Origin: Sphingopyxis sp.
Lineage (GTDB): Bacteria; Pseudomonadota; Alphaproteobacteria; Sphingomonadales; Sphingomonadaceae
Reading direction: 5' to 3'
Assembly: GCF_035565275.1 (NCBI RefSeq)
Contig: NZ_DATMST010000063.1
Span: 2,537-66,536 of the forward strand
Length of the DNA: 64,000 nt
Position numbers and translations under genes: made by a program
Shown: positions 1-64,000 of the stretch, piece by piece
How the letters are laid out: each line of letters opens with the position of its first letter
Numbering within the stretch: position 1 is the first letter of the stretch
The notes under the pieces: model-generated
Databases searched by the model: none
What the model saw: the letters and a program-made list of their open reading frames with translations, nothing else
What the model was told of the DNA's origin: nothing

Positions 1-35
1 CCAAGCTCGACGAGTTGGAGAAAACGGAGTCATGA
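1..35 (+). CDS. 3' end of an upstream gene ([10 protein letters not shown]), stop overlaps the rbfA start
   Basis: Frame 3 is open from the window edge to TGA at 33-35, giving an ATGA overlap with rbfA; too short to identify. Confidence 0.35.
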
Positions 36-448
36 AACCCGACAAGGACCGGAAAAAGGACAGCGGCCCCTCGGTTCGCGTGCTGCGCGTCGGCGAACAG
101 GTGCGCCATATCCTGTCCGAAATCCTCGCGCGCGGCGATGTCCACGACGACCAGCTGACCAAACAGCCGGTAAGCATCACCGAGGTCCGCATGTCGCCCG
201 ACCTGCGCCACGCGACGGTGTTCGTGAAATCGCTGCTCGGCAAGGATGAGGATGCGGTGCTGAAGGCGCTCCGCACCAACACCGCGTGGCTGCAAAAGAG
301 CGTCGCCGAAAAGATGAGCATGAAATATGCCGCAAAGCTGAAATTCCTCCCGGACGAAAGCTTCGACGAAGCGAGCCACATCGAGAAATTGCTGCGCGAC
401 CCGAAGGTGAGGCGCGATCTGGAGAGCGGTGAGGGCGAAGAGGCCTGA
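32..448 (+). CDS. rbfA: Ribosome-binding factor A
   Basis: [40 protein letters not shown] motifs; context upstream of truB-rpsO-pnp. Confidence 0.97.
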
Positions 449-457
449 CGTCTATTC

Positions 458-537
458 CCGTTCGTGCCGAGCGAAGTCGAGGCACCCGTCGGTACAGCAA
501 GGTTCAGGAGCATCTCGACTGCGCTCGATGCGAACGG
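458..537. repeat. Palindromic intergenic repeat, family B (CCGTTCG...CGAACGG)
   Basis: Arms CCGTTCGTGCCGAGCGAAGTCGAGGCAC and GCATCTCGACTGCGCTCGATGCGAACGG are imperfect reverse complements; related copy at 9675-9731. Confidence 0.75.
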
Positions 538-550
538 CATGCGGGTCGGG

Positions 551-1987
551 TTATACCTTCCCCTTGATCCCTGCCGCCGCTTCCAGCTCGACCAGCGCAT
601 CCTCCAGATAGTCGATCAGCCGCTGGACGTGCGGCACGCTGCGGCGGCAGGCGGTGATGCCGAAATCGATATTCTTGTTGTTGCTGACCTGCGTGATGTT
701 CATCGCCATGCCGTCGACCGGGATGCTCGCGGGATACATGCCGTCGAGCCGTGCGCCGTTCCAGTAGAGCTGCTCGCGCGGACCGGGGACGTTCGAGATG
801 GTGACGCTGTACGCCGGAAATTTGTCGGCGGTGCGTGTCAGTGCGGTCAGCATCTGCGGCATCTGGGTGATCGCGGTATAGATCTGGATCTGCTGCGCGG
901 TCATTTCGCGCAGCTGCGCCTTCGCGGCGTTCATCGACGCCTGGATCGTCGTCATGCGCGTCGCCGGATCGTCGATGTGCGTCGCGAGGTTCGCGGTCAC
1001 CGCCGCGACCGAATTGCCCGAATCGATATCGTCCTTGGCGCGAATCGACACCGGCGCCATGGCTTTGAGTGGCTTGTCGGGCAGCTCGTTCAGCGATTGC
1101 AGATATTTGCGCATCGCTCCCGAACACATCGCAAGCACCGCGTCGTTGATGGTCCCGTCGTACGCCTTGCCCATCGCGCGGACGCGTTCCAATGACCAGC
1201 TTTGCGCGACGAAGCGGCGTGCGCCGGTGATGTTGCGGTTGAAGCTGGTGCGCGGCAGTCCGCCCCACGGCGTCGCAAGGTCACCGCCTCCGAGCCCGAA
1301 CATCGCTGCTGCATATTGGTTGAGTGCCTTGGTCACCCCGACGCTGTTGCCCCATTGCTCCTTCAGGAAGCCGCCGATGGCCTTGAGGTCGGTGAGGCTG
1401 GGCGTCGGCGCCTTCTTCGGCGCCGGGAACTTGCGCTTGTAGGCTTCGTAGGCCTCGACGGACATCGGCGAATAGCTGCGCTTCTCTTTCGGATCGGCGC
1501 TCAGCATCGCATTGGTGAAATGCATCGAACTCGCGCCGTCCATCAGCGCGTGGTGGATCTTGAAATAGGTCGCGATCTGGCGGTCGGGCAGCCCTGAAAT
1601 CAGCGTGATTTCCCACATCGGCCGCGTGCGGTCGAGCAGCGTGCCGTGGAGGCGCGACACGAGTTCGAACATCTCGCGATACCGCCCCGGCTTGGGCAGC
1701 GCGGCACTTCGCACATGGTAATGCATGTCGATATCGCGGTCGGGTTCGAGCCTGATCGGGCCATACTGCCCGAGCGGGGTGAGTTTCAGCACTTCACTGA
1801 ACGGTCGCCGCAGCCCTTCGGACTGGCGCAACATCGCCAGCTGTTCATTGAGCCACTCGGTTTCGTCGACCTTGTCGGGCAGGGTATAGAGATTGACCCC
1901 GCCCACATGCATCGGCGTCTCGCGCGTTTCGGCGACGAGGAACATCGCGTCGGTCACCGGCATCAGCCGCATGGCAGCTCTCCCCAC
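551..1987 (-). CDS. Wax ester synthase/diacylglycerol acyltransferase (WS/DGAT); the real start may be the MRLMPVTD methionine
   Basis: ETPMHVGG, catalytic HHALMDG, TINDAVLA, ISNVPGP motifs. Confidence 0.93.
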   Translation of the reverse strand: MGRAAMRLMPVTDAMFLVAETRETPMHVGGVNLYTLPDKVDETEWLNEQLAMLRQSEGLRRPFSEVLKLTPLGQYGPIRLEPDRDIDMHYHVRSAALPKPGRYREMFELVSRLHGTLLDRTRPMWEITLISGLPDRQIATYFKIHHALMDGASSMHFTNAMLSADPKEKRSYSPMSVEAYEAYKRKFPAPKKAPTPSLTDLKAIGGFLKEQWGNSVGVTKALNQYAAAMFGLGGGDLATPWGGLPRTSFNRNITGARRFVAQSWSLERVRAMGKAYDGTINDAVLAMCSGAMRKYLQSLNELPDKPLKAMAPVSIRAKDDIDSGNSVAAVTANLATHIDDPATRMTTIQASMNAAKAQLREMTAQQIQIYTAITQMPQMLTALTRTADKFPAYSVTISNVPGPREQLYWNGARLDGMYPASIPVDGMAMNITQVSNNKNIDFGITACRRSVPHVQRLIDYLEDALVELEAAAGIKGKV

Positions 1988-2051
1988 TGTTTATGCTGCT
2001 TCTTTTGATACGCAGCATGAGGAGGGGGTGGGGGCAAGTCAAGCAGCCCTC

Positions 2052-2083
2052 TTCGTCGCTCCGGATCAAGTCCGGAGTGACGA
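2052..2083. repeat. Half copy of palindromic repeat family A
   Basis: Hairpin CGTCGCTCCGGA-TCAAG-TCCGGAGTGACG; 2061-2083 is identical over 23 bp to 4283-4305 inside truB. Confidence 0.8.
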
Positions 2084-2128
2084 GAGTTTGATGATTGGCG
2101 GAGGCCAGCGAAGGCGTTATCGCACCTC

Positions 2129-2731
2129 ATGGCCAAGCTTTATTTCTACTACGCCAGCATGAACGCCGGCAAATCGACGACGCTGCTCCAGGCGGATTTC
2201 AACTATCGCGAGCGCGGCATGGAAACGATGTTGTGGACCGCGGCGCTCGATGACCGTTATGGCGCGGGGCAGGTGACGAGCCGCATCGGGCTGATGGCCG
2301 ACGCGCATAAATTCGATCCCGACAGCAATCTGTGGGCTGCGGTGAATGCCGAGAACGCCGAACGTCCGCTCGCCTGCGTGCTCGTTGACGAGGCGCAGTT
2401 CCTGACACGCGCGCAGGTTCTCGACCTCGCCCGCCTTGCCGACGAGACAGGAATTCCCGTGCTTTGCTATGGTCTCCGCACCGATTTTTCGGCCGAACTC
2501 TTCCCCGGATCGGCAGCATTGCTCGGCATCGCCGATGCGCTCGTCGAACTCAAGGCGGTGTGCGAATGCGGGCGCAAGGCGACGATGAACCTGCGCGTCG
2601 ACGAAAGCGGCCGCGCCGTGGTCGAAGGCGCGCAGACCGAGATCGGCGGCAACGACCGCTATGTCGCCATGTGCCGGCGGCACTTCATGGCAAAGCGCCG
2701 CGAAGCGGCCGGAGCGCTCGCCGATGCTTGA
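2129..2731 (+). CDS. tdk: Thymidine kinase
   Basis: [13 protein letters not shown] Walker A, VDEAQFL, YGLRTDF, Zn-binding CECG...CRRH. Confidence 0.96.
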
Positions 2732-3260
2732 CCGGCTCTACATCGAACTCGCCGACGGCGGTCTCAAGCTCGTCAAGCTGAAGGAAGGGCATCGCGAGGC
2801 GCTTCGTGCTGCCTGCGCTGCCGATGCCGATATCTGGCCGATCTATTCGTCGAGTTTCGATCCCGATCATTTCGACACGGCGTTCGATACGCTGATCGGG
2901 CACGTCAGCCGCATGCCCTACGCGATTTTCGATGGCCAGACGCTTGTCGGTATGACCGCCTATCTGCGTCCCGACGTGTCGGCGCAAACGGTCGAGATCG
3001 GCAACAGCTTCCTTCATCCCGACGCACGTGGAACGGGGTTCAACGGCCGGCTCAAGAAGCTGATGATCGATCATGCGTTCGCGGCCGGTATCCGCCGGAT
3101 CGAATTCCGCATCGACGAACGCAACAAGCGTAGCCAGGCTGCGGTCGCCAAGCTCGGCTGTACCAAGGAAGGGGTGTTGCGGTCAGAGCGCATCACCTGG
3201 ACCGGCCATGTCCGCGATACCGGGCTCTGGTCGCTGTTGGCGGACGAGTGGCGGCGATGA
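2724..3260 (+). CDS. GNAT (RimJ/RimL-like) acetyltransferase
   Basis: ATG 2724 overlaps the tdk stop; [44 protein letters not shown]. Confidence 0.88.
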
Positions 3261-3321
3261 ACTGCATGGGACGCAAGGGTCAGCACGGGTTCAGACTCGG
3301 TCTGCTATCCGCGCCGTCACC

Positions 3322-3741
3322 ATGAAACAGAAACTCGCTCTCTCCCTGGCCGCCTTGCTGCTTCCCCTTTCGGCAGCGGCGGCCATCGAGCCGACCGACG
3401 CGCCCGCAAGGGAACCGCGCGCGCTCGGCGTCGAATCGAGCATCGTCTTCCCGAGCGACAGTACGATCCGCAACTGGCAGGCCGACCGCGATCGCGGCAT
3501 CTGGATCGAAGGGCGGCGCGGCGAATGGTATTATGGCACCTTCGCCGGCTTCTGCCGCGACATCGATTTCGCGCAGGCGATCGGCTTGGAAACGCGCGGC
3601 GCCGGGCGGCTCGACAAATTCGCGTCGATCGTTGTGCGGGGCGATCGCTGCCAGCTATCGTCCTTCGTCACGTCGGCACCGCCGCCGACGAAGGAAGAAC
3701 GCAAGGCCGCGCGCGAAACCGACAAGACCGCGGAAAATTGA
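3322..3741 (+). CDS. Secreted hypothetical protein (DUF6491-like)
   Basis: Signal peptide MKQKLALSLAALLLPLSAAAA; two Cys; IRNW...WYY...C..IDFA..IG...LDKF pattern. Confidence 0.6.
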   Translation: MKQKLALSLAALLLPLSAAAAIEPTDAPAREPRALGVESSIVFPSDSTIRNWQADRDRGIWIEGRRGEWYYGTFAGFCRDIDFAQAIGLETRGAGRLDKFASIVVRGDRCQLSSFVTSAPPPTKEERKAARETDKTAEN

Positions 3742-3772
3742 CAGCTCATGGCCCGCGTCCTAGCGGCGCGGG

Positions 3773-4729
3773 ATGAACGGCTGGATCATTCTCGACAAGC
3801 CTGTCGGCCTTGGCTCGACGCAGGCGGTGGGCGCCGTGAAACGCGTGTGCCGCGAAGCCGGGCTGGGCAAGGTCAAGGTCGGTCATGGCGGCACGCTCGA
3901 TCCGCTGGCGTCGGGGGTGTTGCCGATCGCGCTCGGCGAAGCGACAAAGCTGTGCGGGCGGATGCTCGACGCGAGCAAGATTTACGACTTCACCCTGCAA
4001 TTCGGTGCGCAAACCGCCGGGCTCGATGCCGAGGGCGAAGTCGTGGCTACAAGCGACGTTCGGCCGACGCTGGCCGATGTGGAGGCGATACTGCCACGTT
4101 TCACCGGTCCGATCGAGCAGGTGCCGCCCGCTTTTTCGGCGATCAAGGTTGGTGGTCAGCGGGCCTATGACCTGGCGCGCAAGGGCGAGGCGGTGGAGAT
4201 GAAAGCGCGCAGCGTCACCATATATTCCCTTCGTCATGCCGGACTTGATCCGGCATCCATGCCCACCGACGAAGAATGGACCCCGGATCAAGTCCGGAGT
4301 GACGAAGGTGGGGGAGGGCCGCTCGACTCCATCACCCTCACCGCCCGCGTGTCCAAAGGCACCTATATCCGCAGCCTCGCGCGCGATATCGCGCACGCCG
4401 TCGGCACCGTCGGGCATGTCACGATGCTCCGCCGCACAAAGGCGGGGCCGTTCGGGCTCGAGCGGGCGATTTCGCTGGACAAATTGAACGCATTCGGTCA
4501 AGGCGCCGCCCAATCAGAAATATTTCTGCCGCTTGAGGCAGGGCTGGTCGACATCCCGGCTCTGAACCTTTCCCCGGAAGCGGCAGGGGCGATCCGTCAG
4601 GGTCGCGTCTGGACCGGGGGGTGCACGGATGACGGGCTCTATTGGGGAAGGGACAGCGACATGCGTCCCGTCGCCCTGATCGAGGCTTTGGCGGGAACGC
4701 TGAAGGTTGTCCGCGGCTTCAATCTGTAA
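3773..4729 (+). CDS. truB: tRNA pseudouridine(55) synthase carrying an in-frame palindromic insertion
   Basis: [47 protein letters not shown]. Confidence 0.97.
4229..4307. repeat. Full palindromic repeat family A inserted in frame in truB (encodes [27 protein letters not shown])
   Basis: CTTCGTCATGCCGGACTTGATCCGG...CCGGATCAAGTCCGGAGTGACGAAG; same 15-bp cores as the intergenic copy at 7619-7710. Confidence 0.9.
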
Positions 4730-4755
4730 ACAAGGATGTTCGAGGAAAAATAAAT

Positions 4756-5025
4756 ATGTCGATTACCGCCGAGCGCAAAACCGAAGTCATTAATGACAAT
4801 GCCCGCGCCAAGGGCGATACCGGTTCGCCGGAAGTTCAGGTCGCGATCCTGACCGACCGCATCAATACGCTGACCGCCCACTTCAAGGCGCACCACAAGG
4901 ACAACCACAGCCGCCGCGGCCTCCTCATGATGGTCAACAAGCGCCGCAGCCTCCTCGACTATCTGAAGAAGAAGGATGAGGCCCGTTATTCGGCGCTGAT
5001 CGCGAAGCTGGGTCTTCGTAAATAA
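4756..5025 (+). CDS. rpsO: 30S ribosomal protein S15
   Basis: [27 protein letters not shown]; 89 aa from ATG 4756. Confidence 0.98.
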
Positions 5026-5034
5026 GAATTTCTG

Positions 5035-5058
5035 GCGGCCCCGGATTTCCGGGGCCGC
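5035..5058 (+). terminator. Stem-loop after rpsO (terminator or processing/stability hairpin)
   Basis: GCGGCCCCGGA-TT-TCCGGGGCCGC, 11-bp stem, no clear U tract. Confidence 0.5.
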
Positions 5059-5218
5059 TGTCATATTGGTCCCGTGCAATTGTGCCGGGCCGCAGGGCCG
5101 CTCCCGCATCCGGCGGGACCGCCATCGGGGCAGACAGACGCCCTACACCGCCCCGGGCCGGATTGCCCGGAATCAGAGGCCCCGCCCGGCATAGGGCCCG
5201 GCGGGCGAAGGAAACCAC

Positions 5219-7531
5219 ATGTTTGACGTGAAAAAAGTATCGATCGAGTGGGGCGGTGAAACGCTGACGCTCGAAACGGGCAAGGTTGCCCGTCAGGCCG
5301 ACGGCGCCGTCATCGCGACGCTGGGCGAAACGGTCGTCCTGTGTGCCGTCACCGCCGCCAAGAAGGTCAAGGAAGGGCAGGATTTCTTCCCGCTCACCGT
5401 CCACTATCAGGAAAAATATTCGGCCGCCGGACGCATTCCGGGCGGCTTCTTCAAGCGCGAACGCGGCGCGACCGAAAAGGAAACGCTGGTTTCCCGCCTG
5501 ATCGACCGCCCGATCCGCCCGCTGTTCCCCGAAGGTTTCTACAACGAAATCAACGCCATTGCCCAGGTTCTGAGCTATGACGGCCACAACGAGCCCGATA
5601 TTCTGGCGCTGGTCGCCGCGTCGGCCGCGATGACGATTTCGGGCGTCCCCTTCATGGGCCCGATCGGCGCCGCGCGCGTTGGCTACATCGACGGCGAATA
5701 TATTCTGAACCCGACCGACGCACAGGTTGCCGAGGGCGATCTCGACCTGGTCGTCGCCGCGACGTACGACGCGGTGATGATGGTCGAATCCGAAGCCAAT
5801 GAGCTGTCGGAAGAGGTCATGCTCGGCGCCGTCCTGTTCGCGCACGACGCGTGCAAGGAAGTCGTCAAGGCGATCGTGAAGCTCGCCGAACAGGCCGCCA
5901 AGGATCCCTGGGCGATGGCCGAACAGGCTGACCTGAGCACCGCCAAGGACAAGCTGAAGAAGCTGATCGGCAAGGATATTGCCGCCGCCTACAAGCTGAC
6001 CGACAAATCGGCCCGCTCGAACGCGCTGAACGAAGCCCGCGGCAAGGCCAAGGAAGCCTTTGCCGATGCGGCTCCGCAGGATCAGCTCGCCGCGTCCAAG
6101 CTGGTGAAGAAGCTGGAAGCCGAAATCGTTCGCGGCGCCATCCTGAAGGACGGCAAGCGCATCGACGGTCGCAAGACGACGGAAATTCGGCAGATCGTCG
6201 CCGAAACGCACTTCCTGCCCCGCGCGCACGGCTCGGCGCTGTTCACCCGCGGCGAAACGCAGACGATTGCCACGGCAACGCTCGGCACCAAGGAAAGCGA
6301 ACAGATGGTCGATGGCCTGAACGGCCTGTCGTACCAGAACTTCATGCTCCACTATAACTTCCCGCCCTATTCGGTCGGTGAAGTCGGCCGCTTCGGCGCG
6401 CCGGGCCGCCGCGAAGTCGGTCACGGCAAGCTCGCATGGCGCGCGCTGCACCCCGTGCTGCCGACGAAGGACGAGTTCCCCTACACGATCCGCCTCACCA
6501 GCGACATCACCGAGTCGAACGGCTCGTCGTCGATGGCGTCGGTCTGCGGCGGTTCGCTCGCGATGATGGACGCCGGCGTGCCGATCAAGCGCCCCGTCTC
6601 GGGCATCGCGATGGGCCTGATCCTCGAAGGCAAGGATTATGCGATCCTGTCGGACATTCTGGGCGACGAGGATCACCTCGGCGACATGGACTTCAAGGTC
6701 GCGGGCACGTCCGAAGGCATCACCACGATGCAGATGGACATCAAGATCGCGGGCATCACGCGCGAGATCTTCGAGGCCGCGCTGAACCAAGCGAAGGAAG
6801 GCCGCGCGCACATCCTCGGAGAGATGGCGAAGGCGCTTGGCGAAACCCGGAGCGAATTGTCGGCGCACGCACCGCGTATCGAGACGATGCAGATCGACAA
6901 GTCGAAGATCCGCGACGTCATCGGTACCGGCGGCAAAGTGATCCGCGAGATCGTCGCGACCACCGGCGCGAAGGTCGACATCGACGACGAAGGCCTGATC
7001 AAGATTTCGTCGAGCGACCTCGACCAGATCGAAGCGGCGCGCAAGTGGATCAGCGGCATCGTCGAGGAAGCCGAAGTCGGCAAGATCTATGACGGCAAGG
7101 TCGTCAACCTCGTCGATTTCGGTGCGTTCGTTAATTTCATGGGCGGCAAGGACGGTCTCGTCCACGTCAGCGAAATCGCCAACGAGCGCGTCGAAAAGGT
7201 CGCCGACGTCCTGAGCGAAGGCCAGGAAGTCAAGGTCAAGGTCCTCGAAATCGACCAGCGCGGCAAGGTTCGCCTGTCGATGCGCGTCGTGAACCAGGAA
7301 ACCGGCGAAGAACTCGAAGACACCCGCCCGCCGCGTGAACCTCGCGGTGACCGCGGGCCGCGCCGTGATGGCGGCGACCGTGGCGATCGCGGCCCGCGTG
7401 GCGGCGGTGGCCGTGACCGTGGCCCGCGTCGTGATGGCGGTGGCGAAGGTCGTGGTGATCGTGGCCCGCGCCGCGAACGCAGCGAAGGTCCGGAAGACCA
7501 GGGCCACGTGCCCGACTTCCTGAAGGACTAA
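5219..7531 (+). CDS. pnp: Polyribonucleotide nucleotidyltransferase with an R/G/D-rich C-terminal tail
   Basis: [37 protein letters not shown] and S1 domains. Confidence 0.99.
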
Positions 7532-7554
7532 GCCTTCCGTCAATCGGAAACAGG

Positions 7555-7585
7555 AAAGGGGGTCGCGAATGCGGCCCCCTTTTTT
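7555..7585 (+). terminator. Intrinsic terminator after pnp
   Basis: AAAGGGGGTCGC-GAAT-GCGGCCCCCTTT followed by a T run. Confidence 0.85.
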
Positions 7586-7618
7586 ATGGCGGCTACGGGA
7601 TGGGAAGCGGACCTGTCT

Positions 7619-7710
7619 TTCGTCATCCCGGACTTGATCCGGGGTCCCGCTTGAGATCTAAGCTGGTGGACGCGCAAAAAGCGAGATCCCGGATCAAGTC
7701 CGGGATGATG
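7619..7710. repeat. Full intergenic palindromic repeat family A
   Basis: CGTCATCCCGGACTTGATCCGGG ... CCCGGATCAAGTCCGGGATGATG. Confidence 0.88.
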
Positions 7711-7736
7711 GCGAAGAGAACTGCAGCGTCGCTTCG

Positions 7737-8555
7737 TTAGCGGCCTCCGCCGAAGGTATAGCTCAGCGCGATCCCCCCCGACGGCTGGCTGCGCGATCCG
7801 AGTTCGCGAGTGACCGGCGAGTCGGCTGCGTCGCCGACGAGCCGATCGTAACGGCCATATACCGCGAAGCCCCAATTCTTGCCGAGCATGCGGTGGTAAC
7901 CTGCGGTTACACCGATCGACTGGATGCCGCCCCCGGGATCATAGGCGGTAAGGCCCGACGTGGCTGCGGCGGCGGGCGTGACGCCGAAATAGGCCCGGGT
8001 GTATTTGGCGTCGCCCAGCGTCACGCGCGGGCCGATCGAAAACAGCCAGTCGTCGCCCTGCCGTGCAATATAGTCCGCGCTGATTTCACCGGTCCAGCCC
8101 TTGTGGCCGCTGATCCCCTTGCGTCCTTCGACGCGGACGCGGAGCTCGGGGACTAGCGACATCTGCGCGAAGCCGCCTGCCTCGACGGACAAGCCGACCT
8201 TGGGCAGGTCAGCGCCGATGTCGGAGGCCTTGCGCTTGCCGATGAAGCCAAATGCCGGGCCGAAAGCGAAATTGCCCGAATGGACGAGCGGCTGGCCGAA
8301 GCTTTCATCGGGGGCTTCGAACTCGAACTCGCTTTCGCGCGTGCGCGAGACATCGATATAGGGACCGACACTGAACTTGTCCGCGCCCGGCCATGAGGGC
8401 GACAGCTGCGGTCCGATGATGATCCGGGTGCGCTTTTCACTGCTCGTGCTGTCTTCCTGCGCGTTGGCGGGAACCGCCACCGTGGCGAGAGCAACGAGGT
8501 ACAGGGCGGGAAACTTGCTGCGTTCGATCATGCGGAAATCCTTGTTGTTCCGCAT
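7737..8555 (-). CDS. MipA/OmpV family outer-membrane protein
   Basis: Signal peptide, YTRAYFGV, YDRLVGDAADSP, terminal aromatic SYTF; AGGGA RBS before ATG 8555. Confidence 0.85.
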   Translation of the reverse strand: MRNNKDFRMIERSKFPALYLVALATVAVPANAQEDSTSSEKRTRIIIGPQLSPSWPGADKFSVGPYIDVSRTRESEFEFEAPDESFGQPLVHSGNFAFGPAFGFIGKRKASDIGADLPKVGLSVEAGGFAQMSLVPELRVRVEGRKGISGHKGWTGEISADYIARQGDDWLFSIGPRVTLGDAKYTRAYFGVTPAAAATSGLTAYDPGGGIQSIGVTAGYHRMLGKNWGFAVYGRYDRLVGDAADSPVTRELGSRSQPSGGIALSYTFGGGR

Positions 8556-8591
8556 GAAATTCCCTGCGGCGGTATTTCGTTCCAAGAGGTG

Positions 8592-9752
<1,161 letters not shown>

Positions 9753-9775
9753 TTAGCGCCTGAACGCCCGAATTG

Positions 9776-10390
9776 CTAGCCCTGTGCCGGGAGCTTGCCG
9801 CCATGCTCGGCCCAGAATTTCGCAATCCGTCCTGTGATCAGCTCGGTCGCAAGTACGCGCGACGTGTCGCGCGGCAGGTCGAGCGCCTCGGCCATCGGGC
9901 CGCCGAGTTGCGCATCGCCCAATGCCATGAGCACCAGCGCGAGCGTATCCTCGTGCATCAAGCGCTTTTCGTGCGCGTCGGGCGCCATGCCGTCGATCAG
10001 GCGATGGATCGCATCGACGATCGGGTCGAGCGCATCGTCGTTGCCCGTCGCCGCCATCCACGTCGCGAGCGCGCCCGCGCCGCCTTCGTTGAAGGCGTCG
10101 AAGGCGAGGTCGACAATCTCGCGCACATTGCGTTCGCCCGGCGGTGATTCGGCCATTTTCCGGCCGATCGTCGCGCACACGGTTTCGGCCTGATAGGCGG
10201 CGAGCGCCTTTTGCAGCCCCGCCGCGCTGCCGAAATGATGGAGCAGATTGGCGTGGGTGCGGTCGATCCGTGCCGCCACGGCTTTGAGCGTCACCGCCGC
10301 CGGCCCCATTTCGATCAATATATGGCGCGCAGCCTCGAGCGCCGCCGAGCGGCTTTCCTCCGGACTCAAACGCTTCTTCACTATTGACAT
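9776..10390 (-). CDS. TetR/AcrR family transcriptional regulator
   Basis: N-terminal HTH VTLKAVAARIDRTHANLLHHFGS; divergent from the metal-dependent hydrolase gene. Confidence 0.9.
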   Translation of the reverse strand: MSIVKKRLSPEESRSAALEAARHILIEMGPAAVTLKAVAARIDRTHANLLHHFGSAAGLQKALAAYQAETVCATIGRKMAESPPGERNVREIVDLAFDAFNEGGAGALATWMAATGNDDALDPIVDAIHRLIDGMAPDAHEKRLMHEDTLALVLMALGDAQLGGPMAEALDLPRDTSRVLATELITGRIAKFWAEHGGKLPAQG

Positions 10391-10412
10391 ATGTGTAAGT
10401 AAACCCTATTGC
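10381..10412 (+). promoter_or_regulatory. Sigma70 promoter with an overlapping palindromic operator (copy 1)
   Basis: TTGACA-N17-TATTGC; CTATTGACATATGTGTAAGTAA covers the TetR start codon; 20/22 match to 28761-28782. Confidence 0.7.
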
Positions 10413-10437
10413 TGCCCCGTCTCCCCTTTTCGACGGT

Positions 10438-11343
10438 ATGAGCCATATGTCCAGCCTTTCCCGGTCGCCGACCCCCGCCGATCTTTCGATCACCCCGCGC
10501 GACATGCGTTTTGGCCGCGACGACAGGCAGGGCCGCTGGTGGCTGAACGGCGACCCGATCGCGTCGGCTTTCCACACCGCGCTGTCGGTGACCTTTCCGC
10601 GCGGCGAGGCGATGTTCATCGAAGCGGTGAAGGCGCACCGCGACGGCGTGCCGGAGAAGCTGGCGCGCGAGATCCGCGCCTTCACCCAGCAGGAGGTGAT
10701 TCACAGCCGCGAGCATGTCGTGTTCAACAAGAAGGCGGCGGAAGCAGGATACGACCTTTCCGAACTCGAGGCCGATGTGAACCACGTCCTCGACCAGATC
10801 AAATCGCGCCCGCAGATCGTCAACCTGATGGCGACGATCGCGCTCGAACATTATACCGCGATGATGGCGGCGACGATGCTGCGCGACGACAGCATGTATG
10901 CGGGCGCCGAGCCCGAATGGGCGGCCCTGTGGAAATGGCACGCGATCGAGGAGATCGAGCACAAGGGCGTCGCATACGATACCTGGCTGCATGCGACGAA
11001 GGACTGGAGCCGGTTTCGCCGCTGGCGCGCCAAGTCGTTGATGATGCTCCTCGTCACCTCGCGTTTCTGGCCCAAGCGCGTGAAGGGCATGAAGGCACTC
11101 CTGAAGCAGGACGGGCTGACCGGCTGGCGCGTCACGGCGCGCATCTGGTGGTATCTGCTCGGCACGCCCGGCGTGCTGCGCAAGAGCTTCTTCCCCTGGC
11201 TTTCCTACTTCATGCCGGGCTTCCATCCGTGGAACCACGACGACCGCGCGCTGATCGGCAAATATGAAAGCGATTATGCCGACGCGATCATGCCGGCGCA
11301 TTCGTCGGCGCCGCGCGAGGAACTGGCGGCGGCCGCCGCCTGA
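10438..11343 (+). CDS. Predicted metal-dependent hydrolase (ferritin-like di-metal fold)
   Basis: SVTFPRGEAMFI, QEVIHSREH, ALEHYTA, WHAIEEIEHKGVAYD, YFMPGFHPW. Confidence 0.85.
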   Translation: MSHMSSLSRSPTPADLSITPRDMRFGRDDRQGRWWLNGDPIASAFHTALSVTFPRGEAMFIEAVKAHRDGVPEKLAREIRAFTQQEVIHSREHVVFNKKAAEAGYDLSELEADVNHVLDQIKSRPQIVNLMATIALEHYTAMMAATMLRDDSMYAGAEPEWAALWKWHAIEEIEHKGVAYDTWLHATKDWSRFRRWRAKSLMMLLVTSRFWPKRVKGMKALLKQDGLTGWRVTARIWWYLLGTPGVLRKSFFPWLSYFMPGFHPWNHDDRALIGKYESDYADAIMPAHSSAPREELAAAAA

Positions 11344-11488
11344 CCATCTTCTCCCCGGTTGCGGGGGTCCGGAACGGTTCTCTCTCCCTGTTCCGGGCCT
11401 CCTCATCCGCGAAGAGCGATCGTGTCAATGCCGGCTGGACGAGCCGGCTCTGGTCCCATATCCTCATGGCGTGGGAGGGGACCAGACC

Positions 11489-12049
11489 ATGCGACCACAA
11501 ATGACCGCGGCCGAGATCACGCAGTTCGAACTGCAACTGGCAGGGCTCGGCTCCTTGCTCGAATTCGGGTGCGGCGGCAGCACGATCGTCGCCGCACGGC
11601 AGGTGCGCCGGATCGTCAGCGTCGACAGCGATCCCGCATGGCTGGGCACGGTGCAGGCCGACATTGCGCGCGAGGTTGTCGAATTCACGCCGTTCCATGC
11701 CGACATCGGCCCGGTCGGCGAACGGGGTTATCCGGTCGACGAAAGCCGCATCCGCGACTGGCCGCGCTATCACACGCAGATCTGGCGGAGCGTGGGCGGC
11801 AGCCCCGACGCGGTGCTGATCGACGGGCGTTTCCGGGTGGCTTGCCTGTTGCAGTCGATCGTCCACTGCAAGCCCGACTGTATCTTCCTGTTCCCCGACT
11901 TTCGCGACCGGCCGCACTATCATGCCGTGCTTCGCCACGTCGACGTGCTGACGCGTGTCGACTCGCTCGCCGTGCTGCGCGCAAAACAGCAGGTCGACGG
12001 CAAGGCGGTGCTGCACGACCTGTTCGACCATTATCTGGTCCCCGATTGA
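11489..12049 (+). CDS. Putative class I SAM-dependent methyltransferase
   Basis: LLEFGCGGST motif I, VSVDSDPAW, DAVLIDGRFRVAC; GGAGGGG RBS before ATG 11489. Confidence 0.6.
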   Translation: MRPQMTAAEITQFELQLAGLGSLLEFGCGGSTIVAARQVRRIVSVDSDPAWLGTVQADIAREVVEFTPFHADIGPVGERGYPVDESRIRDWPRYHTQIWRSVGGSPDAVLIDGRFRVACLLQSIVHCKPDCIFLFPDFRDRPHYHAVLRHVDVLTRVDSLAVLRAKQQVDGKAVLHDLFDHYLVPD

Positions 12050-12081
12050 CCGCCGCTGTTCGCTTGGGCACATCGGCAGCC

Positions 12082-12624
12082 ATGGCATTCGAAACCTTTA
12101 CCGCCCCGCCCGTGATCGAGACCGAACGGATGCGCCTGCGTCCCGGGCGACTGTCGGACAAGGACGTCCATACCGCGATGTGGGCCGATGATCGCGTCAC
12201 CCGCTTCATCGGCGGCGAACCGCGTGCGCCCGACGTCAGCTGGGGAAAGTTCCTGAGCTCGGCCGGGCTGTGGCCGGTGATGGGCTTTGGCTATTGGGTC
12301 TTTGCGGACAAGGCGACCGACAAGCTGATCGGGCAGGGCGGGCTCAGCTATTTCTGCCGCGGCATCCCCGAACTGGAAGATGTGCCCGAGGCGGGGTGGG
12401 CGTTCGACGCCGACCATTGGGGCGCGGGCTACGCGACCGAGGCGATGAGGGCGACGCTCGGTTGGGCCGACGCGCATCTCGATGCGGCAGAAGTGCGATG
12501 CATCATCGACCCCGGCAACGATGCATCCGAACGCGTTTCGGCCAAGCTGGGTTTCCGCCGCATCGGCGAAAGCGATGCGCTGGGTCATGTCGTGGCGATC
12601 TATTCACGCCCGCGCGGGGGATAA
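12082..12624 (+). CDS. GNAT acetyltransferase
   Basis: IETERMRLR, EAGWAF....WGAGYATEA, N.ASERVSAKLGF. Confidence 0.88.
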   Translation: MAFETFTAPPVIETERMRLRPGRLSDKDVHTAMWADDRVTRFIGGEPRAPDVSWGKFLSSAGLWPVMGFGYWVFADKATDKLIGQGGLSYFCRGIPELEDVPEAGWAFDADHWGAGYATEAMRATLGWADAHLDAAEVRCIIDPGNDASERVSAKLGFRRIGESDALGHVVAIYSRPRGG

Positions 12625-12631
12625 GGGGCGG

Positions 12632-13078
12632 TCAGGCTGGCTCGACGACCAGCACGCCGCCGTCGGCGCTGACCACGCGGACCTTGGCGCCTTCGGCCAC
12701 ATCGGGGCCGCGCACCGGCCATTCGCCGTCGCCGACTTTCGCACGGCCGCGACCATCCTCGATCGCGCGCGTCACCGTCAGTACTTCGCCGACGAGACGG
12801 CCGCCGCGCTGGTTGAGGTGGGGATCGGTCGTGGTGATCGGGTTCGCCTTCAGCCAGCGGCGTCCGCCATAGAGCGCGACGAACGACAGGATCGCGAAGA
12901 TGCCGAGCTGGAGCGGGACGCTGAACGGCACGATCCATGCGATGACGCCGGTGACGATCGCCGCGGCGCCGACCCAGATCAGGAAAAAGCCCGGCGCGAC
13001 GATCTCCGCGGCGGCGAGCAGCACGCCCAGGGAGAGCCACGCCCAATGCGGTTCCATATTGGCCAGCCAGTCGGGCAT
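12632..13078 (-). CDS. NfeD family membrane protein
   Basis: WLSLGVLLAAAEIVAPGFFLIW, LNQRGGRLVG, GRAKVGDGEW; directly after the SPFH gene. Confidence 0.9.
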   Translation of the reverse strand: MPDWLANMEPHWAWLSLGVLLAAAEIVAPGFFLIWVGAAAIVTGVIAWIVPFSVPLQLGIFAILSFVALYGGRRWLKANPITTTDPHLNQRGGRLVGEVLTVTRAIEDGRGRAKVGDGEWPVRGPDVAEGAKVRVVSADGGVLVVEPA

Positions 13079-13079
13079 G

Positions 13080-13991
13080 TCAGGCTCCCTTGCGTTCGAG
13101 CGCGTCCCTGGCAAGTTCGCCGATGCCGCCAAGCGTGCCGATCAGCTGCGTCGCCTCGACGGGGAAGAGGATCGTCTTGGCGTTGGGGCTGGTCGCGAAC
13201 TGGCCGACCGCCTCGACATATTTCTGCGCGATGAAATAGTTGATCGCCTGTGCATTTCCGCCAGCGATCGCGTCCGAAACCATCTGCGTCGCTTTCGCTT
13301 CGGCTTCCGCCTCGCGCTCGCGTGCTTCTGCATCGCGGAAGGCAGCTTCGCGGCGGCCTTCGGCTTCGAGAATCTGGCTCTGTTTCTGGCCTTCGGCGCG
13401 CAGGATTTCCGACGCGCGGCTGCCTTCGGCCTCGAGGATATTGGCGCGCTTTTCGCGCTCGGCCTTCATCTGCCGCGCCATCGCGTTCGAGATATCGGCG
13501 GGCGGACGGATGTCCTTGATCTCGACGCGGGTGATCTTGACGCCCCATGGCGTCGTCGCGTCGTCGACGACGTGCAGCAGGCGAGTGTTGATCTCGTCGC
13601 GCTTCGACAAGGTTTCGTCGAGGTCCATCGAGCCCATCACGGTGCGCAGGTTGGTCGTCGTCAGGTTCATGATCGAGAGATAGAGATCGCTGACTTCATA
13701 GGCCGCCTTCGCCGCGTCGAGCACCTGGAAGAAGACGACGCCGTCGACCGCGACCATCGCATTGTCCTTGGTGATGATTTCCTGCCCGGGAATATCGAGC
13801 ACCTGCTCCATCATGTTCACCTTGCGACCGACACGGTCGAAGATCGGCATGATGAAGTTGAGCCCGGGCTGCGCGGTGTGCGTGTAGCGGCCGAAGCGTT
13901 CGATCGTATAGGCGAAACCCTGCCGGACGGGCGTCAGCGCCCACATCAGGAAAACAAGAGCCAGTACGACCAGCGCAAGCGCGAATTCCAT
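13080..13991 (-). CDS. SPFH/stomatin-like protein
   Basis: ERFGRY, QEIITKDNA, TNLRTVMGSMDLD, WGVKITRVEI, QMKAEREKRA. Confidence 0.95.
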   Translation of the reverse strand: MEFALALVVLALVFLMWALTPVRQGFAYTIERFGRYTHTAQPGLNFIMPIFDRVGRKVNMMEQVLDIPGQEIITKDNAMVAVDGVVFFQVLDAAKAAYEVSDLYLSIMNLTTTNLRTVMGSMDLDETLSKRDEINTRLLHVVDDATTPWGVKITRVEIKDIRPPADISNAMARQMKAEREKRANILEAEGSRASEILRAEGQKQSQILEAEGRREAAFRDAEAREREAEAEAKATQMVSDAIAGGNAQAINYFIAQKYVEAVGQFATSPNAKTILFPVEATQLIGTLGGIGELARDALERKGA

Positions 13992-14072
13992 CGATCATCC
14001 CCTCTGCAAATTCAACATCCGCCGACGCCTTCCTTATTGCGGCAATGGTCTGACTGCGCCACAGAAAAGCGC

Positions 14073-14888
14073 ATGACCCCAAGTGAATATGCTCCGCGCT
14101 CGCTGCTCTATGTCCCCGGATCGAACGCCCGCGCGCTCGAAAAGGCGAAAGCGCTGGCGGCGGACATGCTGATCGTCGATCTGGAGGATGCCGTACCCGC
14201 CGATCGCAAGGGCGAGGCGCGCGCAGCGATGCGCACGGCGGTTGAAGCGGGCTTTCCGGGGAAGCGCGTCGCGGTGCGGATCAACGGTACCGACTCCCCC
14301 GAACAGGCGGCCGATATCGATGCGCTTGCCGGGCTGGGGCTGGATGCCATGGTGTTGCCGAAGGTCGACCGGCGCGCCGATCTCGACCCCGCACGCGGGC
14401 TGGGATTTCCGTTGCTCGCGATGATCGAAACGCCGGCGGCGATCTATGCGGCGCAGGATATCGCCGCCGATCCCGCGGTCGGGGGACTGATCGCGGGGCT
14501 GAACGACCTCGCGCATGAAATGAAGCTCCCCGACGGACCCGACCGTCGCGCGATGAGTTACGCGATCCAGTCGATCGTCCTCGCGGCACGTGCCGCCGGG
14601 GTCTGGGGCTTCGATGGTGTCTATAATGCGATCGACGATGCCGACGGCTTCGCGGCCGAAGCGATCGAGGGACGCCGGCTGGGCTTTGACGGCAAGACGC
14701 TGGTCCACCCGTCGCAGGTCGATCCATGCAATGCCGCCTTTGCGCCGTCGGTCCGCGAGATCGCCGCCGCCGAAGCACTCGTCGCCGCGGCGACCGGCGG
14801 GGCGCAGCGTCACGACGGCCGGATGATCGAGGATATGCACGTCGCGGCGGCGCGGGCGCTGCTGGAGCGGGCGGGGCGTATCGTCTGA
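14073..14888 (+). CDS. HpcH/HpaI aldolase-citrate lyase (CitE-like CoA ester lyase)
   Basis: RSLLYVPGSN, DLEDAV, MIETP, GFDGKTLVHPSQV. Confidence 0.9.
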   Translation: MTPSEYAPRSLLYVPGSNARALEKAKALAADMLIVDLEDAVPADRKGEARAAMRTAVEAGFPGKRVAVRINGTDSPEQAADIDALAGLGLDAMVLPKVDRRADLDPARGLGFPLLAMIETPAAIYAAQDIAADPAVGGLIAGLNDLAHEMKLPDGPDRRAMSYAIQSIVLAARAAGVWGFDGVYNAIDDADGFAAEAIEGRRLGFDGKTLVHPSQVDPCNAAFAPSVREIAAAEALVAAATGGAQRHDGRMIEDMHVAAARALLERAGRIV

Positions 14889-14940
14889 CGGTCGTTCGTC
14901 ATTCGACGAACGCGCCTTGTCGTGCCGCGGCGGAAATGCC

Positions 14941-16455
14941 ATGCGCCGCCGCATGAAAACCGCCCGTTTCCACGCCGCCGTCGCGGCAGTCGTCCTTCTT
15001 GCATCCGCTCCTGCCGTTTGGGCTGCGCCGGCAAACGCCGACGCGCCGGTCACCGAGGCCGAGCTCGCCCGGCATATCCAGGTGCTGGCGAGCGATGCAT
15101 TCGAAGGCCGCGCGCCGGGAACCGAGGGTGAAGACCGTACGATCGCCTATGTCGTCGGCGAATGGGCGAAGGCCGGCCTCGAGGCGGTCCCGGGCAGCGC
15201 GACGCCATGGTTGCAGCCGGTACCGTTCGTCGAGAGCCAAGCCGTCGGGGGCAGCGCCAGATTCAAGGTCAACGGCCGCGATTTCGCGATGGACAAGGAC
15301 GGCATCATCCTGACCGGCCGCGACGCATCGGTGTCGATGACCGACGTGCCTGCGATCTTCGTCGGCTATGGCATCGACGGCGCGGGCAAGGTCAACGCCG
15401 ACGTCAAGGGCAAGGTCGCGATCATGCTGTTCGACAGCGCGCCCTTTGGCGACAAGCTGCCGCGCTATCGCGAACGGCGTCAGATGCTGGCCGATGCCGG
15501 CGCAAGCGCGGTCTTGGTGATCGCGACCGATGCGCTGCCCTGGGCCGAACTGCGCGAGAATGTCGGCGGCAAGACGGTGCGGCTCGCCGACGCGGCGCCG
15601 GGTGCTCCGGTTTCGGGCTTCCTGTCGATCGCGGGGGCCGATGCCTTGCTCGCCAAGGCCGGACTTGGCGGCGCGGCGGCGCGCGAGGCTGCGAAGTCGC
15701 CCGACTATCGCGGTGCGGTGCTGCCGGTGACCGCCGACTTCACGGCCAAGACGAATATCCGTTCGTTCGCCAGCAACAATATCGTCGCGAAGCTTCCGGG
15801 TGCGAAGCCCGACGGCAAGGCGGTGCTGTTCCTCGGCCACTGGGATCATCTTGGCATCTGCGGCAAGGAAGGTGACGCGGACCGCATCTGCAACGGCGCG
15901 GTCGACAATGCGAGCGGCATCGCGGTGCTGATCGAGGTCGCGAAGCGGCTGGGTTCGGGCACGCGACCCGACCGCGACATTTATTTCATGGCGACGACCG
16001 CCGAAGAGAAGGGCCTGCTCGGCGCGCATTATTTCGCCGATCATCCGGCGGTGCCGCTCGGCGACATCACCGTCGCGCTCAACATCGACACGATCGCCAT
16101 CTCGCCGCGGGGCACGCCCGTGGCGACGATCGGGCGCGGCAAGCCGGCTTATGACGCCGTGGTGCGCGACGTAGCGACGAAGCTCGGGCGCAGGCTCGAC
16201 GACGATGGCGAGGCTGACGCCTTCATCCAGCGGCAGGATGGCTGGGCGCTCGGCGCGAAGGGCGTGACCTCGCTGATGGTCGGCGGCAGCTTTTCGGACA
16301 TGAAGCTGCTCGAGGACTTCCTCGGCAGCGACTATCATACGGCTGCGGACAATTTTTCCGACAAGATCCCGCTCGGCGGCGCAGCCGAGGATGCCGACCT
16401 GCACGTCGCACTGGGCCGGGCGTTCGCCGATACCAAGCGGTGGCCGGGCAAATAG
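14941..16455 (+). CDS. Secreted M28 family metallopeptidase
   Basis: LASDAFEGRAPG, GHWDHLG, NGAVDNASG, AEEKGLLG, NIDTI, DYHTAAD. Confidence 0.9.
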   Translation: MRRRMKTARFHAAVAAVVLLASAPAVWAAPANADAPVTEAELARHIQVLASDAFEGRAPGTEGEDRTIAYVVGEWAKAGLEAVPGSATPWLQPVPFVESQAVGGSARFKVNGRDFAMDKDGIILTGRDASVSMTDVPAIFVGYGIDGAGKVNADVKGKVAIMLFDSAPFGDKLPRYRERRQMLADAGASAVLVIATDALPWAELRENVGGKTVRLADAAPGAPVSGFLSIAGADALLAKAGLGGAAAREAAKSPDYRGAVLPVTADFTAKTNIRSFASNNIVAKLPGAKPDGKAVLFLGHWDHLGICGKEGDADRICNGAVDNASGIAVLIEVAKRLGSGTRPDRDIYFMATTAEEKGLLGAHYFADHPAVPLGDITVALNIDTIAISPRGTPVATIGRGKPAYDAVVRDVATKLGRRLDDDGEADAFIQRQDGWALGAKGVTSLMVGGSFSDMKLLEDFLGSDYHTAADNFSDKIPLGGAAEDADLHVALGRAFADTKRWPGK

Positions 16456-16462
16456 CGACGGG

Positions 16463-16542
16463 CGTCGGCCCCGCGAAGGCGGGGGCCGCTAGCGACCTGA
16501 AGCTCCATCGATAACGTTGCCCCGCCTTCGCGGGGGCAACGT
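16463..16542. repeat. Palindromic repeat family C between convergent genes
   Basis: CCCCGCGAAGGCGGGG (16469-16484) and its exact reverse complement (16520-16535). Confidence 0.8.
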
Positions 16543-16560
16543 TATTCTATCGGGCGAACT

Positions 16561-17934
16561 TTAAGCCGCCTGCTTCGCGCGGTCGGCCATTTCCTGATTG
16601 AGCATCTCTGCCAGCAGGAACGCCAGTTCGAGCGACTGACCCGCGTTCAGGCGCGGGTCGCAATGCGTGTGGTAGCGGTCGGCAAGATCCATCTGCGTCA
16701 CATCCATCGCGCCGCCGGTGCATTCGGTGACGTTCTGCCCGGTCATCTCGATATGGATGCCGCCGCCATGCGTGCCCTCGGCGCGGTGCACGGCAAAGAA
16801 GCCGCGCACTTCGGCGAGGATGCGCTCGAACGGGCGCGTCTTGTAGCCGTTGGGCGTCTTGATGACGTTGCCGTGCATCGGATCGCACGACCAGACGACG
16901 GGGTGGCCCGATTCCTTCACCGCGCGAACGAGTTTCGGCAGATGCGCCTCGATCTTGTCGTGGCCATAGCGCGTGATCAGCGTCATGCGGCCCGCGACAT
17001 GGTTCGGGTTGAGCGTGTCGAGCAGGCGCAGCAGCACGTCGGGCTCGAGGCTCGGCCCGCATTTCATGCCGACCGGATTGCCGATGCCGCGGAGATACTC
17101 GATATGCGCCGAGCCTTCGAAGCGGGTGCGGTCGCCGACCCACAGGAAATGGCCCGAGGTGTCGTACCAGCCGCCGGTCAGGCTGTCCTGCCGCGTCAGC
17201 GCCTGCTCATAGGGAAGCAGCAGCGCCTCGTGGCTGGTGTAGAAGCTTGTTCCCTTGATCTGTGGCACCGTTTCGGGGGTCACGCCGCACGCTTCCATGA
17301 AGGCGAGCGCTTCGGAAATCCGCGCGGCGGTTTCCTGATATTTCTTCGCCCACGGGCTGCGGTCCATGAAATCATGCGTCCAAGCATTGACCTGGTGCAG
17401 GTTTGCATAGCCGCCGTTCGCGAAGGCGCGCAGCAGGTTCAGCGTCGCCGCCGACTGGTTATACGCCTTGACCATGCGCTGCGGGTCGGGCTCGCGGCCC
17501 GTTTCCTCGAACGCGATGTCGTTGATGATGTCGCCGCGATAGCTGGGCAGCGACACGCCATCGATGTCTTCCAGATCGGCCGAGCGCGGCTTGGCGAACT
17601 GGCCCGCCATGCGGCCGAGCTTCACCACGGGCATTTTCGACGCAAAGGTCAGCACGACCGCCATCTGCAGTAGCACGCGGAAAGTGTCGCGGATGTTGTT
17701 CGGATGAAATTCGGCAAAGCTTTCGGCGCAATCGCCGCCCTGCAGCAGGAACGCCTTGCCCTCCGCCACGCGCGCGAGGTCGGCGGTCAGGTCGCGTGCT
17801 TCGCCGGCAAAAACCAGCGGCGGATAATTGCTGAGTTCGCGTTCCGCAGCCGCGAGCGCATCGGTGTCGCGATAGGTGGGAAGCTGGCGAGCCTCGTGCG
17901 AGCGCCAGCTATGCGGTTGCCAGTTTTTCGTCAT
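16561..17934 (-). CDS. Class II DAHP synthase (AroF/AroG-like)
   Basis: [43 protein letters not shown]. Confidence 0.97.
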
Positions 17935-18189
17935 CTGCCTGTTCTTTTCGGTTCGAATCCGTGCGCCGCCATGGCGCGAATGCCGTCCGGACGCAATGCG
18001 CCCGAACCTTCCAGTCGCAAAATTAGCATTTTCGTCGTATTTGCGCACCTATACTTTTCTTGAAGGGCGAAAACTGATAGTTTGTTACGGCCTTCGGAAA
18101 TGCGACGGGGCGTGCGACCAAGGCGTTCCGCAATCGGTTACGTTATCACCCAGTGGCCCGACTTCGGGTCTCGACGCGAGCGATTGGCT

Positions 18190-18867
18190 ATGGCGAGTTT
18201 CGATTCCGCATGGTTCCTCTATGCGACGCTCTTGTTGCTGTTGGCGACAAGTTTTGTCGTGCGCATCGACTATGCCCGCATCGGTCTTGCCGCGGCGGCT
18301 CTCGTCGCGCTCCCGCTGACGCTCTTTCGGGGTTCGGATTTCGGCTACAGTCTGCTCGTGCTCGCGATTCTTGTCGTCAATCTCGGCATATTGGCGCGTC
18401 TCTGGCTTCGCGGGACGAATATCCGCTTTTCGGCCGAGGAAGAGGAGTTGCGCCGCCAGCATTTCGGCGGGCTGAGCGCCGCGGTCGCGCGCGACCTGAT
18501 CGATCAGGGGCACTGGATTTCGGCGAAGCGCGGCGAGATACTGATCCGGGAGAACCAGGCGGCGCCCAGCCTCTTCTACCTGGCCGAAGGGCAGGCCGGA
18601 ATCCTGCGCGACGGCGTCGAGGTCGGCAAACTGTCCGACGGCGCGCTGATCGGCGAGGCGACGGTGCTCGATGGTGCGCAGGCCACCGGGACGGTGCAGC
18701 TCGCCAGCAACGCGCGGCTGTGGTTCGTCCCCGCCGCGGCGCTACGCGCCTATCTCGCGGCCAACCCCGGCGTCGCCGGAGCATTGCACGAAGGTTTTGC
18801 GCGCGCGTTACGCGGCAAACTGGCGAGCGCGAACACCCGGATCGCCGATCCGCCGCCGCTGTCTTAG
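18190..18867 (+). CDS. Membrane protein with a C-terminal cyclic-nucleotide-binding domain (Popeye-like architecture)
   Basis: Three hydrophobic N-terminal segments, FSAEEEEL...FGGL linker, GEILIRE...LFYLAEG, GALIGE. Confidence 0.75.
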   Translation: MASFDSAWFLYATLLLLLATSFVVRIDYARIGLAAAALVALPLTLFRGSDFGYSLLVLAILVVNLGILARLWLRGTNIRFSAEEEELRRQHFGGLSAAVARDLIDQGHWISAKRGEILIRENQAAPSLFYLAEGQAGILRDGVEVGKLSDGALIGEATVLDGAQATGTVQLASNARLWFVPAAALRAYLAANPGVAGALHEGFARALRGKLASANTRIADPPPLS

Positions 18868-18932
18868 GGCATTTCGTGGCGTGGTGGTTCTCAGCCTCGA
18901 ATCTGCAACCGGCGCCTGCTAGTCATCGATCC

Positions 18933-19283
18933 ATGACGATGATTCTCTATGGCATTTCGAACTGCGACACGGTGAAGAAAGCGCGGCGCTGGCTCGACGA
19001 GCACGGCGTCGCCTACCAATTTCACGATGTGCGCAAGGACGGGCTCGACGCTGCGCGGCTGCAGGGCTGGATCGACGCGCTGGGCTGGGAAAAGCTTCTC
19101 AACAGGGCGGGAACGACTTTTCGCAAGCTGCCTGATGCGCAGAAGGAAGGGCTCGATGCCGCGTCGGCGAAGGTGCTGATGCTGGAGCAGCCCGCGATGA
19201 TCAAACGCCCGGTGATCGAAGCGGCGGACGGGGTCAGCGTCGGTTTTGGGGCTGCCGACTGGCAGACACGTTTTGCTGCATGA
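18933..19283 (+). CDS. ArsC/Spx family reductase (YffB-like)
   Basis: YGISNCDTVKKA, LLNRAGTTFR, MIKRPV. Confidence 0.9.
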   Translation: MTMILYGISNCDTVKKARRWLDEHGVAYQFHDVRKDGLDAARLQGWIDALGWEKLLNRAGTTFRKLPDAQKEGLDAASAKVLMLEQPAMIKRPVIEAADGVSVGFGAADWQTRFAA

Positions 19284-20356
19284 TGCGATGGCCTCCGGTC
19301 CTGCTGGCCCTGACGCTGTCGGCCGGCTGCACGGCTGACGCGGTGACCGTGCAACCGACCCTCGACGGCAACCCGCCGATCGTCATCGCGCACCGCGGTG
19401 CGTCGGGCGAGCGGCCCGAACATACGCTGGCAGGTTATCGGCTAGCGATCGAGCTTGGCGCCGACTATATCGAACCCGACCTGGTGCTGACGAAGGACGG
19501 CGTGCTCGTCGCGCGGCACGAAAACGAGATTTCGGAAACCACCGACGTCGCCGATCATCCCGAATTTGCTGGCCGCAAGGCGACGAAAACGATCGACGGG
19601 CAAAAGGTCACCGGCTGGTTTACCGAGGATTTCACGCTCGCCGAGCTCAAGACACTCCGCGCGCGTGAGCGGCTGCCGAAATTACGCAGCACCGAATATG
19701 ACGGCCGGTTCGAGATCCCGACCTTCGAGGAAATCCTGACTTTGCTCGCCGAGGTCAACAAGGGACGGGAGAAGCCGGTTGGCGTCTATCCCGAAACCAA
19801 GCATCCGGGCTATTTTGTGGCGATCGGCCTGCCGCATGAGGCGTCCTTGCTCACGATACTTGATCGTTTCGGCTATCGCGGACGCGGCGCGCCGGTATTC
19901 ATCCAGAGCTTCGAGGTCGGCAATCTGATGGACCTGCGCGCAAAAAGCGACCTGCCGCTGATCCAGCTGATGGACGCCGAGGGCGCGCCCGCCGACCGGC
20001 CCGGCACAAGTTATACCGCCATGGCGTCGCCCGCAGGCCTGAAGATGATCGCCGCCTATGCCGACGGCATCGGACCCAACAAGGCGATGGTGATCCCGCG
20101 CGGCGCCCTCGGGAGACTGGGCGACCCGACGAGCCTCGTACGCGATGCGCATGCCGCGGGGCTGAAGGTCCATCCGTGGACATTTCGCCGTGAAAATTAC
20201 TTCCTGCCGCTCGGCGACAAGGGCGGGATCAACCCCGCCGGCCATGGCGACCTTGCCGCCGAAATCACCGCCTATCTGCAGACCGGTATCGACGGGCTGT
20301 TCAGCGACAACCCGCGCGAAGCCGTCGCGACCGTGAAGAAAGGAGTTCGCCGATGA
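19280..20356 (+). CDS. glpQ: Glycerophosphodiester phosphodiesterase
   Basis: IAHRGASGERPEHT, IEPDLVLTKD, HENEI, YPETKHP, IQSFE, GLFSDNP; export signal. Confidence 0.93.
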   Translation: MMRWPPVLLALTLSAGCTADAVTVQPTLDGNPPIVIAHRGASGERPEHTLAGYRLAIELGADYIEPDLVLTKDGVLVARHENEISETTDVADHPEFAGRKATKTIDGQKVTGWFTEDFTLAELKTLRARERLPKLRSTEYDGRFEIPTFEEILTLLAEVNKGREKPVGVYPETKHPGYFVAIGLPHEASLLTILDRFGYRGRGAPVFIQSFEVGNLMDLRAKSDLPLIQLMDAEGAPADRPGTSYTAMASPAGLKMIAAYADGIGPNKAMVIPRGALGRLGDPTSLVRDAHAAGLKVHPWTFRRENYFLPLGDKGGINPAGHGDLAAEITAYLQTGIDGLFSDNPREAVATVKKGVRR

Positions 20357-21294
20357 CCGAGAGGGCGCTGGGCAAGAGCGGGCTTTCGATCCCGCCGCTG
20401 GTTCTGGGCGGCAATGTTTTCGGCTGGACCGCTGACCGGGCCGCGAGTTTTGCCGTTCTCGACCGTTTTGTCGAGGGCGGCGGGCGGATGATCGACACCG
20501 CCGACGTCTATTCGGCGTGGGTCGACGGCCATGTCGGAGGCGAGTCTGAAGGCGTGATCGGCGAATGGCTGAAAGCCAGCGGCGCGCGCGACAGGATTCT
20601 GATCGCGACCAAGGTCGGCATGCTGCCCGGCGAGGGTGGCAAGGGGTTGGAGCCCGACCGCATCCGTGCTGCGGCTGACGCGTCGCTCGAGCGGCTGGGA
20701 GTCGACACGATCGACCTTTATTTCGCGCACAAGGACGATCCCGACGTGCCGCTGGACGAGATGCTGGGCGCGTTCGGCGAGCTGATTGATGCGGGCAAGG
20801 TCCGCGCGCTCGGCGCGTCGAACTATGGCGCTGACCGGCTCGCCGAGGCGCTTCGGATCGCCGACGAAAAAGACCTGCCGCGCTTCACGGTGATGCAGCC
20901 CGAACTCAATCTGCTCGACCGCGACCAGTATGAAGGCGCGCTGCAACGGCTTTGCGTCGCCGAAGGCATCGGCGTGATCCCTTATTTCAGCCTCGCCTCC
21001 GGCTATCTGTCGGGCAAATATCGCGCCGTGGGCGATCTCGGACAAAGCGTCCGGGGCTACAAGGCCAAAGCCTATATGGAAGGCCGCGGCCCGGCGGTGC
21101 TCGCGGTCATGGATGCCATCGCCGCGGAAACCGGCGCCACCCTGTCGCAGATCGCGCTCGCGTGGGTCGCGGCGCAGCAGGGCGTGACGGCGCCGATCGC
21201 CAGCGCCACCACGGTCGAACAGCTCGATGAGTTGCTTGGCAGCATGGACCTTGAACTCGGCGACGGGCAGCTGGCGGCGCTGGCCACGGCCTGA
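20353..21294 (+). CDS. Aldo/keto reductase
   Basis: [47 protein letters not shown]. Confidence 0.93.
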
Positions 21295-21354
21295 AGCCCG
21301 GCCGGCACCACCGGGGAAGGGGGCGCCGGTCCGGACCCGCGCGGCCGCGCTATC

Positions 21355-21576
21355 TCAATATTCGCTGTCGTCCCACTGGAACACCGCCTCGAGCGGCTTG
21401 TCGAAGACCCGCGCGATGCGGAAAGCGACTTCCAGCGAGGGCGAATATTTGCCTTGCTCGATCGCCGCGATCGTCTGGCGCGTCACGCCGACGCGGTCGC
21501 CAAGATCCCCTTGCGTCATCTCGCCCGCCAGAAAACGCAGTGTCCGGATGTCGTTCGTGAAGGGCGGCTTAGCCAT
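21355..21576 (-). CDS. Small XRE/Cro HTH regulator
   Basis: [36 protein letters not shown]. Confidence 0.9.
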
Positions 21577-21994
21577 GCCACCCCCGGCGGTAGCTCGTCA
21601 GGACGACCACATGCCCGGTGAGTTCAGCGAGGACGATCGCGAACAGCGCGCTGTTGACGATCCGCATCGGCGGGTCGGTGAAGGGCATGACGACGCCGAC
21701 AAGCATCGTCCCGGCGAGCAGGACATAATAGGACATTTGCGCGCCGCGTGCGGCGATCGCGCGGTCGCGTTCATCCACCCGGGGGCGCGGCGATTTGCGC
21801 GCCTCGAGAGTGAGCCAGGCATAGCCGGCGAGCACGACCAACCCCTGCGTCGCTGCGATCGGGCCGAACAGCCAGAGCATCGCGAACGGCGAGGTTCCCG
21901 CCGGGTGCCCGGCGAGAACCAGTCCGAAATAGAGGCTGTAGGCCAGCACCATCGCCCCCAGCGTCAGCCAACTGGTCTTTTCCCTGTAGGTCAT
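21569..21994 (-). CDS. Four-TM membrane protein paired with the XRE regulator
   Basis: [20 protein letters not shown]; overlaps the XRE start. Confidence 0.7.
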
Positions 21995-22007
21995 GAGCAA
22001 AGCTCCA

Positions 22008-22069
22008 ATGTTCGTCATATGCAACGTAATGTTAAAAATATTGAACATAGAGTCAAGAAAATTTTACAT
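22008..22069 (-). promoter_or_regulatory. Three tandem 20-bp operator-like units (21-bp period) over a sigma70 promoter
   Basis: ATGTTCG-N6-GCAACGT, ATGTTAA-N6-TGAACAT, GAGTCAA-N6-TTTACAT; TTGACT -35 on the minus strand. Confidence 0.55.
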
Positions 22070-22141
22070 GATGCGGCATTGGCCATTCCCGTGCGCGGTT
22101 CGACCTTTCGTTCGGTGCGGCAAGGGGCTAGACCCCGGCCC

Positions 22142-23005
22142 ATGTCTACACTCCCCAAAACGCTCACCCTCGACACCTCCACCAGCCGCGCGAATCCGAC
22201 GCCGCAGCCGATGAAGCGACTGACCGTACCGCGGATTCGCCAGCGCAAGGGCGGCGAGCCGATCGTGATGCTCACCGCTTACACCGTTCGCATGGCACAG
22301 CTGCTCGACCCGCATTGCGACATGCTGCTCGTGGGCGATTCGCTCGCGCAGGTGATCTATGGTTTGCCGCACACCGTCGGCGTGACAATGGAAATGATGG
22401 CGCTGCACGGCGCCGCCGTGGTGCGTGGCAGCTGGCATGCCGCAGTGATCGTCGATATGCCCTTTGGCAGTTACGAGGGCAGCCCCGAACAGGCATTCAA
22501 CAATGCGGCGCGGCTGCTCAAGGAAACCGGCGCAGCGGCGGTCAAGGTCGAGGGCGGCAAGGTGCTCGCGCCGACGATCGAATTCCTGACCCAGCGCGGC
22601 ATTCCGGTGATGGGCCATGTCGGCCTGACGCCGCAGGCGGTCAATATCCTCGGCGGTTATGGCGTGCGCGGGAAGAGCGACGAGGAAGCCCGGTCGATCG
22701 TCGAGGATGCCGTCGCGGTGGCACAGGCGGGCGCCTTCTCGATCGTGATCGAGGGCGTGCTCGAATCGATCGCGATCGAAATCACCAACAAGGTCGATTG
22801 CCCCACCATCGGTATCGGTGCGTCGGCGCAATGCGATGGCCAGGTGCTGGTGACCGACGACATGCTGGGGATGTTCGAACGCGTCCCGAAATTCGTGAAA
22901 CGCTATCAGGACATGGCCGGCGTCGTCGAGGGCGCGGTCAAGGACTATGCGGACGAAGTCAGGTCCCGTTCATTCCCGACGGAGGATCAGACCTACGCCG
23001 GCTGA
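22142..23005 (+). CDS. panB: 3-methyl-2-oxobutanoate hydroxymethyltransferase
   Basis: [40 protein letters not shown]. Confidence 0.97.
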
Positions 23006-23122
23006 AACGCGGCGGTGCGCTGAAGGGGCAAGTGAATCGCTTGGCCTTTTTCGGCGTGGTCGCTAAGGAAGCGACCGGCGGGAAATATGCCCAGAGCCAT
23101 GAATGACAAGATGGAGGTTTGA

Positions 23123-23929
23123 TTGGCCCTGAGCCCGACGAATGATGCCGCGCTGTTGCAAGAGGTTGACGAGGCCGTCCGCAAGGACCGGCTCGATACG
23201 ATCATGCAAAACTACGGCCGCTGGATTGTCGGCGGTGTCCTCGCTGCCTTGCTGGCGTTCGGGGGCTATCTGTTCTGGAGCCATCGTCAGGACGTTGCGC
23301 GCGGCGAGCAGGCCGAGCAGCTGATCGCGGCGTTCGAAAAGCTCCAGTCCAATCAGCCGCGTGCCGCCGCCGCCGAATTGCAGAAGCTCGAAGCCGATGG
23401 CGATCCCGCCTATGGCGCCGTCGCCGCGATGCAGCAGGCGAATATCAAGGCTCAGACTGGTGACCTGAAAGCCGCCGCTGCGCTGATGGCGAAAGTCGCT
23501 GCCGACACGAAGCTCGATCAGTCGCTCCGCGATCTGGCGCTGATCCGCCAGACCGCGTTCGAATATGACACGCTGAAGCCCGCGGCGGTGATCGCCCGCC
23601 TGAAACCGATGGTCGACGCGAAGGATCCGGCTTCGAGCTGGTTCGCCAGCGCCGCCGAATTGTCGGCGACGGCGCATTATCAGCTGGGCCAATTCGATCA
23701 GGCGGGCGCGCTGTACGGCCGCATTGCCAAGACGCCGGGCGTCGCCAAGTCGCTCGAATCGCGCGCGGTGCAGATGGCGGGCATGCTGGGCGTCGACGCG
23801 GTCGCCGACCGGGCGTCCGAAAGCGCCGCAGCCGACAAGACGGGGGCGGCGCAGGCTGCCGCCGGGGACCAGAAAGGCAGTGCCGCGCCCAAGGCAGCGG
23901 CGGCCGGAAAAGCTGAGGAAGTCAACTAA
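23123..23929 (+). CDS. YfgM-like TPR membrane-anchored protein
   Basis: LLQEVDEAVRKD, one TM, TPR-like helices; TTG start with GGAGG RBS; upstream of bamB-like and der. Confidence 0.82.
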   Translation: MALSPTNDAALLQEVDEAVRKDRLDTIMQNYGRWIVGGVLAALLAFGGYLFWSHRQDVARGEQAEQLIAAFEKLQSNQPRAAAAELQKLEADGDPAYGAVAAMQQANIKAQTGDLKAAAALMAKVAADTKLDQSLRDLALIRQTAFEYDTLKPAAVIARLKPMVDAKDPASSWFASAAELSATAHYQLGQFDQAGALYGRIAKTPGVAKSLESRAVQMAGMLGVDAVADRASESAAADKTGAAQAAAGDQKGSAAPKAAAAGKAEEVN

Positions 23930-23930
23930 G

Positions 23931-25265
23931 ATGCGGAACACGCGGTACGGAATTTATGCAGCGTTGCTGGCGCTGCCGCTCGCGGCTTGTGGGGTGTTCA
24001 AGGGCGACGGCGGGCCGAAGACGCCGACCGTCGGCGACCGCGTATCGATCCTGTCCAACGACAATAGTGTCAAGGTCGATCCCGCCACGGCCGCGATCGC
24101 GGTCGTCCTTCCTGAACCCGCGGTCAATGCCGACTGGGCGCAATCGGGCGGCAATGCGTCGAAATCGATGGGCCATCCGGCGCTGGGCGCGACCCGAACC
24201 CAGTTGTGGCAGGCCGATATTACCGGCGGAACCAACAAGCTGCGGCTCGCGGCGGCGCCGGTCGTTGCCGATAACCGCCTGTTCGCGGTCGGCACCGACG
24301 CCGTGGTGTCGGCCTTTGCCGCCGACACGGGCGCGCAGCTGTGGCGGACGCCGATCGGCAGTACCGAAAAGGATTTCAAGGATTCGCTGTTCGGTGGCGG
24401 TGCGGCAGTCGACGGGTCGGTCGTATATGCGACGAGCGGTGTGGGCGATGTCGCCGCGCTGAACGTCGCTGACGGATCGGTGATCTGGAAGGTGAAGCCC
24501 TCGGGTCCGCTGCGCGGCGCGCCGACGATTGCCTTTGGCGGCGTCTATGTGATCAGTCAGGACAACCAGATTTTCGCGCTCAACGCGACCAATGGCGCGG
24601 TCCAGTGGCAGGCGACGGCGTCGATGGAGGCTGGCAGCGTATTCGGGGCGGCATCGCCCGCGGCGGGGCAGGGGACGATCGTCGCCGGCTTCTCGTCGGG
24701 CGAAGTCCAGGCCTATCGTTACGAAAACGGCCGCGACCTTTGGGAAGACGCGCTCGCGCGCACGTCGATGGCGCTGTCGGTGTCGACTTTGACTGACGTC
24801 GATGCCGATCCGGTCGTCGACCGGGGCAGGGTTTTCGCGCTTGGCCAGGGCGGCCGCATGGCGAGCTATGAATTGCTGACGGGCCAGCGCAGCTGGGAAA
24901 TCTCGATCGCGGGCATTTCGACGCCCTATGTGGTTGGCGAATGGGTCTATGCGATGACCGACGACGGCAAGCTGCTGTGTGTCGCGCGCTCTTCGGGCAA
25001 GGTTCGCTGGCTCCAGCAGCTTGCGCGCTTCCGCGTCGAGACGGAGAAGAAGAAAAAGGACCCGATCCGCTGGACGGGGCCGATCCTTGCAGGCGGGCGG
25101 CTGATCGCGGTCAACAGCGAAGGTCAGCTCGTTGAATTCTCGCCGACCGATGGCTCGACGCTGGCGACGACCGAATTCAAGACGCCGCTGTCACAGCCCC
25201 CGATCGTCGCGAACAACGTCCTTTATATTCTGGCGGACGACGGACGCATCACCGCCTGGCGGTAA
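23931..25265 (+). CDS. PQQ-like beta-propeller lipoprotein (BamB-like)
   Basis: Lipobox LAAC; repeated A..A.TG..LW motifs; yfgM-bamB-der synteny. Confidence 0.85.
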   Translation: MRNTRYGIYAALLALPLAACGVFKGDGGPKTPTVGDRVSILSNDNSVKVDPATAAIAVVLPEPAVNADWAQSGGNASKSMGHPALGATRTQLWQADITGGTNKLRLAAAPVVADNRLFAVGTDAVVSAFAADTGAQLWRTPIGSTEKDFKDSLFGGGAAVDGSVVYATSGVGDVAALNVADGSVIWKVKPSGPLRGAPTIAFGGVYVISQDNQIFALNATNGAVQWQATASMEAGSVFGAASPAAGQGTIVAGFSSGEVQAYRYENGRDLWEDALARTSMALSVSTLTDVDADPVVDRGRVFALGQGGRMASYELLTGQRSWEISIAGISTPYVVGEWVYAMTDDGKLLCVARSSGKVRWLQQLARFRVETEKKKKDPIRWTGPILAGGRLIAVNSEGQLVEFSPTDGSTLATTEFKTPLSQPPIVANNVLYILADDGRITAWR

Positions 25266-25311
25266 CAGGGCGCGCGGCCGCTGCGGCCGCGCCGAAAGAT
25301 AGGATAGAAGC

Positions 25312-26700
25312 ATGGCGCGATCCGCAACGATCGCCATTGTCGGCCGGCCCAATGTCGGCAAGTCGACGCTGTTCAACAGGCTGGTCGGCAAGCGCCTTGC
25401 GCTCGTCGATGACCAGCCCGGAGTGACGCGCGATCGGCGCGAGGGCGATGGCGAACTGCTCGGCCTGAAATTCACGATCGTCGATACCGCGGGTTTCGAG
25501 GATTATGATGCGGCAACGCTGCCCGGCCGCATGCGCGTGCAGACCGAAAAGGCGGTGCGTGAGGCCGATGCCGCATTGTTCATGATCGATGGCCGCGCGG
25601 GGGTAACCCCGCTCGACGAGGAAATTGCGCGCTGGCTGCGCAGCGAAGACACGCCGATCATCCTGCTGGTCAACAAGGCCGAGGGCAAGCAGGGCGAAAA
25701 TGGCCTGATGGAAAGCTATTCGCTCGGCTTCGACAATCCGGTCGCGCTCAGCGCCGAGCATGGCGAAGGCGTCGTCGACCTGTTCGATGCTTTGCGCCCG
25801 ATCGTCGAGGCCTATGACGCGGAAGAGGCGGAACTTTCGCCGCCGCTCGCCGAGGGCGAGGAGGACGAGGACGCGCCGCTCGGGCCGATGAAGCTCGCGA
25901 TCGTCGGCCGCCCGAACGCCGGCAAGTCGACGCTGATCAACCGCATGATCGGCGAGGACCGGCTGATCACCGGACCCGAGGCAGGGATTACGCGCGATTC
26001 GATCCGCGTCGACTGGCAGTGGGAAAAGGACGGCGAGGTCCACGAGATCCAGCTGTTCGACACCGCGGGGATGCGCAAGCGCGCGAAGGTGGTCGACAAG
26101 CTCGAGAAACTGTCGGTCGCCGACGCGCTGCACGCGGTCGATTTCGCCGAGGTGGTCGTGCTGCTGCTCGACGCCACGAAAGGCCTCGAGGCACAGGACC
26201 TGCGCATCGCCGACCGCGTGCTGCAGGAAGGGCGCGCGTTGATCGTCGCGCTGAACAAATGGGACGTCGCCGAGGATCCCTCGTCACTGTTCAACGGCGT
26301 TCGTGCCGCGCTCGACGACGGGCTGAGCCAGGTGAAGGGTGTGCCGGTGCTCAGTATTTCGGGCGCGACGGGCAAGGGGATCGATACGCTCGTCCGTGTC
26401 GCGTTCGAACAGCGCGCGATCTGGACCAACCGCGTCTCGACCGCCCGGCTCAACCGCTGGTTCGAGAGCGCGGTGACCGCGAATCCGCCGCCGGCGCCGG
26501 GCGGCAAGCGGATCAAGCTGCGCTATATCACGCAAGCCCGGACGCGGCCGCCGACCTTTGTCGTTTTCGGCAGCCGCACCGATGCCTTGCCCGGAAGCTA
26601 TGAGCGCTACCTCGTCAACGGCATGCGCAAGGAACTGGGCTTTCAGGGCGTCCCCGTTCGGCTCAATTTCCGCAATACGCGCAATCCGTACGACGAATGA
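25312..26700 (+). CDS. der: Ribosome biogenesis GTPase Der
   Basis: Two G domains GRPNVGKST / GRPNAGKST, DTAG, NKWD, KH-like C-terminus. Confidence 0.98.
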   Translation: MARSATIAIVGRPNVGKSTLFNRLVGKRLALVDDQPGVTRDRREGDGELLGLKFTIVDTAGFEDYDAATLPGRMRVQTEKAVREADAALFMIDGRAGVTPLDEEIARWLRSEDTPIILLVNKAEGKQGENGLMESYSLGFDNPVALSAEHGEGVVDLFDALRPIVEAYDAEEAELSPPLAEGEEDEDAPLGPMKLAIVGRPNAGKSTLINRMIGEDRLITGPEAGITRDSIRVDWQWEKDGEVHEIQLFDTAGMRKRAKVVDKLEKLSVADALHAVDFAEVVVLLLDATKGLEAQDLRIADRVLQEGRALIVALNKWDVAEDPSSLFNGVRAALDDGLSQVKGVPVLSISGATGKGIDTLVRVAFEQRAIWTNRVSTARLNRWFESAVTANPPPAPGGKRIKLRYITQARTRPPTFVVFGSRTDALPGSYERYLVNGMRKELGFQGVPVRLNFRNTRNPYDE

Positions 26701-26930
26701 CCGCAGCTGACGACGCCGCGGCGCTGGTCGTCGATGCGCGGGGAATGCGTTGTCCATGGCCCGCCTTGCGACTGGCACGGGCAATGCGCGAAGCGGCCGA
26801 CGTGCTGCTGATCGCTGACGATCCGCAAGCGGGGCGCGAGGTTATGGCGCTCGCGGGCGAGCATGGCTGGTCGGTCGCTGCGGACGCCGCCACCGCGGGC
26901 GAGGGGCGCTGGCGCGTGACGCGACCCTGA
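26697..26930 (+). CDS. TusA/SirA family sulfur carrier
   Basis: VDARGMRCPWP (CPxP), ADDP; ATGA overlap with der. Confidence 0.85.
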   Translation: MTAADDAAALVVDARGMRCPWPALRLARAMREAADVLLIADDPQAGREVMALAGEHGWSVAADAATAGEGRWRVTRP

Positions 26931-27044
26931 CTTGAAACGGGCCAGCTTTCGCGGCGACCGTTCCACGCCGTAACGTCTTTTTTACCCAAGGCGGGCATGC
27001 ACGGGCCGGGACCACGGCCGAATTGAACACCAAGGGACGGAACA

Positions 27045-27449
27045 TTGGACGAAATGCTGGTCGATTGGGATGAATTTCGCGCGACGCGTGCCCAGTTGGG
27101 CGCGGCGTTCGTACGGATTCTCGGCTATTTCCGCGAAGACGGCACCAAGTCGGTTGCCGCGATCGAAGAGGCGATGCGCGCGCGTGACGCGCGCGGTCTC
27201 GTCATGCCCGCGCACACGCTGAAGAGCGAAGCCCGCCAGTTCGGCGGCGAAAGGCTTGGCGCGCTGGCCGAAGATATCGAAATGTTCGCGCGGCATTGCG
27301 TCGAAAGCCAGATCAGTCCCGAAGAATATCTGCCGCGCGTCGTTGCGTTGCGCGCGCTGTTCGAAGAGACGCTGACCGCGCTCGAGCGCGAGGCCAACCC
27401 GCTCGTCCAGCGCCGTCCCGGCGGGCTCGACCGCGCCATCGGATACTGA
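27045..27449 (+). CDS. Stand-alone Hpt domain protein
   Basis: AHTLKSEARQFGGERL H-box; TTG start. Confidence 0.85.
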   Translation: MDEMLVDWDEFRATRAQLGAAFVRILGYFREDGTKSVAAIEEAMRARDARGLVMPAHTLKSEARQFGGERLGALAEDIEMFARHCVESQISPEEYLPRVVALRALFEETLTALEREANPLVQRRPGGLDRAIGY

Positions 27450-27456
27450 CCGGCGG

Positions 27457-28704
27457 CTATCGGCGCATAGGCTGGAACGCCCCGCGCGCGAGGCTGCGCC
27501 ATAACCATTCGAACGGGCCGTAGCGAAAGCGTTCGAGCCAAGGCTTCGACCACAGCAGCATGAACGCCCACATGCCCAGGCAGAAGAGATAGAGCGTCCA
27601 GCGGTCGACCTCGCCGAACAATCCCAGCCCATAACCGTAGAAGGTCGTGGTCATCACGATACTGGTGCCGAGATAATTTGAGAAGGCGGCACGTCCCGCG
27701 GCGGCCACGCGCGCAAGCCACACGCTGCCTGCGGCGCGCCGGATCAGCAGCACGAGCAGCGCAGCGTAGGCGATCGTCATCATCAACCGCCCGGGCGCGG
27801 CCCACGCCATGAAGGCGTTGACTGCGACCAGATAGTCGAAACCCGCGCGCCACTGGATCCATGCGACGAGGATGGTGAGCAGCAGCCCCGGCGGCAGCCA
27901 GCGCTGCGCGGTGCGGCGATAGGCGGCGGGCGTCCACGCGCCAGTCAGGAAGCCGTTCCGGAACAGTGCCATGCCGAGCATCATCAGCGGCAATGTTTCG
28001 AGTATCGTCATCAGCACGCCGACGAATGGATTGGCGGCGTTGCCCAGCCGTTCGTCGAGTATGGGAAGATAGGACCCGCGGTAGAGCGCCGTTTCCTCGA
28101 TGACCTCGTCGTCAATCTTCGCATATTCGTCGCGCACGTCGCGGCCGGCCTCCGCCATCGTCGACGCGGGGTTATCGGCAGCGGAAGCGACGGCAAGCTG
28201 CGAGCCGAAGAAAAAGGCCGTCAGCAGAACGCCGAGAGTGAAAAGCCCGAGCGCCCATTTGATCAGGCGGCGCGGCTCCCAGCGGCGGAAAGCGAAGGCG
28301 ACGCAGCCGACGGCGGCGTAGAGGAACAGGATGTCGCCCCACCAGATGAAGAAATAGTGGCAGAGGCCGAAGATAGCGAGCCACATCATGCGACGGTAAT
28401 GGACCGCGCCGGGATTCTGGCCCGACGCTTCGGCCCGGTCGACGATCAAGAGCATGCTTGCGCCGAACAGGATCGAGAAGAGTCCGCGCATCTTGCCGTC
28501 GAACAGCAGGAAGCCGATTGTCCAGGCGGAGATGTCGGACGCCGTCTCGCCGCCATAGGCCTTGGGCGAGACATAGGCCATTTCGGGCATCGCGAAGGCG
28601 ACGATGTTCATGGCCAATATGCCCATGACCGCGAATCCGCGCAGCGCGTCGAGGGTGACGAGGCGTTCGGTCGCAACTTCGCTGTCTTCGCGCATATCGC
28701 CCAT
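27457..28704 (-). CDS. DUF418 (YeiB-like) membrane protein
   Basis: LDALRGFAVMGIL, LFSILFGAS, WWGDILFLYA, GRAAFSNYL, YGPFEWLWR. Confidence 0.88.
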   Translation of the reverse strand: MGDMREDSEVATERLVTLDALRGFAVMGILAMNIVAFAMPEMAYVSPKAYGGETASDISAWTIGFLLFDGKMRGLFSILFGASMLLIVDRAEASGQNPGAVHYRRMMWLAIFGLCHYFFIWWGDILFLYAAVGCVAFAFRRWEPRRLIKWALGLFTLGVLLTAFFFGSQLAVASAADNPASTMAEAGRDVRDEYAKIDDEVIEETALYRGSYLPILDERLGNAANPFVGVLMTILETLPLMMLGMALFRNGFLTGAWTPAAYRRTAQRWLPPGLLLTILVAWIQWRAGFDYLVAVNAFMAWAAPGRLMMTIAYAALLVLLIRRAAGSVWLARVAAAGRAAFSNYLGTSIVMTTTFYGYGLGLFGEVDRWTLYLFCLGMWAFMLLWSKPWLERFRYGPFEWLWRSLARGAFQPMRR

Positions 28705-28760
28705 CCACTGGTTATGAAGCTGTTACGGTCGGCCACCGTCGCGGTCCAGCCGTTAAGCTG

Positions 28761-28791
28761 CTATTGACATTTGTGTCAGTAATGCTATCCG
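28761..28791 (+). promoter_or_regulatory. Sigma70 promoter with an overlapping palindromic operator (copy 2)
   Basis: CTATTGACATTTGTGTCAGTAA (TGACA-N4-TGTCA), perfect TTGACA and GCTATCC -10-like box. Confidence 0.7.
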
Positions 28792-28823
28792 GGCAGCATC
28801 AACTGATTCGAACGAGACCAGCC

Positions 28824-29603
28824 ATGATCCCCACCATCTTCTCCCATCCCGATCGCCAGCCGCAGAAGTTTCGCCCGCTGAAGGCGTTCGCGCATTTTCG
28901 CAAGCTCATCAAGGACAAGGAAGACACCGAACAGGTCTTCCACATCTTCGAGAATTTGCCGCGCAAGGGTTTCATGGACGATGCGCGTGCCTTCGTCGAA
29001 AGCGATTTCGGTCAGAAGCTGATGGAGCGCGAACCCTATCTGCCTGACCTGCTCGACGATCACGCGTGGATCGACCAGCTGCCCGAAGGCAGCGTCGGCC
29101 ATGCCTATGTGACCTTCATGCGCCGCGAAGGCCTGTCGGCCGCTGGCCTTGTTGCCGAGAGTGACAAGATGGGCCGCCCCAAATTCGACGACCAGGTGCA
29201 ATGGTATTCGAATCGCCTGCGCGACACGCATGACCTGTTCCACATCCTCACGGGCTATGGCCGTGATGCACTTGGCGAACAATGCGTGCTTGGCTTCACC
29301 TATGGCCAGACGGGCAATTACGGCAATTTCTTCATCGCCTATGCTGGCGGTTACGAAGTGAAGCGGAGCATCAAGAGTGACGCGCCGGTAATGGGCGCGA
29401 TTCGTCAGGGTCAGCGCCACGGCAAGGCGGCGCAGGCAATCATCGAGCAGGATATCCGCTCGCTGCTCGCCGAACCGCTCGAAGCTGCGCGCGCACGCCT
29501 CGGCATCGCCAAGCCGACACTCTATGAGGAGGCTCACCGCGCGTATCGCAACCGCGGGATCGATCCGTACAATTTCCTTGCGGCGCAGGCCGCGGCCGCT
29601 TGA
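28824..29603 (+). CDS. Coq4 family protein
   Basis: LPEGSVGHAY, RDTHDLFHILTGYGRDALGE (HDxxH...E). Confidence 0.85.
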   Translation: MIPTIFSHPDRQPQKFRPLKAFAHFRKLIKDKEDTEQVFHIFENLPRKGFMDDARAFVESDFGQKLMEREPYLPDLLDDHAWIDQLPEGSVGHAYVTFMRREGLSAAGLVAESDKMGRPKFDDQVQWYSNRLRDTHDLFHILTGYGRDALGEQCVLGFTYGQTGNYGNFFIAYAGGYEVKRSIKSDAPVMGAIRQGQRHGKAAQAIIEQDIRSLLAEPLEAARARLGIAKPTLYEEAHRAYRNRGIDPYNFLAAQAAAA

Positions 29604-29610
29604 CCGTTCA

Positions 29611-29650
29611 CCTCGAGCTCCCCGCAAAGCCGGGGGCTCGAGGCGAGTTT
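29611..29650. terminator. Hairpin between convergent coq4-like and FMN reductase genes
   Basis: CCTCGAGCTCCCCG-CAAAGC-CGGGGGCTCGAGG followed by a T run. Confidence 0.6.
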
Positions 29651-29690
29651 TTATCTTCCGGACGCGCTTCCTGCCGGTGACCCCGATGTT

Positions 29691-30338
29691 TTACCTCGCC
29701 TTCTCCGGCCAGACACGCGGGCTGCGCGGCGTCTCCAGCCTGTAGTCCGAATAGGATCGGGAGAAGATCTCCCGGCCCATGCGTTCGGCGTCGCCGATGG
29801 GGTTCGCCGGATCGTTGCGCACTTCGCCGCGGCTGTTGCCCGCCCCGCGCACCACGCCGACGAAATCAGAATTCGTGTAGCGGGAAAATTCCTGAATCTG
29901 GTGGACGATGCCGAGCGCCACGCCGGGATAGGTTTCCTCGGACGCCAGTACCACGCCCAGGCGTTTGTTCGCCATCGCGGCAAGCGCGTCCTGCGAACCC
30001 GGATAGGAGGCCGCATAATAGCAGAAGCTGCGATCGAAGAACGCCTTGATCTGGGCGGACACGCCGTACCAATAGATGGGCGAACAAAAGATCACCCCGC
30101 GCGCGGGCAAGAACTCGTCGAAGAACAGCGCGCGATACGGGTCGTCGATCGCGCATTCGCCATCGGGCCGGCGGCATTGGCGGCAGTCGCGCAGAAACCC
30201 GGAAATATGGTCATCCAGAAATCGCAGTGCGACCTCGCTGCCCGCCGCCTGGGCGCCGCGCCGGACGGCTTCGGCAAGCGTCGCACTATTGCCGTTCCGG
30301 CGTGGACTTCCGACAAGAATAAGCAGTTTTTCGGGCAT
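29691..30338 (-). CDS. NADPH-dependent FMN reductase / iron-sulfur flavoprotein family
   Basis: LVGSPRRNGNS, CRQCRRPDGECAIDD, CSPIYWY, KAFFDR. Confidence 0.85.
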   Translation of the reverse strand: MPEKLLILVGSPRRNGNSATLAEAVRRGAQAAGSEVALRFLDDHISGFLRDCRQCRRPDGECAIDDPYRALFFDEFLPARGVIFCSPIYWYGVSAQIKAFFDRSFCYYAASYPGSQDALAAMANKRLGVVLASEETYPGVALGIVHQIQEFSRYTNSDFVGVVRGAGNSRGEVRNDPANPIGDAERMGREIFSRSYSDYRLETPRSPRVWPEKAR

Positions 30339-30425
30339 ATCGATTGATCCTTTCGCGTTGGATGCGGCACGGCTGCCGCCTCCGGTTGATCGCAAAAGGG
30401 TGGCGTGATACTTTCTATTGATCAA

Positions 30426-30465
30426 TTACCTACTATTTTGTCATATACTCACCATTAGGTAAGAA
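30426..30465. promoter_or_regulatory. AT-rich divergent promoter with HxlR-type operator candidates
   Basis: TTACCTA (30426) ... TAGGTAA (30456); TACTCAC-N6-GTAAGAA. Confidence 0.45.
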
Positions 30466-30472
30466 TTGGTCA

Positions 30473-30811
30473 ATGACGACGCGCAAACAACCCTATAATG
30501 ACGGTCTCGGGCCGGTGTTCGAGGTCATCGGCGGGAAGTGGAAGGCTATGATTCTCTGGGAGCTTCACGGCACGCCGGTGCGCTTTGGCGCGCTCAAGCG
30601 GCGTATCGCCGGGATCAGCGAAAAGATGCTGATCCAGCAATTGCGCGAGATGGAAGCCGACGGCCTTGTCCACCGCGAGATGTTCCATCAGGTCCCGCCG
30701 CGTGTCGATTATTCGGTTACCCCCTTGGGGGCGTCGCTCAACGAGGCGCTGACGCCGCTATGCGAGTGGGGGAAACATAATCTGCAACCCCCGACTACCG
30801 GCAGCGGGTAA
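30473..30811 (+). CDS. HxlR family winged-helix regulator
   Basis: IGGKWKAMILWEL, RFGALKR, ISEKMLIQQLREME, VPPRVDYSVT. Confidence 0.92.
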   Translation: MTTRKQPYNDGLGPVFEVIGGKWKAMILWELHGTPVRFGALKRRIAGISEKMLIQQLREMEADGLVHREMFHQVPPRVDYSVTPLGASLNEALTPLCEWGKHNLQPPTTGSG

Positions 30812-30817
30812 CGTTGG

Positions 30818-31555
30818 TCAGCCGAGCTTTGCGATCAGCGCCTGCGCTGCGGCAGGGTTGCGGACTTTCGCGCCGGAGATGAAGAAGAGGTAGACGTCCT
30901 GATCCCCCTTCGCCCAATCCTTGGCGCGCTTCGCCCAATGGTCGAGCGCCTTGTCGTCATAGCCGGTGTCGACGTCTTCCTGACTGCGCTGAAGCCGCGC
31001 ATAGGTGAAATCGGCGGTCTGCTCGTCGATGCACGGGAATTCGTCGCTGTCGGCATAGACAATCGCCATGTTCCGTTCGCGCACCATGTCGACAAAGGCC
31101 TGATCGCGGAAACTTTCATCGCGCACCTCGATCGCGTGGCGCAACGGCACGCCGTCCTGCGTGTCGGGAAGCAGGTCGAGGAAGCCCGCGAAATCGTCGC
31201 GATCGAACTTCTTCGTCGCCATGAACTGCCAGTGGATCGGGCCGAGCCGGTCGCCGAGCCGCGTCAGGCCCTGCGTCAGGAATTTCTCGATCGACGCGGC
31301 GCCTTCGGCAAGCACCTTGCGGTTGGTCGTGAAGCGTGACGCCTTGACGCTGAACTTGAATCCGTCGGGGACCGCTTCAGCCCAATTGGCAAAGGTTTCG
31401 GGCTTCTGGCTGCCATAATAGGTGCCGTTGATCTCGATACCGGTCAGATGCTGCCCGGCATATTCGAGCTCGCGCTTTTGCGCGAGGCCGGCAGGGTAGA
31501 AGGGGCCGCGCCACGGTTCGAAGGTCCAGCCCCCGATTCCGACATGGATGCTCAT
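30818..31555 (-). CDS. DUF72 family protein
   Basis: IGGWTF..W...FYP, EINGTYY, FSVKASR, LGPIHWQF, YARL. Confidence 0.9.
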   Translation of the reverse strand: MSIHVGIGGWTFEPWRGPFYPAGLAQKRELEYAGQHLTGIEINGTYYGSQKPETFANWAEAVPDGFKFSVKASRFTTNRKVLAEGAASIEKFLTQGLTRLGDRLGPIHWQFMATKKFDRDDFAGFLDLLPDTQDGVPLRHAIEVRDESFRDQAFVDMVRERNMAIVYADSDEFPCIDEQTADFTYARLQRSQEDVDTGYDDKALDHWAKRAKDWAKGDQDVYLFFISGAKVRNPAAAQALIAKLG

Positions 31556-31572
31556 CGGCCCCTCTCTTTCAC

Positions 31573-33828
31573 TTATGCGAGGGCCGCGTCGGCCCCCATC
31601 AGGTTCGGGAAGAAGCCTTCGTGGGCCTCACGCAGTTCGGCGAGCGTCACCTGATGGTCGCTGCCCTCCAGTTCGAAGACGATACGGTCCTTGATCGTGC
31701 GGCCGACCGGATCGACGGGCACGTCGGCGCGGCCGGCGGCATCAAGGAAGTCGGCGAGGCAGGTGTCGCAGACGGTGACAAGGTACAGCCCCTGATCCTC
31801 GCCGAAGAAGCTCTCGGCGACACCGAAGGGCTGTTCCTCGCTGATTAGGACGCCGATGTTCGACTTCAATGCCATTTCGGCGAGCGTCACCGCCATGCCG
31901 CCGTCGGAGACGTCGTGACAGGCGGTGATCCAGCCGGCGTTGATCGCGCCGCGGATGAAGTCGCCGGTACGCTTTTCGGCGCGCAGGTCGACAGGCGGCG
32001 GCGGGCCTTCCTCGCGGCCGAGAATTTCGCGCAGCCACACCGACTGGCCGAGGTGGCCGGCTCGTTCGCCGACCGCGAGCACGATGTCGCCGGTCCGCTT
32101 GAAACCGATGCCGACCGCCTTGCCCAGATCCTCGATCACGCCGACGCCGCCGATCGCGGGGGTCGGCAGGATCGCGCTGCCGCCGCCGGTCGCCTTGCTT
32201 TCGTTATAGAGGCTGACGTTACCCGACACGATCGGATAGTCGAGCGCGCGGCACGCCTGCGCCATTCCGTCGAGACAGCCCACGATCTGTCCCATGATTT
32301 CGGGGCGCTGCGGGTTGGCGAAATTGAGGCAGTTGGTGATCGCGAGCGGGGTCGCGCCGACGGCGCTGATGTTGCGCCACGTTTCGGCAACCGCCTGCTT
32401 GCCGCCCTCCACGGGGTCGGCGTAGCAATAGCGCGGCGTGCAGTCGGTCGACATCGCGAGCGCGCGGTTGGTGCCGTGGATGCGCACGAGCGCGGCGTCG
32501 CCGCCGGTCTGCACCGTGTCGGCGCCGACCTGGCTGTCATACTGTTCCCAAATCCAGCGGCGGCTGGCGATGTCTGGGGTGCCCAAGAGCGTTTTTAGAT
32601 CTGCCGCGACGTCTTTCGTCTCGGGGACGTTGGTCAGTTCGGGCTGCTTCGGCGTGGGGACGTGCGGGCGGTCATAGAGCGGCGCATCGTCGGCGAGCGG
32701 CGCGAGCGGGATGTCGCAGACGATCTCGCCATGATGCTCGAGCACCATGCGCCCGGTATCGGTGACGGTGCCGATGACCGCGAAGTCGAGTTCCCATTTG
32801 TGGAAGATCGCTGCGGCGAAATCCTCGCGGCCGGGCTTCAGGACCATCAGCATGCGTTCCTGCGATTCGGACAGCATCATCTCATACGCCGTCATGCCGG
32901 TTTCGCGCTGCGGCACGTCGTCCATCTTGAGGTGGAGGCCGACGCCGCCCTTCGACGCCATTTCGACCGACGAGCTGGTAAGGCCCGCGGCGCCCATGTC
33001 CTGGATCGCGACGATCGCGTCCGACGCCATCAGTTCGAGGCACGCCTCGATCAGCAATTTCTCGGTGAAGGGGTCGCCGACCTGCACGGTCGGGCGCTTT
33101 TCCTCGGCATCCTCGCCGAAGTCCGCGCTTGCCATGGTCGCGCCGTGGATGCCGTCGCGGCCGGTCTTCGAGCCGACATAGACGATCGGATTGCCGACGC
33201 CCGATGCGGCGGAATAGAAAATCTTGTCCTGCTCGGCGACGCCGACGGTCATCGCGTTGACGAGGATATTGCCGTCATAGGCCTTGTGGAAATTGACCTC
33301 GCCGCCGACCGTGGGGACGCCGACGCAATTGCCGTAACCGCCGATGCCGTGAACGACGCCCGAGATCAGATGCTTCATCTTCGGATGGTCGGGGCGGCCG
33401 AAACGCAGCGCGTTGAGGTTCGCGACCGGGCGCGCGCCCATGGTGAAAACGTCGCGCAAAATGCCGCCTACCCCGGTCGCCGCGCCCTGATAGGGTTCGA
33501 TATACGACGGGTGGTTGTGGCTCTCCATCTTGAAGATCGCGGCGAGCTTTTTACCGTCCTCGCCTTCGCCGATGTCGATGACGCCGGCATTTTCACCCGG
33601 GCCGCAGATCACCCAAGGCGCTTCGGTCGGCAATTTCTTGAGGTGCAGGCGCGAGCTTTTGTAGCTGCAATGCTCGGACCACATGACCGAGAAGATGCCG
33701 AGTTCGACAAGGTTCGGCTCGCGCCCGAGCGCGTGCAGGACGCGATCATATTCTTCCGGAGACAAGCCATGTTCGGCAACGATCTCGGGGGTGATGACGG
33801 AGGCGGGCGCGGTTGCTGTCTGAGTCAT
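31573..33828 (-). CDS. purL: Phosphoribosylformylglycinamidine synthase subunit PurL
   Basis: [48 protein letters not shown]. Confidence 0.98.
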
Positions 33829-33861
33829 GGCGCGCCTTTAGCTCCGACTGCGCAAAACGAA

Positions 33862-33895
33862 CAGACCCCATGATGCGAAAACATCATGGGGTCTG
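33862..33895 (-). terminator. Intrinsic terminator for the small secreted gene
   Basis: Perfect 14-bp stem CAGACCCCATGATG/CATCATGGGGTCTG, followed by TTCGTTTT on the minus strand. Confidence 0.7.
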
Positions 33896-33911
33896 CGGTC
33901 GGAGAGAGGGT

Positions 33912-34208
33912 TCAGCGCGAGGCGAGGGTGGTCGGCTCGATCTTGAGCGGTTCGACATCGCGGAGTGTGAAGCTTACCTGTTGCGAGCCGACGGTGCCGC
34001 GGACGCGGTGCTGGCCGACACGGAGCGTGAACGGCTTGCCGGTGCGTTCCTCGACGCCGCTGATCACGCGCGTGTCGCCGACTTGCGTGACGGTGTAGCT
34101 GTAGGTCGCGCCGTCATGTTCGAAACGCTTGACCGCCTCGTCCTTCGCCAGCGCGGCAGTGGGCGCCAGCGCGAACAGACCGAGGGCGGGAAGAATGAAT
34201 CTTTTCAT
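33912..34208 (-). CDS. Small secreted beta-rich hypothetical protein (98 aa)
   Basis: Signal peptide MKRFILPALGLFALAPTAALA; AGGA RBS; own terminator; buried at the end of a 556-aa shadow ORF in the track. Confidence 0.75.
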   Translation of the reverse strand: MKRFILPALGLFALAPTAALAKDEAVKRFEHDGATYSYTVTQVGDTRVISGVEERTGKPFTLRVGQHRVRGTVGSQQVSFTLRDVEPLKIEPTTLASR

Positions 34209-34351
34209 GATGCAAGTCCTTGTCAATGAACAACGTCGGTTGAACAAAACTTGCCTTCGAGCCCCTCTCTTCTTGTGCAGTGCAACATGACCGGCGCGAC
34301 GCGCGCCATCAATTGCAAAAAACAGAAGCGTGATTGCGCCGGGCGAAGGAG

Positions 34352-35014
34352 TCAGGCGCCGGCCGGTAGTCGCTGTCGCCGGTTTGCACCCGCCCACGCC
34401 GCGGTTCCGGCGAGCAGCGCATAGGCGAACAGCATCGTCGCCGGGACGGCAAGCGAATAGGCGGGTTCTTTGGGGCCAAACCAGTCGATCGCCTGCGCAA
34501 AGGCGAGCAGGCTCGCGAGCAGCCATGGTCGCCGGTTGCCTGCCGGAGCTTCGGTACGGCGCATATAACAGGCCAAGGCACCGCCGATCAGTGCGATTTC
34601 GAGCGGCATCGCGATCGCCGGATGATTCCAGAGTCCGAATCCGAATCTCGGCGGCATGCCATAAAGCGTCAGATCGGGGATATGGACGAGGAGGTCGATG
34701 AACCAGTGCGAGGCGGCCACCAGCGCGGCGCCGATCGCGGCCTCTCTGCGCTTCGTCGCGAACCAGACGAGAGCGCCGAAAAGCACGGCCCATATCAGCG
34801 TGCCGAGCAGGCTGTGCGTATAGGGCATGCGATACAGGTCCATCGGGTTCATCGCGGTGATGCCGGGGATGATCCGCATCGCCTCGATCCCCGGGACCAG
34901 CAAGGCGGCAAATCCGATATCGACGAGCTGCGCGGCGACGAACAGCGTACCGAGCCCAGCCGCCCGCGGGCGGGTCGCCATGATCAGCGCCGGGGCGAAA
35001 TGGCCGATGAACAT
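34352..35014 (-). CDS. Membrane protein, YdjM-like putative metal-dependent hydrolase
   Basis: MFIGH, THSLLG, SHWFIDLLVH motifs with several TM segments. Confidence 0.6.
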   Translation of the reverse strand: MFIGHFAPALIMATRPRAAGLGTLFVAAQLVDIGFAALLVPGIEAMRIIPGITAMNPMDLYRMPYTHSLLGTLIWAVLFGALVWFATKRREAAIGAALVAASHWFIDLLVHIPDLTLYGMPPRFGFGLWNHPAIAMPLEIALIGGALACYMRRTEAPAGNRRPWLLASLLAFAQAIDWFGPKEPAYSLAVPATMLFAYALLAGTAAWAGANRRQRLPAGA

Positions 35015-35096
35015 GGTGCCAGCCTATCGGGCCGCAGGGTGACGTCAAGCTCGACCACACTTGACCACGGGGGGGCGAAAGGGCCAAAGCAGGGAC

Positions 35097-35360
35097 ATGA
35101 CGGATACCCCCGACAGCGCAGCCTCGCCCGAAATCGCCTCGCTCTCTTTCGAAGCGGCGATGGGTGAACTCGAAACCATCGTGCGGCGGCTCGAAAGCGG
35201 CGACGTCAGCCTCGAGGAATCGGTGACGCTCTATGAACGGGGCCATGCGCTGCGCGGGCATTGCGAGGCTCGGCTCGCGGCGGCGCAGGCGCGGATCGAG
35301 CAGGTCAGCCTGGGCGCCGACGGCCGGCCCACGGGAACCACCCCTTTCGGCGAAAGCTGA
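35097..35360 (+). CDS. xseB: Exodeoxyribonuclease VII small subunit
   Basis: [33 protein letters not shown]. Confidence 0.95.
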
Positions 35361-35366
35361 TCCGTC

Positions 35367-36287
35367 ATGGCGTCCGTCGACAGCGAGGTTTCGCGCGGAA
35401 CGCAATTGCTCCTTTCCACCCAGGCTGAGGTCGCGGCGGGGATCGACCGATTGTTTGACCAGTTGCTGGCAGTGCCTTCTGATCCGCGCGGGCCGCTTTA
35501 TGAAGCGATGCGCCATGCCGCGGTCGCGGGGGGCAAGCGGCTGCGCCCTTTGCTCGTCCGCGCGGCGGGCGACCTGTTCCATGTCGATCGCAGGCTAAGC
35601 TTGCGCGTCGGCGCGGCGGTCGAGGCGATGCACGTCTATTCACTGATCCACGACGATCTGCCGTGCATGGACGATGACGACATACGCCGCGGCAAGCCGA
35701 CGGTGCACAAGGCGTTCGACGAGGCGACCGCGGTGCTTGCGGGCGATTCGCTCCACGCGCTGGCATTCGAGTGGCTGTGCGATCCGGTAACGAGCGCCGA
35801 CCCGTTTGTGCGCGCCGAGCTTTGCTGCGAACTCGCGCGCGCCGCGGGCCCCGCAGGCATGGCGGGCGGGCAGATGATGGATCTCGCCGCCGAGACGGCG
35901 AATTTCGACCTGCCGACGGTGACCCGGCTCCAGCAGCTCAAGACCGGCGCGCTGATCGCTTTTTCGGTCGAGGCGGGGGCTATCCTCGCGCGCATTCCGC
36001 CCGACAGCCGTACGCCGCTGCGCGGTTATGCGCGCGATATCGGGCTCGCCTTCCAGATCGCCGACGACATCATGGACGTCGAGGGCGACGAGGCGCTCGC
36101 GGGCAAGGCGCTGCACAAGGATGAAGCCGCGGGCAAGGCGACCTTTGTCACCTTGATGGGGCTGGAGCGCGCGCGCGAACAGGCGGGGCTGCTTGTCGAA
36201 CAGGCGATTGCGCATCTTGCGGGCTTCGGCGAAGAGGCGGCGCTGTTGCGCGCTATCGCGCGTTATGTCGTGGAAAGGGACCGTTGA
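35367..36287 (+). CDS. ispA: Farnesyl diphosphate synthase
   Basis: GGKRLRP, SLIHDDLPCMDDDDIRRG, GMAGGQ, FQIADD. Confidence 0.95.
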   Translation: MASVDSEVSRGTQLLLSTQAEVAAGIDRLFDQLLAVPSDPRGPLYEAMRHAAVAGGKRLRPLLVRAAGDLFHVDRRLSLRVGAAVEAMHVYSLIHDDLPCMDDDDIRRGKPTVHKAFDEATAVLAGDSLHALAFEWLCDPVTSADPFVRAELCCELARAAGPAGMAGGQMMDLAAETANFDLPTVTRLQQLKTGALIAFSVEAGAILARIPPDSRTPLRGYARDIGLAFQIADDIMDVEGDEALAGKALHKDEAAGKATFVTLMGLERAREQAGLLVEQAIAHLAGFGEEAALLRAIARYVVERDR

Positions 36288-36793
36288 TGCGGGTGGGGGT
36301 TTATCCGGGGACGTTCGATCCGATCACGCTCGGGCATATGGACATCATCCGGCGCGGCGCGAAGCTGGTCGATCGGCTGGTCATCGGGGTGACGACGAAC
36401 ATCGCCAAGTCGCCGATGTTCGACGACGACGAGCGCATCGACATGGTGAAGGCCGAGGTTTCTTCGATCGATGGCGATATCCGCGTCGTCGGTTTCAATG
36501 CGCTGCTGATGGATTTCGCCGAGCGCGAAGGGGCCACCGTGATCATCCGCGGACTACGCGCGGTCGCCGACTTTGAATATGAATATCAGATGGCAGGGAT
36601 GAACCAGCAATTGAACGACCGGATCGAAACGGTGTTCCTGATGGCCGATGTAGGCTTGCAGCCGATTGCTTCCCGGTTGGTCAAGGAAATAGCGATCTTC
36701 GGCGGCGACATCCGCAAATTCGTGACGCCCGCGGTGCGCGAGGCTGTCACGACGCGCATCGCCGAGCGCGGCCTTCGCCAAGGCGACGCGTGA
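36287..36793 (+). CDS. coaD: Phosphopantetheine adenylyltransferase
   Basis: YPGTFDPITLGH, RGLRAVADFEYE. Confidence 0.98.
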   Translation: MRVGVYPGTFDPITLGHMDIIRRGAKLVDRLVIGVTTNIAKSPMFDDDERIDMVKAEVSSIDGDIRVVGFNALLMDFAEREGATVIIRGLRAVADFEYEYQMAGMNQQLNDRIETVFLMADVGLQPIASRLVKEIAIFGGDIRKFVTPAVREAVTTRIAERGLRQGDA

Positions 36794-36880
36794 CACCATC
36801 CATTGAGCGTTCAGCTTTTTCCGGCTAGGGCGCGCCGGACGGGGCGCAATTCCGGAATGCTATACAGAGGCCGATCCAGT

Positions 36881-37687
36881 ATGAAATCTTCCTTCCGTCC
36901 CATGATTCTCGCGGCGATGGCGTTCGGTCTCGCGACTGCGGCGGTGGCGCAGGAAGCGCCGCCCGCACCCTCGCCCAACCCCGAGACGAGCCAGCCGGCG
37001 CCGCCGGTCGAAACCCCGGCTCCGGCGCCCGTCGACACGGCCCCCGCGACCGCACCGGCAGCAGAGGGAACGCCCGCAGTCGAAGCGCCTGCGGTGCCCG
37101 CGATGACGCCCGATCAATATATGGGCGTCCCCGAATATATGCTGAACCTCGACCTTTCGACGGGCGGCCGGGTGGTGATCCAGCTCTATCCCAACGTCGC
37201 GCCGAACCATGTGGAGCGTGTGAAGCAGCTGGCGCGTGCAGGCTTTTACGACGGGATCAAGTTTCACCGCGTTATCGACGGCTTCATGGCGCAGACGGGT
37301 GATCCGACCGCAACCGGACAGGGCGGATCGCAACTTCCCGACCTCAAGGCCGAGTTCAATCTGACCCCGCATCTGCGTGGAACATTGTCGATGGCGCGCG
37401 CGCAGAGCGAGGATAGTGCGAACAGCCAGTTCTTCATCATGCTCCAGCCGCGTTTCTCGCTCGATCGCCACTACACCGCCTTCGGCCGCGTCGTATCGGG
37501 CATGCAATATGTCGATGCGATCCATAAGGGCGAGCCGCCCGCGGTCATGTCGCGCATGGTTCAGGTGTCGGTCGCGGCCGACAACAAGCCGATGCCGCCG
37601 GCTTCGATGCTGGTCGAGACGGTGCCTCCGCCGGCGGTTCCCGCACCGGTCAGCGTCGACGAACTCAACGCCCCGATCAGGCAGTAA
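36881..37687 (+). CDS. Periplasmic cyclophilin-type peptidylprolyl isomerase
   Basis: Signal peptide plus Pro/Ala linker; [32 protein letters not shown]. Confidence 0.93.
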
Positions 37688-37710
37688 GCGCGGGGACGCG
37701 CCCGAAGACG

Positions 37711-38745
37711 ATGCGCGTCGACGCCTTCGATTTCGATCTGCCGAACGAACGTATCGCGCTGCGCCCAGCGCGGCCGCGCGATGCCGCGCGTATGCTGGTG
37801 GTCCACGGCGGGAACATCGCCGATGCCGGGGTGCGTGACCTGCCGACATGGTTGCGCGCGGGCGACTGCCTCGTCTTCAACGACACGCGCGTCATTCCCG
37901 CGCAACTCGAAGGCCGCCGGGGGGATGCGAAGATCGGCGCAACGCTGCACAAGCGGATCGACCTGCGCCGCTGGCAGGCGTTCGTGCGCAACGCAAAGCG
38001 GCTGCGCGTCGGCGAGACGGTCGATTTCGGCGCGGGGGTCGAGGCGCTCGCCGAGGAGCGGCTGGCCGACGGCAGCTTCATCCTTGCCTTCGGGGGCGAC
38101 GAGCCGGTCGAACTGCTGCTCGAGCGGGCGGGCACGATGCCGCTACCCCCCTATATCGCAGGCAAGCGCCCGACCGACGAAGATGATCGCAGTGACTATC
38201 AGACGATGTTCGCGCGCGAGGATGGCGCGGTCGCGGCGCCGACCGCGGCGCTGCACTTCACCCCCGAACTGCTCGGCGCGCTCGCCGCGGCGGGTGTCGC
38301 GACCGAGACGCTGACGTTGCACGTCGGCGCGGGCACCTTCCTGCCGGTGAAGGCCGATGACACCGACGACCATGTCATGCACGCCGAATGGGGGCGGATC
38401 GAGGCCGACACCGCCGCGCGCCTGAATGCGGTGCGCGCGGCGGGTGGGCGGGTGATCGCGGTTGGCACCACCAGCCTGCGCCTGCTCGAAAGCGCGGCGC
38501 AGGACGACAGCACGATCGCGCCCTTCGCGGGCGACACTGCGATCTTCATCACCCCGGGATACCGCTTCAAGGCGATCGACGGGCTGATGACCAATTTCCA
38601 TCTGCCACGCTCGACGCTCTTCATGCTCGTCAGCGCGTTGATGGGGCTGGAGACGATGCAGGCGGCTTACGCTCACGCCATCGAAAGCGAATATCGCTTC
38701 TACAGCTACGGCGACGCGAGCCTGTTGCTGCCGTCCGCGCGCTGA
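37711..38745 (+). CDS. queA: tRNA preQ1(34) SAM ribosyltransferase-isomerase
   Basis: [55 protein letters not shown]. Confidence 0.98.
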
Positions 38746-38919
38746 GCAAAGGGGCCGGCACGGGTCCGAACATCGCGGATGATCGCCCTATTTTTCGCGC
38801 AACGACGAAATAGGAACATATGGCGAACATTTTCGCTTTCCTACATTATTCCGGCACCATAGCCTCCCCGACATCCGAAGCGAAAAGGCGCCCTTCGGGC
38901 GCGAATCAGGGGAAAGCCG

Positions 38920-39144
38920 ATGAAGAAATTTCGTCTGCCGGTGCTGGTGCTGGCGTTGCTGGGGATGGGGCCGGCGGCGATGTCCGCCGAGACGCTTGCC
39001 TACAGCTATGATGCCAAAGGCCGGCTGGTGAAGGTCGTGCGCACCGGCAGCGTGAACAACACTGTCACCGTCGAATACGAGCATGACAAGGCCGACAATC
39101 GCACGCGATTGAAGACGACGAACTCGCCCAATCCGCCGCCGTAA
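38920..39144 (+). CDS. Small secreted single-YD-repeat protein (74 aa)
   Basis: Signal peptide MKKFRLPVLVLALLGMGPAAMSA, then YSYDAKGRL...VEYEHDKADNRT, i.e. two RHS-type YD motifs. Confidence 0.8.
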   Translation: MKKFRLPVLVLALLGMGPAAMSAETLAYSYDAKGRLVKVVRTGSVNNTVTVEYEHDKADNRTRLKTTNSPNPPP

Positions 39145-39196
39145 GGCGCGTCGTTCGACTCGATGAAATAGCCTTTCCAACAGAGGAATTTCCGAC

Positions 39197-42100
39197 ATGC
39201 AAACATCACGCAAACCGGGCGCCCGCCGCGCCCGTCGCTTTCTGTCGTCCGCCGCATGGCTGCCGTTCGCGGTGCTGGCACTGGGCCTGCCCTCGCCGGT
39301 TCGGGCGCAAGACGCACCCGAACCCTATCGCAACGATGACGTCTATGGCGTTGATCTGACCACTGGTAGTTTCAACGTGAAGCTTCTTGAAGGTAGGATC
39401 GGTCCTAGCGATGGCGGTGTAACGTTGGTTCGTTATTCGGGCCGTGGCGGCTATGAAAATAACTGGACCGGAGTACTTAATCGGACCAACGTGGACGGCC
39501 AAACGCGTATTAACATCAGTTTCGGAAATGTGTCTGCCAAGTTTACTCTTGGCTCCGGAGGAGTGTGGACTTCGGACAAATCTGATGGGGCGACCCTCAC
39601 CGAAACGGTCTATGATCAAACGTACAGGGCGGAATATCTTTATCGGGCAGCTGACGGAGCCGAAGTTGTCTTTAAAACGACGCCTTTCATCTCGAACATG
39701 TATCCGACTACCGGCACTGTCACATATAATTGCGCACGAGGCCCTGCGTCGCATTGCGCACTGCCCGTCTCGATGAAGCAAGCAGATGGACAGAAGTTCA
39801 TCCTGTCCTATGACACGAGCTATAGCTGTTTGCCTGGACCGGTGGGCTCGCAAAATTGCTCGGTCGGCGTTGCCCATGGCGCACAGGTTTCATCTTCTTC
39901 TGGTTATGCTGTCTCCTTCGGTACTTCCGGAGCCACTTTATTCCATCCCGATGAAAGAACCTGCGCGGGGTTTAGCTGCACCTTCCCGCCTGACACGCCT
40001 CGCGTGACATATGCTTATCCAACTACCAACGTCCTCGAGGTCACGACGACGAACGGCGAGATATGGCGCTTTACCAAAGGTACAAGCGGGACCGGAAACG
40101 GCCGTATCGTGGGTATCCGGAGTCCAGGCGCAACCAGCGATACGACGGCGATCGCCTATGACAGCAGCGGCCGGGTCACGTCCATCACCGAAGACGGCGT
40201 GACGAAGACCTATAGCTGGGGGACGTCGGGCGGAAATACGGTGGTCAATACGACCGAAGGCGGAACCGACACGGGTCAGGTGGTTTCGAATCCGGCCGTG
40301 GGCCAGCCCACGAACGTGACCAATGGCGCTGCGCAGACTATTACTTACCAATATGACACGTCGGGCCGTCGTACGCGGACGACGATGCCCGAGGGAAATT
40401 ACGTCCACACGACCTACGATGCGCGCGGCAATGTGACCGAGACGCGCGCGGTCGCGAAGCCGGGAAGCGGACCCGCTGATATCGTCACTACGGCAAATTT
40501 CGACGCGGCTTGCACCAATCCGGTCAAGTGCAACAAGCCGAACTGGACGCAGGACGCGCTCGGTAACCGCACCAACTATACTTACGATCCGACGCACGGG
40601 CAGGTGACGAGGGTCCAATTGCCTTCTCCGACCGCCGATGCAGTTGGAGCCGAAACCGGCGTGCGGCCTGAAATCAACTATGGGTACACCGGCATATCGG
40701 TCGCGAGCGGCACCGTGCATAAGCTCACGCAGATCACGACCTGTGCGACCGCGGCGACTTGCAGCGGTACGGCGAACGAGACGAAGGTGACGATCGGTTA
40801 CAATGATCGATTGCTGCCAACGACCGTTACAACGGCTGCGGGCGATGGCTCGATCAGTTCGACCACCACCTATACCTATGACTGGCTGGGCAATGTCACC
40901 AGCGTTGACGGTCCGCTCGCCGGAACTGACGACACGACCTATTATTTTGGCTCGGCCGACTTACCAGCGGGCATCATCTATCCCGATCCCGACGGTGCTG
41001 GCCCGCGTCCGCGACGGGCGGAGCGGCGAAATTATGTGAATTGGACGACGCTCGAGTCGATCTCAATCGGCACAGTTACGGGTACAGCCCTGACCGACTT
41101 GACCGGCATGACCGCGCAGCAGACGATCAGCTACACCTACGACAGCAACAAGAATATCGTCAAGGACGTGACCTCAACCCCGTCGGGAACGGTGAGCGTC
41201 GTCCAGCACAGTTATGACGCCAAGAAACGGCGGACATGCACCGCGCTGCGCATGAACCCCGCGACGTGGAGCGCACTGCCCGCCAGCGCGTGCACCGCGG
41301 CGACGGCGTCGGCGACCTATGGCCCCGACCGCATCACGCGCACCAGCTATGACGCCAACGATCGCGCGACCAAGGTCGAAACCGCGGTTGGCACGGCCGC
41401 CGCCGCCGACGAACTGCGCGCAGCTTATACCGCGAACGGGCAGATCGACCATGTCATCGACGCCGAAAGCAACCGGACGAGCTATATCTACGACGGGTTC
41501 GACCGGCTGTCGCAGACGCGCTATCCCTCGGCCACCAAGGGTGCGAACAGCAGCAACGCGAGCGATTATGAGGGGCTGAGCTATGACGCGCGGAGCAGCG
41601 TGACGCAGCGCCGCCTGCGCGACAACACGGCGGTCGGATACAGCTACGACGATCTTGGCCGGCTGACCGGCAAGGACCTGCCGGGCAGCGAGCCCGATGC
41701 GACCTATGGTTATGACCTGCTGGGCCGGCCGGCGACTGCGGTGCAGGATGGCCAGACACTCTCCTTCGTCCATGACGCCTTGGGGCGGAAAACCGGCGAG
41801 AGCATTCCCTATCTGGGTGCGACGGGTTACGCCTATGATGCGGCCGGGCGGCGGACCAGCATGAGCTATCCGGGCGGCGTGCTGACGGTCAATTACGACC
41901 ATGATGTCACGGGCAATGTCACCGCGATCCGCGAAAACGGCGCGCCATCCGGCGCGGGCGTGCTCGCGACCTATGCGTTCGACGATCTGGGACGGCGTAT
42001 GAGCGTGACGTTCGGCAACGGCAGCACGCAAAATTTCACCTATGATCCCGCGTCGCGGCTGGAGACGTTGACCAATAATCTGGGTGGGGCGGTGACGACG

Positions 42101-43423
42101 CACGACCTGACGCAGACATTCGCCTATAATCCGGCGAGCCAGATCGCCAGCGTCATGCACAGCAACGACGCCTATGCGTGGCAAGGCCATTATAACGTCG
42201 ATCGCGCCTATGTCGCCGACGGGCTCAACCGCATCATGAGCGCGGCTGCCACGAGCATCGGCTATGACGCGCGCGGCAATCTGTCGATGTCGGGCAGCGA
42301 CAGCTACGGTTATGACAGCGAAAACCGGATGACGGGCGCGCCCGGCGGCACGACGCTGCACTATGATCCCGCGGCCCGGTTGAAGCGGATATATTCGGCC
42401 GCGGGGGGAACGACCTGGTTCGGCTATGACGGTGTCGACCGGACCATCGAACTGGATGTCGTCGGCACGGTGCTGCGCCGCAATGTCCACGGCCCCGGCA
42501 TCGACAATCCGATCGTCTGGTACGAGGGCGTGGGCCTCGGCGACCGACGCTTCCTGATGGCCGACGAACGCGGCAGCGTGGTGAGCGTCACCGACAGCGC
42601 CGGCGCGACGGTGGGGCTGAACAGCCATGACGAATATGGCAATCCGGCGCCGGGCAATGTCGGGCGGTTCGGCTATACCGGGCAGACGTGGCTGCCCGAG
42701 CTGGGGATGTGGTATTACAAGGCGCGGATCTATTCGCCGGTGCTCGGGCGGTTCATGCAGACTGATCCGATTGGATATGGCGACGGGATGAACTGGTATA
42801 ACTATGTCGGTGGGGATCCGGTGAATTTTGTGGATCCGTTGGGTCTAAGCTGTGATAATCCCGGAAATGGGGATTATTGTGACCCGTACAATCCGGGTGA
42901 CGATGGTCCAGAAATAAGCGTGATCGCCAACTGCAAGAAGGGTTGGACCTGCTCTGGAAAAGTAATTTGGTACCATATGGAACCTATATCTTTTGATCTG
43001 AGATATATAAATTACTCTTGCAATGCGGGCCGTCTTGTTTGTGAGCGAGAAAAGCCGAAGTATTGTTCGTCAACCACTTATCAGGTTGGAGATCTCATAG
43101 ATGACGTAGGTGGTGCCATTCAAGGAGCGGGGGCTGCTACCGTCGTGGCTGGAGGTGTGATCGGCGTCGCGACGGCATTTACTGGCGTTGGGGTCGGCGC
43201 TGGTGGTGGAGTGGCGGGAGTCGGCGGGACGATCTACACAGGCGGGACCGCCGTATCTGCGATCGGTAATGCAGTTAAATATGCAGGCGGTCAAAGTGGA
43301 GAGTTAACAGCCGCAAAAATGATAAGCCTTCCGATCGTTTATAAACTGAATGCCGTGCCGGGAATCATATCGGATAAAGTTCTATCGGAAACCATAGATG
43401 GGGCTTTGAGTGACCCTTGTTAG
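39197..43423 (+). CDS. RHS/YD-repeat polymorphic toxin-like protein with an N-terminal signal peptide
   Basis: Many YxYD.xGR repeats; RHS core YKARIYSPVLGRFMQTDPIG and DPVNFVDPLGL; variable 191-aa C-terminus; no PAAR/VgrG motif seen. Confidence 0.93.
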   Translation: MQTSRKPGARRARRFLSSAAWLPFAVLALGLPSPVRAQDAPEPYRNDDVYGVDLTTGSFNVKLLEGRIGPSDGGVTLVRYSGRGGYENNWTGVLNRTNVDGQTRINISFGNVSAKFTLGSGGVWTSDKSDGATLTETVYDQTYRAEYLYRAADGAEVVFKTTPFISNMYPTTGTVTYNCARGPASHCALPVSMKQADGQKFILSYDTSYSCLPGPVGSQNCSVGVAHGAQVSSSSGYAVSFGTSGATLFHPDERTCAGFSCTFPPDTPRVTYAYPTTNVLEVTTTNGEIWRFTKGTSGTGNGRIVGIRSPGATSDTTAIAYDSSGRVTSITEDGVTKTYSWGTSGGNTVVNTTEGGTDTGQVVSNPAVGQPTNVTNGAAQTITYQYDTSGRRTRTTMPEGNYVHTTYDARGNVTETRAVAKPGSGPADIVTTANFDAACTNPVKCNKPNWTQDALGNRTNYTYDPTHGQVTRVQLPSPTADAVGAETGVRPEINYGYTGISVASGTVHKLTQITTCATAATCSGTANETKVTIGYNDRLLPTTVTTAAGDGSISSTTTYTYDWLGNVTSVDGPLAGTDDTTYYFGSADLPAGIIYPDPDGAGPRPRRAERRNYVNWTTLESISIGTVTGTALTDLTGMTAQQTISYTYDSNKNIVKDVTSTPSGTVSVVQHSYDAKKRRTCTALRMNPATWSALPASACTAATASATYGPDRITRTSYDANDRATKVETAVGTAAAADELRAAYTANGQIDHVIDAESNRTSYIYDGFDRLSQTRYPSATKGANSSNASDYEGLSYDARSSVTQRRLRDNTAVGYSYDDLGRLTGKDLPGSEPDATYGYDLLGRPATAVQDGQTLSFVHDALGRKTGESIPYLGATGYAYDAAGRRTSMSYPGGVLTVNYDHDVTGNVTAIRENGAPSGAGVLATYAFDDLGRRMSVTFGNGSTQNFTYDPASRLETLTNNLGGAVTTHDLTQTFAYNPASQIASVMHSNDAYAWQGHYNVDRAYVADGLNRIMSAAATSIGYDARGNLSMSGSDSYGYDSENRMTGAPGGTTLHYDPAARLKRIYSAAGGTTWFGYDGVDRTIELDVVGTVLRRNVHGPGIDNPIVWYEGVGLGDRRFLMADERGSVVSVTDSAGATVGLNSHDEYGNPAPGNVGRFGYTGQTWLPELGMWYYKARIYSPVLGRFMQTDPIGYGDGMNWYNYVGGDPVNFVDPLGLSCDNPGNGDYCDPYNPGDDGPEISVIANCKKGWTCSGKVIWYHMEPISFDLRYINYSCNAGRLVCEREKPKYCSSTTYQVGDLIDDVGGAIQGAGAATVVAGGVIGVATAFTGVGVGAGGGVAGVGGTIYTGGTAVSAIGNAVKYAGGQSGELTAAKMISLPIVYKLNAVPGIISDKVLSETIDGALSDPC

Positions 43424-43433
43424 GAGCGGAAAT

Positions 43434-43616
43434 TTGAATAATATTATTAAAAAATATATAATGTACGCTAGTATATCTTCAATTTTATTTATATTAAGTA
43501 TATCTCATTTTTTTCGTTCAGATAAAAGTGCAGAAATTGTTTCGGTTTTTTCATCTATGATTATGTTTTTAATTATTCTATTATGCATTAAATACATAGT
43601 TAAGAAATTTCCGTAA
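43434..43616 (+). CDS. Candidate immunity protein, 60 aa with two TM helices
   Basis: AGGAG RBS then TTG 10 bp after the RHS stop; extremely AT-rich; MNNIIKKYIMYASISSILFILSISHFF...VFSSMIMFLIILLCIKYIVKKFP. Confidence 0.7.
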   Translation: MNNIIKKYIMYASISSILFILSISHFFRSDKSAEIVSVFSSMIMFLIILLCIKYIVKKFP

Positions 43617-43632
43617 GAGCATTTGGAATTAC

Positions 43633-43685
43633 GGTGACAGGTGCAACAATCCCCCATTGACGCGGGGATTGGGGCGCCTGTCGCC
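43633..43685. repeat. REP-like hairpin in front of the transposase stub
   Basis: GGTGACAGGTGC...GCGCCTGTCGCC outer stem, AATCCCC/GGGGATT inner stem. Confidence 0.65.
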
Positions 43686-43765
43686 TGATTCCAACCAGCC
43701 GCGCGTGATTGATCCATTGCGGCGCCACGTGATTGACGGGCGCTCGCAGTGTCCCCACCATGCCC

Positions 43766-43825
43766 ATGGCCCGGCTGCGCCGCATCGTCCTGCCCGGCAT
43801 TCCGCATCATGTGACCCGGCGGGGC
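43766..43825 (+). pseudogene. N-terminal stub of a RAYT/IS200-like (Y1 HUH) transposase
   Basis: MARLRRIVLPGIPHHVTRRG matches the recalled family N-terminus (MAR.xRxxxPGxxHHVTxRG); similarity stops after 20 codons and the frame ends at 43903. Confidence 0.72.
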
Positions 43826-43859
43826 AGACCTCGAGAGCACTTGTTACGCGCCTCACTCC

Positions 43860-44612
43860 TCACCCCAGCCGGCCCGCATACACCCCCATCGCCGCGGCAA
43901 TGAACTCCGCGCACCCCGGTAACTCGGGATGGTCATAGGTGCCGCGGAATTCGGAGTTGTCGGCATAATAGCGGCCAAGGCGCCTGAACGCCGCGGCGTC
44001 GGGGGTCCAGCTGTGCGAGACCCAGCGATAATGGCGGCCGGTCACCTCCTGCACCGCGTCGGACGCGGGATCGGCGCCTTCGCGGAACAGGTGCTGGAAA
44101 TCGGCGCGGATCGCTTCCATCTCTTCTTGGATCGCGGCGACCTGTTCCTTGCTGAAGCTTCGCGCCTTTGCCGCTGCCGCCGCGACGGCATCCTTGCCCC
44201 AGAAGGCTTCGGCCTCGCGCTGCCAGCGGTCGCGCGTTTCGGGGGCGATGCCGGCGTAATAGTCATTGTCTTCCATATGCTCGTCCTTTTCCAGTGATGC
44301 GATCGTGCGATCGATGGTGTGGATGAGGGTGCGGTAGTGGTCGATCCGGCCTTCGAGTGCCGCGCGGTGCTGGCGGAGCGCCGCGAGCGGGTCGAAGCCG
44401 GGATCGTCGAGCACGGCGGCGATCTCCGCCAGCGGCAGGCCGAGCTCGCGGTAAAAGAGGATCTGCTGCAGCCGCAGCAGTTCCTCCTTGCCGTAATAAC
44501 GATAGCCATTGGCGCCGACATGGCCGGGCTTCAGCAGTCCGATCGCATCATAATGATGCAGCGTCCTGACGCTGATGCCCGCCGCTCTTGCGACTTGCCG
44601 AACCGTCCGCAT
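43860..44612 (-). CDS. MerR family regulator with a TipAS domain (TipA/Mta-like)
   Basis: ISVRTLHHYDAIGLLKP...GYRYY, LQQILFYRELGL; C-terminal HYRWV...LGRYYADNSEF. Confidence 0.9.
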   Translation of the reverse strand: MRTVRQVARAAGISVRTLHHYDAIGLLKPGHVGANGYRYYGKEELLRLQQILFYRELGLPLAEIAAVLDDPGFDPLAALRQHRAALEGRIDHYRTLIHTIDRTIASLEKDEHMEDNDYYAGIAPETRDRWQREAEAFWGKDAVAAAAAKARSFSKEQVAAIQEEMEAIRADFQHLFREGADPASDAVQEVTGRHYRWVSHSWTPDAAAFRRLGRYYADNSEFRGTYDHPELPGCAEFIAAAMGVYAGRLG

Positions 44613-44638
44613 TGCCGTCTCCTCATCGTGCGGACAGG

Positions 44639-44669
44639 CCTGTCGGGGATAACGCGGCGTGAGGGTCAA
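44639..44669 (-). promoter_or_regulatory. MerR-type long-spacer promoter/operator
   Basis: TTGACC-CTCACGCCGCGTTATCCCC(19 bp)-GACAGG on the minus strand; resembles recalled Mta/TipA sites; -10 is weak. Confidence 0.5.
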
Positions 44670-44698
44670 GCGCTTTTTTGCACGACCCGCGAACGATC

Positions 44699-45388
44699 CT
44701 AATATTCGATCGTGATCCGGACCTTGTCGGGTTCCACGCCTGCCAGGGCGGCGATTTCTTCGCGGCTGGTGTCGACCAGTGCCCGGATTTGCTTCGACGT
44801 CGCCGACGGGTTGCCGTGCGCCGCCGCGGCGTCGCCGATCAGCAACTCGCGTTCCGACATGCCGAAGGCGTCGGCCAGCGCGATCAGGTTGCTGCGCCGC
44901 GGGACGGTCTTGCCGCTTTCCCACGCCCAGATGCTCGGCTTGCTGAAGCCTGTCCGCACGGAGAGTTCGGCGCGGGTGAGGCCGCGTTCCTGCCGGAGCC
45001 GAAGCAGTCGCGCCGCGAGCATTTCGTCATCGGCAGGAAGGTGCGCGGGGTCGACGTCGTCGGGAAGCGGATTGCGAAGCTGCGCCGCACTGAGCGCGGC
45101 GCGCGACAGCGGCCGGTCGAAACGGCATCCTGCGAGCGCCTCGCTGCGCCATACGATGGTCGCCGCGCAGTCGGGCGCTTCAGGCAGTTCGACGATGATC
45201 CGTTGACCGATCGCGAGGTCGGACACGGTTTCGATCAGCATGCCGGTTGCCGACAGATTGTGGACTACCACGACAGCCCCCTCGTCGCCATCGAAGGACC
45301 CGGGGGCTTCAAATCGCATGTGCATGCGGGCGGCCGCGCGCGTGTCGTCGGCGCCCTGTTCCTGTTCGATCATCGCGTGAATGGGCAT
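44699..45388 (-). CDS. PilZ-XRE HTH fusion regulator A
   Basis: RAAAR (RxxxR) and NLSATG (D/NxSxxG) PilZ motifs; XRE HTH LTRAELSVRTGFSKPSIWAWESG. Confidence 0.82.
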   Translation of the reverse strand: MPIHAMIEQEQGADDTRAAARMHMRFEAPGSFDGDEGAVVVVHNLSATGMLIETVSDLAIGQRIIVELPEAPDCAATIVWRSEALAGCRFDRPLSRAALSAAQLRNPLPDDVDPAHLPADDEMLAARLLRLRQERGLTRAELSVRTGFSKPSIWAWESGKTVPRRSNLIALADAFGMSERELLIGDAAAAHGNPSATSKQIRALVDTSREEIAALAGVEPDKVRITIEY

Positions 45389-45568
45389 GGACCAGCCCTA
45401 TGCGGGGCAATCGGTTGTCGAGTGGTTAAAGGCGCGGGCCGCATCGCGGGGCCATGCGCGGTCCGGCACATGGCAGCAAGGTCGGTTTACCCGATCGCGG
45501 GCCGAACCGTGCGCTGATTGCGGCGGGCCAGTTTTGCGATTTTTCCCGGATTTTGGCCGCTGGCGGGC

Positions 45569-45801
45569 CTTTTGATTAACTTAAACCAAATCATTAGGTT
45601 AAGTTTTGACGTGCCGCTGTCCCGATTCTGAACGCCAGTGGCCCCATTGTCCCGGTAGCGCCGGCGGGATTAACCTTCGACAGGTGCGAAAAATCGCGGA
45701 TTTCTTTGCAAGTTGAATGGCATCGTCGATGCGGATTTTCGGTTGACGCCCATTTTGAGGGTGTGAACCCCTCTTAATCCATGTACTAAGTTTTTCTTAA
45801 C
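45569..45801. promoter_or_regulatory. AT-rich divergent control region with multiple TTAA motifs and a CtrA-like site
   Basis: AACTTAA-N14-TTAAGTT (45578-45605), ATTAACCTT (45669), CTAA-N7-TTAAC (45786-45801). Confidence 0.5.
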
Positions 45802-45905
45802 GGAGGGGGGTGAGTCGGGTCGCGACTCCCCGGGCGTCGGGGGATGCCCAATGGTTATCCGCAAAGCGGGGCCGGAAACCGTTTGGTTTTTTGGGGGGTT
45901 GTGAC

Positions 45906-46430
45906 ATGAGGTTCATGCTCTTTGCGCTTGCGGCGGCGGCTTTTGCTGTGCCTGCGAACGCCAGCGAAATCGAGAATGTCCGGTCGTTCGACATCGCGGT
46001 CAGCGGTTCGATTCGCCAGCATTGCGCGATGGGTAGCATTCAGAACATGGATTTCGGCAACCTCGAACGCCGCGGTCTCGCTATCCAGACACAAGTCGCC
46101 TTCGACTGCAACGTCCCCTTCACGATGATGATCAAGGGGGCGCGCGGCGGACTTACGCACACGAAGATGCCGAACGGGCAGGGCCCGTATGCCGGCGTGT
46201 TGCCCTATAGCCTGGCCGTCGAACTGCCCGTGCGGCATCCGGCCGCCGAAATGCTCAACCGGTCATTCAACAGCCACCAGCTTCAGGCCGGCGGTGTGAT
46301 TTCCAGCAACGGCGGCATCGCCACCGACGGCATGGTCCTTGCGGTCCAGCTTGGCACGCCATCGGGCGAAGCGGGGCTGCTCGCCGGCGAATATTCGGAG
46401 ACGATCACGATAACCGTTTCTCCGATCTAA
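45906..46430 (+). CDS. Fimbrial (chaperone-usher) minor subunit
   Basis: Signal peptide, alternating donor-strand pattern FDIAVSGSI, two Cys, MDFG, terminal GEYSETITITVSP. Confidence 0.75.
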   Translation: MRFMLFALAAAAFAVPANASEIENVRSFDIAVSGSIRQHCAMGSIQNMDFGNLERRGLAIQTQVAFDCNVPFTMMIKGARGGLTHTKMPNGQGPYAGVLPYSLAVELPVRHPAAEMLNRSFNSHQLQAGGVISSNGGIATDGMVLAVQLGTPSGEAGLLAGEYSETITITVSPI

Positions 46431-46572
46431 TGAATTCGTCCGCGGGCGAACCGCGGGCGGTAGCCGGAAGGGCAGGCACCGCTGCTCTCCCGGTCTCCGA
46501 CCAGAACGGTGCAGGTATTAGGCCGCAGTCCGGCAAATGGGCCGGGGCGGTATAATAGAGGGAAGAAGATTT

Positions 46573-47331
46573 ATGAAGAAGATCCTTTGCGGCGCCGTTG
46601 CCGCTATCGCTCTCGTCGGCGCCGCAGCGCCCGCCGCCGCGCAGACCAACCAGCGTCACTATGCCGGCGTCATCGCTGGTATTCCCTACACCTCGACCAA
46701 CCCGGGCGGTCTCGCCACCATCGGTCTCGAACTCGGCCTTCTGGGCGGCATCGGCACGCGCTACACCGCGCAGGCCAATGCTCCGGCCAGCACCGGCACG
46801 ATCGACGACGAAGTCACCGTCGCCTTCACGCTGACGGGTGAAGTCCCGCAGGATTGCTCGTTCTATTCGGGCAACAACAGCGCAGCGCGCGACATCGATT
46901 TCGGCGTGATCGGCATCCGTGGCGGCGACAATGAAAACGTCGGTTCGGCCTTCGAAATGACCGGCCCGGCCGTCGCCAACATCGAAACGCTGACTGCTGG
47001 CTGCAACTTCAACAACGAAGTCAGCATCCAGAAGACCAACGGCGTCAACGGCCTCGTCAACGCGGCTGCCGGCGGTTACGACACCGACGAATTCCAGGCG
47101 AACATTCCGTACAGCGTGAATGCAAGCTGGACCGGCGTTGCGTACAACACCGTGACCACGGGCACGCCGCAGTCGCTGGCCGTTTCGACCTCGCAGCCCG
47201 GCGCGACCAAGCTGCAGGGTGCATGGCGTTCGGACATGGACATCAACATCAACGCTCCGGCGATCACCAGCAAGGGTCTGGTCGCTGGTCAGTATTCGGA
47301 CGTCGTGACGCTGAAGCTGACCGCGCTCTAA
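46573..47331 (+). CDS. Probable major fimbrial subunit with an extended N-terminus
   Basis: Signal peptide, FTLTGEVPQDC...IDFG...AGCN, terminal AGQYSDVVTLKLTAL; strongly biased codons; own terminator. Confidence 0.8.
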   Translation: MKKILCGAVAAIALVGAAAPAAAQTNQRHYAGVIAGIPYTSTNPGGLATIGLELGLLGGIGTRYTAQANAPASTGTIDDEVTVAFTLTGEVPQDCSFYSGNNSAARDIDFGVIGIRGGDNENVGSAFEMTGPAVANIETLTAGCNFNNEVSIQKTNGVNGLVNAAAGGYDTDEFQANIPYSVNASWTGVAYNTVTTGTPQSLAVSTSQPGATKLQGAWRSDMDININAPAITSKGLVAGQYSDVVTLKLTAL

Positions 47332-47350
47332 GTTGATGCTGTGAATATGG

Positions 47351-47383
47351 GAAAGGGGGAAGAGCGATCTTTCCCCTTTCTTT
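47351..47383 (+). terminator. Intrinsic terminator/stabiliser after the major subunit gene
   Basis: GAAAGGGGGAAGA-GCGA-TCTTTCCCCTTTC-TTT. Confidence 0.75.
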
Positions 47384-47423
47384 ATGAATAGGGAATATGC
47401 CGGAAACGGCGGGGGATGGGATT

Positions 47424-48227
47424 ATGACGGCATTGGCGATGTTGAAGCGTCGTGGGCGCGCTTTGCTGGCGATTTTTGCCGCACTTGCGGTGCTCGTCAG
47501 TCCGGCCTTGGCCATGCGCGTCTCCCCGATGGTGGTCGAGATGGAATCGCGCGGCAGTTCCGCCGTCGCCCGCATCGAGGTCCAGAACATCAACCCGGGC
47601 AATCTGGCTTTCCAGACCCGCGTCTTCCGCATGGAATTCGACAAGGATGGAAAGGTCGTCGAAACCCCGGCCGACGACCAGTTCCTGATCTTTCCGCCGC
47701 AGGGTGTGCTCGCTGCCGGCGGCCGTCAGGTCGTGCGACTGCAGTGGGTTGGCGATCCCGAACTGGCCGCATCGCAAGCCTATTATGTTTCGGTCGAGCA
47801 ATTGCCGGTGGCATTCGAACCCGGTGCCACCGAAACGGTGGGTGCTCAGGTCCAGGTGCTTTACAATATGCGCGCGCTGGTCGTGGTGGCGCCCCCGGGG
47901 GCAAAGCCGCAGGTCAAGGCCACCTCGGTAAAGGCGGTTACGTATCAGCCCCCGGCGCTTCCCGGCGCGACGGACCTTCCGCCGATGCAGGACGGGCTTG
48001 AAATCACGCTGCGCAACGATGGCCGCCGCCACGCGATGATGGCGAATTTCGGCTGGCTGCTCGAAGGCACGGACAAGGACGGAAAATGGCTGCGGGTCGA
48101 CATCTCGCCCGAAGAACTGACCCGCGCTGTCGGCACGGGCTATGTTCCCGCCCAGGGTGAACGCGTTTTCCGGATTCCGGTCCCCGGTTTCGGGCCCGGC
48201 CCCGTGAAGCTGTCGTTCAAGCAATGA
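47424..48227 (+). CDS. Periplasmic fimbrial chaperone (non-classical type)
   Basis: Signal peptide, VSPMVVEM, FLIFPPQGVL..GGRQVVRLQW, YYVSVEQLP. Confidence 0.88.
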   Translation: MTALAMLKRRGRALLAIFAALAVLVSPALAMRVSPMVVEMESRGSSAVARIEVQNINPGNLAFQTRVFRMEFDKDGKVVETPADDQFLIFPPQGVLAAGGRQVVRLQWVGDPELAASQAYYVSVEQLPVAFEPGATETVGAQVQVLYNMRALVVVAPPGAKPQVKATSVKAVTYQPPALPGATDLPPMQDGLEITLRNDGRRHAMMANFGWLLEGTDKDGKWLRVDISPEELTRAVGTGYVPAQGERVFRIPVPGFGPGPVKLSFKQ

Positions 48228-50851
48228 GGAGGGGACTCGTCCTTTGCTCGGTGGCGCTTCCGGCCTTATGCGCCGGCACGGCGGCCGCGCAGGTTTCCAT
48301 TCCGCTGCCCCAGAGTCAGAAGACAACGCCGCCGGTACAGAATCAGGGCGAACCGACGACCATTCCGCTCCCGGGAACGCCGATACCGCCGGTGCCAACT
48401 CCGACGCCGGTCATGCCGCAGTTGCCGATCGGCGCGCATGGCCGTCCGGACATCAACCCGTACAACCGCGACATCGACATGACGGTGCCGCTGACATTCC
48501 TGAACCGCAGCTTGGGCGATATTCCGATGCGGCTGACGGCGGACGACCGTTTCCTGCTCGAATCGGAAACCTTTCTCCGCCTGATGCGGCCCGTGCTGAA
48601 CGATCCGGCGCACGCCACCCTGGCGGGGCATCTGCAGAATCTGACGCAATTCGGTCCCGATGACCTCGCGAAAACCGGCGTCGCGCTGAACTATGATCCC
48701 AGCACGCTGGCGGTGGTCGTCGTCGAAGTGACACCGGAACAGCGGGCGATACAGAACCTGTTCGCGCCGCCTCGCGACGATATCAACAGCGTCACGCTGC
48801 AACCCGCCGATTTTTCCGCCTATCTCAATCTGAACGTCATCCAGACCAAGATTTGGGAAGCCGACGGGACCGATCCGCCCACAGTCAATTTCGACGGTGC
48901 GATCCGGCTCGGCCGCATCGTTTTCGAAGCCGATGCCCAGTTCGCGCAGACCTTTGGCCTGACCGAGGACAAGTATAAATTCTCGCGCAACTATGCGCGG
49001 CTCGTCTATGACGAACCCGAGGATTATCGCCGCTGGTTTCTCGGCGATCTCGACCCTGAAATCCGCGGCCAGCAATCCTTCGTCCAGATGGGCGGCGTCG
49101 GCGTGCTGCGACAGCAGCGGCGTTTCAACACCTTCCGGTCGGCCGTTCTGCAATCCAACCGCCAGCTTGTTCTTCAGCGGGAATCAACGGTTCGCTTCCT
49201 GCGCAACGGATCGCTCTATCGCGAGGTGCGGCTGCAGCCCGGCAGCTATGATTTCAGTTCGCTGCCGCTGATTGCCGGCAGCAACGACATCGACATCCAA
49301 GTCACCGACAATACCGGGGCCATCCAGAATCTGTCGTATCAGCAATATCTCGACCCGATCGATCTCGATCCGGGCGATTATGAATATGGCGCCTTTCTGG
49401 GCCCGACGAGCAGCAGGTTCGGTCGCGCACCCGACTATCGCGGGCCGGTCGCCTTCACCGGCTTTTTTCGCAAGGCCTTTTTCGATGCCCCCGCGGTCGG
49501 GGTCGGTCTTCAGGTCAGCAAAGACGTCCAGACGCTTACCGGCCAGACCCAGTTCGTGCTCGGAAACGGCGGGCGACTGCTCCTCGATGCGGGGGGCAGC
49601 AATTCAAAATCGGCCGGGCAGGGTTATGCCGGCGGCATCAGCTACGAGCATTTCATCGACCGTGCAGGACTGTCCGACAGCTTCACGCTGCGGGGTGATT
49701 ATCTGTCGCCGAAGTTCGCGACGCTGGGCAATATCGACGGGATCAATACCACGTCGATGACGCTGTCGGCGCAATATACCCGGCAATTCAGCCTTCGCTT
49801 CATGACCACATCGACCGCGTCCTATCTCAGGGGACGCGGGTCACTTGGCGACAGCTACCGCGTGGGGACTACCGGCTATTATCGCATCGACCGGAAATGG
49901 ACGCTCCGCGCCGGGGTCGATTATTCAAAATATCCGTCGACCTTTTCGCGCCGGGAAGGCGTCAGTTTCAATATCGGGCTCGTCTTCCAGCCCGACTATC
50001 GCCGACGGGCTGAAGCCCGCTACGAAAGCCGCGACAATCTCGCCGAGCTTTCCTACAATCAAAGCGGTCTCAACCAGCTCAACAGCGTCGGCTTCGGCGG
50101 TGTGGTTGCGCATCAGGATGACAATGTCCGCGCGCAGGGCTATGCGACCTATTCGGCGAACCGCTTCGACGCGGCGATCAGCCACGCAACCTATGGCCCC
50201 AGCTTCTCCGACTTCGGTGCGGTCAACGCCACTTCGGTCCGCGTCGGTACCACCATCGCTTTCGCCGACGGCACGGTCGGCGTCGGGCGGCGGATCAACG
50301 ACAGCTTCATGCTGCTATCTGGGCACAAGAATCTGGGCAAGCGCAGCGTGGTCGCCGGCCAGTCGCTGGCCGAGAATAATTATATCGGCAAAAGCGGCCC
50401 GCTCGGGGCAGCGGTCAACAATTTCCTTGGTTCCTATTCCACCCAGTCGGTGCAATATGATGTCGAGAATCCGCCGACGGGATACGATGTCGGACCGGGC
50501 GTGTTCCGGGTCCATCCGCCGTACAAGAGCGGTTATGCGGCGCGCATCGGCACCGACGCGTTTGCCAGCGTCATGGGTACGCTGATTCTCGCTCCCGACA
50601 TGCCTGTGTCGCTGATCGGCGGCCGTGTGACCCTGCTCGATGTCCAGGAAACCGAAACGCCCAAGCCGATTCCGTTCTTCACCAATTCGGCCGGACGCTT
50701 TGCGATCGCCAACCTGTTGCCGGGTCGCCGCTATGTGGTGGAAACCTATGGTCCCAATGGTACGATCGACCGGAGCTTTGAATTCACGGTGCCGGCGGAC
50801 ACCAATGGTCTGGTGAACCTTGGCCCCGTTCGCCCCGGTTCGAAAAATTAG
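48224..50851 (+). CDS. Fimbrial usher (outer membrane)
   Basis: 875 aa, signal peptide, RRWFLGDL, plug motif LQPGSYDFSSLPLIAGSNDIDIQVTD, beta-strand-rich barrel, FFTNSAGRF. Confidence 0.88.
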   Translation: MRRGLVLCSVALPALCAGTAAAQVSIPLPQSQKTTPPVQNQGEPTTIPLPGTPIPPVPTPTPVMPQLPIGAHGRPDINPYNRDIDMTVPLTFLNRSLGDIPMRLTADDRFLLESETFLRLMRPVLNDPAHATLAGHLQNLTQFGPDDLAKTGVALNYDPSTLAVVVVEVTPEQRAIQNLFAPPRDDINSVTLQPADFSAYLNLNVIQTKIWEADGTDPPTVNFDGAIRLGRIVFEADAQFAQTFGLTEDKYKFSRNYARLVYDEPEDYRRWFLGDLDPEIRGQQSFVQMGGVGVLRQQRRFNTFRSAVLQSNRQLVLQRESTVRFLRNGSLYREVRLQPGSYDFSSLPLIAGSNDIDIQVTDNTGAIQNLSYQQYLDPIDLDPGDYEYGAFLGPTSSRFGRAPDYRGPVAFTGFFRKAFFDAPAVGVGLQVSKDVQTLTGQTQFVLGNGGRLLLDAGGSNSKSAGQGYAGGISYEHFIDRAGLSDSFTLRGDYLSPKFATLGNIDGINTTSMTLSAQYTRQFSLRFMTTSTASYLRGRGSLGDSYRVGTTGYYRIDRKWTLRAGVDYSKYPSTFSRREGVSFNIGLVFQPDYRRRAEARYESRDNLAELSYNQSGLNQLNSVGFGGVVAHQDDNVRAQGYATYSANRFDAAISHATYGPSFSDFGAVNATSVRVGTTIAFADGTVGVGRRINDSFMLLSGHKNLGKRSVVAGQSLAENNYIGKSGPLGAAVNNFLGSYSTQSVQYDVENPPTGYDVGPGVFRVHPPYKSGYAARIGTDAFASVMGTLILAPDMPVSLIGGRVTLLDVQETETPKPIPFFTNSAGRFAIANLLPGRRYVVETYGPNGTIDRSFEFTVPADTNGLVNLGPVRPGSKN

Positions 50852-50861
50852 GAGGCATTAT

Positions 50862-51779
50862 ATGCTGCGCCCAACCCTGTTTCTCGCTGCGGCCTTCCTC
50901 GCGATGCCGCTCCACGCCCAAGCGCCGGCGCCGGGCGCTGCCATTCCCGGCGCCGAATGTCTCATCCGGACCAGCGCCACGCCGGCAAGCTGGCTGATCC
51001 AGGGCTATGATCCGTTCGACGGCTCGATTCCCGAGGGAACCTTCGGCGTCACCTTCGTCAACGAGGGCACGGCCGAATGCCGTTTTACCCCGACCTTCGA
51101 GCTCGTCCAGCCGCCCTTCGGCCTGTCGAAAGGCACGGGAAAGCCGATCGGTTACGCCCTGCTCAACCTGACCGATACGCAGGATGTGACGCCGCGCGCC
51201 GGACGGACGCAGCGCAATCCGTCGCAGCGCATGCTGGCGCTCAGCCCCAATGCATCGCGCACATTGCTCTACAAGCTGGTCGCCGACCCCGACGATGTCC
51301 GCAATTCGGGCACCTTTACCCAGGATGTGACACTCGAGGCGCAGGACAGCAGCTTCCGCTCGCTCGGCGGTACGCGCATCGTTCTCGGCATCGATGTTCT
51401 GCCATCGGCGAGGATCGGGCTCGCCGGCGCCTACACGATGAGCGATGGGCAGGCGGTCGTCGATCTCGGCGACTTGCGGCCCGGCGTCGCGCCGGTGCCG
51501 CTGCAGCTTCGCGTTGCCAGCACTGGCTCATATGACCTGAACGTCACGTCGGCCAATTCGGGCCGGTTGCGGCTGGGCGCGAGCGACTGGTACGTGCCTT
51601 ACAGCCTGGCGATCGGCGGCAATTCGATCAACTTGACGGGCGCGCGAACGATATCGGGGAAGTCGAACGACGGGCTCCGCCGCGAAGCGCTGCCGATCCA
51701 GTTTCTCATTGGCGACACCTCCGATCGCCGTGCGGGGGTGTACAGCGACGTCGTCTCGATCTCGGTAACCGCACGCTGA
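50862..51779 (+). CDS. Two-domain fimbrial tip/adhesin-like subunit
   Basis: GGAGG RBS, signal peptide, two pilin-like halves ending GTFTQDVTLE and AGVYSDVVSISVTAR. Confidence 0.72.
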   Translation: MLRPTLFLAAAFLAMPLHAQAPAPGAAIPGAECLIRTSATPASWLIQGYDPFDGSIPEGTFGVTFVNEGTAECRFTPTFELVQPPFGLSKGTGKPIGYALLNLTDTQDVTPRAGRTQRNPSQRMLALSPNASRTLLYKLVADPDDVRNSGTFTQDVTLEAQDSSFRSLGGTRIVLGIDVLPSARIGLAGAYTMSDGQAVVDLGDLRPGVAPVPLQLRVASTGSYDLNVTSANSGRLRLGASDWYVPYSLAIGGNSINLTGARTISGKSNDGLRREALPIQFLIGDTSDRRAGVYSDVVSISVTAR

Positions 51780-51833
51780 CCCAACGCGGCCTCGCTGCTG
51801 CCGCAATCAACGGGCGGGAGCGAGGATGCTCCC

Positions 51834-51848
51834 TTAACTGAATGTTAG
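51834..51848 (+). promoter_or_regulatory. CtrA-like site upstream of the last subunit gene
   Basis: TTAA-CTGAATG-TTAG, one mismatch to TTAA-N7-TTAA. Confidence 0.4.
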
Positions 51849-51905
51849 ATTTGCGAGTCTAGACAGTCATCCAAGAGCTTCGGCCTAAAGGCGGAAAGGT
51901 TGCGG

Positions 51906-52319
51906 ATGATCAGGAAATTCTCGCTCGGCATCGCGAGCTTTGTGCTCGTTGCGGCGCCGACGACCGCGATGGCGGCGTCGTTCGGCCTTAACCTCCGCCT
52001 GACGGTTTCGGTGCACTGCACCGTCCAGCATCAGGCGACCGGATTCGGTGCGATCAGCGGCGATGCGGTGTCGCTCGGCACCTTCCGCGAATATTGCAAT
52101 GCGCCGACCGGCTACGACCTCGTCATCAACTATGCGCCGGGTTCGCTGGAAGGCGCACGGATCATCGCGGGGAATGACGAGATCATTCTCAATGGATCGG
52201 GCCAGGCTGTTCTCAGCCGTGCGACGGGACCGCGGATGAGGGAACGCCCGATCGCGGCGGTCCCCGGCGAACGTGGTTTCGATACCGATCGCTTTGAACT
52301 GCGCATCGTTCCGTCCTGA
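51906..52319 (+). CDS. Small secreted pilin-like or accessory protein
   Basis: Signal peptide, LNLRLTVSVHC donor-strand-like pattern, two Cys. Confidence 0.6.
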   Translation: MIRKFSLGIASFVLVAAPTTAMAASFGLNLRLTVSVHCTVQHQATGFGAISGDAVSLGTFREYCNAPTGYDLVINYAPGSLEGARIIAGNDEIILNGSGQAVLSRATGPRMRERPIAAVPGERGFDTDRFELRIVPS

Positions 52320-52454
52320 CGCCGGCATCGGGCGGCGATCGGCCACGATCGGAACATCGTCCGTTTTTCGATAGACTGGCGCCGCTCTGACAGGGCGGTT
52401 TCGACGGCCACGCCCTGCGTGAACCGGCGCGCCCCGGTCACGTGCCGTTCCGGC

Positions 52455-53123
52455 CTATATCTCGATGATCAACTTGATGTTGCCGGGGGCGACGCCAGCC
52501 GCCTTCGCGATTTGTTCTTTCGCGCGGGCGATCAGATCGTTCAGACTTTCAGTTTCCTCGAAGCCCAGAAGCTCGGAAACTTCTACGCCGAGCGCGTTCG
52601 ACAACGCTTCCACCCGGCCGGCCCGGGGGCGGGCCTTGTCGAGTTCCCAGGCCGAGATCGACGGTTCGCTGACACCGAGCTGCGCTGCGAGCTGGCCTTG
52701 CGTCAGATCTTTCGCGGTCCGTAATCGCTGCAGGCGGATGCCGAAACTTTCGGCGGACGGTGCCGCCGGATCGGAGGATGTCTGGGCGTCGGATTCGATC
52801 ACCACGCTGCGCAGTTGCGCGGCGCTGAGCGTCGCTGACGAAACCGGCATTGCGAATTCGCACCCCGCGAGGGGGCCGCTCACCCAGATCACTTTGGCAG
52901 CGGTTTTCCCGCTATGCGGCAGATTGACCTCGATCACCTCGCCGATTTCGAGAGCCGCGCCGCTTTCGACCAGCATTCCCGTTGCGGAAATATTATGGAC
53001 CAGCGCCTCGACTTCGGCACCGGTGGCCTTCGATCCCTGCAGCGGAAGCCGCAACTGCCGGCGCGCGGCGCGGCCCTTGGCGGCCGAGCGGGGGTCTTCG
53101 TTCAGATATACGGTCATTGCCAT
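52455..53123 (-). CDS. PilZ-XRE HTH fusion regulator B
   Basis: RAARR (RxxxR) and NISATG; XRE HTH LTQGQLAAQLGVSEPSISAWELDK; paralog of regulator A. Confidence 0.85.
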   Translation of the reverse strand: MAMTVYLNEDPRSAAKGRAARRQLRLPLQGSKATGAEVEALVHNISATGMLVESGAALEIGEVIEVNLPHSGKTAAKVIWVSGPLAGCEFAMPVSSATLSAAQLRSVVIESDAQTSSDPAAPSAESFGIRLQRLRTAKDLTQGQLAAQLGVSEPSISAWELDKARPRAGRVEALSNALGVEVSELLGFEETESLNDLIARAKEQIAKAAGVAPGNIKLIIEI

Positions 53124-53216
53124 CGGTGCTCAATCGCGAGCCCAGCCTTAATATTTCCCTTCGGTTCAAGGTTAATGAACAGGGTGACATAGAGTCCCGC
53201 TCTTGGGGAGTGCGCC

Positions 53217-53241
53217 GGAACCCGCCGCGCGCTGACCCGTT
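53217..53241 (+). promoter_or_regulatory. Sigma-EcfG promoter of the hemerythrin gene
   Basis: GGAAC-N16-CGTT, perfect consensus. Confidence 0.8.
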
Positions 53242-53273
53242 TTGTCTTCGATCCCCAATGGACGGAGACCGAC

Positions 53274-54936
<1,663 letters not shown>

Positions 54937-54943
54937 CGCTTTT

Positions 54944-56497
54944 TCAGGGAATGACGCTGATCGCGATGCTGTAGCAGCCCGCTTCGGCATCATGATCGAG
55001 CGGGGAGCGGAGCTGGCGCGACAGGCCGGTCAGCACCCGGCCATAACGTTCGTTCAGCAATAAAGTCATTTCCGGCCCGGCGCGCAGCGCGGGCGACGCC
55101 ATCTGCAACAGGGCGCGGTCGTTCCGATCGGCCTCCAGATGCACCGAAATCCGCATCGTCGCGCGCGGATCGGACAGCATCGCCAGTTCGACCAGTTCGG
55201 TCACCAGGAAGGCGACCGGAACGGCGACATCCTGGCTGATGTGCAGATCATCGTCGCTGTCGATCTGGATGCCGAAGCGGCGCGCCTCATGCGGGGCGGT
55301 GCCGCGCAGGCTGGCGGACAATTCGCTGATCAGCGGACGCACGCCGACGCCGCGATTCTCTTCCAGCTCGGCAAAATGGTTGCGATGGACGACCGACAGG
55401 GCATCGACCCGGCGCTGGATCGATCCATAGGCCGACACCGCTTCGGGCTCATGCGCCGATCGTGCGTGCAGGCTGATCAGGCTGGCGATGATCTGCAGGT
55501 TGTTCTTGACCCGATGATGCACCTCGCGCGTCAGCTTGCGCTGGGTGTCGAGCGCGGCGGCCATTTCCGCCTCATGGGTGGCGACATCCTCGCTGATCTC
55601 GCGGAATGTGTCGCCCAGGTCGCTGATCTCGTGCGCGGGGGTGCGGATGCGCCGCAACGGCTCCAGCACTTCGCCGGGCTGATAGGCGGCGACCTGGCGC
55701 CGCAGCAGCACCAGCGGGCGGATCAGCAGCCGATTGACCACGAACCAGCCGATCGCGGCGGCCGCGAACCACATCACCAGCGGCAGGAACAGCGACAGCA
55801 GCCGGGCGATCGTCGCGGGCGGCTCGCGCACCGTCATGGTCAGCAATATGTCGGGCGGGTCGAGCCGGGCGGACAGGCTGCTGCTATGGCCGTCGATCCG
55901 GCTGCCGGGGCGGCTGACGATCATCTGCCGCTCGCCCTGGCGCAGGCTCAGTTGCCTATTCTGCAGTGCGGTTGCCGGATCGGCGACGCTTTCGAGATGC
56001 GGCCGCGAATAATAGGCCAGCGCCGCGACGCGATTGTCATGGCTGTGGGTGCGGGACAGCAGGAAGTCGCCGGACGACAGCAGTTCGACGCGTGGACCGA
56101 TGAAGCGGCGTGTGGGCGGAATGCCGGCCGGCTCCGGCGTGGCCGATCCGCAAAGTTTCTTGCCGGATCGGTCATAGATATAGAATCGGATGCCGCTGCG
56201 GTCCTGCGCGGTAAGGAAGAAGGAGAGGCGGTTGCAGATTTCGCCGTCCGCCTTGCCATCGGCCAGCGCGTTGACGGTCAGGCCCAGCGCGGTGCGATCG
56301 GCGTTGAGATCGGCGGTCAGCTTGCGCGCGCTCTGCGTCACGGCGACGCGCAGCAGCGCTTCCTTCTCCAGGTCGGCGGTGCGGATCGCCTGCAGCGACG
56401 CCACCAGCGCGATCAGCCCCAGCGGCAGCAGCGCGAGCGTCAGGATGAGGAACATCTTGACGCCGGTGGACCGGAGATAGACGCCGAACATGGTCAT
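54944..56497 (-). CDS. phyP: HisKA_2-type sensor with a degenerate ATPase domain (PhyP-like)
   Basis: Two TMs, HAMP-like linker, EVHHRVKNNLQ H-box; no recognisable N, G1 or G2 boxes; directly downstream of nepR. Confidence 0.7.
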   Translation of the reverse strand: MTMFGVYLRSTGVKMFLILTLALLPLGLIALVASLQAIRTADLEKEALLRVAVTQSARKLTADLNADRTALGLTVNALADGKADGEICNRLSFFLTAQDRSGIRFYIYDRSGKKLCGSATPEPAGIPPTRRFIGPRVELLSSGDFLLSRTHSHDNRVAALAYYSRPHLESVADPATALQNRQLSLRQGERQMIVSRPGSRIDGHSSSLSARLDPPDILLTMTVREPPATIARLLSLFLPLVMWFAAAAIGWFVVNRLLIRPLVLLRRQVAAYQPGEVLEPLRRIRTPAHEISDLGDTFREISEDVATHEAEMAAALDTQRKLTREVHHRVKNNLQIIASLISLHARSAHEPEAVSAYGSIQRRVDALSVVHRNHFAELEENRGVGVRPLISELSASLRGTAPHEARRFGIQIDSDDDLHISQDVAVPVAFLVTELVELAMLSDPRATMRISVHLEADRNDRALLQMASPALRAGPEMTLLLNERYGRVLTGLSRQLRSPLDHDAEAGCYSIAISVIP

Positions 56498-56556
56498 GGG
56501 GGATCGAGAGGGTCCTTGTATGGGCGGCAGGGAAATGCCGCCCCGACCAGCGTTGA

Positions 56557-56751
56557 TCAGTCCAGTTTGCTGAGCAGGTCCAGCATTTCGGCGGGAATAT
56601 CTTCGTCGACCGTGCGCTGATAGACGGACTTGAGCACCTGGGACACCTGTGCCTCGTCCTTTTTCGCGGCCGTGCGGCGCTTGCGTGGTTCGGGCGCAGT
56701 CTTCATGTCGCGGTCGCGGATGGTCGTGCCGACGTCAATATCCCCTCCCAT
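56557..56751 (-). CDS. nepR: Anti-sigma factor NepR
   Basis: VSQVLKSVYQRTVDEDIPAEMLDLLSKLD; divergent from phyR; start uncertain. Confidence 0.9.
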   Translation of the reverse strand: MGGDIDVGTTIRDRDMKTAPEPRKRRTAAKKDEAQVSQVLKSVYQRTVDEDIPAEMLDLLSKLD

Positions 56752-56915
56752 CCTGTCCCGTTCCGTTGTTGAAGAAACCAAAATCAGCCCCTTTGAAGCT
56801 AAATCCGTGACGCCAGCCTGTCCGCTATTTCGCCGCAACGCATAGCGGCGTCAATTCACCGAGCTGGGCAAATTTCACCAAAAAGCCGTTACCGTCGAAA
56901 AAACCGAACGAGAGT

Positions 56916-56942
56916 GAAACAAATCTTGGTGTCGATGGTTCC
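56916..56942. promoter_or_regulatory. Overlapping divergent EcfG-type promoters (nepR on minus, phyR on plus)
   Basis: Minus GGAAC-N16-TGTT (56942-56918); plus GAAAC-N16-GGTT (56916-56940). Confidence 0.6.
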
Positions 56943-57083
56943 GGCATTCGAAGCATTTTTTGCACCGTCGGTCATTCGGCGGCAGGGGGAGAGGGGCTTG
57001 CCAGCGCGGCATCGTCATCCCATCCTCCGGCGGAGCCGATGTTTCGGACAACAGGCCCGACAGGGCAGGGAGAAGACTTACCG

Positions 57084-57878
57084 ATGTCGCTTGGACAGCA
57101 ACTGCACCCCCATCTTCCTTTCTTGCGGCGCTATGCGCGCGCGCTGACGGGCAGCCAGACTCATGGCGATGCCTATGTGCGCGCCACGCTGGAAGCGATC
57201 GTTGCCGCGCCGGAGGAGTTTCCCAGCGGTGTCGATCCTCGCCTCGGCCTCTACAAGACCTTCCATGCGATCTGGTCGTCCTCGCATCTGGATGACGAGC
57301 CCGGCTTCTCGGGCTCGATCGGGCAGGAGGCGATCGCTCATGCCCGATTGGCACGGCTGACCCCGCTGCCGCGCCAGGCGTTGCTGCTGACCGCGCTCGA
57401 AGGCTTCACGACGGAAGATGCCGGCTATCTGATCGGCCTCGACACCGCCGATGTCGAAGCCCTGGTCGAGGAAGCGCTGGAGGAGATCGAGGCGCAGACC
57501 CGTGCCAAGGTTCTCATCATCGAGGATGAGCCGATCATCGCGATGGATATCGAGACGATCGTGCGCGATCTTGGCCACGACGTGACTGCCATTGCCGTCA
57601 CCCGCGAGGATGCGGTGCGCGAGGCGCTGGCGGAACGGCCCGGCCTGGTGCTGGCCGATATCCAGTTGGCCGATGATTCGAGCGGCATCGACGCGGTGAA
57701 GGACATTCTCGCCGAATTCTCGGTGCCGGTGATCTTCATCACTGCCTTCCCCGAACGGCTGCTGACCGGCGAACGGCCCGAGCCGACCTTCCTCATCACC
57801 AAGCCGTTCCAGCGCTCGACGGTCAAGGCCGCGATCTCGCAGGCGCTTTTCTTCGACGAAGCGACCGCCCCGGCCTGA
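57084..57878 (+). CDS. phyR: Anti-anti-sigma response regulator PhyR
   Basis: Sigma-like N-terminus LPFLRRYARALTGSQ plus receiver IIEDEPIIAMDI, LADIQLAD, FLITKPF. Confidence 0.96.
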   Translation: MSLGQQLHPHLPFLRRYARALTGSQTHGDAYVRATLEAIVAAPEEFPSGVDPRLGLYKTFHAIWSSSHLDDEPGFSGSIGQEAIAHARLARLTPLPRQALLLTALEGFTTEDAGYLIGLDTADVEALVEEALEEIEAQTRAKVLIIEDEPIIAMDIETIVRDLGHDVTAIAVTREDAVREALAERPGLVLADIQLADDSSGIDAVKDILAEFSVPVIFITAFPERLLTGERPEPTFLITKPFQRSTVKAAISQALFFDEATAPA

Positions 57879-57916
57879 CCTGTCTTCCCGCCGGCCGATC
57901 CTTTGTGACGGTCGGC

Positions 57917-57941
57917 GGAACCCTCCCGGCTTTAACGCGTT
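57917..57941 (+). promoter_or_regulatory. Sigma-EcfG promoter
   Basis: GGAAC-N16-CGTT, perfect consensus, 29 bp before ATG 57971. Confidence 0.8.
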
Positions 57942-57970
57942 AAATATGCGTAACGATTCGGAGAGGGCCG

Positions 57971-58102
57971 ATGGCCGACGAGGAGCAGCATATCTCGACG
58001 CAGGACGCACGGGGCGGCGCCACGCCGCACGTCGTTCGCTATGTGCTGGGCATTTCGCTCGCGCTGGCCGTGATCGTGATGCTGCTGGTTCTCTGGCGGT
58101 AA
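57971..58102 (+). CDS. 43-aa single-TM small protein (below the ORF-track cutoff)
   Basis: GAGAGG RBS; MADEEQHISTQDARGGATPHVVRYVLGISLALAVIVMLLVLWR*. Confidence 0.72.
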   Translation: MADEEQHISTQDARGGATPHVVRYVLGISLALAVIVMLLVLWR

Positions 58103-58184
58103 GGCAGTGGAAAAAATGGGCGTTTCTAGGGGTATCTTGGGAATTGGCCTTTGGCGGTAATCGAACTAGGGTGCGGATGCATAT

Positions 58185-58934
58185 ATGGCTTTGACGACTT
58201 CGGTTCATGCAGCGAGGGCGACAGTCGAAACGGGGGTTGCTGCCGTGGATGAAGGGCTGAACCAGGCGCCGCGCGAGGCACTGTCTGATGGCGAGTTCAA
58301 GCGGGAACTGGCCGCGGTCATTCCGCATCTGCGCGCCTTCGGGCGATCCCTGTCGGGTAATCGCGACACCGCCGACGATCTTGTCCAGGAAACCCTGCTC
58401 AAGGCCTGGGCCGCCCGTGCCCGCTTCCAGGCCGGCACCAACATGCGTGCCTGGACCTTCATCATCCTGCGCAATCATTATCTCTCGCAGATGCGCCGTT
58501 CGCGCTTCCGTGGCGACTGGGACGACCTCACCGCCGACCGGCTGCTCGCTGCGCCCGCGGGCCAGGACAAGCATGTCGAACTCAGCGACATGCAGCGCGC
58601 CCTGCTGCAATTGCCCCAGCCCCAGCGTGAGGCATTGATCCTCGTCGGCGCGGGTGGCTTTGCCTATGAGGAAGCGGCGGAAATCTGCGGCGTCGCGGTC
58701 GGCACGATCAAGAGCCGCGTGGCCCGCGGTCGCGCCGCGCTCGAACAGATTTTGGAGGAGGGCGCGCTGCCCTCGCGCCGGACGCAGGAAACGACCGACA
58801 CAGCGGTGCTGGACGAGATCATGGACGATGTCGATCGCCTGAGCCGTGGCCGCATTTCCGACAATCTGGTCGACCATGGCGCCGCCGAAGACGACGGCGA
58901 TGACGACATCGGGGGCAAGACCGCCGAGGATTGA
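58185..58934 (+). CDS. ecfG: ECF15 sigma factor EcfG
   Basis: IPHLRAFGRSL, ADDLVQETLLKAW, GTNMRAWTFIILRN, YEEAAEICGVAVGTIKSRVARGR; phyR context; start uncertain. Confidence 0.9.
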   Translation: MALTTSVHAARATVETGVAAVDEGLNQAPREALSDGEFKRELAAVIPHLRAFGRSLSGNRDTADDLVQETLLKAWAARARFQAGTNMRAWTFIILRNHYLSQMRRSRFRGDWDDLTADRLLAAPAGQDKHVELSDMQRALLQLPQPQREALILVGAGGFAYEEAAEICGVAVGTIKSRVARGRAALEQILEEGALPSRRTQETTDTAVLDEIMDDVDRLSRGRISDNLVDHGAAEDDGDDDIGGKTAED

Positions 58935-59016
58935 GGGCGGGATGCCATTGACCCGGCGTGATCGGGAACGATCCGCCCGGCTTGTCGGGCGAAAGGCCAT
59001 GGGAAGGATGGAAGCC

Positions 59017-59274
59017 ATGGGCAGCGACCCGCAATATCGACAGGATCGGACCGGGCGACGCTCGGATCGTCCGCAAGGCAGCGGCGGCATCGTCTTCGCG
59101 CTGGTGGCGCTGGCCCTGATCCTGGCGATCGGCTTCTTCTACCTCACCAATGAAAGCCGGGAGGATCGGCGCGCGGACGCCATTACCCAGGCGGCGGATT
59201 CGGTCGACAATGGTGCCCGGATCGTGGGTGAAGCCGCGCGCAATGCGGCGGACAAGCTGCGCAACAACAACTGA
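59017..59274 (+). CDS. Small single-TM protein with a stress-protein-like C-terminus
   Basis: GIVFALVALALILAIGFFYL TM; AADSVDNGARIVGEAARNAADKL amphipathic tail. Confidence 0.65.
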   Translation: MGSDPQYRQDRTGRRSDRPQGSGGIVFALVALALILAIGFFYLTNESREDRRADAITQAADSVDNGARIVGEAARNAADKLRNNN

Positions 59275-59309
59275 ACCTCCTTGCGATCGGGCGGGACAAG
59301 GCGATCCGG

Positions 59310-59411
59310 TGTCGCCTTGATTTACAGTCATTGGCGCCATCTTCAGATTTTCTTTGCCATTTTCAGGCAGGGTCTGAGCCCTGTCGGATTTCCTTACAGC
59401 TTGTTGTAAGG
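59310..59411 (+). promoter_or_regulatory. Tandem TGTCG(G/C)-N5-(T/C)TTACA motifs upstream of the PEP-CTERM cluster
   Basis: 59310-59326 TGTCGC-CTTGA-TTTACA; 59382-59398 TGTCGG-ATTTC-CTTACA; CCTTACA-N6-TGTAAGG at 59392-59411. Confidence 0.55.
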
Positions 59412-59479
59412 CTGGGCCGACTCCAGTTGGCGGCCCTTCCCGACCGGAGGGGCGGTGCTGCGGGAAGAAGCGCGATACG

Positions 59480-60868
59480 ATGATCAGGCTGTTCAAACAT
59501 TATGTCCCTCATGCGGTGCTGCTGCTCGGCCTGCTCGATTTTCTGCTGCTGATCGGCGCGGCGGAAGCGGGCTGGATCCTGCGCGCGCACCAGATCGGCA
59601 TGGATGTCGAGCCGATCGCGACCCGCATCGGCCCGCTGCTGAGCTTTGCCTTCGCCATCCAGACCGGCATGATCGCGGTCGGCGTCTACAGCCCCGAAGC
59701 GCTGCAATCGATCCGCTTCGCCTTTGCGCGCCTGCTCGTCGCCATCTCGCTGGGCGTCATATTCCTCTCGGTCATGTATTTCCTGTTGCCCGGCATCACC
59801 CTGTGGCGCTCCAATTCGCTCTACGCGATGGGGCTGGCGATGGGGCTGCTGCTGCTGGCCCGCATGCTGCTGGGGTCGCTGCTCGGCGGCGAGGCGTTCA
59901 AGCGCCGCCTTGTCGTGCTGGGTGCCGGCCGGCGCGCCAACCGCATCCGCGACCTGGAACAGAAGCGCGGCGCCGGTTTCTTGGTGGTCGGCTATATCGC
60001 CATGAATGATGGCGACCAGGTGGTGGAGGAGGCGATCAACCGCACCGCCATCTACAACATGTCCGATTATGTGGTGCGTCTGAATGCCAGCGAGGTCGTG
60101 CTGGCGCTGGAGGAACGGCGCAACGCCATCCCCATGTCCGACCTGCTGCGGATCAAGACCACCGGCGTCCATGTCAACGATCTCTCCACCTTCCTGGAGC
60201 GCGAGACCGGGCGCGTCGATCTCGACAGCGTCAATCCCAGCTGGCTGATCTTTTCCGACGGTTTTTCCGCCGGTCGTCGCCTGTCCAGCATCGCCAAGCG
60301 CATCTTCGACATCATCGCCAGTTCGATCCTGCTGCTGCTGACCGGCCCGATCATCCTGTTCGCCGCCTTGCTGGTGAAGCTCGACAGCCGTGGCCCGGCT
60401 TTCTACCGGCAGCAGCGCGTTGGCCTCTATGGCCAGGAATTCTGGATCGTGAAGCTGCGCACCATGCGCCAGGATGCGGAGGTCAAGGGCCAGGCAGTCT
60501 GGGCGGAGAAGGATGATCCGCGGATCACGCGCCTGGGCTATTGGCTGCGCAAGCTGCGCATCGACGAACTGCCGCAGAGCTGGACCGTGCTGAAGGGCGA
60601 GATGAGTTTCGTCGGTCCGCGCCCGGAACGGCGCCAGTTCGTCGAGGATCTGGAACAGCATCTGCGCTATTATGCCGAACGGCATATGGTGAAGCCGGGC
60701 ATCACCGGCTGGGCGCAGATCAACTATCCCTATGGCGCGTCGATCGAGGATGCCCGCCACAAGCTGGAATATGATCTTTATTATGCCAAGAATTACACGC
60801 CCTTCCTGGACCTGCTGATCCTGATCCAGACGGTGCGGGTGATCCTCTGGCCCGACGGCGCGCGCTGA
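59480..60868 (+). CDS. PEP-CTERM system-associated sugar transferase (priming glycosyltransferase type)
   Basis: MIRLFKHY start, TM bundle, KRIFDIIAS, KLRTMRQDAE, RIDELPQ, GEMSFVGPRPER, PGITGWAQIN. Confidence 0.92.
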   Translation: MIRLFKHYVPHAVLLLGLLDFLLLIGAAEAGWILRAHQIGMDVEPIATRIGPLLSFAFAIQTGMIAVGVYSPEALQSIRFAFARLLVAISLGVIFLSVMYFLLPGITLWRSNSLYAMGLAMGLLLLARMLLGSLLGGEAFKRRLVVLGAGRRANRIRDLEQKRGAGFLVVGYIAMNDGDQVVEEAINRTAIYNMSDYVVRLNASEVVLALEERRNAIPMSDLLRIKTTGVHVNDLSTFLERETGRVDLDSVNPSWLIFSDGFSAGRRLSSIAKRIFDIIASSILLLLTGPIILFAALLVKLDSRGPAFYRQQRVGLYGQEFWIVKLRTMRQDAEVKGQAVWAEKDDPRITRLGYWLRKLRIDELPQSWTVLKGEMSFVGPRPERRQFVEDLEQHLRYYAERHMVKPGITGWAQINYPYGASIEDARHKLEYDLYYAKNYTPFLDLLILIQTVRVILWPDGAR

Positions 60869-60878
60869 GCGGCAGGCC

Positions 60879-62960
60879 ATGAGCGCGCTGCTGCAATTCA
60901 TCGGCGACTGGGGCCACGCACTGGCCGCGGTCCTGTTCGCCGCGCTTGGCATCTTCATCCTGCGGCGCCGGGACGACGCGGCCGAGCCGCGCATGCTCGC
61001 CAGCGCGCTGCTGCTGACCTCCTGCTGGGCGCTCTATGTCTCGTTCGGTGGCGTCGACAAGCCGCTGTCGGGCATCGGGGAAAGCGTCCGCAACGCCGCC
61101 TGGCTGATGCTGCTGTTCGTCATGCTGCGGCGCGGCCCGGCCTCGCGCGGCGGCGCGCTGGTCGCCGTCGGCCTCGTCTATCTCGCCGTCGCCGGCCTCA
61201 TCTTCCTCCAGACCTCGACCGATCTCACCTGGCGGCAATTGCCGGTCCGCAGCGATCTGCACCAGATGCTGGTGGCGGTGTCGCTGGTGCTGCGGATGAT
61301 GACCGCGATCGGCTGCCTGCTGCTGGTCCATCATCTCTATACCGCCTGGCCTTCGCGCGATCGCGGGCGGGTGTCGCTGTTGCTCGGCGCGCTGGCGGCG
61401 ATGTGGACCTATGACCTCAATCTCTATGTCATCGGCTATTTCGCGATGGACCGGGTCAACGAGCTATACGCGCTGCGCGGGCCGCTGATGGCGCTGCTGG
61501 CGCCGGTCATCGCCATCGGCATGCGCAAGGAAATGGCCGGCCGCCTGCAATTGTCGCGCACCATTGCCTTCCAGTCGCTCTCGCTGGTCGCCGTCGGCCT
61601 CTATGTCGTGGTGCTGACCGCGGCGGCGGTGCTGATCGAGATGATCGCCGGCCCCTATGCGCGGGTGGTGGAGATTGGCGCGGTCTTCTTCGTCGCGGTG
61701 ACCGCGCTCGTCCTGCTGCCCTCGCCACAGATGCGCGCGCTGTGGAAGGTGCAGGTCGCCAAGCATTTCTTCCAGCATCGCTACGACTATCGCACCGAAT
61801 GGATGCGCTTTGGCGAAACCATCGGCCGGCCGGGCGAAAATGCCCCGCCGCTGGGCGAGCGGGTGGCCAAGGCGGTCGCCGACATCACCGATTCCCCCGC
61901 TGCCTTGCTGCTGCTGCGCACCGACGATGGCCGGCTCGCGTTCGAGGCGCAATGGAACTGGCCGCAGGAGCCGATTGCCGGCCTGTCCCTGCCGCTCGAT
62001 CAGTTGGAAAGCTGGGAAGGGAGCGGCTGGATCGTCGATGTCGGTCGCATCCGCGATGGCGACGCCACCTTCGACCTGCCGCCTTGGCTGATCGAGGATG
62101 CCCATGTCTGGGCGCTGGTGCCGCTGCTCCATTATGGCCGGCTGATCGGCGCGATCCTGCTCGCGCCGCCGCCGATCGACCGCCGCCTCGACTGGGAGGA
62201 TTTCGACATGCTGCGCGCCGCCGGGCGCCAGGCGGCGACCCATATCAGCGAGGCGCAGGGGCAGCAGGCGCTCGACGACGCCCAGCGCTTCGACGAGTTC
62301 AACCGCCGATTCGCCTTCATCGCGCATGACATCAAGAATCTGGTCAGCCAATTGTCCCTGCTCTCGCGCAATGCGGAGCGGCACGCCGACAATCCCGATT
62401 TCCGCGCCGACATGCTGCTGACGCTCAAGGAATCGGTGGGCAAGATGAACGACATGCTCGCCCGCCTGTCGCAGCATAACAAGGGCCGGCCCGAAGAGCC
62501 GCGCCCGGTGGCGCTGGGCCCGCTGGTCGATCAGGTTGTGCGCAGCCGCGCCCGCCAGCGCGCCATCACCGTCAGCGGTGACGTGCCGGTCGCGCTCGCC
62601 GATCCGGCGCGGGTCGAGCAGATATTGGTCCATCTGCTGCAGAATGCGATCGACGCCAGCGATGCCGATCGCCCGGTCGAACTGCATCTGGGCAGTGCGC
62701 ATGGCCAGGTGACATTGGCTGTGGTCGATCAGGGCTGCGGCATGACCGCCGAATTCATCCGCCGCGATCTGTTCAAGCCCTTTTCGTCCAGCAAGGCCGG
62801 CGGCTTTGGCCTCGGCGCCTTCGAGGCGCGCAGCCTGGCCGAGGCGATGGGCGGGCGGATCGACGTGGAAAGCAAACCCGGCGTGGGGAGCCGTTTCACC
62901 CTGCGCCTGCCGCTGGCGCCCGCGCCGGCGTGCGATGATGTTCAAGGAAAGGCCGCCTGA
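60879..62960 (+). CDS. prsK: PEP-CTERM system histidine kinase PrsK
   Basis: Multi-TM N-terminus, KHFFQHRYDYRTEW, FAFIAHDIKNLVSQLSLL, DQGCGM, GFGLGAFEAR. Confidence 0.9.
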   Translation: MSALLQFIGDWGHALAAVLFAALGIFILRRRDDAAEPRMLASALLLTSCWALYVSFGGVDKPLSGIGESVRNAAWLMLLFVMLRRGPASRGGALVAVGLVYLAVAGLIFLQTSTDLTWRQLPVRSDLHQMLVAVSLVLRMMTAIGCLLLVHHLYTAWPSRDRGRVSLLLGALAAMWTYDLNLYVIGYFAMDRVNELYALRGPLMALLAPVIAIGMRKEMAGRLQLSRTIAFQSLSLVAVGLYVVVLTAAAVLIEMIAGPYARVVEIGAVFFVAVTALVLLPSPQMRALWKVQVAKHFFQHRYDYRTEWMRFGETIGRPGENAPPLGERVAKAVADITDSPAALLLLRTDDGRLAFEAQWNWPQEPIAGLSLPLDQLESWEGSGWIVDVGRIRDGDATFDLPPWLIEDAHVWALVPLLHYGRLIGAILLAPPPIDRRLDWEDFDMLRAAGRQAATHISEAQGQQALDDAQRFDEFNRRFAFIAHDIKNLVSQLSLLSRNAERHADNPDFRADMLLTLKESVGKMNDMLARLSQHNKGRPEEPRPVALGPLVDQVVRSRARQRAITVSGDVPVALADPARVEQILVHLLQNAIDASDADRPVELHLGSAHGQVTLAVVDQGCGMTAEFIRRDLFKPFSSSKAGGFGLGAFEARSLAEAMGGRIDVESKPGVGSRFTLRLPLAPAPACDDVQGKAA

Positions 62961-64000
62961 TGAGCGACACCCGCCCCAAATTGCTGATCGTCGAGGATGA
63001 TCCCGGCCTGCAGCGGCAATTGCGCTGGGCCTATGAGGATTATCAGCTCTTCATCGCCGGCGATCGGCTCGAAGCGATCGAGATGCTGCGGATGGAGGCG
63101 CCCGATGTGGTGACGCTCGACCTTGGCCTGCCGCCGGACCCGGACGGCACCAGCGAGGGCTTTGCCACGCTGGAGGAGATATTGCGCATCAAGCCCGATA
63201 CCAAGGTGATCGTGGCGTCGGGCCATGGCGCACGGGAAAGCGCGCTCAATGCCATTTCCGGCGGTGCCTATGATTTCTACCAGAAGCCGGTCGACATTGA
63301 CGAACTGGGCCTGATCGTGCGCCGCGCCTTCCATGTCCACGCGCTCGAACAGGAAAATGCGCGCCTCGCCGAAGCCGCGCCGGAGGGCGGGAGGGTGCTC
63401 GGCCGGATGATCACCGGCGCGCCGGAGATGATGCGGGTCGCCCGCACGATCGAGCGGGTCGCCAGCGCCGATGTCTCGGTCATGCTGCTGGGCGCCAGCG
63501 GCACCGGCAAGGAATTGCTGGCGCAGGGGCTGCATGATGCCAGCCCGCGTCGCGGCGGTGCCTTCGTCGCGATCAATTGCGCGGCCATCCCCGAAACCCT
63601 GCTGGAATCAGAACTGTTCGGGCATGAAAAGGGCGCCTTCACCGGTGCGGTCAAGACCACCCCCGGCAAGATCGAGCAGGCGCAGGGCGGCACCCTGTTC
63701 CTGGACGAGGTCGGCGACATTCCGCTGCCCCTGCAGGTAAAGCTGCTGCGCTTCCTGCAGGAAAGGGTGATCGAACGGATCGGCGGGCGCCAGCCGATCG
63801 CGGTCGACACCCGTATCGTGTGCGCCACCCATCAGGATCTCGACGCGATGATCGCCGCCGCCAGCTTCCGCGAGGATCTCTATTATCGCCTGGCCGAGAT
63901 CGTCATCCGCATCCCCGCGCTGCGCGACCGGCCGGGCGATCCGGCGCTGCTCGCGCGCCATTTCCTCACCCGCTTCGCGCAGGACATGAACCCGCAGGTC
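62960..64000 (+). CDS. prsR: PEP-CTERM-box sigma54 response regulator PrsR (runs off the window)
   Basis: ATGA overlap with prsK; LLIVEDDPGLQRQLRW, LDLGLPPDPDG, GASGTGKE, INCAAIPE, GAFTGA, LFLDE. Confidence 0.92.
   Translation, partial: MSDTRPKLLIVEDDPGLQRQLRWAYEDYQLFIAGDRLEAIEMLRMEAPDVVTLDLGLPPDPDGTSEGFATLEEILRIKPDTKVIVASGHGARESALNAISGGAYDFYQKPVDIDELGLIVRRAFHVHALEQENARLAEAAPEGGRVLGRMITGAPEMMRVARTIERVASADVSVMLLGASGTGKELLAQGLHDASPRRGGAFVAINCAAIPETLLESELFGHEKGAFTGAVKTTPGKIEQAQGGTLFLDEVGDIPLPLQVKLLRFLQERVIERIGGRQPIAVDTRIVCATHQDLDAMIAAASFREDLYYRLAEIVIRIPALRDRPGDPALLARHFLTRFAQDMNPQV

Follow-up and report, generated by a model that had tools for sequence, protein, structure and literature searches.

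The truB gene of this Sphingopyxis genome, which lies in the 64,000-nucleotide stretch of DNA analysed here (the window), carries a palindromic repeat element that is read through in frame in what is predicted to be a surface loop of the protein, and the same loop holds repeats of other kinds in related species. We are highly confident of the identity of the element and of the in-frame, ancient and orthologous nature of the insertion. The insertion itself is not new, as the record of Di Nocera et al. (2013) for Sphingopyxis alaskensis precedes ours; what seems to be new in relation to the literature is the presence in that TruB loop, across related species, of at least eight other classes of hairpin repeat.

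The element in truB

The product of truB was identified through Pfam TruB_N (4e-46) and TruB_C_2 (3e-11) motifs and matches the solved TruB structures 1sgv, 1r3f and 1k8w. The order of the genes downstream is conserved throughout the genus, rpsO being present at 126/132 loci and pnp at 122/132. The coordinates of these genes, of the element and of its other copies in the window are given in Table 1.

Table 1. Position and anatomy of the truB element, its neighbouring genes and related repeat copies in the window
Feature	Position	Strand	Description
Solo half copy	2046-2085	-	One REP unit; 23 bases (2061-2083) identical to the right arm in truB
truB CDS	3773-4729	+	318 aa, frame intact, contains the element; ORF and translation
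Whole element	4228-4308	.	81 nt, encodes L153-G179; head-to-head dimer of two CGTC-tagged REP hairpins, tags outward
Left REP unit	4232-4259	+	CGTC tag 4232-4235; 8-bp stem ATGCCGGA/TCCGGCAT; loop CTTGA 4244-4248; tail CCA
Spacer	4260-4276	+	Between the REP units; roughly M-P-T-D-E-E-W; fast-evolving part
Right REP unit	4277-4304	-	CGTC tag on minus strand 4301-4304; plus-strand reading T-P-D-Q-V-R-S-D
rpsO and pnp	4756-7531	+	rpsO 4756-5025, pnp 5219-7531, directly downstream of truB; ORF list
Intergenic full copy	7619-7710	.	Inner CCCGCTT/AAGCGGG stem subtype; 15-mer at 7628 and 7689; listed as C63:10164-10239

An earlier note on this DNA had described a 79-bp inverted repeat at 4229-4307 which is read through in truB, and both statements hold: there are two arms of 33 nt (4228-4260 and 4276-4308), 88% complementary and 15 nt apart, and the peptide is as first read (RHAGLDPAS...TPDQVRSDE), the left REP unit coding for R154-H-A-G-L-D-P-A-S162. 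The element is the top nhmmer match to the family profile in its contig (70.5 bits) and folds strongly both as RNA (-54.7 kcal/mol, z -8.6) and as single-stranded DNA (-32.3 kcal/mol, z -8.3). The left unit by itself forms a single-stranded DNA hairpin of -9.0 kcal/mol (z -3.4). The stem of the right unit is weakened in this genome by a GGG>GAG change (S for G), its own hairpin reaching a z of only -1.2; most orthologues have CCGGGGTGACGA in the right unit. MITEs have terminal inverted repeats and a target-site duplication; here one long inverted repeat makes up the entire element, the junctions (TTCC/CTTCGTCA and TGACGAAG/GTGG) show no obvious direct repeat, and the empty sites are too divergent to define a duplication. 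An Rfam search with the element returned only sub-threshold matches to microRNA precursors, artefacts to be expected of any long hairpin.

The repeat family

The 15-mer CCGGACTTGATCCGG or its complement occurs five times in the window (at 2061, 4239, 4283, 7628 and 7689) as against 0.24 occurrences expected from shuffles, none of 100 shuffles reaching five. The sharing of 15-mers with the intergenic copy, and of 23 bases with the half copy at 2061, had been reported in the earlier note and was borne out. The intergenic copy follows closely downstream of pnp, from which it is separated by a terminator-like hairpin and its T run (about 7561-7586).

In the 4.54-Mb assembly, which is 95% complete, the family (family A) comprises 97 exact matches to the 15-mer, 58 paired full elements and 80 loci found by nhmmer; 58 of these loci are plus-then-minus dimers, mostly with 43-44 nt between the cores. 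A consensus of 45 full copies includes the CGTC tag, and the stem dinucleotides beside the core are complementary in 85 of 97 genomic arms, in three co-varying forms (TC/GA 44, CC/GG 31, TG/CA 9). The CGT-CAx frame is free of stop codons in 34 of 43 dispersed copies, compared with 6/43 and 1/43 for the other two frames; truB uses CGT CAT, that is, Arg-His. Of 24 congeners, 23 have the family; in a sample of 16 genomes from other families it is almost missing, with 2-6 matches in three of them.

Based upon spanning ORFs, GC3 and translations, truB is the only real coding sequence among the 80 family-A loci of this genome. The other "genes" containing a copy proved to be antisense, to be spurious arginine-rich frames, or to have the copy upstream of the real start. 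Six candidate long ORFs with in-gene copies in related genomes were likewise unconvincing, being start-proximal or spurious frames.

The loop of TruB

The site of insertion is the turn of a beta-hairpin in the catalytic domain, between strands 144-154 and 186-193; this turn is of 4-5 residues in E. coli TruB, and in the structure alignment residues 157-187 of our protein stand in place of E. coli residues 165-168. That the segment is much shorter in canonical TruB, as previously claimed, is correct: the distance from anchor to anchor is 69 aa here and 45-48 aa in nine other families. The claim of a new loop of about 26 aa needs qualification, since the loop is indeed an insertion and yet the net gain over the TruB of insert-free congeners (297-300 aa versus 318 aa) is about 18-21 aa. 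An AlphaFold2 model built from a 26-sequence alignment was poor (mean pLDDT 56), not good enough for a fold search, and was used for secondary structure only; exposure of the loop rests, for this reason, on the alignment to solved TruB structures. Presumably the protein simply tolerates the peptide as a passenger, the loop being little constrained at the protein level.

Age and conservation of the insertion

The insertion is not recent. The same one is common to about 50 Sphingopyxis species, and it is old and orthologous to that of S. alaskensis Sala_0541. Comparison with related species, which the earlier note had proposed, did reveal orthologues without the insert; this, together with the genome-wide repetition of the 15-mer, is the opposite of what that note had said beforehand would count against its reading.

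When 23 species sharing this insert are compared, the arms prove almost invariant at every codon position, in contrast to the drifting spacer. For codon positions 1, 2 and 3, nucleotide diversity is 0, 0.04 and 0.06 in the left arm, 0.28, 0.36 and 0.46 in the spacer, and 0.08, 0.07 and 0.29 over the whole gene. Ranked by synonymous conservation among 310 windows of sequence the left arm is 21st and the right arm 60th, which is strong and not extreme. The arms would appear to be maintained at the level of DNA, whether because dispersed copies correct them through gene conversion or because selection favours the hairpin or a nuclease site.

Repeat classes in the loop across the Sphingomonadaceae

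Examination of the same loop in about 128 Sphingopyxis species distinguished no fewer than nine classes of repeat (A, A2, A3, B, C, D, D2, E and E2) in addition to remnants, nested composites and empty sites. L016, L004/L065, L129, L282 and L294 are the composites recorded, and L012, L071, L097, L083, L090 and L070 the remnants. All insert classes fold strongly, with mean z values of -4.7 to -9.4, compared with -0.25 for empty loops and +0.4 to +0.7 for remnants that have lost the hairpin. Some strongly folding insert is present in about 80% of the species, and about 20 species have none. An insert was also found in 18 of 24 genomes of other Sphingomonadaceae genera and in none of 86 genomes from nine other families. 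On a tree of 104 taxa the loop has undergone at least 58 changes of state, and many starred sister pairs differ in class; the tree was derived from the same locus (truB flanks, rpsO and the 5' part of pnp), and its poorly resolved nodes can inflate this count.

Other loop classes are dispersed repeats as well. Class D has 48-49 copies in genomes G072 and G019, and its core 14-mer has 13 matches in this genome, where D and A elements abut in intergenic clusters.

GIY-YIG genes associated with the repeats

Several small genes whose products have a Pfam GIY-YIG domain (45.8-49.6 bits) are bordered by these repeats. In this genome (G000) the gene at C86:3256-3474 has family-A arms at 3192 and at 3572/3615, that of C198 is flanked by a sister CGTC repeat, and a truncated copy in C174 sits within A2 arms; the orthologous genes of G046 and G082 have family-A flanks of 30-31 nt. 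Within eight complete genomes, 14 or 15 of about 17 small GIY-YIG genes (93-124 aa) possess flanking inverted repeats of 16-33 nt, figures which are approximate, with the strand misassigned at several loci. Where the strand was correctly assigned, no flanking repeats accompany the genes for three proteins of 622-623 aa, probably UvrC, or four genes of an "FWxY" class. An NCBIfam search of the GIY-YIG proteins returned no name. A RAYT (Y1) transposase was also considered as the mobilising enzyme and rejected: PF01797 had no match in the assembly at E <= 0.01, and named control genomes do match. In their architecture the small genes flanked by the family repeat match the Ssn/SRM arrangement, and judging from the genes we might describe their products as Ssn-like.

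Relation to known systems

Hairpins of the CGTC-tagged REP superfamily (Di Nocera, De Gregorio and Rocco 2013, BMC Genomics 14:522, PMC3733652) have at one end an unpaired tetranucleotide, CGTC or else TGTC or CCTC, and consist of a stem of 8-9 bp that opens with A-T pairs, a loop of 4-5 nt and a short CCA-like tail; members of the superfamily are mainly alphaproteobacterial, present in high copy number, mostly intergenic, and their dimers are mostly head-to-head. S. alaskensis and S. wittichii are REP-rich (PMC3733652). The element described here has the tag, the layout of stem, loop and tail, the copy number and the dimer arrangement of the superfamily, and the 8-bp stem and 5-nt loop of its unit agree better with the definition of CGTC-2 than with that of CGTC-1. 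Additional file 3 of that paper tabulates the truB insertion of S. alaskensis (Sala_0541, 318 aa, residues 169-177 WTPDQVRGD) and also lists residues 164-190 of E. litoralis TruB as a CGTC-1 dimer. It differs from the present analysis in that the S. alaskensis case was scored as a single REP of nine residues and species were not compared; moreover, REPs in genes of one functional class were usually at different sites, and there is no account of families replacing one another at one truB loop. Nor did we find in the literature the number of loop-state changes (at least 58), the family-level limit (18/24 versus 0/86), the standing of truB as the only real gene among 80 loci, or the nearly frozen arms beside a drifting spacer.

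The Ssn nucleases and their Ssn-related motif or NTS repeats (Nat Commun 2025; 16:2388, PMC11893778) share with our system a hairpin repeat headed by CGTCAT, small single-domain GIY-YIG genes located between inverted copies of their own repeat, and repeat variants which pair with different nuclease genes. Sphingomonads are named there among the Ssn hosts, and the repeat-ssn-repeat layout is said by the authors to look insertion-sequence-like (PMC11893778). Ssn nucleases belong to the CDD family cd10448 (GIY-YIG_unchar_3) and cleave single-stranded DNA site-specifically at their repeat. The Sphingopyxis proteins, recognised by their Pfam GIY-YIG domain, are putative members of this group, and the Ssn paper covers control of transformation in Neisseria rather than in-gene copies or turnover at one site.

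The earlier note had likened the element to the Rickettsia palindromic elements RPE-1 to RPE-10 (Ogata et al. 2000, 2002, per PMC10969869 and PMC3733652), two of which, RPE-4 and RPE-6, are CGTC REPs (PMC10969869, PMC3733652). The comparison stands insofar as the event is of the same kind, a palindromic repeat lying in frame in a housekeeping gene. In Rickettsia the repeat is translated and adds a loop compatible with the fold; the intact frame and the position at a turn, together with a low-confidence model, suggest that this may hold here too. It does not extend to the scale of the process, dozens of unrelated genes being affected in a reduced intracellular genome as against one real gene among 80 loci in a free-living bacterium, nor to novelty, the S. 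alaskensis case having been listed since 2013. The Rickettsia elements are also longer (about 100-150 nt versus 81 nt). The R. conorii truB has been reported with RPE-1, a likeness at the level of the gene (PMC10969869, PMC3733652).

REPIN/RAYT systems and BIME clusters (Bertels and Rainey 2011, PMC3116915; Nunvar et al. 2010, PMC2817692) resemble the present case in that two inverted REP hairpins and a spacer form a unit, the enzyme presumed to mobilise or maintain such units is encoded by a single-copy gene set between its own REPs, and REP types cluster at shared loci. They differ in having a GTAG rather than a CGTC tag and a Y1 (RAYT) enzyme, instead of which we found a GIY-YIG nuclease, and here the cluster is inside a coding sequence.

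Origin and turnover of the inserts

Taking the whole account together, we consider it rather probable that the element is a repeat of the type recognised by Ssn-family GIY-YIG ssDNA nucleases and that the loop became a REP locus in the ancestor of the Sphingomonadaceae. In the turnover that followed, new elements would have nested within resident hairpins or landed next to them, with later deletions that kept the frame, and species have probably exchanged loop alleles in short patches as well, in a manner resembling intergenic mosaic REP clusters. This mechanism of turnover is put forward tentatively, the chances being to our mind somewhat against it.

The meeting of at least nine classes at a single codon boundary, after (S/A)-L and before G-E-G-L, might be taken to mark a true integration hotspot, in which each family inserted de novo repeatedly since the DNA attracts the insertion machinery, and tolerance by the protein merely permits persistence. 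The attractant could be the CGTC-containing Leu-Arg-His codon run (CTT CGT CAT), the resident hairpin, or the G-rich flank GGGGAGGGG, which is also the terminal hairpin arm of E and D elements. Arg-His occupies the turn in the absence of a repeat in E. coli and in the outgroup genome L027, and the CGTCAT motif may therefore predate the element; insertions are nested within resident elements in L016, L004/L065, L282 and L294, and the lone coding match of family A in this genome is consistent with a preferred site. CGTC tetranucleotides are, however, far too frequent to account for one hotspot. Furthermore, the D element in truB of the complete genome G082 is the only D copy of that genome, so that it has no local source, and truB-borne D copies share short terminal hairpins (CCCCACTTGTGGGG), unlike the dispersed D copies of this genome, which suggests common descent of the truB D allele. 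Repeated de novo insertion appears rather unlikely. The solitary D element of G082 argues instead for a small number of old insertions whose alleles were later exchanged through short-patch homologous recombination, for example by transformation, or persisted as long-lived polymorphisms, patchiness being the result of recombination and loss. Species scattered on the tree agree, within a class, in where the insert begins and ends, in its orientation and in much of its spacer; classes D, D2, E, A3 and C recur in the truB of other genera of the family; and the close pair L011/L128 has five differences in the last 15 nt before the insert and none in the preceding 60 nt. In Neisseria, too, the Ssn nucleases and their repeats modulate the integration of transforming DNA (PMC11893778). 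The near flanks, on the other hand, are on average without clear clustering by loop class: up to 180 nt they are only slightly more alike between species of the same class, the 15 nt nearest the insert differing by 0.305 across classes versus 0.244 within a class, and such distance tests of exchange versus de novo insertion gave small, indecisive effects. Dispersed D copies are as close to a truB D copy (up to 85%) as are the truB D copies of other species (82-85%), an overlap which led us to reject these identities as proof of common descent, and exchange leaves unexplained why so many families first entered one site. We regard it as possible, if on the whole doubtful.

Selection for structure offers another reading, namely that any strong stem-loop at this point of the truB-rpsO-pnp transcript or DNA is useful and that the repeats are interchangeable; it might stabilise the RNA or direct its processing, cause pausing, or dock a nuclease or other protein. 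The prevalence of strongly folding inserts both in Sphingopyxis and in the other genera, the failure of empty loops to fold, and the conservation of the arms, and not of the spacer, at three codon positions are what one would expect under this reading, as is the general view that REPs act as RNA elements downstream of coding regions (PMC3733652). An insert is nevertheless absent from about 20 Sphingopyxis species, from six other genomes of the family and from all 86 genomes of other families; remnants without a hairpin persist; a hairpin within a coding sequence would be unwound by translating ribosomes; and the hairpin of the right arm is degraded in this window. We judge selection of this kind improbable. 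Finally, the loop may be thought an ordinary variable protein loop of lineage-specific evolution, the palindromy being incidental. Its length is generally variable, and an Erythrobacter-like clade has a conserved loop peptide (AFATTAGRPDPYDP..APLELA) with no obvious palindrome. This last reading is already contradicted by the evidence, and we attach practically no credence to it: the DNA belongs to a dispersed family with identical 15-mers in intergenic copies, its folding is far from that of chance sequence (z -8.6), conservation tracks the palindrome and not the codons, and the other loop classes are likewise dispersed repeats.

Significance

By itself the insertion contributes little, events of this sort being already on record. 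More useful is the combination of one codon boundary of a conserved gene, at least nine classes of hairpin repeat, dozens of changes in about 130 species and a distribution that stops sharply at the limits of the family. As insertions must stay in frame and the orthology of the site is unambiguous, events in this loop can be counted, dated and tested in cultivable Sphingopyxis. There is also a warning here to annotators and structure predictors, in that variation in the length of TruB in the Sphingomonadaceae is repeat-derived.

We know of no mobilising enzyme established for the CGTC repeats; the Ssn nucleases, described in 2025, are the candidate partner. One might go further and propose that across the whole of the Sphingomonadaceae hairpin repeats land in the TruB turn, and are exchanged there, through a real preference at the level of DNA: resident CGTC/Ssn hairpins would be cut as single-stranded DNA, and repair or recombination would swap in other hairpins or foreign loop alleles. 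We think this rather unlikely, though not remote. If it is true, a housekeeping gene would carry a self-renewing, always in-frame repeat cassette, and truB would be a natural reporter of the whole life of REP-type repeats, from insertion through conversion to loss.

The repeat within truB

The truB gene of the window carries a member of a dispersed family of CGTC-tagged REP hairpin dimers, here called family A. An earlier note had claimed a palindromic repeat in frame in truB, with 15-mers shared elsewhere, and this was confirmed: CCGGACTTGATCCGG or its complement occurs at positions 2061, 4239, 4283, 7628 and 7689 of the window, where 0.24 occurrences would be expected by chance, and a half copy at 2061–2083 has, as read from the sequence, 23 bases identical to the truB element. 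An 87-nt stretch of truB has a folding energy of -54.7 kcal/mol (z -8.6) as RNA and of -32.3 kcal/mol (z -8.3) as single-stranded DNA, values never equalled by shuffles. An intergenic family-A2 element is found ~30 nt beyond a terminator-like hairpin with a T run (about 7561–7586) directly after pnp (window 7561–7710). The usual position of REPs is downstream of a gene.

Coordinates of truB, its repeat arms and the small GIY-YIG genes of the same genome
Feature	Coordinates	Description
truB	3773–4729	318 aa, ORF intact; Pfam TruB_N and TruB_C_2
Inverted-repeat arms in truB	4228–4260 and 4276–4308	33 nt each, 88% complementary, 15 nt between
GIY-YIG gene on contig C86 with its repeats	C86:3103–3629 (outside window)	family-A arms just ahead of start and just past stop
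GIY-YIG gene on contig C198 with its repeats	C198:2600–2960	bracketed by sister CGTC repeat, CGTCGCCCCCGCGAAGGCGGGGGC arms
Truncated third GIY-YIG copy on contig C174 with its repeats	C174:40048–40257	C-terminal third only, between arms of family-A element

HMMER comparison with E. coli TruB aligned residues 1–156 and 188–289 to chain residues 11–164 and 169–280, so that a beta-hairpin turn (the loop) with four or five residues in E. coli has 31 here; a low-confidence structure model predicts strands at 144–154 and 186–193 flanking a poorly predicted segment. Between fixed anchors the protein has 69 residues versus 45–48 in nine other families of the order, and the TruB proteins of congeners with an empty site measure 297–300 aa. 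The family-A element occupies the same codon boundary and frame in about 41 Sphingopyxis species, with a sub-variant in 10 more. The insertion is old and sited in the loop.

The CGTC-tagged REP superfamily, mainly alphaproteobacterial, was defined by Di Nocera et al. 2013, who reported S. alaskensis and S. wittichii as REP-rich and concluded that CGTC REPs have no dedicated transposase (PMC3733652). [quoted passage not shown] Both the element itself and its occurrence in frame within Sphingopyxis truB are already on record.

Family A in the genome

The whole 4.54-Mb assembly contains 97 exact 15-mer matches and 58 paired full elements, with a core spacing mostly of 43–44 nt, and a profile search yielded 80 family-A loci. 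Each arm constitutes its own hairpin, in which an 8-bp stem beginning AT encloses the loop CTTGA and is accompanied by a CGTC tag and a CCA tail, and the two REP units of the dimer face one another with their tags outward. The two stem positions adjoining the core are complementary in 85 of the 97 genomic arms, in the co-varying forms TC/GA (44), CC/GG (31) and TG/CA (9), which speaks for the single-arm hairpin being the unit that is conserved. The stem of the right arm in truB is weakened in the window genome by a change of GGG to GAG (Ser for Gly); it is intact in most orthologues.

The CGT-CAx frame, that used in truB, is the sole generally stop-free frame of the repeat (34/43 copies, against 6/43 and 1/43 for the other two). 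Nine of the 80 loci are open for 180 nt to either side in some frame, and among these truB alone has a real coding context, the remainder being antisense, in spurious frames or upstream of true starts. Six candidate long ORFs with family-A copies in relatives were equally unconvincing. In contrast to Rickettsia, family A has entered no real gene of this genome other than truB. The RPE-like reading of the earlier note is correct as to the kind of event, which is neither new nor of RPE-like breadth.

In 23 species with A inserts of equal length, nucleotide diversity by codon position tracks the palindrome rather than the codons; it is the arms, as DNA, that appear constrained, and not the peptide. 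The pattern suggests that the arms are kept alike by gene conversion off dispersed copies, or by selection for the hairpin or a nuclease site.

Nucleotide diversity by codon position
Region	Position 1	Position 2	Position 3
Left arm	0	0.04	0.06
Right arm	0.10	0.11	0.18
Spacer	0.28	0.36	0.46
Eight codons past element	0.27	0.39	0.54
Whole truB gene	0.08	0.07	0.29

GIY-YIG nuclease genes

The Ssn nucleases, described in 2025, are small GIY-YIG proteins that cleave single-stranded DNA, their sites being CGTCAT-headed hairpin repeats; such repeats flank the ssn genes themselves, and sphingomonads are among the named hosts (PMC11893778). A whole-genome search of the window genome for Pfam Y1_Tnp, the Y1 transposase, gave no match at E <= 0.01. 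Two small GIY-YIG genes are present, on contigs C86 and C198, and like ssn genes they lie between CGTC repeats of their own; the truncated copy on C174 resembles an autonomous unit that has decayed. In two other genomes (G046 and G082) the orthologues of the C86 gene also have family-A flanks. In eight complete congeners (counts approximate, since several loci were read on the wrong strand) inverted repeats of 16–33 nt flank 14 or 15 of ~17 small GIY-YIG genes (93–124 aa), and none flank three proteins of 622–623 aa (probably UvrC) or four genes of another GIY-YIG class. The layout matches what has been published for Ssn and is no new finding.

Repeat classes in the TruB loop

The truB genes of about 130 Sphingopyxis genomes were sorted by loop, classes being assigned from peptide patterns plus inspection.

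Classes of repeat occupying the TruB loop in Sphingopyxis
Class	Peptide pattern	Species
A		41
A2	RHPGLDPGSR..SGTPDQVRGDE	10
A3	RHAELVSAS..PWT.KQVQGDE	4
B	SIRHPGEGRD..DPGLRRGD	6
C	SVRPELVEGP..GPSTSSGRA	3
D	QILPTCGEVAARSADGGG..PLHHPADGPPPRAGEE	9
D2	AILPGTGRGT..PVPLHHPADGPPPRAGE	5
E	SPLPFRGGAGGG..PHPNPSPEGEG	6
E2	KPLPFRGGVGVGA..PSPEGEG	6

Classes C, D and E lack the CGTC tag and have no sequence relationship with A. There are in addition nested composite loops (loci L016, L004/L065 and L129), remnants retaining element ends only (e.g. L012, CTTCGTCAC-TCCCAG-GGTGACGAG), six loops outside every class and about 20 empty sites. Folding is strong in all insert classes (mean z -4.7 to -9.4) and not in empty loops (z -0.25) or A remnants (z +0.4 to +0.7). 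In two draft genomes a stop codon or a change of frame interrupts truB in or close to the loop (G100:C24:27482–28350 and G016:C535:2919–3684); the gene may be truly disrupted there, or the hairpin may have been misassembled.

Class D is dispersed, with 48–49 copies in G072 and G019 and 13 matches to its core 14-mer in the window genome (G000). In the complete 4.9-Mb genome G082 the truB element (C1:2237661–2237804) is the only D copy besides one 35-nt fragment. Structured D-family repeats of ~130 nt (ATCCTCCC..GGGGAGGTGGCAGC..CCCCTCCACC..GGGAGGAT) adjoin family-A elements in intergenic DNA of G000 (C204:9825, C312:5797 and C326:3821), so that repeats of unrelated families form mosaic clusters.

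Turnover of the loop

Changes of class were placed on a maximum-likelihood DNA tree of the truB locus itself (rpsO, the 5' portion of pnp, and truB minus the loop; 104 taxa, 54 well-supported branches), and at least 58 are needed. Strongly supported sister pairs of different class include the window truB (L001, A) and L059 (A2), L011 (A) and L128 (D2), L092 (E2) and L094 (D), L008 (A) and L093 (E2), L006 (A) and L082 (E2), L068 (A2) and L123 (D2), L003 (A) and L085 (D), and L013 (C) and L071 (remnant). Other genera of this family were represented by 24 genomes, of which 18 had a loop insert, and types D, D2, E, A3, C and CGTC were met again there; nine further families of the order contributed 86 genomes, all without an insert. 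The boundary is sharp: within the order, rapid turnover of the loop is limited to a single family.

Within other genera, L282 (G238:C1:2231600–2232850) has ~80 extra loop residues in an open frame, with tandem units RHPEFISGS, KQVQYDD, NQVQHDD and SVRPELVEG. An Erythrobacter-like clade (L283, L286, L287, L290, L291 and L294) has a conserved loop peptide of ~25 aa (AFATTAGRPDPYDP.APLELA) with no obvious palindrome; just before it, L294 carries a CGTC dimer (RHPREGGDP..DSRLRGND) resembling the published E. litoralis case.

The turnover may proceed by exchange of alleles or reflect old polymorphism, as is suggested by the solitary D copy of G082, by short terminal hairpins common to the truB D copies and unlike the dispersed D copies of G000, and by the close pair L011/L128, whose differences are concentrated in the last 15 nt ahead of the insert. 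It may also involve de novo or nested insertion: composite loops exist, these repeats habitually cluster, the shared flank GGGGAGGGG is identical to the E/D terminal arm, and an Arg-His turn, compatible with CGTCAT, occurs in E. coli and in a repeat-free outgroup. Average flank tests of exchange versus insertion were weak in both directions. A single TruB loop which, across a family, is occupied by many repeat families in fast turnover is worth a second look.

Follow-up and report, generated by a model that had tools for sequence, protein, structure and literature searches.

In Gram-negative bacteria, RHS toxins are known almost exclusively as cargo of the T6SS, loaded in the cytoplasm. In the pertussis toxin/Ptl system, Sec exports each subunit separately; assembly takes place in the periplasm, and a VirB-like system encoded next to the toxin handles release. 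The TcB and TcC proteins of Tc (ABC) toxins are not known to carry signal peptides; they assemble in the cytoplasm, and the β-propeller of TcB docks on TcA. Together they form two-chain RHS cocoons, represented by YenB-YenC2 (PDB 4igl) and TcdB2-TccC3 (PDB 4o9x), in which adjacent genes each supply a chain of the shell and a β-sheet runs across the chains (PMC4267844). At the hit locus of Bdellovibrio bacteriovorus, the Sec-exported protein Bd0108 (101 aa) is encoded beside Bd0109, a Sec-exported RHS-repeat protein of 550 aa without a protease core or toxin (PMC3818213, PMC4267844). The two proteins, believed to act in the periplasm, bind weakly in vitro (Kd 45 µM) and regulate pili; Bd0108 is intrinsically disordered and matches no family (PMC3818213, PMC4267844). 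The Sec-dependent RHS/WapA toxins of Gram-positive bacteria are independent of the T6SS; each starts with a signal peptide, and its immunity gene lies downstream (PMC12704120, PMC4436062). They are single polypeptides of monoderms, with no upstream one-repeat partner described. Full-text literature searches turned up nothing specific on the gene pair described below in sphingomonads, or on T4SS-linked or Sec-dependent RHS proteins in alphaproteobacteria.

The pair lies in a 64,000-nucleotide stretch of Sphingopyxis sp. DNA (the window) and consists of a short YD-repeat gene, here called the mini, and the RHS toxin gene that follows it. As far as genes can be read, this is a polymorphic-toxin system of the RHS type whose accessory subunit, modular, made of one repeat and secreted on its own, has not been described before. 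By analogy, its nearest working counterparts are the two-chain BC cocoons of Tc toxins and the Bd0108/Bd0109 pair. Loci of the order mini-RhsN-RhsC (see below) appear to follow the same multi-chain logic as the Tc toxins, with adjacency and splitting read here from the genes. However, TcB and TcC are large half-shells, whereas one of the pieces here is a single 44-aa repeat unit, and mini, RhsN and RhsC each have a Sec signal. We found no β-propeller match and no TcA-like neighbour at the mini-RHS loci, and the RHS fold is closest to T6SS-type Rhs cores. Like Bd0108, the mini is a small Sec-exported protein beside a Sec-exported RHS-repeat protein; set against the description of Bd0108, it differs in that it is itself a YD repeat, unrelated to Bd0108 and confidently predicted to be folded, and in that its partner is a full RHS with a toxin. 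The RHS protein of the window resembles the WapA-type toxins in being a signal-peptide toxin with a downstream candidate immunity ORF. Its host, in contrast, is a diderm, so that RHS export would also need an outer-membrane step.

A first-pass annotation of the window, made from the sequence alone, had likened the mini to the Eag adaptors of T6SS RHS proteins. The likeness is a loose one. Eag genes are also small accessory genes directly upstream of rhs, and what Eag proteins recognise is the N-terminal region of the effector, not its toxin. However, they are proteins of the cytoplasm that differ in fold and bind the transmembrane helices of prePAAR, whereas the mini is predicted to be periplasmic and the RHS protein here has no PAAR or prePAAR region. 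There are no PAAR, VgrG or T6SS genes at the mini-RHS loci. An identity as an Eag (DUF1795) chaperone was rejected, as the mini has no such match in Pfam or NCBIfam and both proteins of the pair carry signal peptides.

The mini and its surroundings in the window

The same annotation had described a 74-aa signal-peptide ORF with a YD-repeat mature part, 52 bp before an RHS gene on the same strand, and we confirmed both the coordinates and the content (Table 1). The N-terminus is that of a typical Sec signal, with a basic n-region, a hydrophobic core and an A-x-A-type site before (A/S/T)ET, a junction kept across 74 mini relatives. Signal peptides of the mini, the RHS protein and their relatives were assigned by eye and from conservation. 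The 51-aa mature part holds YSYDAKGRL ... YEHDKADNRT and matches the Pfam family RHS_repeat (PF05593) with 26.8 bits (cut-off 22; E 6.8e-6) and NCBIfam TIGR01643 with 18.0 bits (cut-off 15.8). The two YD motifs counted earlier are both present, although together they make up one canonical YD repeat unit. A profile built from 49 members of the mini family matches the YD repeats of solved Rhs and teneurin structures. Profile matches and predicted fold place the mini in the YD-repeat superfamily, yet not among RHS core proteins. Being one repeat unit without core or toxin, it was rejected as a cocoon-forming RHS core protein; the tandem repeats of a closed cocoon, the Rhs-associated core (aspartyl protease, DPxGL) and the C-terminal toxin that mark such proteins reside in the neighbouring protein, P0002.

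Table 1 Coordinates of the features discussed, in the window unless a locus handle (L) is given.
Feature	Location	Strand	Remarks
Mini-YD gene, 74 aa (P0001), MKKFRLPVLVLALLGMGPAAMSAETLAYSYDAKGRLVKVVRTGSVNNTVTVEYEHDKADNRTRLKTTNSPNPPP	38920..39144	+	ATG 38920, TAA 39142-39144
Ribosome-binding site of the mini gene, GGGGA	38909..38913	+	Direct reading; 6 nt to ATG 38920
Signal peptide of the mini, aa 1-23	38920..38988	+	Predicted cleavage at about AMS/A↓ET, from residue pattern and conserved junction
Mature YD module, aa 24-67	38989..39120	+	Four-strand β-meander predicted by AF2
Pro-rich tail of the mini, NSPNPPP, aa 68-74	39121..39141	+	In fused relatives, the linker to passenger domains
RHS toxin, 1408 aa (P0002)	39197..43423	+	ATG 39197; spacer from the mini exactly 52 bp
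Ribosome-binding site of the RHS gene, AGAGGA	39182..39187	+	Direct reading of the sequence
Cysteine pairs of P0002	aa 439-445, 516-522, 681-699	+	Within 39197-43423
GC-rich hairpin, perfect 6-bp stem, GCGCCCTTCGGGCGC (GCGCCC TTC GGGCGC)	38888..38902		Between queA and the mini
Small hydrophobic AT-rich ORF, 68 aa from GTG	43410..43616	+	14-nt overlap with the end of the toxin tip
VirB-cassette loci	L011:1-7762, L050:10431-17792, L045:8768-17051, L047:6688-14674, L127:1-6804, L052:5785-13807		Outside the window
Split-RHS loci	L055:4279-8546, L065:7168-12075, L072:7195-11801, L078:7247-10310, L097:538-5195, L126:7622-12202		
Modules of the hydrophobic-tail sub-class	L143:3168-3470(-), L026:1432-1731(-), L031:1471-1791, L032:1453-1737, L034:1435-1725, L126:6378-6773		
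Arrays of orphan RHS C-terminal fragments	L050:1775-5382(-), L051:2493-6201(-), L046:3369-10000		Downstream of full-length RHS

Upstream of the mini, queA ends at 38745, and the hairpin between the two genes lies 18 nt ahead of the mini start codon. It has a terminator-like score on the minus strand only, where no gene needs one; a queA terminator and a regulatory hairpin are candidate roles. The mini and RHS genes are in different frames with a stop codon between them, and the spacer has no terminator-like site on the plus strand. The two genes are co-oriented and, as far as the sequence can tell, co-transcribed.

P0002 comprises a signal-peptide-like region (aa 1-37), a predicted all-β cocoon, an Rhs-associated core (aa 1146-1217) and a polymorphic tip (aa 1218-1408). 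Pfam and NCBIfam recognised in it only seven RHS_repeat stretches and the Rhs-associated core. The tip, encoded from position 42848 onward, is rich in cysteine and glycine and has no family match; a similar tip was seen in just one of 79 related loci (L069), and there the similarity is weak (26% identity). The 68-aa ORF that overlaps the end of the toxin gene matched no Pfam or NCBIfam family and is, from its position, a candidate immunity protein. Tip and ORF are likely to form a toxin-immunity pair.

Family, linkage and conservation

A word-indexed search found 698 clusters of mini homologues at 90% identity, almost all of 66-84 aa, with nearly all within 71-78 aa, and mostly from Sphingopyxis and its relatives, and an exhaustive search of 50%-identity representatives returned 114 homologues at E<=1e-10; numbers like these lie far outside what chance would give. 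The named records come mostly from Sphingomonadales, with a few from Caulobacterales (Brevundimonas, Maricaulis, Caulobacteraceae). Among sampled genomes, 34 of 201 from the family of the window's host contained a mini, as did one of 400 further genomes from across the class. Most of the clusters are unnamed, and the few source names are hypothetical protein, YD/RHS repeat protein or unrelated outer-membrane names. Some public records of the mini family (P0010, P0058, P0090) are called "outer membrane lipoprotein SlyB" or "LptE/RlpB", names that look unsupported because the only profile matches of the mini are to the YD/RHS repeat.

Closer relatives were recovered with an alignment, giving 74 species-genome loci with DNA; the encoded minis have 66-84 aa, and one outlier of 113 aa was excluded from the alignment. 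All 74 follow one plan, a signal peptide and then (A/S/T)ETITYTYDAKGRLVKVxRTGTVNNxV..Y.HDKADNRT..V.TTG, usually followed by SPNPPP(P), and 13 columns are invariant (E24, T25, Y28, Y30, D31, G34, R35, G43, N46, Y53, D56, N60 and R61). Compared with close relatives, the mini has a dN/dS of 0.08-0.16 (dS 0.4-0.9), and the peptide is therefore under purifying selection. Together with the constant length and the signal peptide of its own, this upholds the earlier view of a stand-alone gene rather than a broken fragment. A remnant or pseudogene was rejected by the dN/dS values. More broadly, a short ORF directly upstream of a large gene might be a non-functional remnant of the 5′ end of the RHS gene, or a leader ORF that regulates RHS by its translation; such a reading is effectively excluded by the strong purifying selection, an architecture that is constant across genera and orders, the separate signal peptide, the confident predicted fold and the reuse of the module as a domain in larger proteins.

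In 63 of the 74 loci an RHS gene starts within 1 kb downstream on the same strand, with a median gap of 54 nt and 55 gaps of 110 nt or less. Five loci end at a contig edge too early to be judged. Among the remaining six, L097, L126 and L137 reflect gene-caller artefacts or a split RHS and L076 is ambiguous. Two or three minis are true exceptions: L131 and L124, the latter an orphan next to a VirB cluster, and also L138, whose RHS gene is divergent. Where exact homologues of the mini were looked up, the next gene always encoded an RHS protein of about 1400 aa, and the flanks varied (restriction genes, RepB, a VirB operon).

The reverse search agrees. With the N-terminal third of the RHS protein as query, 13 of the 201 family genomes matched, the window's own included, and 11 of these also have a mini match. 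As for the other two, a mini-Pro-linker fusion protein is encoded upstream in G027, and the G103 locus breaks off at a contig end. Every evaluable RHS gene of the P0002 N-terminal type in the 201 genomes is thus preceded by a module-bearing gene. Where a genome has several cassettes, modules and full-length RHS genes match in number (two in L064, three in G195). Arrays of orphan RHS C-terminal fragments occur downstream of full-length RHS genes in the related genomes L050, L051 and L046, and none of these fragments is preceded by a mini module. The dedicated RHS partner proposed in the first-pass annotation therefore stood up to the co-occurrence check in both directions, contig ends, gene calls and split RHS genes accounting for most of the loci that were not paired. 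Judged from gene order, the pairing is near-obligate and the mini very likely a dedicated partner of the RHS toxin. We found no natural mini-RHS fusion among representatives or loci; apparent long fusions (L082 and L119 at 406 aa, and others) were rejected as ORF calls extended upstream.

Conservation is graded between the parts of the cassette. Relative to the window copy, mature minis are 55-90% identical and RHS shells 35-73%; the N-terminal third of RHS is 21-54% identical or unalignable, and the toxin tips are unrelated save at one locus. Mean pairwise distances follow the same order (mini 0.30, shell 0.50, N-terminal third 0.72), and the module exceeds every part of the RHS protein in conservation. 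This would also fit a conserved partner other than RHS. In a mirror-tree comparison the mini correlated weakly with the shell (rho 0.23) and not with the N-terminal third (rho -0.06); the signal is too weak and too confounded by linkage to speak either way on contact. The mini was rejected as the immunity protein of the polymorphic toxin because it lies upstream and stays conserved while the toxin tips are unrelated.

Another possibility is that the tile acts as a periplasmic decoy or in self-protection, blocking the assembly or uptake of kin RHS proteins or holding the cell's own RHS inactive until release. The predicted periplasmic location and the likeness to the shell would suit such a role, and for the partly analogous Bd0108 a role in sequestering or regulating Bd0109, its RHS-repeat neighbour, has been proposed (PMC4267844). 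However, changes of the toxin tip are not accompanied by changes of the mini, the toxin gene has a candidate immunity ORF of its own behind it, and the adhesin fusions described below would go unexplained; we consider a decoy highly improbable.

Fused modules, split RHS genes and VirB neighbours

The unit of signal peptide, YD repeat and Pro-rich linker also heads proteins of 140-950 aa, in which the passenger domains behind it are Big_9/cadherin-like (Ig), Calx-beta (up to four copies), F5/8 type C (discoidin), RTX and bulb-lectin domains. Such fused genes take the place of the mini beside RHS genes in G026, G150, G169 and G027. The stand-alone mini is therefore the module and linker without a passenger. 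Modules of one sub-class, about 94-131 aa long, have a conserved hydrophobic tail at their end, (V/I)VVPLNG(F/Y)T(I/V)IP. In G066, one to three small secreted paralogues of about 115-125 aa lie between a module of this sub-class and the RHS gene, and in L030 and L034 the hydrophobic-tail module is followed by a secreted protein of 438-446 aa of no recognised type.

At six loci of different genera the RHS gene itself is split, in the order mini-RhsN-RhsC. As called, RhsN comprises about 620-720 aa; copies whose true start can be recognised begin with a signal peptide, and the end is conserved as ...ISETxPNAxLxxCP. Complete copies of RhsC span about 740-885 aa, and a clear signal peptide of their own leads directly into a YD hairpin (...AQ↓ASPSxxTSAxRYDAxxRVTG). 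RhsC and the mini share one design, the mature N-terminus being the first strand of the hairpin, which argues for separate export of the pieces and joining afterwards. The gene structures suggest that RHS proteins of this family can be, and probably are, assembled from several polypeptides after export.

Homologues of VirB2, 3, 4, 6, 8, 9, 10 and 11, in type IV secretion clusters of the conjugative type, directly adjoin many mini-RHS cassettes. Three or more VirB genes occur within 7 kb at 12 of the 74 species loci, and VirB-gene matches were present in 10 of 19 larger regions fetched from the family sample. The order virB3-4-6-8-9-10-11-(virB2-like)-mini-RHS recurs in L011, L050, L080, L127 and L052. 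Cassettes flank the VirB cluster on both sides in G026, G048 and G189, one of the two flanks in G189 having a fragmented RHS. The mini of L047 heads the virB operon, 15 nt ahead of virB2. Of the features in this section, the adhesin-type fusions, the split RHS genes and the VirB neighbours had all escaped the first-pass reading, whose proposal of a dedicated partner the genomic data support.

The mini might be a sorting or export tag, read by an envelope or export component such as an outer-membrane factor or the VirB-type machinery, that brings RHS or the fused passengers to the surface. This would account for a module that stands N-terminal to many types of secreted passenger and is conserved above RHS, as well as for the VirB clusters beside many cassettes and the L047 arrangement, and pertussis toxin/Ptl, assembled in the periplasm, offers a model. 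As in that system, a sizeable minority of cassettes sit at the ends of VirB operons; the differences are that there is no homology, that many mini-RHS genomes are without the VirB subtype and that most of the VirB clusters of this subtype that were examined are without a cassette. There is no VirB gene in the window, and in its genome the VirB4 homologues are just 30-32% identical and the linked VirB subtype is absent, as it is from seven of 15 other mini-RHS genomes, one of them a complete Sphingopyxis chromosome. Of eight VirB clusters of the linked subtype that occur apart from a cassette, seven show no mini in the 20 kb fetched. A TraA-like relaxase fragment beside one locus suggests conjugative elements that often carry the cassette as cargo, and no other transporter is conserved beside the pair in the homologue neighbourhoods examined. 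All of these observations speak against a sorting tag, which we think quite unlikely. A T4SS component, for example a substitute for VirB5 or VirB7, was rejected on the same counts of clusters without a mini and genomes without the subtype.

Predicted structures and proposed role

The AF2 model of the mini (74 sequences; mean pLDDT 80.8) has a signal helix at residues 5-14 and four antiparallel strands, 25-30, 36-42, 49-55 and 61-67, with pLDDT 81-92 over the module. In Foldseek searches the meander superposed on the shell walls of Rhs, Tse5 and teneurin proteins with a probability of 0.99 and an rmsd of 1.0-2.7 Å over 42-47 residues, although so short a model gives weak E-values. The mini is thus predicted to fold as a four-strand β-meander with the geometry of an RHS shell wall. 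A flat 44-residue sheet of four strands with scant hydrophobic core suggests the need for a partner surface.

Modelled alone (aa 38-1224, 42 sequences), the RHS protein forms an all-β cocoon (pLDDT 82.8, pTM 0.79), and the variable N-terminal third belongs to the β structure of this model. The best matches are T6SS Rhs cores of similar size, with E-values down to 1.5e-47 and TM-scores of 0.5-0.7. Since the cocoon looks complete in the model, the tile would more likely be an external or rim-bound addition than a missing segment of the wall. The first-pass annotation had proposed that the mini adds strands to, caps or chaperones the RHS cage. The supply of a missing part of the cage by the mini, a candidate we rejected, is not needed for a full cocoon model; binding at the rim or edge stays compatible with it. 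Three cysteine pairs of the shell (C-x5-C, C-x5-C and C-x17-C) are invariant or nearly so in 42 RHS homologues, which fits oxidative folding and disulfide formation outside the cytoplasm.

On balance we propose, at about even odds, that the mini is a Sec-exported single-YD tile that docks on the RHS protein as a dedicated partner, and that its fused forms tether binding domains. The mini would be exported separately by Sec, and after cleavage its first strand would begin at the new N-terminus. In the periplasm, contacts through a β-sheet or at an edge would dock the tile on a conserved part of the RHS cocoon, its surface or its rim, and this site would be neither the hypervariable N-terminal turns nor the toxin tip. 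The Pro-rich tail would face outward and, in relatives, continue into Calx-beta, cadherin/Ig-like, discoidin, lectin or RTX domains, so that the module would serve as a constant anchor by which optional binding domains are tethered to the toxin shell. In the window, where it stands alone, it would be the minimal, passenger-less version, acting as a cap or stabiliser. We infer the physical binding, its site and any effect on stability, targeting or export. In favour of docking we count the real gene, the two-way synteny, the single module per full-length RHS and its lack beside orphan fragments, the graded conservation, the reuse of the module, the split RHS genes, the predicted fold, the cysteine pairs and the known two-chain cocoons. 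Against it we count the complete RHS-alone cocoon, in which no missing strand is evident, the weak correlation of mini and shell distances, the few minis that are apart from or divergent to an RHS gene (L124, L131, L138 and L047), the lack of a natural mini-RHS fusion, and a mini that is better conserved than its supposed shell partner.

The chief rival is a periplasmic folding nucleator or steric chaperone that templates the first β-spiral turns while the unfolded RHS protein comes out of Sec, or shields an edge strand, and is then released without becoming a component of the mature particle. The RHS protein must fold without ATP outside the cytoplasm, which fits its signal peptide and conserved cysteine pairs; the mini gene comes first in the operon and its product is exported separately, its predicted fold is that of the building block of the shell, and high conservation of the tile suits a generic template. 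The Pro-linker fusions to adhesin-type domains beside RHS genes, however, are left unexplained, and no Sec-dependent RHS protein of Gram-positive bacteria is known to need a comparable helper. We regard nucleation as unlikely.

The docking proposal can be extended to periplasmic RHS particles put together from a tile, an N-half and a C-half, with swappable receptor-binding domains and, in many elements, hand-over to a VirB system. We consider this extension distinctly improbable; if true, it would amount to a T6SS-independent, modular route of RHS delivery in diderm bacteria, by release or dependent on contact.

The mini family is without a name or curated model, and a defined family combined with a synteny rule would improve annotation. 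The mini-RHS family contrasts with RHS toxins understood as T6SS cargo in its predicted Sec export, its conserved cysteine pairs and its obligate one-repeat partner. It raises the questions of how a 150-kDa β-cocoon folds and assembles in the periplasm, and how the RHS protein exits a diderm cell and reaches its target. If the tile is indeed an anchor for swappable binding domains, the family would provide a compact natural means by which passengers are attached to RHS shells, and targeting would be a third polymorphic axis beside the variation of toxin and immunity.

Follow-up and report, generated by a model that had tools for sequence, protein, structure and literature searches.

The RHS locus and its gene products

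The window considered here is a stretch of 64,000 nucleotides from Sphingopyxis sp. (Sphingomonadaceae; assembly GCF_035565275.1, contig NZ_DATMST010000063.1, positions 2,537 to 66,536). It contains a gene for an RHS toxin of 1408 aa, flanked by queA, a gene for a small YD protein, an ORF with two hydrophobic helices (2-TM ORF) and a gene for a MerR regulator. The features of this locus are listed in Table 1. The gene for the small YD protein ends 51 nt upstream of the RHS gene. Most loci of the family encode a homologue of this protein immediately 5' of the RHS gene, and tblastn gives a match somewhere in 70 of 82 loci. The RHS gene and the gene for the small one-repeat YD protein are, on strong evidence, a conserved two-gene unit.

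Table 1. Position and basis of the features of the RHS locus (window coordinates).
Feature	Position	Strand	Basis
Small secreted partner, 74 aa, signal peptide and one YD repeat	38920..39145	+	ORF; Pfam RHS_repeat E 6.8e-6
RBS GAGGA	39183..39187	+	Read from sequence; 9 nt before ATG 39197
RHS toxin ORF	39197..43423	+	
Sec-type signal peptide, residues 1-37, predicted SPase I cut VRA/QD	39197..39307	+	n/h/c layout; homologue conservation
Mature YD/RHS shell, residues 38-1217	39308..42847	+	Pfam RHS_repeat, TIGR01643, model
Cys pair 1, C179/C187	39731..39757	+	2 Cys in 93, 0 in 18 of 111 homologues; never 1
Cys pair 2, C211/C221	39827..39859	+	2 Cys in 94, 0 in 17 of 111
Cys pair 3, C256/C261	39962..39979	+	2 Cys in 66, 0 in 45 of 111
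Cys pair 4, C439/C445	40511..40531	+	Invariant 111/111
Cys pair 5, C516/C522	40742..40762	+	Invariant 111/111
Cys pair 6, C681/C699	41237..41293	+	Invariant 111/111
RHS repeat-associated core domain, ending in predicted autocleavage motif DPLGL (42833-42847)	42632..42847	+	TIGR03696
Polymorphic C-terminal toxin tip, 191 aa, 8 Cys, glycine-zipper-like stretch, low G+C	42848..43423	+	Sequence
Candidate immunity gene, AT-rich ORF, two hydrophobic helices	43410..43616	+	Position 3' of toxin tip

The YD repeats of the RHS protein are recognized by PF05593 (RHS_repeat, E 2.5e-31) and TIGR01643 (E 1.7e-21), and residues 1146-1217 match the core domain TIGR03696 (E 2.8e-20). Residues D1213, P1214 and G1216 of the DPLGL motif (1213-1217) are invariant in the family alignment (A1), as are the upstream DERGS and DE-G motifs, and this conservation pattern strongly supports the prediction that DPLGL is the self-cleavage motif of the protein. 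An AlphaFold2 model of residues 38-460 (423 aa) is all-beta, with a pLDDT of 88.8; its best Foldseek matches are Rhs cocoons (7q97_A, TM 0.63), teneurins and TcB/TcC, and it superposes on the beginning of Rhs cocoons. A separate N-terminal receptor or outer-membrane domain is ruled out by this match, residues 38-460 corresponding to the start of a cocoon. The RHS protein has no Pfam match to SpvB, TcdB-mid, beta-propeller, TIP, FN-plug or NHL domains, and neither its sequence nor the model of residues 38-460 contains a lipobox, a membrane anchor or an extra surface-binding domain.

Homologues of the protein align over about 85% of its length and diverge past residue ~1217, after DPxGL, into 59 clusters of C-terminal tips. 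The tips annotated elsewhere in the family are glucosaminidase, peptidase M15 and PLA2, all periplasm- or membrane-acting. The tip of the window protein matches no Pfam family, its 125-aa core is found in just 36 clusters among 1.8 billion proteins, and the G+C content of the DNA falls to 0.556 at 42-44 kb. The ORF that follows it encodes 68 aa from GTG 43410, or 60 aa from TTG 43434, which is preceded by AGGAG, and has no significant Pfam match; because it is placed after the toxin tip, this 2-TM ORF probably acts as the immunity gene. The window protein belongs to a large alphaproteobacterial family, found mainly in Sphingomonadales, and the independence of this family from T6SS is strongly supported by the data presented below.

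Export across the inner membrane

The ATG at 39197 has a good ribosome-binding site, and the N-terminus that it defines has six Arg/Lys residues within positions 1-14, a hydrophobic core at 16-31 and a VRA/QD site at 37/38. The signal peptide was assessed by its n/h/c layout, with a script and by eye, and the cleavage site was placed by rule. By eye, the same layout and an AxA/Q end are present in nearly all full-length homologues, in which the cut directly precedes a conserved motif of the mature protein, PEPYRN-DE-GVD-TG-F. A crude script scores a signal peptide in 90 of 111 homologues, the remainder being mostly truncated gene calls. A signal peptide, already proposed by a sequence-only reading of this locus, is thus strongly supported by primary structure, and is of the canonical Sec type; SPase I would be expected to cut between A37 and Q38.

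The deposited gene call (P0002) places the start at GTG/V26, giving a protein of 1383 aa, and this start halves the signal peptide. Taken at face value, the call would yield a cytoplasmic RHS protein without a signal peptide, loaded on a T6SS encoded elsewhere; this is very improbable given the ribosome-binding site at the upstream ATG, the full n/h/c signal peptide kept by homologues, a Cys-pair pattern that argues against cytoplasmic folding and a genome without TssC and PAAR. Tat export of a protein folded in the cytoplasm, suggested by the RRARRFL stretch in the n-region, is still less credible: RR occurs somewhere in the n-region of 38 of 111 homologues, but many have no RR at all, the consensus [ST]RRxF[LIV] is found in none of the 111, RRFL having been described earlier as only a partial Tat motif, and disulfide-dependent folding suits Sec rather than Tat.

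The genome also bears out the prediction that the toxin does not use a T6SS. The assembly consists of 347 contigs and is 95% complete, so that absences in it are not absolute; within it, no TssC (PF05943) was found, and no PAAR domain was found in the RHS protein or elsewhere in the genome. No VgrG-type Pfam match was obtained among the window ORFs of at least 380 aa, and no Eag gene flanks the RHS gene, in agreement with the sequence-only reading, which had noted the lack of all three kinds of gene in the window. Across the order, TssC is present in 9 of 301 genomes and in only one of the 33 genomes positive for the RHS family. On this gene content, a T6SS route for the RHS toxin appears to be excluded.

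Cysteine pairs in the shell and toxin tips

The five closely spaced Cys pairs described earlier (C179/187, C211/221, C256/261, C439/445 and C516/522) were all found, together with a sixth shell pair, C681/699, that was absent from the earlier list. Each of the six shell regions contains either two Cys residues or none, and never one, in all 111 homologues; pairs were scored by region, as column-wise scoring of the alignment undercounts pair 3. The total number of shell Cys is even in 109 of 111 homologues. With 12 Cys placed randomly, such pairing arose by chance in 13 of 2,000,000 trials (~6.5e-6). In the AlphaFold2 model, pair 2 (model residues 174 and 184) flanks a beta-hairpin turn, with strands E163-176 and E182-196 on either side. 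The polymorphic C-terminal tips have an even number of Cys in 84 of 84 cases, spanning 59 unrelated sequence clusters. Conservation of the first and last Cys of the tips was also considered but dropped, as it holds in less than half of the cases; parity alone stands.

Since the shell Cys are gained and lost strictly in pairs and tip counts are even, the Cys residues of both parts behave, family-wide, as disulfide pairs would, which provides strong support for folding in the oxidising periplasm. The earlier proposal of disulfide-stabilised loops formed in the periplasm thus gains a basis in the family as a whole. DsbA-type oxidation may staple the hairpins of the cocoon.

A VirD4-less T4SS linked to the RHS family

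A compact T4SS (VirB2-B3-B4-B6-B8-B9-B10-B11) without VirD4 adjoins the RHS gene at 17 of the 82 loci, among which every relative orientation occurs; locus L063, which carries a conjugative Trb-type set, was left out of this count. The VirB4 proteins of the linked systems form a tight clade with 58-81% identity, versus 23% to Trb-type proteins. In a sample of 301 genomes, 17 have both the RHS family and this T4SS, 16 the RHS family only, 13 the T4SS only and 255 neither. The T4SS is, thus, present in 17 of 33 RHS-positive and 13 of 268 other genomes (odds ratio 20.8, Fisher p = 3e-11, kinship between genomes being ignored). The 33 family-positive genomes were counted by profile; a single N-terminal query had given 24. 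Across 37 T4SS loci, conserved genes for VirD4, a relaxase, VirB1 or VirB5 are lacking, and no VirD4/TraG-family match was found in five genomes carrying the linked T4SS, three of which have an adjacent RHS gene. A tree (mafft and FastTree) groups the window protein in one clade with four T4SS-adjacent relatives. Cultured strains with an RHS pair adjoining the T4SS include Sphingomonas elodea ATCC 31461 and Pelagerythrobacter marensis. The RHS genes and the linked T4SS are both patchy accessory genes, and could share islands.

The VirD4-less T4SS, which the sequence-only reading had not foreseen, is the strongest genomic candidate for the exit of the RHS family. By analogy with the Ptl system of Bordetella pertussis, there is about an even chance that, where present, it would move the folded toxin out of the periplasm and across the outer membrane. 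A more specific version, in which a dedicated VirD4-less VirB2-B11 T4SS would have as its periplasmic cargo the RHS toxins with signal peptides found in Sphingomonadales and Caulobacterales, along with their YD partner of ~50 aa, is plausible but falls somewhat short of even odds. A folded cocoon of ~130 kDa is a large cargo for the outer-membrane channel of a T4SS.

Alternatively, the RHS genes and the T4SS may simply hitch-hike together in shared competition or mobile islands, with the T4SS serving other substrates or only a pilus, and the RHS protein leaving the cell without a dedicated exporter, in vesicles, by lysis or, where there is one, through a T2SS. This alternative deserves serious weight, although it is not the favoured one. 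It fits the absence of the T4SS from about half of the family-positive genomes (16 of 33, including that of Sphingopyxis), the 13 T4SS-positive genomes without the RHS family, the lack of any RHS gene within ~8 kb in 18 of 20 T4SS loci from genomes with an RHS gene elsewhere, and the IS and recombinase genes close to some arrays. It accounts less well for the adjacency of the two in 12 of the 17 co-occurring genomes (12 of the 33 family-positive ones), with all arrangements and orientations of the genes represented and in both Sphingomonadales and Caulobacterales, or for the presence of RHS genes on both sides of the T4SS in some genomes (G139 and G254). Moreover, the T4SS loci share no conserved VirD4, relaxase or integrase, and the linked T4SS is therefore not an ordinary conjugative element.

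Candidate exit routes in this Sphingopyxis strain

The linked VirD4-less T4SS is absent from the Sphingopyxis assembly; copies of it occur in the same genus at loci L104 and L105. The T4SS genes that this strain does possess (contigs C158 and C211) were rejected as representatives of the linked type, since they belong to the Trb type, include TraG and share 59-74% identity with the conjugative set of L063. The neighbouring chaperone-usher, which the sequence-only reading had put forward as a speculative exit, was also rejected, as just one of 81 other loci has a chaperone-usher close to the RHS gene; its position in the window is coincidental.

T2SSs export folded, disulfide-bonded periplasmic proteins. 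A search for secretins and a reading of contig C140 revealed gspD-E-F-G-H-I-J in the Sphingopyxis genome, a second secretin, on contig C175, being part of a Cpa/Tad pilus cluster; all 11 genomes sampled from the genus encode a GspD orthologue. Secretion of the toxin by this resident T2SS, as in the class defined by Zhang et al. (2012), is a fair possibility for this strain, if at less than even odds, and was among the exits suggested earlier. In the 301-genome sample, however, the T2SS is not enriched with the RHS family, a GspD orthologue being present in 12 of 33 family-positive and 103 of 268 other genomes (odds ratio 0.9), which leaves 21 of the 33 without one. In Sphingopyxis itself, GspL was not detected in a Pfam search of the genome, and contig C140 ends before gspK-M.

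The RHS protein may not be released at all, but stay in the periplasm or attached to the outer membrane, reaching neighbouring cells only by vesicles, contact or lysis. Ten of the 33 family-positive genomes lack the linked T4SS, a GspD-type T2SS and a T6SS alike, so no single dedicated exporter can explain the whole RHS family, and the delivery route of Sec-exported teneurin-like proteins has been stated to be unknown (PMC13018210). Retention is nevertheless rather unlikely; the mature protein is predicted to be a bare cocoon, with no lipobox, membrane anchor or extra surface-binding domain.

For this particular strain, non-dedicated release through vesicles or lysis, or persistence in the envelope, is tentatively placed first, although at less than even odds. 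The resident T2SS is a somewhat weaker candidate, and a linked T4SS missed by the fragmented assembly is improbable. Some other route accounts for the remaining share.

Proposed route of the toxin

The best overall explanation for these observations, with a probability of about 0.6, is that the window encodes a polymorphic, Sec-exported, disulfide-paired RHS antibacterial toxin that does not use a T6SS and for which the T4SS is a candidate exit at the level of the family. Its central element, a periplasmic route without a T6SS, was the main proposal of the sequence-only reading and, with export by Sec, is supported by the conserved signal peptide, the Cys pairs, the even Cys numbers of the tips and the absence of T6SS markers. 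The RHS cocoon would cage the presumably membrane-acting glycine-zipper tip during its passage through the periplasm of the producing cell. An inner-membrane immunity protein may cover any leakage of the toxin. Where the VirD4-less T4SS is present, it could then carry the folded toxin out of the cell.

Comparison with known systems

WapA of Bacillus subtilis, also found in Streptococcus suis, is a Sec-dependent Rhs contact-dependent toxin of Gram-positive bacteria and has wall-binding parts. It shares with the Sphingopyxis protein a Sec signal peptide, a YD shell, a polymorphic tip with an immunity gene and the lack of a T6SS. However, WapA binds to the wall of a host with a single membrane, whereas the alphaproteobacterial protein is predicted to be a bare cocoon in a host with two membranes and still has an outer membrane to cross. 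The sequence-only reading considered Sec-exported RHS proteins best known in Gram-positive bacteria. In proteobacteria, the class had been computationally catalogued by 2012 (PMC3482391). Zhang, de Souza, Anantharaman, Iyer and Aravind (2012) listed signal-peptide RHS toxins as a 'T2SS/Sec-dependent' class of polymorphic toxins that is present in all bacteria (their Table 1; PMC3482391). This class and the present family both have RHS repeats following an N-terminal signal peptide, a variable toxin at the C-terminus and an adjacent immunity gene. The class is a computational catalogue. It describes neither a partner protein nor a disulfide pattern, and the only outer-membrane machine that it mentions is the default 'T2SS'; unlike that default, the present family is associated not with a T2SS but with a VirD4-less T4SS.

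The T6SS Rhs effectors (RhsA of Pseudomonas protegens, 7q97; Rhs1 of Photorhabdus, 7pq5; Rhs of Salmonella bongori, 8qjb-d; Tse5, 8cp6) have the cocoon fold that the model of residues 38-460 matches in part, with Foldseek E values down to 3e-13, and also share the core domain and the DPxGL cleavage motif. They differ from the Sphingopyxis protein, which has no PAAR, prePAAR or VgrG linkage and carries a signal peptide and paired Cys instead. Bacterial teneurin-like proteins (TLPs) have been described as Sec-targeted YD-shell toxins with an unknown route of delivery (2026; PMC13018210). Like the present family, they combine a Sec-targeted YD shell with polymorphic tips, which are membrane-active in TLPs (Foldseek 9ifo_A, E 1e-9), but they are much larger, include TIP, FN-plug and adhesion domains and, in Gram-negative bacteria, are made as lipoproteins, whereas the proteins of this family are of ~1400 aa, are predicted SPase I substrates and have no extra domains. 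Tc toxins (TcB-TcC; YenB-YenC2, 4igl; TcdB2-TccC3, 4o9x) enclose a self-cleaved toxin in an RHS cocoon, as is predicted for the present family. More than one chain contributes to their shell, an arrangement that may serve as a model for the role of the small YD partner. The present locus differs in having no TcA translocator, SpvB or beta-propeller, and its partner is of ~50 aa only.

The Ptl T4SS is not known to include a VirD4. Its cargo, the pertussis toxin of B. pertussis, is exported by Sec, undergoes disulfide-dependent folding in the periplasm and is then secreted by Ptl (PMC8402538). The likeness to the RHS family is an analogy, comprising Sec export of the cargo, disulfide folding in the periplasm and a VirB-type T4SS without a coupling protein. 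Pertussis toxin is an AB5 toxin unrelated to the RHS cocoon, the T4SS link of the RHS family is genomic, and the T4SS is missing from the Sphingopyxis genome.

Implications

Signal-peptide RHS toxins as a class had been catalogued by 2012, whereas the disulfide pattern and the connection to a T4SS seem to be new; a literature search, incomplete in its coverage, retrieved no paper connecting Rhs proteins with a T4SS. The way in which Sec-exported YD-shell toxins leave cells with two membranes and arrive at their targets is an acknowledged open question (PMC13018210). The family described here provides clean sequence evidence that both the cage and the tip suit an oxidising compartment, and the RHS-adjacent T4SS is a concrete candidate machine, present in cultured strains. 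Should the T4SS link prove false, the family would still constitute a clearly delimited branch of RHS toxins that is as yet uncharacterised and has a small partner conserved along with it. If the link is true, it would be a second case, and a widespread one, of two-step secretion (Sec, then T4SS) after pertussis toxin and Ptl, and the first tie between an RHS cocoon and type IV secretion, used to kill rivals with periplasm-acting toxins. It would widen the range of T4SS substrates and provide a reason for the caging of such toxins, namely safe transit through the periplasm of the producer. It would also explain how sphingomonads, which almost never have a T6SS (9/301 genomes), compete with other bacteria.

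Gene model, signal peptide and cage

The RHS gene of the window opens with an ATG (39197) that, on reading the sequence, is preceded by GAGGA at a spacing of 9 nt. The deposited entry for this protein (P0002, 1383 aa) begins 25 codons later, at a GTG (V26), losing half of the leader; automated annotation thus hides the leader, because gene calls start inside the signal peptide. Several entries in public homologue sets are likewise shortened inside the leader. Residues 1–37 read as a Sec signal peptide with its three regions: six Arg/Lys within residues 1–14, a hydrophobic core, LSSAAWLPFAVLALGL, and an end, PSPVRA, followed by QD, with SPase I cleavage predicted by rule after A37. This n/h/c layout is common to nearly all full-length homologues, although leader sequences vary, and the homologue leaders finish in AxA followed by Q, directly before the conserved mature motif PEPYRN-DE-GVD-TG-F. 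A crude script scored 90 of 111 homologues as signal-peptide-like, those that failed being mostly gene calls shortened within the leader. The Tat consensus was found in none of the 111, many of which have no twin arginine at all. The signal peptide proposed in the sequence-only reading was confirmed, with a Sec-type layout.

Pfam and NCBIfam detect RHS/YD repeats, the catalytic-region motifs of the RHS core are invariant across the family, and in its repeats, core domain and variable tip the protein qualifies as an RHS polymorphic toxin. An AlphaFold2 model, restricted to mature residues 38–460 and based on an alignment of 45 sequences from the fetched loci, is all-beta and confident (pLDDT 88.8, pTM 0.83). 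Foldseek aligns it with the beginning of Rhs cocoons (7q97_A, TM 0.63) and with teneurins and TcB/TcC; the match to the cocoon start suggests that the mature protein is a bare cocoon, without PAAR, anchor or receptor domain. The toxin tip (191 aa, 8 Cys, with a glycine-zipper-like stretch) coincides with a G+C trough, has no Pfam family and is very sparsely represented, with 36 clusters of relatives in 1.8 billion proteins. An AT-rich ORF encoding two hydrophobic helices comes right after the tip, the usual site of an immunity gene, and is a candidate for that role. Upstream of the RHS gene, at a distance of 51 bases, an ORF of 74 aa encodes a signal peptide of its own and a single YD repeat; homologues occupy the directly upstream position in most of the 82 loci, with a match in 70. 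Some relatives encode, in place of this partner of about 70 aa, a protein of some 210 aa whose N-terminus shares the partner's signal peptide and YD repeat.

More than 965 RHS homologues were found. The named ones belong to Sphingopyxis, Sphingorhabdus, Pelagerythrobacter and Hephaestia; loci from genomes extend the range to Sphingomonas, Erythrobacter, Caulobacter, Brevundimonas, Hyphomonas, Marinicaulis and a single Steroidobacter. Pfam families could be assigned to only a few tips (glucosaminidase, M15 peptidase, phospholipase A2), and in each case the target is the cell wall or a membrane. In Pelagerythrobacter marensis, each of two truncated cassettes is followed by a small ORF, resembling the orphan toxin–immunity arrays of other RHS loci.

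Features of the window and of related loci (L numbers, fetched loci of relatives)
Feature	Location	Strand	Remarks
RHS gene	window 39197..43423	+	single ORF, 1408 aa
Leader part lost from P0002	window 39197-39271		
RHS-associated core domain	residues 1146-1217	+	ends DPLGL; Pfam/NCBIfam
queA	window 37711-38745		
tgt	window 53779-54936		
Putative usher ORF	window 48224-50851		875 aa; no Pfam match at E 1e-5
T4SS beside RHS pair	L001:319-7593; also L004, L005, L011, L012, L017, L019, L021, L026, L027		
T4SS beside RHS pair, further loci	L042, L046, L050, L056, L061, L062, L069		
Partner replacements of about 210 aa	L027:9242-9973, L027:21512-22183, L046:13886-14440		
Two 5'-truncated RHS cassettes (570, 453 aa)	L001:12642-16593		P. 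marensis; downstream of full-length RHS gene

Cysteine pairs

The five closely spaced Cys pairs listed in the sequence-only reading as periplasmic disulfides are all present in the shell, and a sixth, C681/C699, can be added. In the alignment of 111 full-length homologues, counted by region, each of the six Cys regions has either exactly two Cys or none, and never a single one; pairs 4–6 show no variation, and the shell count is even in 109. When 12 Cys were placed at random in 1180 positions, the neighbour pairing arose in 13 of 2,000,000 trials. In the structure model, pairs 2 and 3 lie on either side of beta-hairpin turns. Toxin tips could be delimited in 84 cases and form 59 unrelated sequence clusters; every one of the 84 contains an even number of Cys, and 83 contain two or more. 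Gain and loss in pairs only is the signature expected of disulfides, which argues that the whole RHS protein, cage and tip alike, is adapted for folding in an oxidising compartment.

Secretion machinery in the genome of the window's strain

Profile searches found neither TssC nor PAAR in this genome, and no VgrG was present among the long ORFs of the window, in agreement with the earlier suggestion that a T6SS is not involved. A Pfam search of the genome for GspL was negative, probably due to a contig break; a secretin search recovered gspD-E-F-G-H-I-J on a 5.6-kb contig (C140) cut at both ends, so the genome does have a T2SS. The other secretin is part of a Cpa/Tad pilus cluster. The genome's own T4SS genes, on contigs C158 and C211, were ruled out as the RHS-linked type, being two Trb-type conjugative sets with TraG-family coupling proteins; the two sets point to a pair of integrative or plasmid elements.

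Downstream of the RHS gene lies a chaperone-usher cluster, speculatively put forward as an exit and now rejected: it recurs near RHS in only one of 81 other loci, and is thus a chance neighbour. Its chaperone has a weak PapD_N match (5e-6), and the cluster is of a divergent type. queA and tgt are often neighbours in alphaproteobacteria; here they lie about 15 kb apart, the gap containing the RHS module, a MerR/TipAS regulator and the pilus cluster. Among the other loci, L074 alone has queA beside RHS, which shows that the site of insertion is not a conserved one.

A VirD4-less T4SS beside the RHS genes of relatives

In P. marensis, virB3-B4-B6-B8-B9-B10-B11 is followed directly by the small YD gene and the RHS gene. 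Neighbour clustering showed that a compact B2, B3, B4, B6, B8, B9, B10, B11 set adjoins the RHS pair in 17 of 82 loci, on either side of it and in all orientations, in Sphingomonadales and Caulobacterales alike. The linked VirB4 proteins form a tight clade (58–81% identical; 23% to Trb-type VirB4), VirB10 is nearest to TrwE/TraF, and VirB11 to Brucella VirB11. None of VirD4, relaxase, VirB1 or VirB5 is conserved across 37 such loci, and no VirD4/TraG-family match was found in five genomes with a linked T4SS, four of them single-contig or complete (G050, G226, G009, G019) and one in about 10 contigs (G236); three (G050, G226, G236) have adjacent RHS genes. Roughly 10% of Sphingomonadales genomes carry this chromosomal T4SS, in many cases next to signal-peptide RHS genes. 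A second VirB4 clade (51–55% identical to the RHS-linked one) was seen in some 70 of the 301 sampled genomes, mainly from three genera, and showed no link to the RHS family across the 301.

Among 301 genomes drawn evenly from the order, 17 have both RHS and T4SS, 16 RHS only, 13 T4SS only and 255 neither (odds ratio 20.8, Fisher p = 3e-11, shared ancestry being ignored). At most a few kilobases separate the two in 12 of the 17, where the T4SS is at times sandwiched between RHS genes; where the RHS lies elsewhere, the T4SS mostly stands alone. TssC occurs in nine of the 301 genomes and in one of the 33 RHS-positive ones. A tree of RHS shells places the window's protein together with four relatives that have the T4SS alongside.

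Proposed route and comparison with known systems

Taking as observed the gene structure, signal peptide conservation, Cys pairs, RHS core, partner, absence of a T6SS, and the statistical and positional T4SS link in relatives, we propose that SecYEG would export the precursor, with SPase I cutting after A37. The cocoon would fold in the periplasm, stapled by disulfides, and the core domain would cleave after DPLGL with the tip still caged, thereby protecting the producer's periplasm and inner membrane; the two-TM protein would neutralise any escaped tip. The small YD protein would be co-exported, probably adding to or capping the shell. At the level of the family, a VirD4-less T4SS may then take its cargo from the periplasm. 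Ptl, the pertussis toxin T4SS of Bordetella pertussis, is not known to have a VirD4. A two-step export route has been described for pertussis toxin and Ptl (PMC8402538). The VirD4-less T4SS is the best candidate for the outer-membrane exit of the family, as yet unproven, with a probability of about one half where it is present; it is a strong lead for relatives, not for the window's genome.

Half of the RHS-positive genomes, including that of the window's strain, have no linked T4SS, and ten lack all three candidate machines. Release by vesicles or lysis, or retention in the envelope, is a serious contender in this strain, somewhat short of an even chance. Exit via the T2SS, also proposed earlier, is possible and slightly less probable: its genes are present, but the family shows no association with it (GspD orthologue in 12 of 33 RHS-positive genomes versus 103 of 268 others). 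A T4SS present but unassembled is improbable, and other routes take up what is left.

The periplasmic route proposed for the RHS protein in the sequence-only reading is supported, with export by Sec. RHS toxins with signal peptides were classed as "T2SS/Sec-dependent" in 2012 (PMC3482391), so a signal peptide on a Gram-negative RHS protein is not new in itself. The window's protein lacks the defining features of T6SS Rhs effectors; it resembles WapA in its use of Sec, but sits in a double-membrane cell. Bacterial teneurin-like proteins are likewise Sec-targeted YD-shell toxins, with a delivery route stated as unknown (PMC13018210), but have extra domains missing here. A literature search, incomplete in coverage, found no paper tying Rhs proteins to T4SS. 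Three points are apparently new: the small partner and its conservation, the association with the T4SS, and the strict disulfide-pair pattern of both cage and tips.

Follow-up and report, generated by a model that had tools for sequence, protein, structure and literature searches.

The window, a stretch of 64,000 nucleotides from a Sphingopyxis sp. contig, contains an RHS toxin gene and a presumed immunity gene, followed by a hairpin and the stub of a transposase gene that runs into a convergent regulator gene. In the following, TIRYT denotes a TIR-associated tyrosine transposase and TIRtron a TIRYT gene bracketed by inverted end-repeats. The features of the locus are:

39197..42846, + strand: RHS core, the conserved flank on the left of the variable cassette; it extends from the start of the Sec-signal RHS protein as far as the motif DPVNFVDPLGL, which ends the core
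42847..43423, + strand: variable C-terminal toxin tip without homology to orthologous loci
43410..43616, + strand: presumed immunity gene, a 68-aa AT-rich two-helix membrane ORF (GC 0.25-0.34)
43625..43660, + strand: TIR copy 1, full-length (GGAATTACGGTGACAGGTGCAACAATCCCCCATT), a TIRYT end-repeat forming the left arm of the hairpin
43664..43692, - strand: TIR copy 2, degenerate and inverted (reverse complement GGAATCAGGCGACAGGCGCCCCAATCCCC), forming the right arm of the hairpin
43686..43765, + strand: 80-nt leader between hairpin and start codon, with a box (GATTGATCC) common to the orthologous relics (alignment of G045, G131 and G062)
43766..43826, + strand: TIRYT stub, codons 1-20 plus one base; HUH motif and catalytic Tyr absent
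43827..43859, no strand: filler of 33 bp up to the MerR stop codon, with a deletion or rearrangement breakpoint at its left
43860..44612, - strand: MerR/TipAS regulator gene (Pfam TipAS 98 bits, MerR_1 60 bits)

The whole RHS open reading frame spans 39197-43423. Up to position 42846 its DNA is 75.7% identical to the RHS genes of two relatives, G045 and G131; in the toxin tip the GC content drops from about 0.65 to 0.43-0.53, and a search for tip homologues in 300 genomes of the family matched the window alone. The presumed immunity gene ends 8 bp ahead of the repeat. Homology with orthologous Sphingopyxis RHS loci comprises two blocks, 40006-42846 and 43629-43826, and is absent between 42846 and the repeat, that is, from the tip and the immunity gene. 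It resumes exactly at the repeat (start at 43625 or 43629), which bears out the proposal of the sequence-only reading, an earlier inspection of the letters, that the hairpin and stub mark the right junction of a swapped toxin cassette. The cassettes of at least eight RHS loci, though largely unrelated, all end at the 5' edge of the repeat. On the evidence of these alignments, the relic is shown to be the conserved right border of a replaceable RHS tip/immunity cassette. A left-hand repeat upstream of the mini-RHS gene was found neither in the window nor in the relatives, hence the RHS module is not a repeat-bounded composite unit or transposon.

The nested hairpin described in the sequence-only reading (43633-43685) folds far better than its shuffled versions. 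Its outer stem pairs GGTGACAGGTGC (43633-43644) with GCGCCTGTCGCC (43674-43685), its inner stem CAATCCCC (43647-43654) with GGGGATTG (43664-43671), and DNA folding gave -19.1 kcal/mol (z = -5.3), a stability reached by none of 200 shuffles. The structure is a head-to-head dimer of the end-repeat (GGAATTACGGTGACAGGTGCAAC...) that brackets intact TIRYT genes in congeners. The claim that the hairpin belongs to the transposase holds up as well, since it consists of two inverted copies of the very repeat that brackets the congeners' intact genes of this clade. The end-repeat is about 34 bp long and begins with AATTAC; its core, GGTGACAG, agrees with the published TIR motif GGGGWSAS at seven of eight positions.

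The ATG of the stub lies at 43766, exactly 80 nt 3' of the hairpin. The frame reads MARLRRIVLPGIPHHVTRRG, continues with unrelated residues and stops at 43901-43903, overlapping the MerR/TipAS gene of the minus strand at its 3' end (stop codon 43860-43862). As had been pointed out, the ORF track misses it at the default cut-off of 60 aa; a cut-off of 30 aa lists it as ORF 43733..43903. The peptide is identical at 16 of 20 residues to the N-terminus of a congener's full-length, Pfam Y1_Tnp-positive protein (pairwise BLASTP, E = 4e-10), and the stub is the sole significant tblastn match of that full-length protein in the 4.5-Mb assembly (E = 2e-4). The resemblance goes beyond chance, and the earlier identification of the stub as the beginning of a RAYT-like Y1 (HUH) tyrosine transposase is supported. 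At the DNA level the stub shares 77-86% identity with the 5' ends of the relatives' TIRYT genes and relics, and this homology ceases at 43826, after codon 20. The filler that follows showed no homology to TIRYT relics or to the relatives' junction of queA and MerR. Searched against Pfam and NCBIfam, neither the stub nor an orthologous relic of 51 aa gave a match, both being too short; the assignment of the stub to the TIRYTs was hence made via homology to full-length relatives. With residues 1-20 only, all upstream of the HUH motif, the window copy fails to provide the HUH motif and catalytic tyrosine of a TIRYT, while the shared residues and the DNA identity support its descent from a TIRYT gene. 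A six-frame search with PF01797 found no intact Y1 transposase in the 95%-complete assembly, hence the relic is unable to move or cut anything by itself now; since the assembly comprises 347 contigs at that completeness, an intact TIRYT could sit in a gap. Judged from the assembled sequence, the window copy is a relic, not a functional TIRtron member, and is inert in this genome.

Intact TIRYT genes of congeners encode proteins of 220-226 aa and are bracketed by inverted repeat copies. In G007, G004, G068 and L119 inverted copies or arrays of AATTACGGTGACAG... lie on either side of the intact genes, and the right-hand repeat contains the stop codon of the gene. The full-length proteins scored 30-32 bits with Pfam Y1_Tnp (cut-off 23; G007, G004 and G068) and 68-71 bits with NCBIfam REP_Tyr_transpos, under the equivalog cut-off of 80. 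They matched E. coli TnpA_REP (PDB 4ER8) with E = 9e-4, and in the alignment to this structure HVH and the Tyr of RYVALNPV are in place. Compared with TnpA_REP (165 aa) they carry a C-terminal extension of about 85 aa, in which no Pfam HTH family at E <= 10 and nothing else meaningful was detected. Homologues with 65-90% identity span genera and include even one Betaproteobacterium.

The end-repeat occurs in two copies in the genome of the window; the full hairpin is unique, the other being a half-copy beside a Shedu gene. A segment of 29-33 nt of TIR copy 1 recurs at positions 1934-1966 of contig C329 of the same genome and in many congeners. A 13-mer of the repeat was counted 0-12 times per congener genome (reversed control 0), and a 19-mer of TIR copy 1 was present in 31 of 121 genus genomes (reversed control, one match). 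Most copies are clustered at a handful of sites, chiefly near the TIRYT gene or following RHS genes, rather than dispersed. The flanks of the repeat differ in composition, mean GC being 0.50 on the 5' side versus 0.60 on the 3' side, with values below 0.5 at 15/39 versus 2/39 copies. The linkage of the hairpin to RHS loci that the sequence-only reading had anticipated is thus found across genomes, but not in the genome of the window itself, where the full hairpin is unique and the half-copy lies next to Shedu, not RHS.

TIRYTs and TIRtrons have been described as a class of TIR-associated tyrosine transposases, many of whose TIRs share the sequence GGGGWSAS (Di Nocera, De Gregorio and Rocco 2013, BMC Genomics 14:522, PMC3733652). 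The class is probably equal to TnpA-Y1 subclass 2.1, for which a C-terminal HTH was reported (Quentin et al. 2018, PMC6006769). The intact relatives resemble it in their RAYT-like Y1/HUH protein, which at 220-226 aa is longer than classical RAYTs, in inverted repeats that bracket the gene, the right-hand one overlapping its 3' end, and in low to moderate numbers of repeats occurring as singles, dimers or clusters. Terminal inverted repeats with a GGGGWSAS-like core flank the intact genes, and small-to-moderate repeat families in these same arrangements are found here too; the window differs in keeping only the 5' repeat dimer and 20 codons. Unlike subclass 2.1, the relatives' proteins show no C-terminal HTH detectable by Pfam, and a link to RHS or other toxin/defence cassettes is absent from the published descriptions (Di Nocera 2013, Quentin 2018). 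We conclude, with a probability of nearly nine in ten, that the hairpin and the stub are the decayed 5' end of a TIRtron. What survives is codons 1-20, the 80-nt leader and, ahead of them, the end-repeat in the form of a head-to-head dimer. The gene is missing from codon 21 on, and with it the HUH motif, the catalytic tyrosine and the repeat on the downstream side; the break is 33 bp away from the MerR/TipAS stop codon.

The stub had first been taken for a REP-associated transposase. It does derive from a RAYT-like Y1 enzyme, but one of the TIRYT/TIRtron kind rather than of a dispersed REP/REPIN family. With the REPtron or REPIN-RAYT systems (E. coli TnpA_REP with REP/BIME; Pseudomonas fluorescens REPINs; Nunvar 2010, Bertels and Rainey 2011, Ton-Hoang 2012) it shares the enzyme superfamily, TnpA_REP (4ER8) being the best PDB match, the flanking of the gene by cognate repeats, and the inverted doublet that yields a long hairpin, like a REPIN. 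However, a single repeat of the window type is not itself palindromic, the GTAG tag is absent, and 0-12 clustered copies per genome stand against tens to hundreds dispersed between genes. In addition, the relatives' proteins remain below the NCBIfam equivalog cut-off, and the TIRYT homologues found across genera point to horizontal movement and not to strict vertical descent. A classical REP/REPIN-RAYT was ruled out on the repeats, of which there are two copies here, one of them half a hairpin, and few, clustered ones in congeners. Classification as a classical RAYT by the REP_Tyr_transpos equivalog score failed likewise (68-71 versus 80 bits, and no match for the stub).

Elements of the IS200/IS605 family (IS608, ISDra2) also use Y1 HUH chemistry on single-stranded hairpin ends and have a defined edge adjoining a short AT-rich word, for which the AATTAC at the start of the repeat could stand. 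IS608 inserts 3' of TTAC, a likeness to that AATTAC. Their ends, however, are not inverted repeats, their TnpA is shorter, and they occur as identical multi-copy insertions. Membership in this family was ruled out by the inverted-repeat ends, the protein of about 222 aa and the lack of any other copy in the genome.

The same dimer hairpin, with compensated inner stem, is present in G045, G131, G062, G084, G092 and G110. The first four of these also have the leader box, together with a TIRYT pseudogene that is about 50 codons long and has either acquired stops or lost its start. Gene order is queA, mini-RHS, RHS in G045, G084 and G131, and G062 has just a 3' fragment of queA before the mini-RHS gene. 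In G004, G011 and G007, queA and MerR converge with overlapping 3' ends and have no RHS module between them, presenting an empty site. A module of mini-RHS, RHS, toxin tip and immunity gene, with the TIRtron unit at its 3' end, thus lies between queA and MerR in this lineage, at the site that is empty in these relatives. The relic is older than the divergence of several Sphingopyxis species; these have in common an earlier truncation near codon 50, and the window copy has been clipped further, against the MerR/TipAS gene. To the right of their relics, G045, G131 and G062 have genes for ECF sigma, FecR-like and GGDEF-EAL proteins, which do not lie beside the relic of the window; matches to this DNA in the genome of the window are scattered over other contigs at 64-72% identity.

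The persistence of the hairpin in these loci raises another possibility, against which we would put the odds at somewhat over two to one: that it is kept for an RNA role, as a 3' stem-loop protecting or ending the RHS-immunity transcript, its transposon origin being incidental. This is compatible with the decayed TIRtron, whose hairpin may persist in just such a function. The hairpin starts 16 nt after the immunity stop codon, and seven loci keep it with compensation in the inner stem (ATCCCC/GGGGAT, CTCCC/GGGAG, TTCCCT/AGGGAT), as seen on folding the hairpins one by one, the MAFFT alignment having the inner stem out of register. With RNA parameters, which allow G-U pairs, the + (sense) strand is 6-11 kcal/mol more stable than the - strand in four of five queA-linked loci, although these loci are related by descent and the asymmetry therefore represents few independent events; G084, G092 and G110 are without it. 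Many REP-type repeats are thought to act on transcripts in this way, and many repeats of the present kind lie downstream of genes and are plausibly transcribed (Di Nocera 2013, PMC3733652). On the other hand, a promoter/terminator scan revealed no U-tract or terminator-like site at the hairpin, and Rfam gave no match (43300-44000, E <= 1). Conservation with compensating changes and the greater stability of the + strand suggest that the hairpin may perhaps not be purely neutral debris.

A more far-reaching reading, unlikely in our estimation but worth setting out, is that the repeat behind the immunity gene is a working, or recently working, 3' boundary of a cassette-exchange system. A TIRYT, resident or carried on incoming DNA, would nick single-stranded DNA at the repeat's outer (5') edge and link it to other DNA. 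Units bounded by the repeat, whether toxin-tip/immunity cassettes or other defence genes, would be brought in or replaced in this way, and the stub would be a remnant of the recombinase gene of the system. The linkage on which this draws is polar. Among assessable intact close-TIRYT loci of Sphingomonadales, from several sphingomonad genera and some assigned only to family or class, an RHS core ends 0.7-1.8 kb upstream on the same strand in 11/47, whereas RHS lies downstream of an intact close TIRYT homologue in only 1/52; common ancestry is possible for many of these linked loci, which are hence not independent. RHS-linked copies occur, for example, in Sphingopyxis jiangsuensis XHP0097 and Sphingomonas asaccharolytica NBRC 15499, both culturable strains. 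Two genomes have two TIRYT-RHS pairs apiece, and a repeat, a TIRYT relic or both follow the cassette in about half of some 25 RHS loci of the genus, queA-linked and in other contexts. Variable DNA always ends at the same repeat edge. At a DUF2199 locus of three species this edge abuts Shedu, a RelA/SpoT-like gene and one other gene, all low in GC, and further low-GC ORFs abut it elsewhere, in line with the flanking GC of 0.50 (5') and 0.60 (3'). RHS core fragments and 5' codons of TIRYT genes are moreover cut by repeats at defined points. However, neither excision nor insertion products were seen, nor any circle junction or any empty/filled pair in which the cassette was the sole difference; the RHS module has no repeat upstream, and the enzyme is absent from this genome. 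An element preferring AT-rich or dispensable DNA, followed by ordinary homologous recombination between conserved flanks, could explain the pattern equally well.

In a generalized form, which we likewise regard as improbable, one TIRYT clade and its end-repeat of about 34 bp would serve as a portable cassette boundary for warfare and defence genes in Sphingomonadales. The enzyme would cut single-stranded DNA at the repeat's outer edge, either immediately ahead of GGAATTAC or within it, and join it to other DNA. Low-GC genes, among them RHS tip/immunity pairs, Shedu and RelA/SpoT-like genes, could thereby be installed or replaced as repeat-ended units, the stub of the window being the burnt-out recombinase gene of such a site. 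Cassettes bounded by attC in integrons are loosely comparable, but the chemistry here would be of the HUH type. Enterobacterial Rhs loci are associated with H-rpt/ISAs1-type elements, and orphan rhs-CT/immunity arrays within such Rhs-associated mobile DNA are reportedly rearranged by homologous recombination (Jackson 2009, Koskiniemi 2014). There, too, a transposase-type gene and repeats lie at the 3' end of the Rhs locus, and tips and immunity genes are swapped while the core is kept. The enterobacterial transposase is of the DDE type, in contrast to the Y1/HUH enzyme here, and the right boundary of the cassette here is a precise, conserved repeat edge. A part of the element in cassette exchange is plausible but unproven: the repeat and relic may have served as right-hand homology arm, or as former site of cleavage and joining, during tip replacement. 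The idea put forward in the sequence-only reading, that such elements may help shuffle RHS tips, draws circumstantial support from the strong polar linkage of TIRYT and RHS genes and is weakened by the loss of the enzyme from this genome.

Least of all do we favor the hairpin as a site of another system, integron attC-like or the end of a DDE transposon related to Tn7 or Tn402, with the ORF a chance frame: copies do lie at low-GC cassette borders, sometimes as tight arrays whose sub-repeats, (AATTACGGTG)n, resemble arrays of transposase-binding sites, but in every intact case the inverted repeat brackets a Y1 transposase gene whose stop codon lies within the right-hand copy, the stub is homologous to Y1 genes in protein and DNA, and no other transposase or integrase was found next to the few copies for which neighboring ORFs were inspected, either in a Pfam scan or by eye. 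Integron attC sites and Tn7-like or Tn402-like ends, considered for the cassette-like spacing and the sub-repeats, were dropped for the bracketing of Y1 genes; for attC, the few copies scanned or read had no integrase beside them, and the R''/L''-L'/R' boxes that attC has at the 3' end of each cassette were judged by eye only.

By itself, the decayed TIRtron stub is ordinary genomic debris, and its value is that of a marker. The relic gives an age and a boundary to the part of an RHS toxin locus that can be replaced. It shows that one chromosomal site has seen the exchange of no fewer than five tip/immunity cassettes, largely unrelated to one another, between a constant pair of conserved flanks. 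The window is one instance of a strong, directional link between a barely studied class of Y1/HUH transposases and RHS toxin modules, an association of which we found no description in the literature searched. Intact copies behind RHS toxins in many related bacteria hint at a role in toxin-tip exchange. If the association is functional, it would bear on how the tips of polymorphic toxins swap so cleanly, and on what RAYT-like genes are for.

The window's RHS gene is the only one in its Sphingopyxis genome, for which the draft assembly comprises 347 contigs and has a completeness of 95%.

Features of the RHS locus and of related end-repeat sites
39197-43423: RHS gene, GC content dropping from about 42850; variable toxin tip at 42847-43423
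43410-43616: AT-rich membrane ORF of 68 aa, presumed immunity gene, GC 0.25-0.34
43633-43685: nested hairpin
43766-43903: stub ORF, ATG at 43766 (80 nt past the hairpin), encoding MARLRRIVLPGIPHHVTRRG and then unrelated residues up to the stop at 43903
C329:600-2600 (contig of the same genome, outside the window; loci L002, L109): half-copy of the end-repeat (left arm only), 5-14 bp past the DUF2199 stop codon
L053 (G101) about 4195; L066 reverse complement (G068) about 1115-1170; L119 about 75-100 and 3644-3678: transposase genes broken by their own end-repeat

The hairpin is made up of GGAATTACGGTGACAGGTGCAACAATCCCC, which follows 8 bases after the 68-aa ORF, a 9-nt loop and GGGGATTGGGGCGCCTGTCGCC. 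Folded as DNA, it reaches -19.1 kcal/mol (z = -5.3), and an equal fold was obtained in 0 of 200 shuffles. The stop of the stub's frame falls within the 3' end of the convergent MerR/TipAS gene (stop codon at 43860). Hairpin, 80-nt spacing, ATG, loss of frame, the stop at 43903 and the overlap with the MerR gene had all been described in a sequence-only reading, which was correct in every element.

Comparison with related proteins shows that the stub is a genuine gene fragment. Over 20 residues it shares 80% identity with the N-terminus of a congener's 223-aa protein (E = 4e-10), and a search of the whole assembly with this protein returned the stub as sole match (E = 2e-4). At the DNA level, identity with the 5' ends of genes and relics of TIRYTs (TIR-associated Y1/HUH tyrosine transposases) in relatives amounts to 77-86%. 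Full-length TIRYT relatives score 30-32 bits against Pfam Y1_Tnp, exceeding the cut-off of 23, and 68-71 bits against NCBIfam REP_Tyr_transpos, under the equivalog cut-off of 80. Escherichia coli TnpA_REP (PDB 4ER8) matches them with E = 9e-4, the HUH motif (HVH) and the tyrosine region being aligned. The stub ends before any catalytic residue is reached, and PF01797 gave zero matches when searched against all six frames of the assembly. The fragment is therefore dead and, as far as the assembly shows, this kind of enzyme is absent from the cell; the feature is an inert relic, with neither catalytic residues nor, in the assembly, an enzyme acting in trans.

In three Sphingopyxis-genus genomes (G007, G004, G068) and in a Sphingorhabdus MAG, the end-repeat AATTACGGTGACAG... 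flanks intact TIRYT genes in inverted orientation, as copies or arrays, and on the right-hand side it overlaps the last codons and the stop codon. The hairpin of the window is two copies of this end-repeat placed head to head, the second degenerate, and is part of the same element as the stub. Such an arrangement has been named TIRtron/TIRYT, with the repeat motif GGGGWSAS (Di Nocera et al. 2013, PMC3733652), and equated with subclass 2.1 of the TnpA-Y1 superfamily (Quentin et al. 2018, PMC6006769). GGTGACAG of the Sphingopyxis repeat matches the published motif at 7 of 8 positions. The end-repeat 19-mer is present in 31 of the 121 genomes of the genus, its reversed control giving one match, and the 13-mer core occurs in 0-12 copies per genome, mostly clustered at few loci, chiefly around a TIRYT gene or downstream of RHS genes. 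The genome under study holds two end-repeat copies, the hairpin and the half-copy on C329. Interpretation as a dispersed REP was rejected, since copies are few and mostly clustered. The initial label of RAYT/IS200-like thus holds at the level of the superfamily, but the precise kind is a TIRYT, with bracketing inverted repeats and no dispersed repeat. The window feature is a broken new instance of the TIRtron, an already known element type. Other TIRYT clades of the same order (G023, G001, G039, G031) carry different end-repeats on a common core, namely AATAAATAGGGACAGTCCCTATTTA, in itself a palindrome, and GGGGACAGTATA...; what stays constant across clades is apparently the core GACAG.

Compared with orthologous loci, the window is homologous over 40006-42846, as far as the RHS core-end motif DPxGL. 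Homology is lost over the tip and the immunity gene and is back at 43625/43629-43826. Among eight RHS loci, the 780-1150 bp from core end to repeat are largely unrelated, with partial cassette sharing in two pairs only, and in each of the eight the unrelated DNA ends at the 5' edge of the repeat, (GG)AATTACGG. Seven loci retain the hairpin, its inner stem showing compensating changes. The relic marks the border of the tip/immunity cassette.

In G004, G011 and G007, the MerR/TipAS gene is convergent with queA, the two sharing an overlap of about 20 bp and having nothing in between. In the window, about 5.1 kb comprising mini-RHS, RHS, tip, immunity gene, hairpin and stub are wedged at this overlap. 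Both C-termini are altered in the window (38733-38920 and 43827-43862): queA ends ...LLLPSAR* versus ...LLLPRQSDRSA* where the RHS module is absent, and MerR likewise ends ...AGRLG* versus ...ADRSL*. The same RHS module lies immediately past queA in G045, G084 and G131, and behind a 3' fragment of queA alone in G062. In all four the same hairpin comes next, then the leader box GATTGATCC and a longer TIRYT pseudogene (about 50 codons) that, depending on the genome, has lost its start or carries internal stops. Since hairpin, leader box and longer pseudogene are common to these four, the relic is older than these species. The window copy was truncated a second time after 43826; between this position and the MerR stop codon lie 33 bp of filler that could not be assigned, and the DNA right of the relic in G045, G131 and G062 is not adjacent to the relic in the genome under study. 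In G062 (C1:305300-309900; about 3325-3453 of locus L091), the last ~43 queA codons precede the mini-RHS gene, with unrelated, low-GC DNA upstream; the module seems to have been moved, or copied, with 130 bp of queA attached.

A survey of the genus yielded 47 RHS core ends, in 28 of 121 genomes. About half of the ~25 core ends examined downstream are followed within 1-2.5 kb, in the same orientation, by the repeat, by a TIRYT gene or relic, or by both; this applies to queA-linked loci and to loci elsewhere (G006, G068, G092, G072, G117). Independent sampling from the enzyme side gave 78 loci with TIRYTs 65-90% identical to that of G007, spanning Novosphingobium, Sphingomonas, Sphingorhabdus, Parablastomonas and others. 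An RHS core end lies 0.7-1.8 kb upstream on the same strand at 11 of the 47 loci with enough upstream sequence, and RHS lies downstream at only 1 of 52. From genus-wide RHS density, chance would give about one such case in 10^4 random positions, shared ancestry being uncorrected; not every linked locus is independent, since the module and the element may move as one. TIRYT-RHS pairs occur twice in each of two genomes. A literature search found no description of the Sphingopyxis TIRYT family, nor of a TIRYT link to RHS or defence cassettes.

Beyond Sphingomonadales, TIRYT proteins with 67-73% identity to that of Sphingopyxis are encoded in the betaproteobacterium Acidovorax delafieldii (L166), Hoeflea (L169/L174) and Phenylobacterium (L171-L173), many copies being on very short contigs or contig ends. 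Both findings suggest that the genes move horizontally and, in some genomes, are present in several copies. In the Sphingorhabdus MAG (L119, 1270-1870), end-repeats enclose an orphan RHS fragment; by eye, its glycine-rich tip and the accompanying small membrane ORF resemble the tip and immunity type of the window.

The repeat also borders other low-GC genes. For 39 end-repeat copies, mean GC over 300 bp is 50% outside the 5' edge and 60% on the inner side; flanks below 50% GC were found at 15 copies on the outer and 2 on the inner side. A repeat lies just past the DUF2199 stop codon in the genome under study, G008 and G007, and the gene across it is a low-GC Shedu gene (SduA_C), one for a RelA/SpoT-domain protein and another low-GC gene, respectively. 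The DUF2199 locus is a small defence hotspot with the repeat as boundary. Repeat arrays alternate with small low-GC ORFs in five genomes (G077, G110, G092, G129, G068), and RHS core fragments are also cut by repeats. TIRYT genes, too, are repeatedly interrupted by their own end-repeat, a copy of which follows codon 9, 11 or 18. The codon-11 break (...TTGCCCGG joined to AATTACGG) was found in two different genera; the native sequence there, CCCGGCATTCCGC, is similar to the repeat start CCGGAATTACGG.

Three roles are proposed, in decreasing order of confidence. Firstly, when the cassette was replaced by double crossover, the conserved repeat, leader and relic would have served as homology on the right and the RHS core as homology on the left. 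Secondly, the RHS-immunity mRNA may still use the hairpin as a 3' stem-loop; the hairpin starts 16 nt past the immunity stop codon, lacks a U-tract, and is more stable by 6-11 kcal/mol on the sense strand in four of five queA-linked loci. Thirdly, the enzyme, when present, may have cleaved the outer edge of the repeat, leaving precise junctions. A more mundane alternative to this last role is an element with a preference for AT-rich, dispensable DNA that the module subsequently carries with it; this alternative accounts for the enrichment but explains the exactness and polarity of the junctions less well. If cleavage at the outer edge of the repeat created these junctions, the TIRYT would be a participant in cassette exchange, not a bystander.
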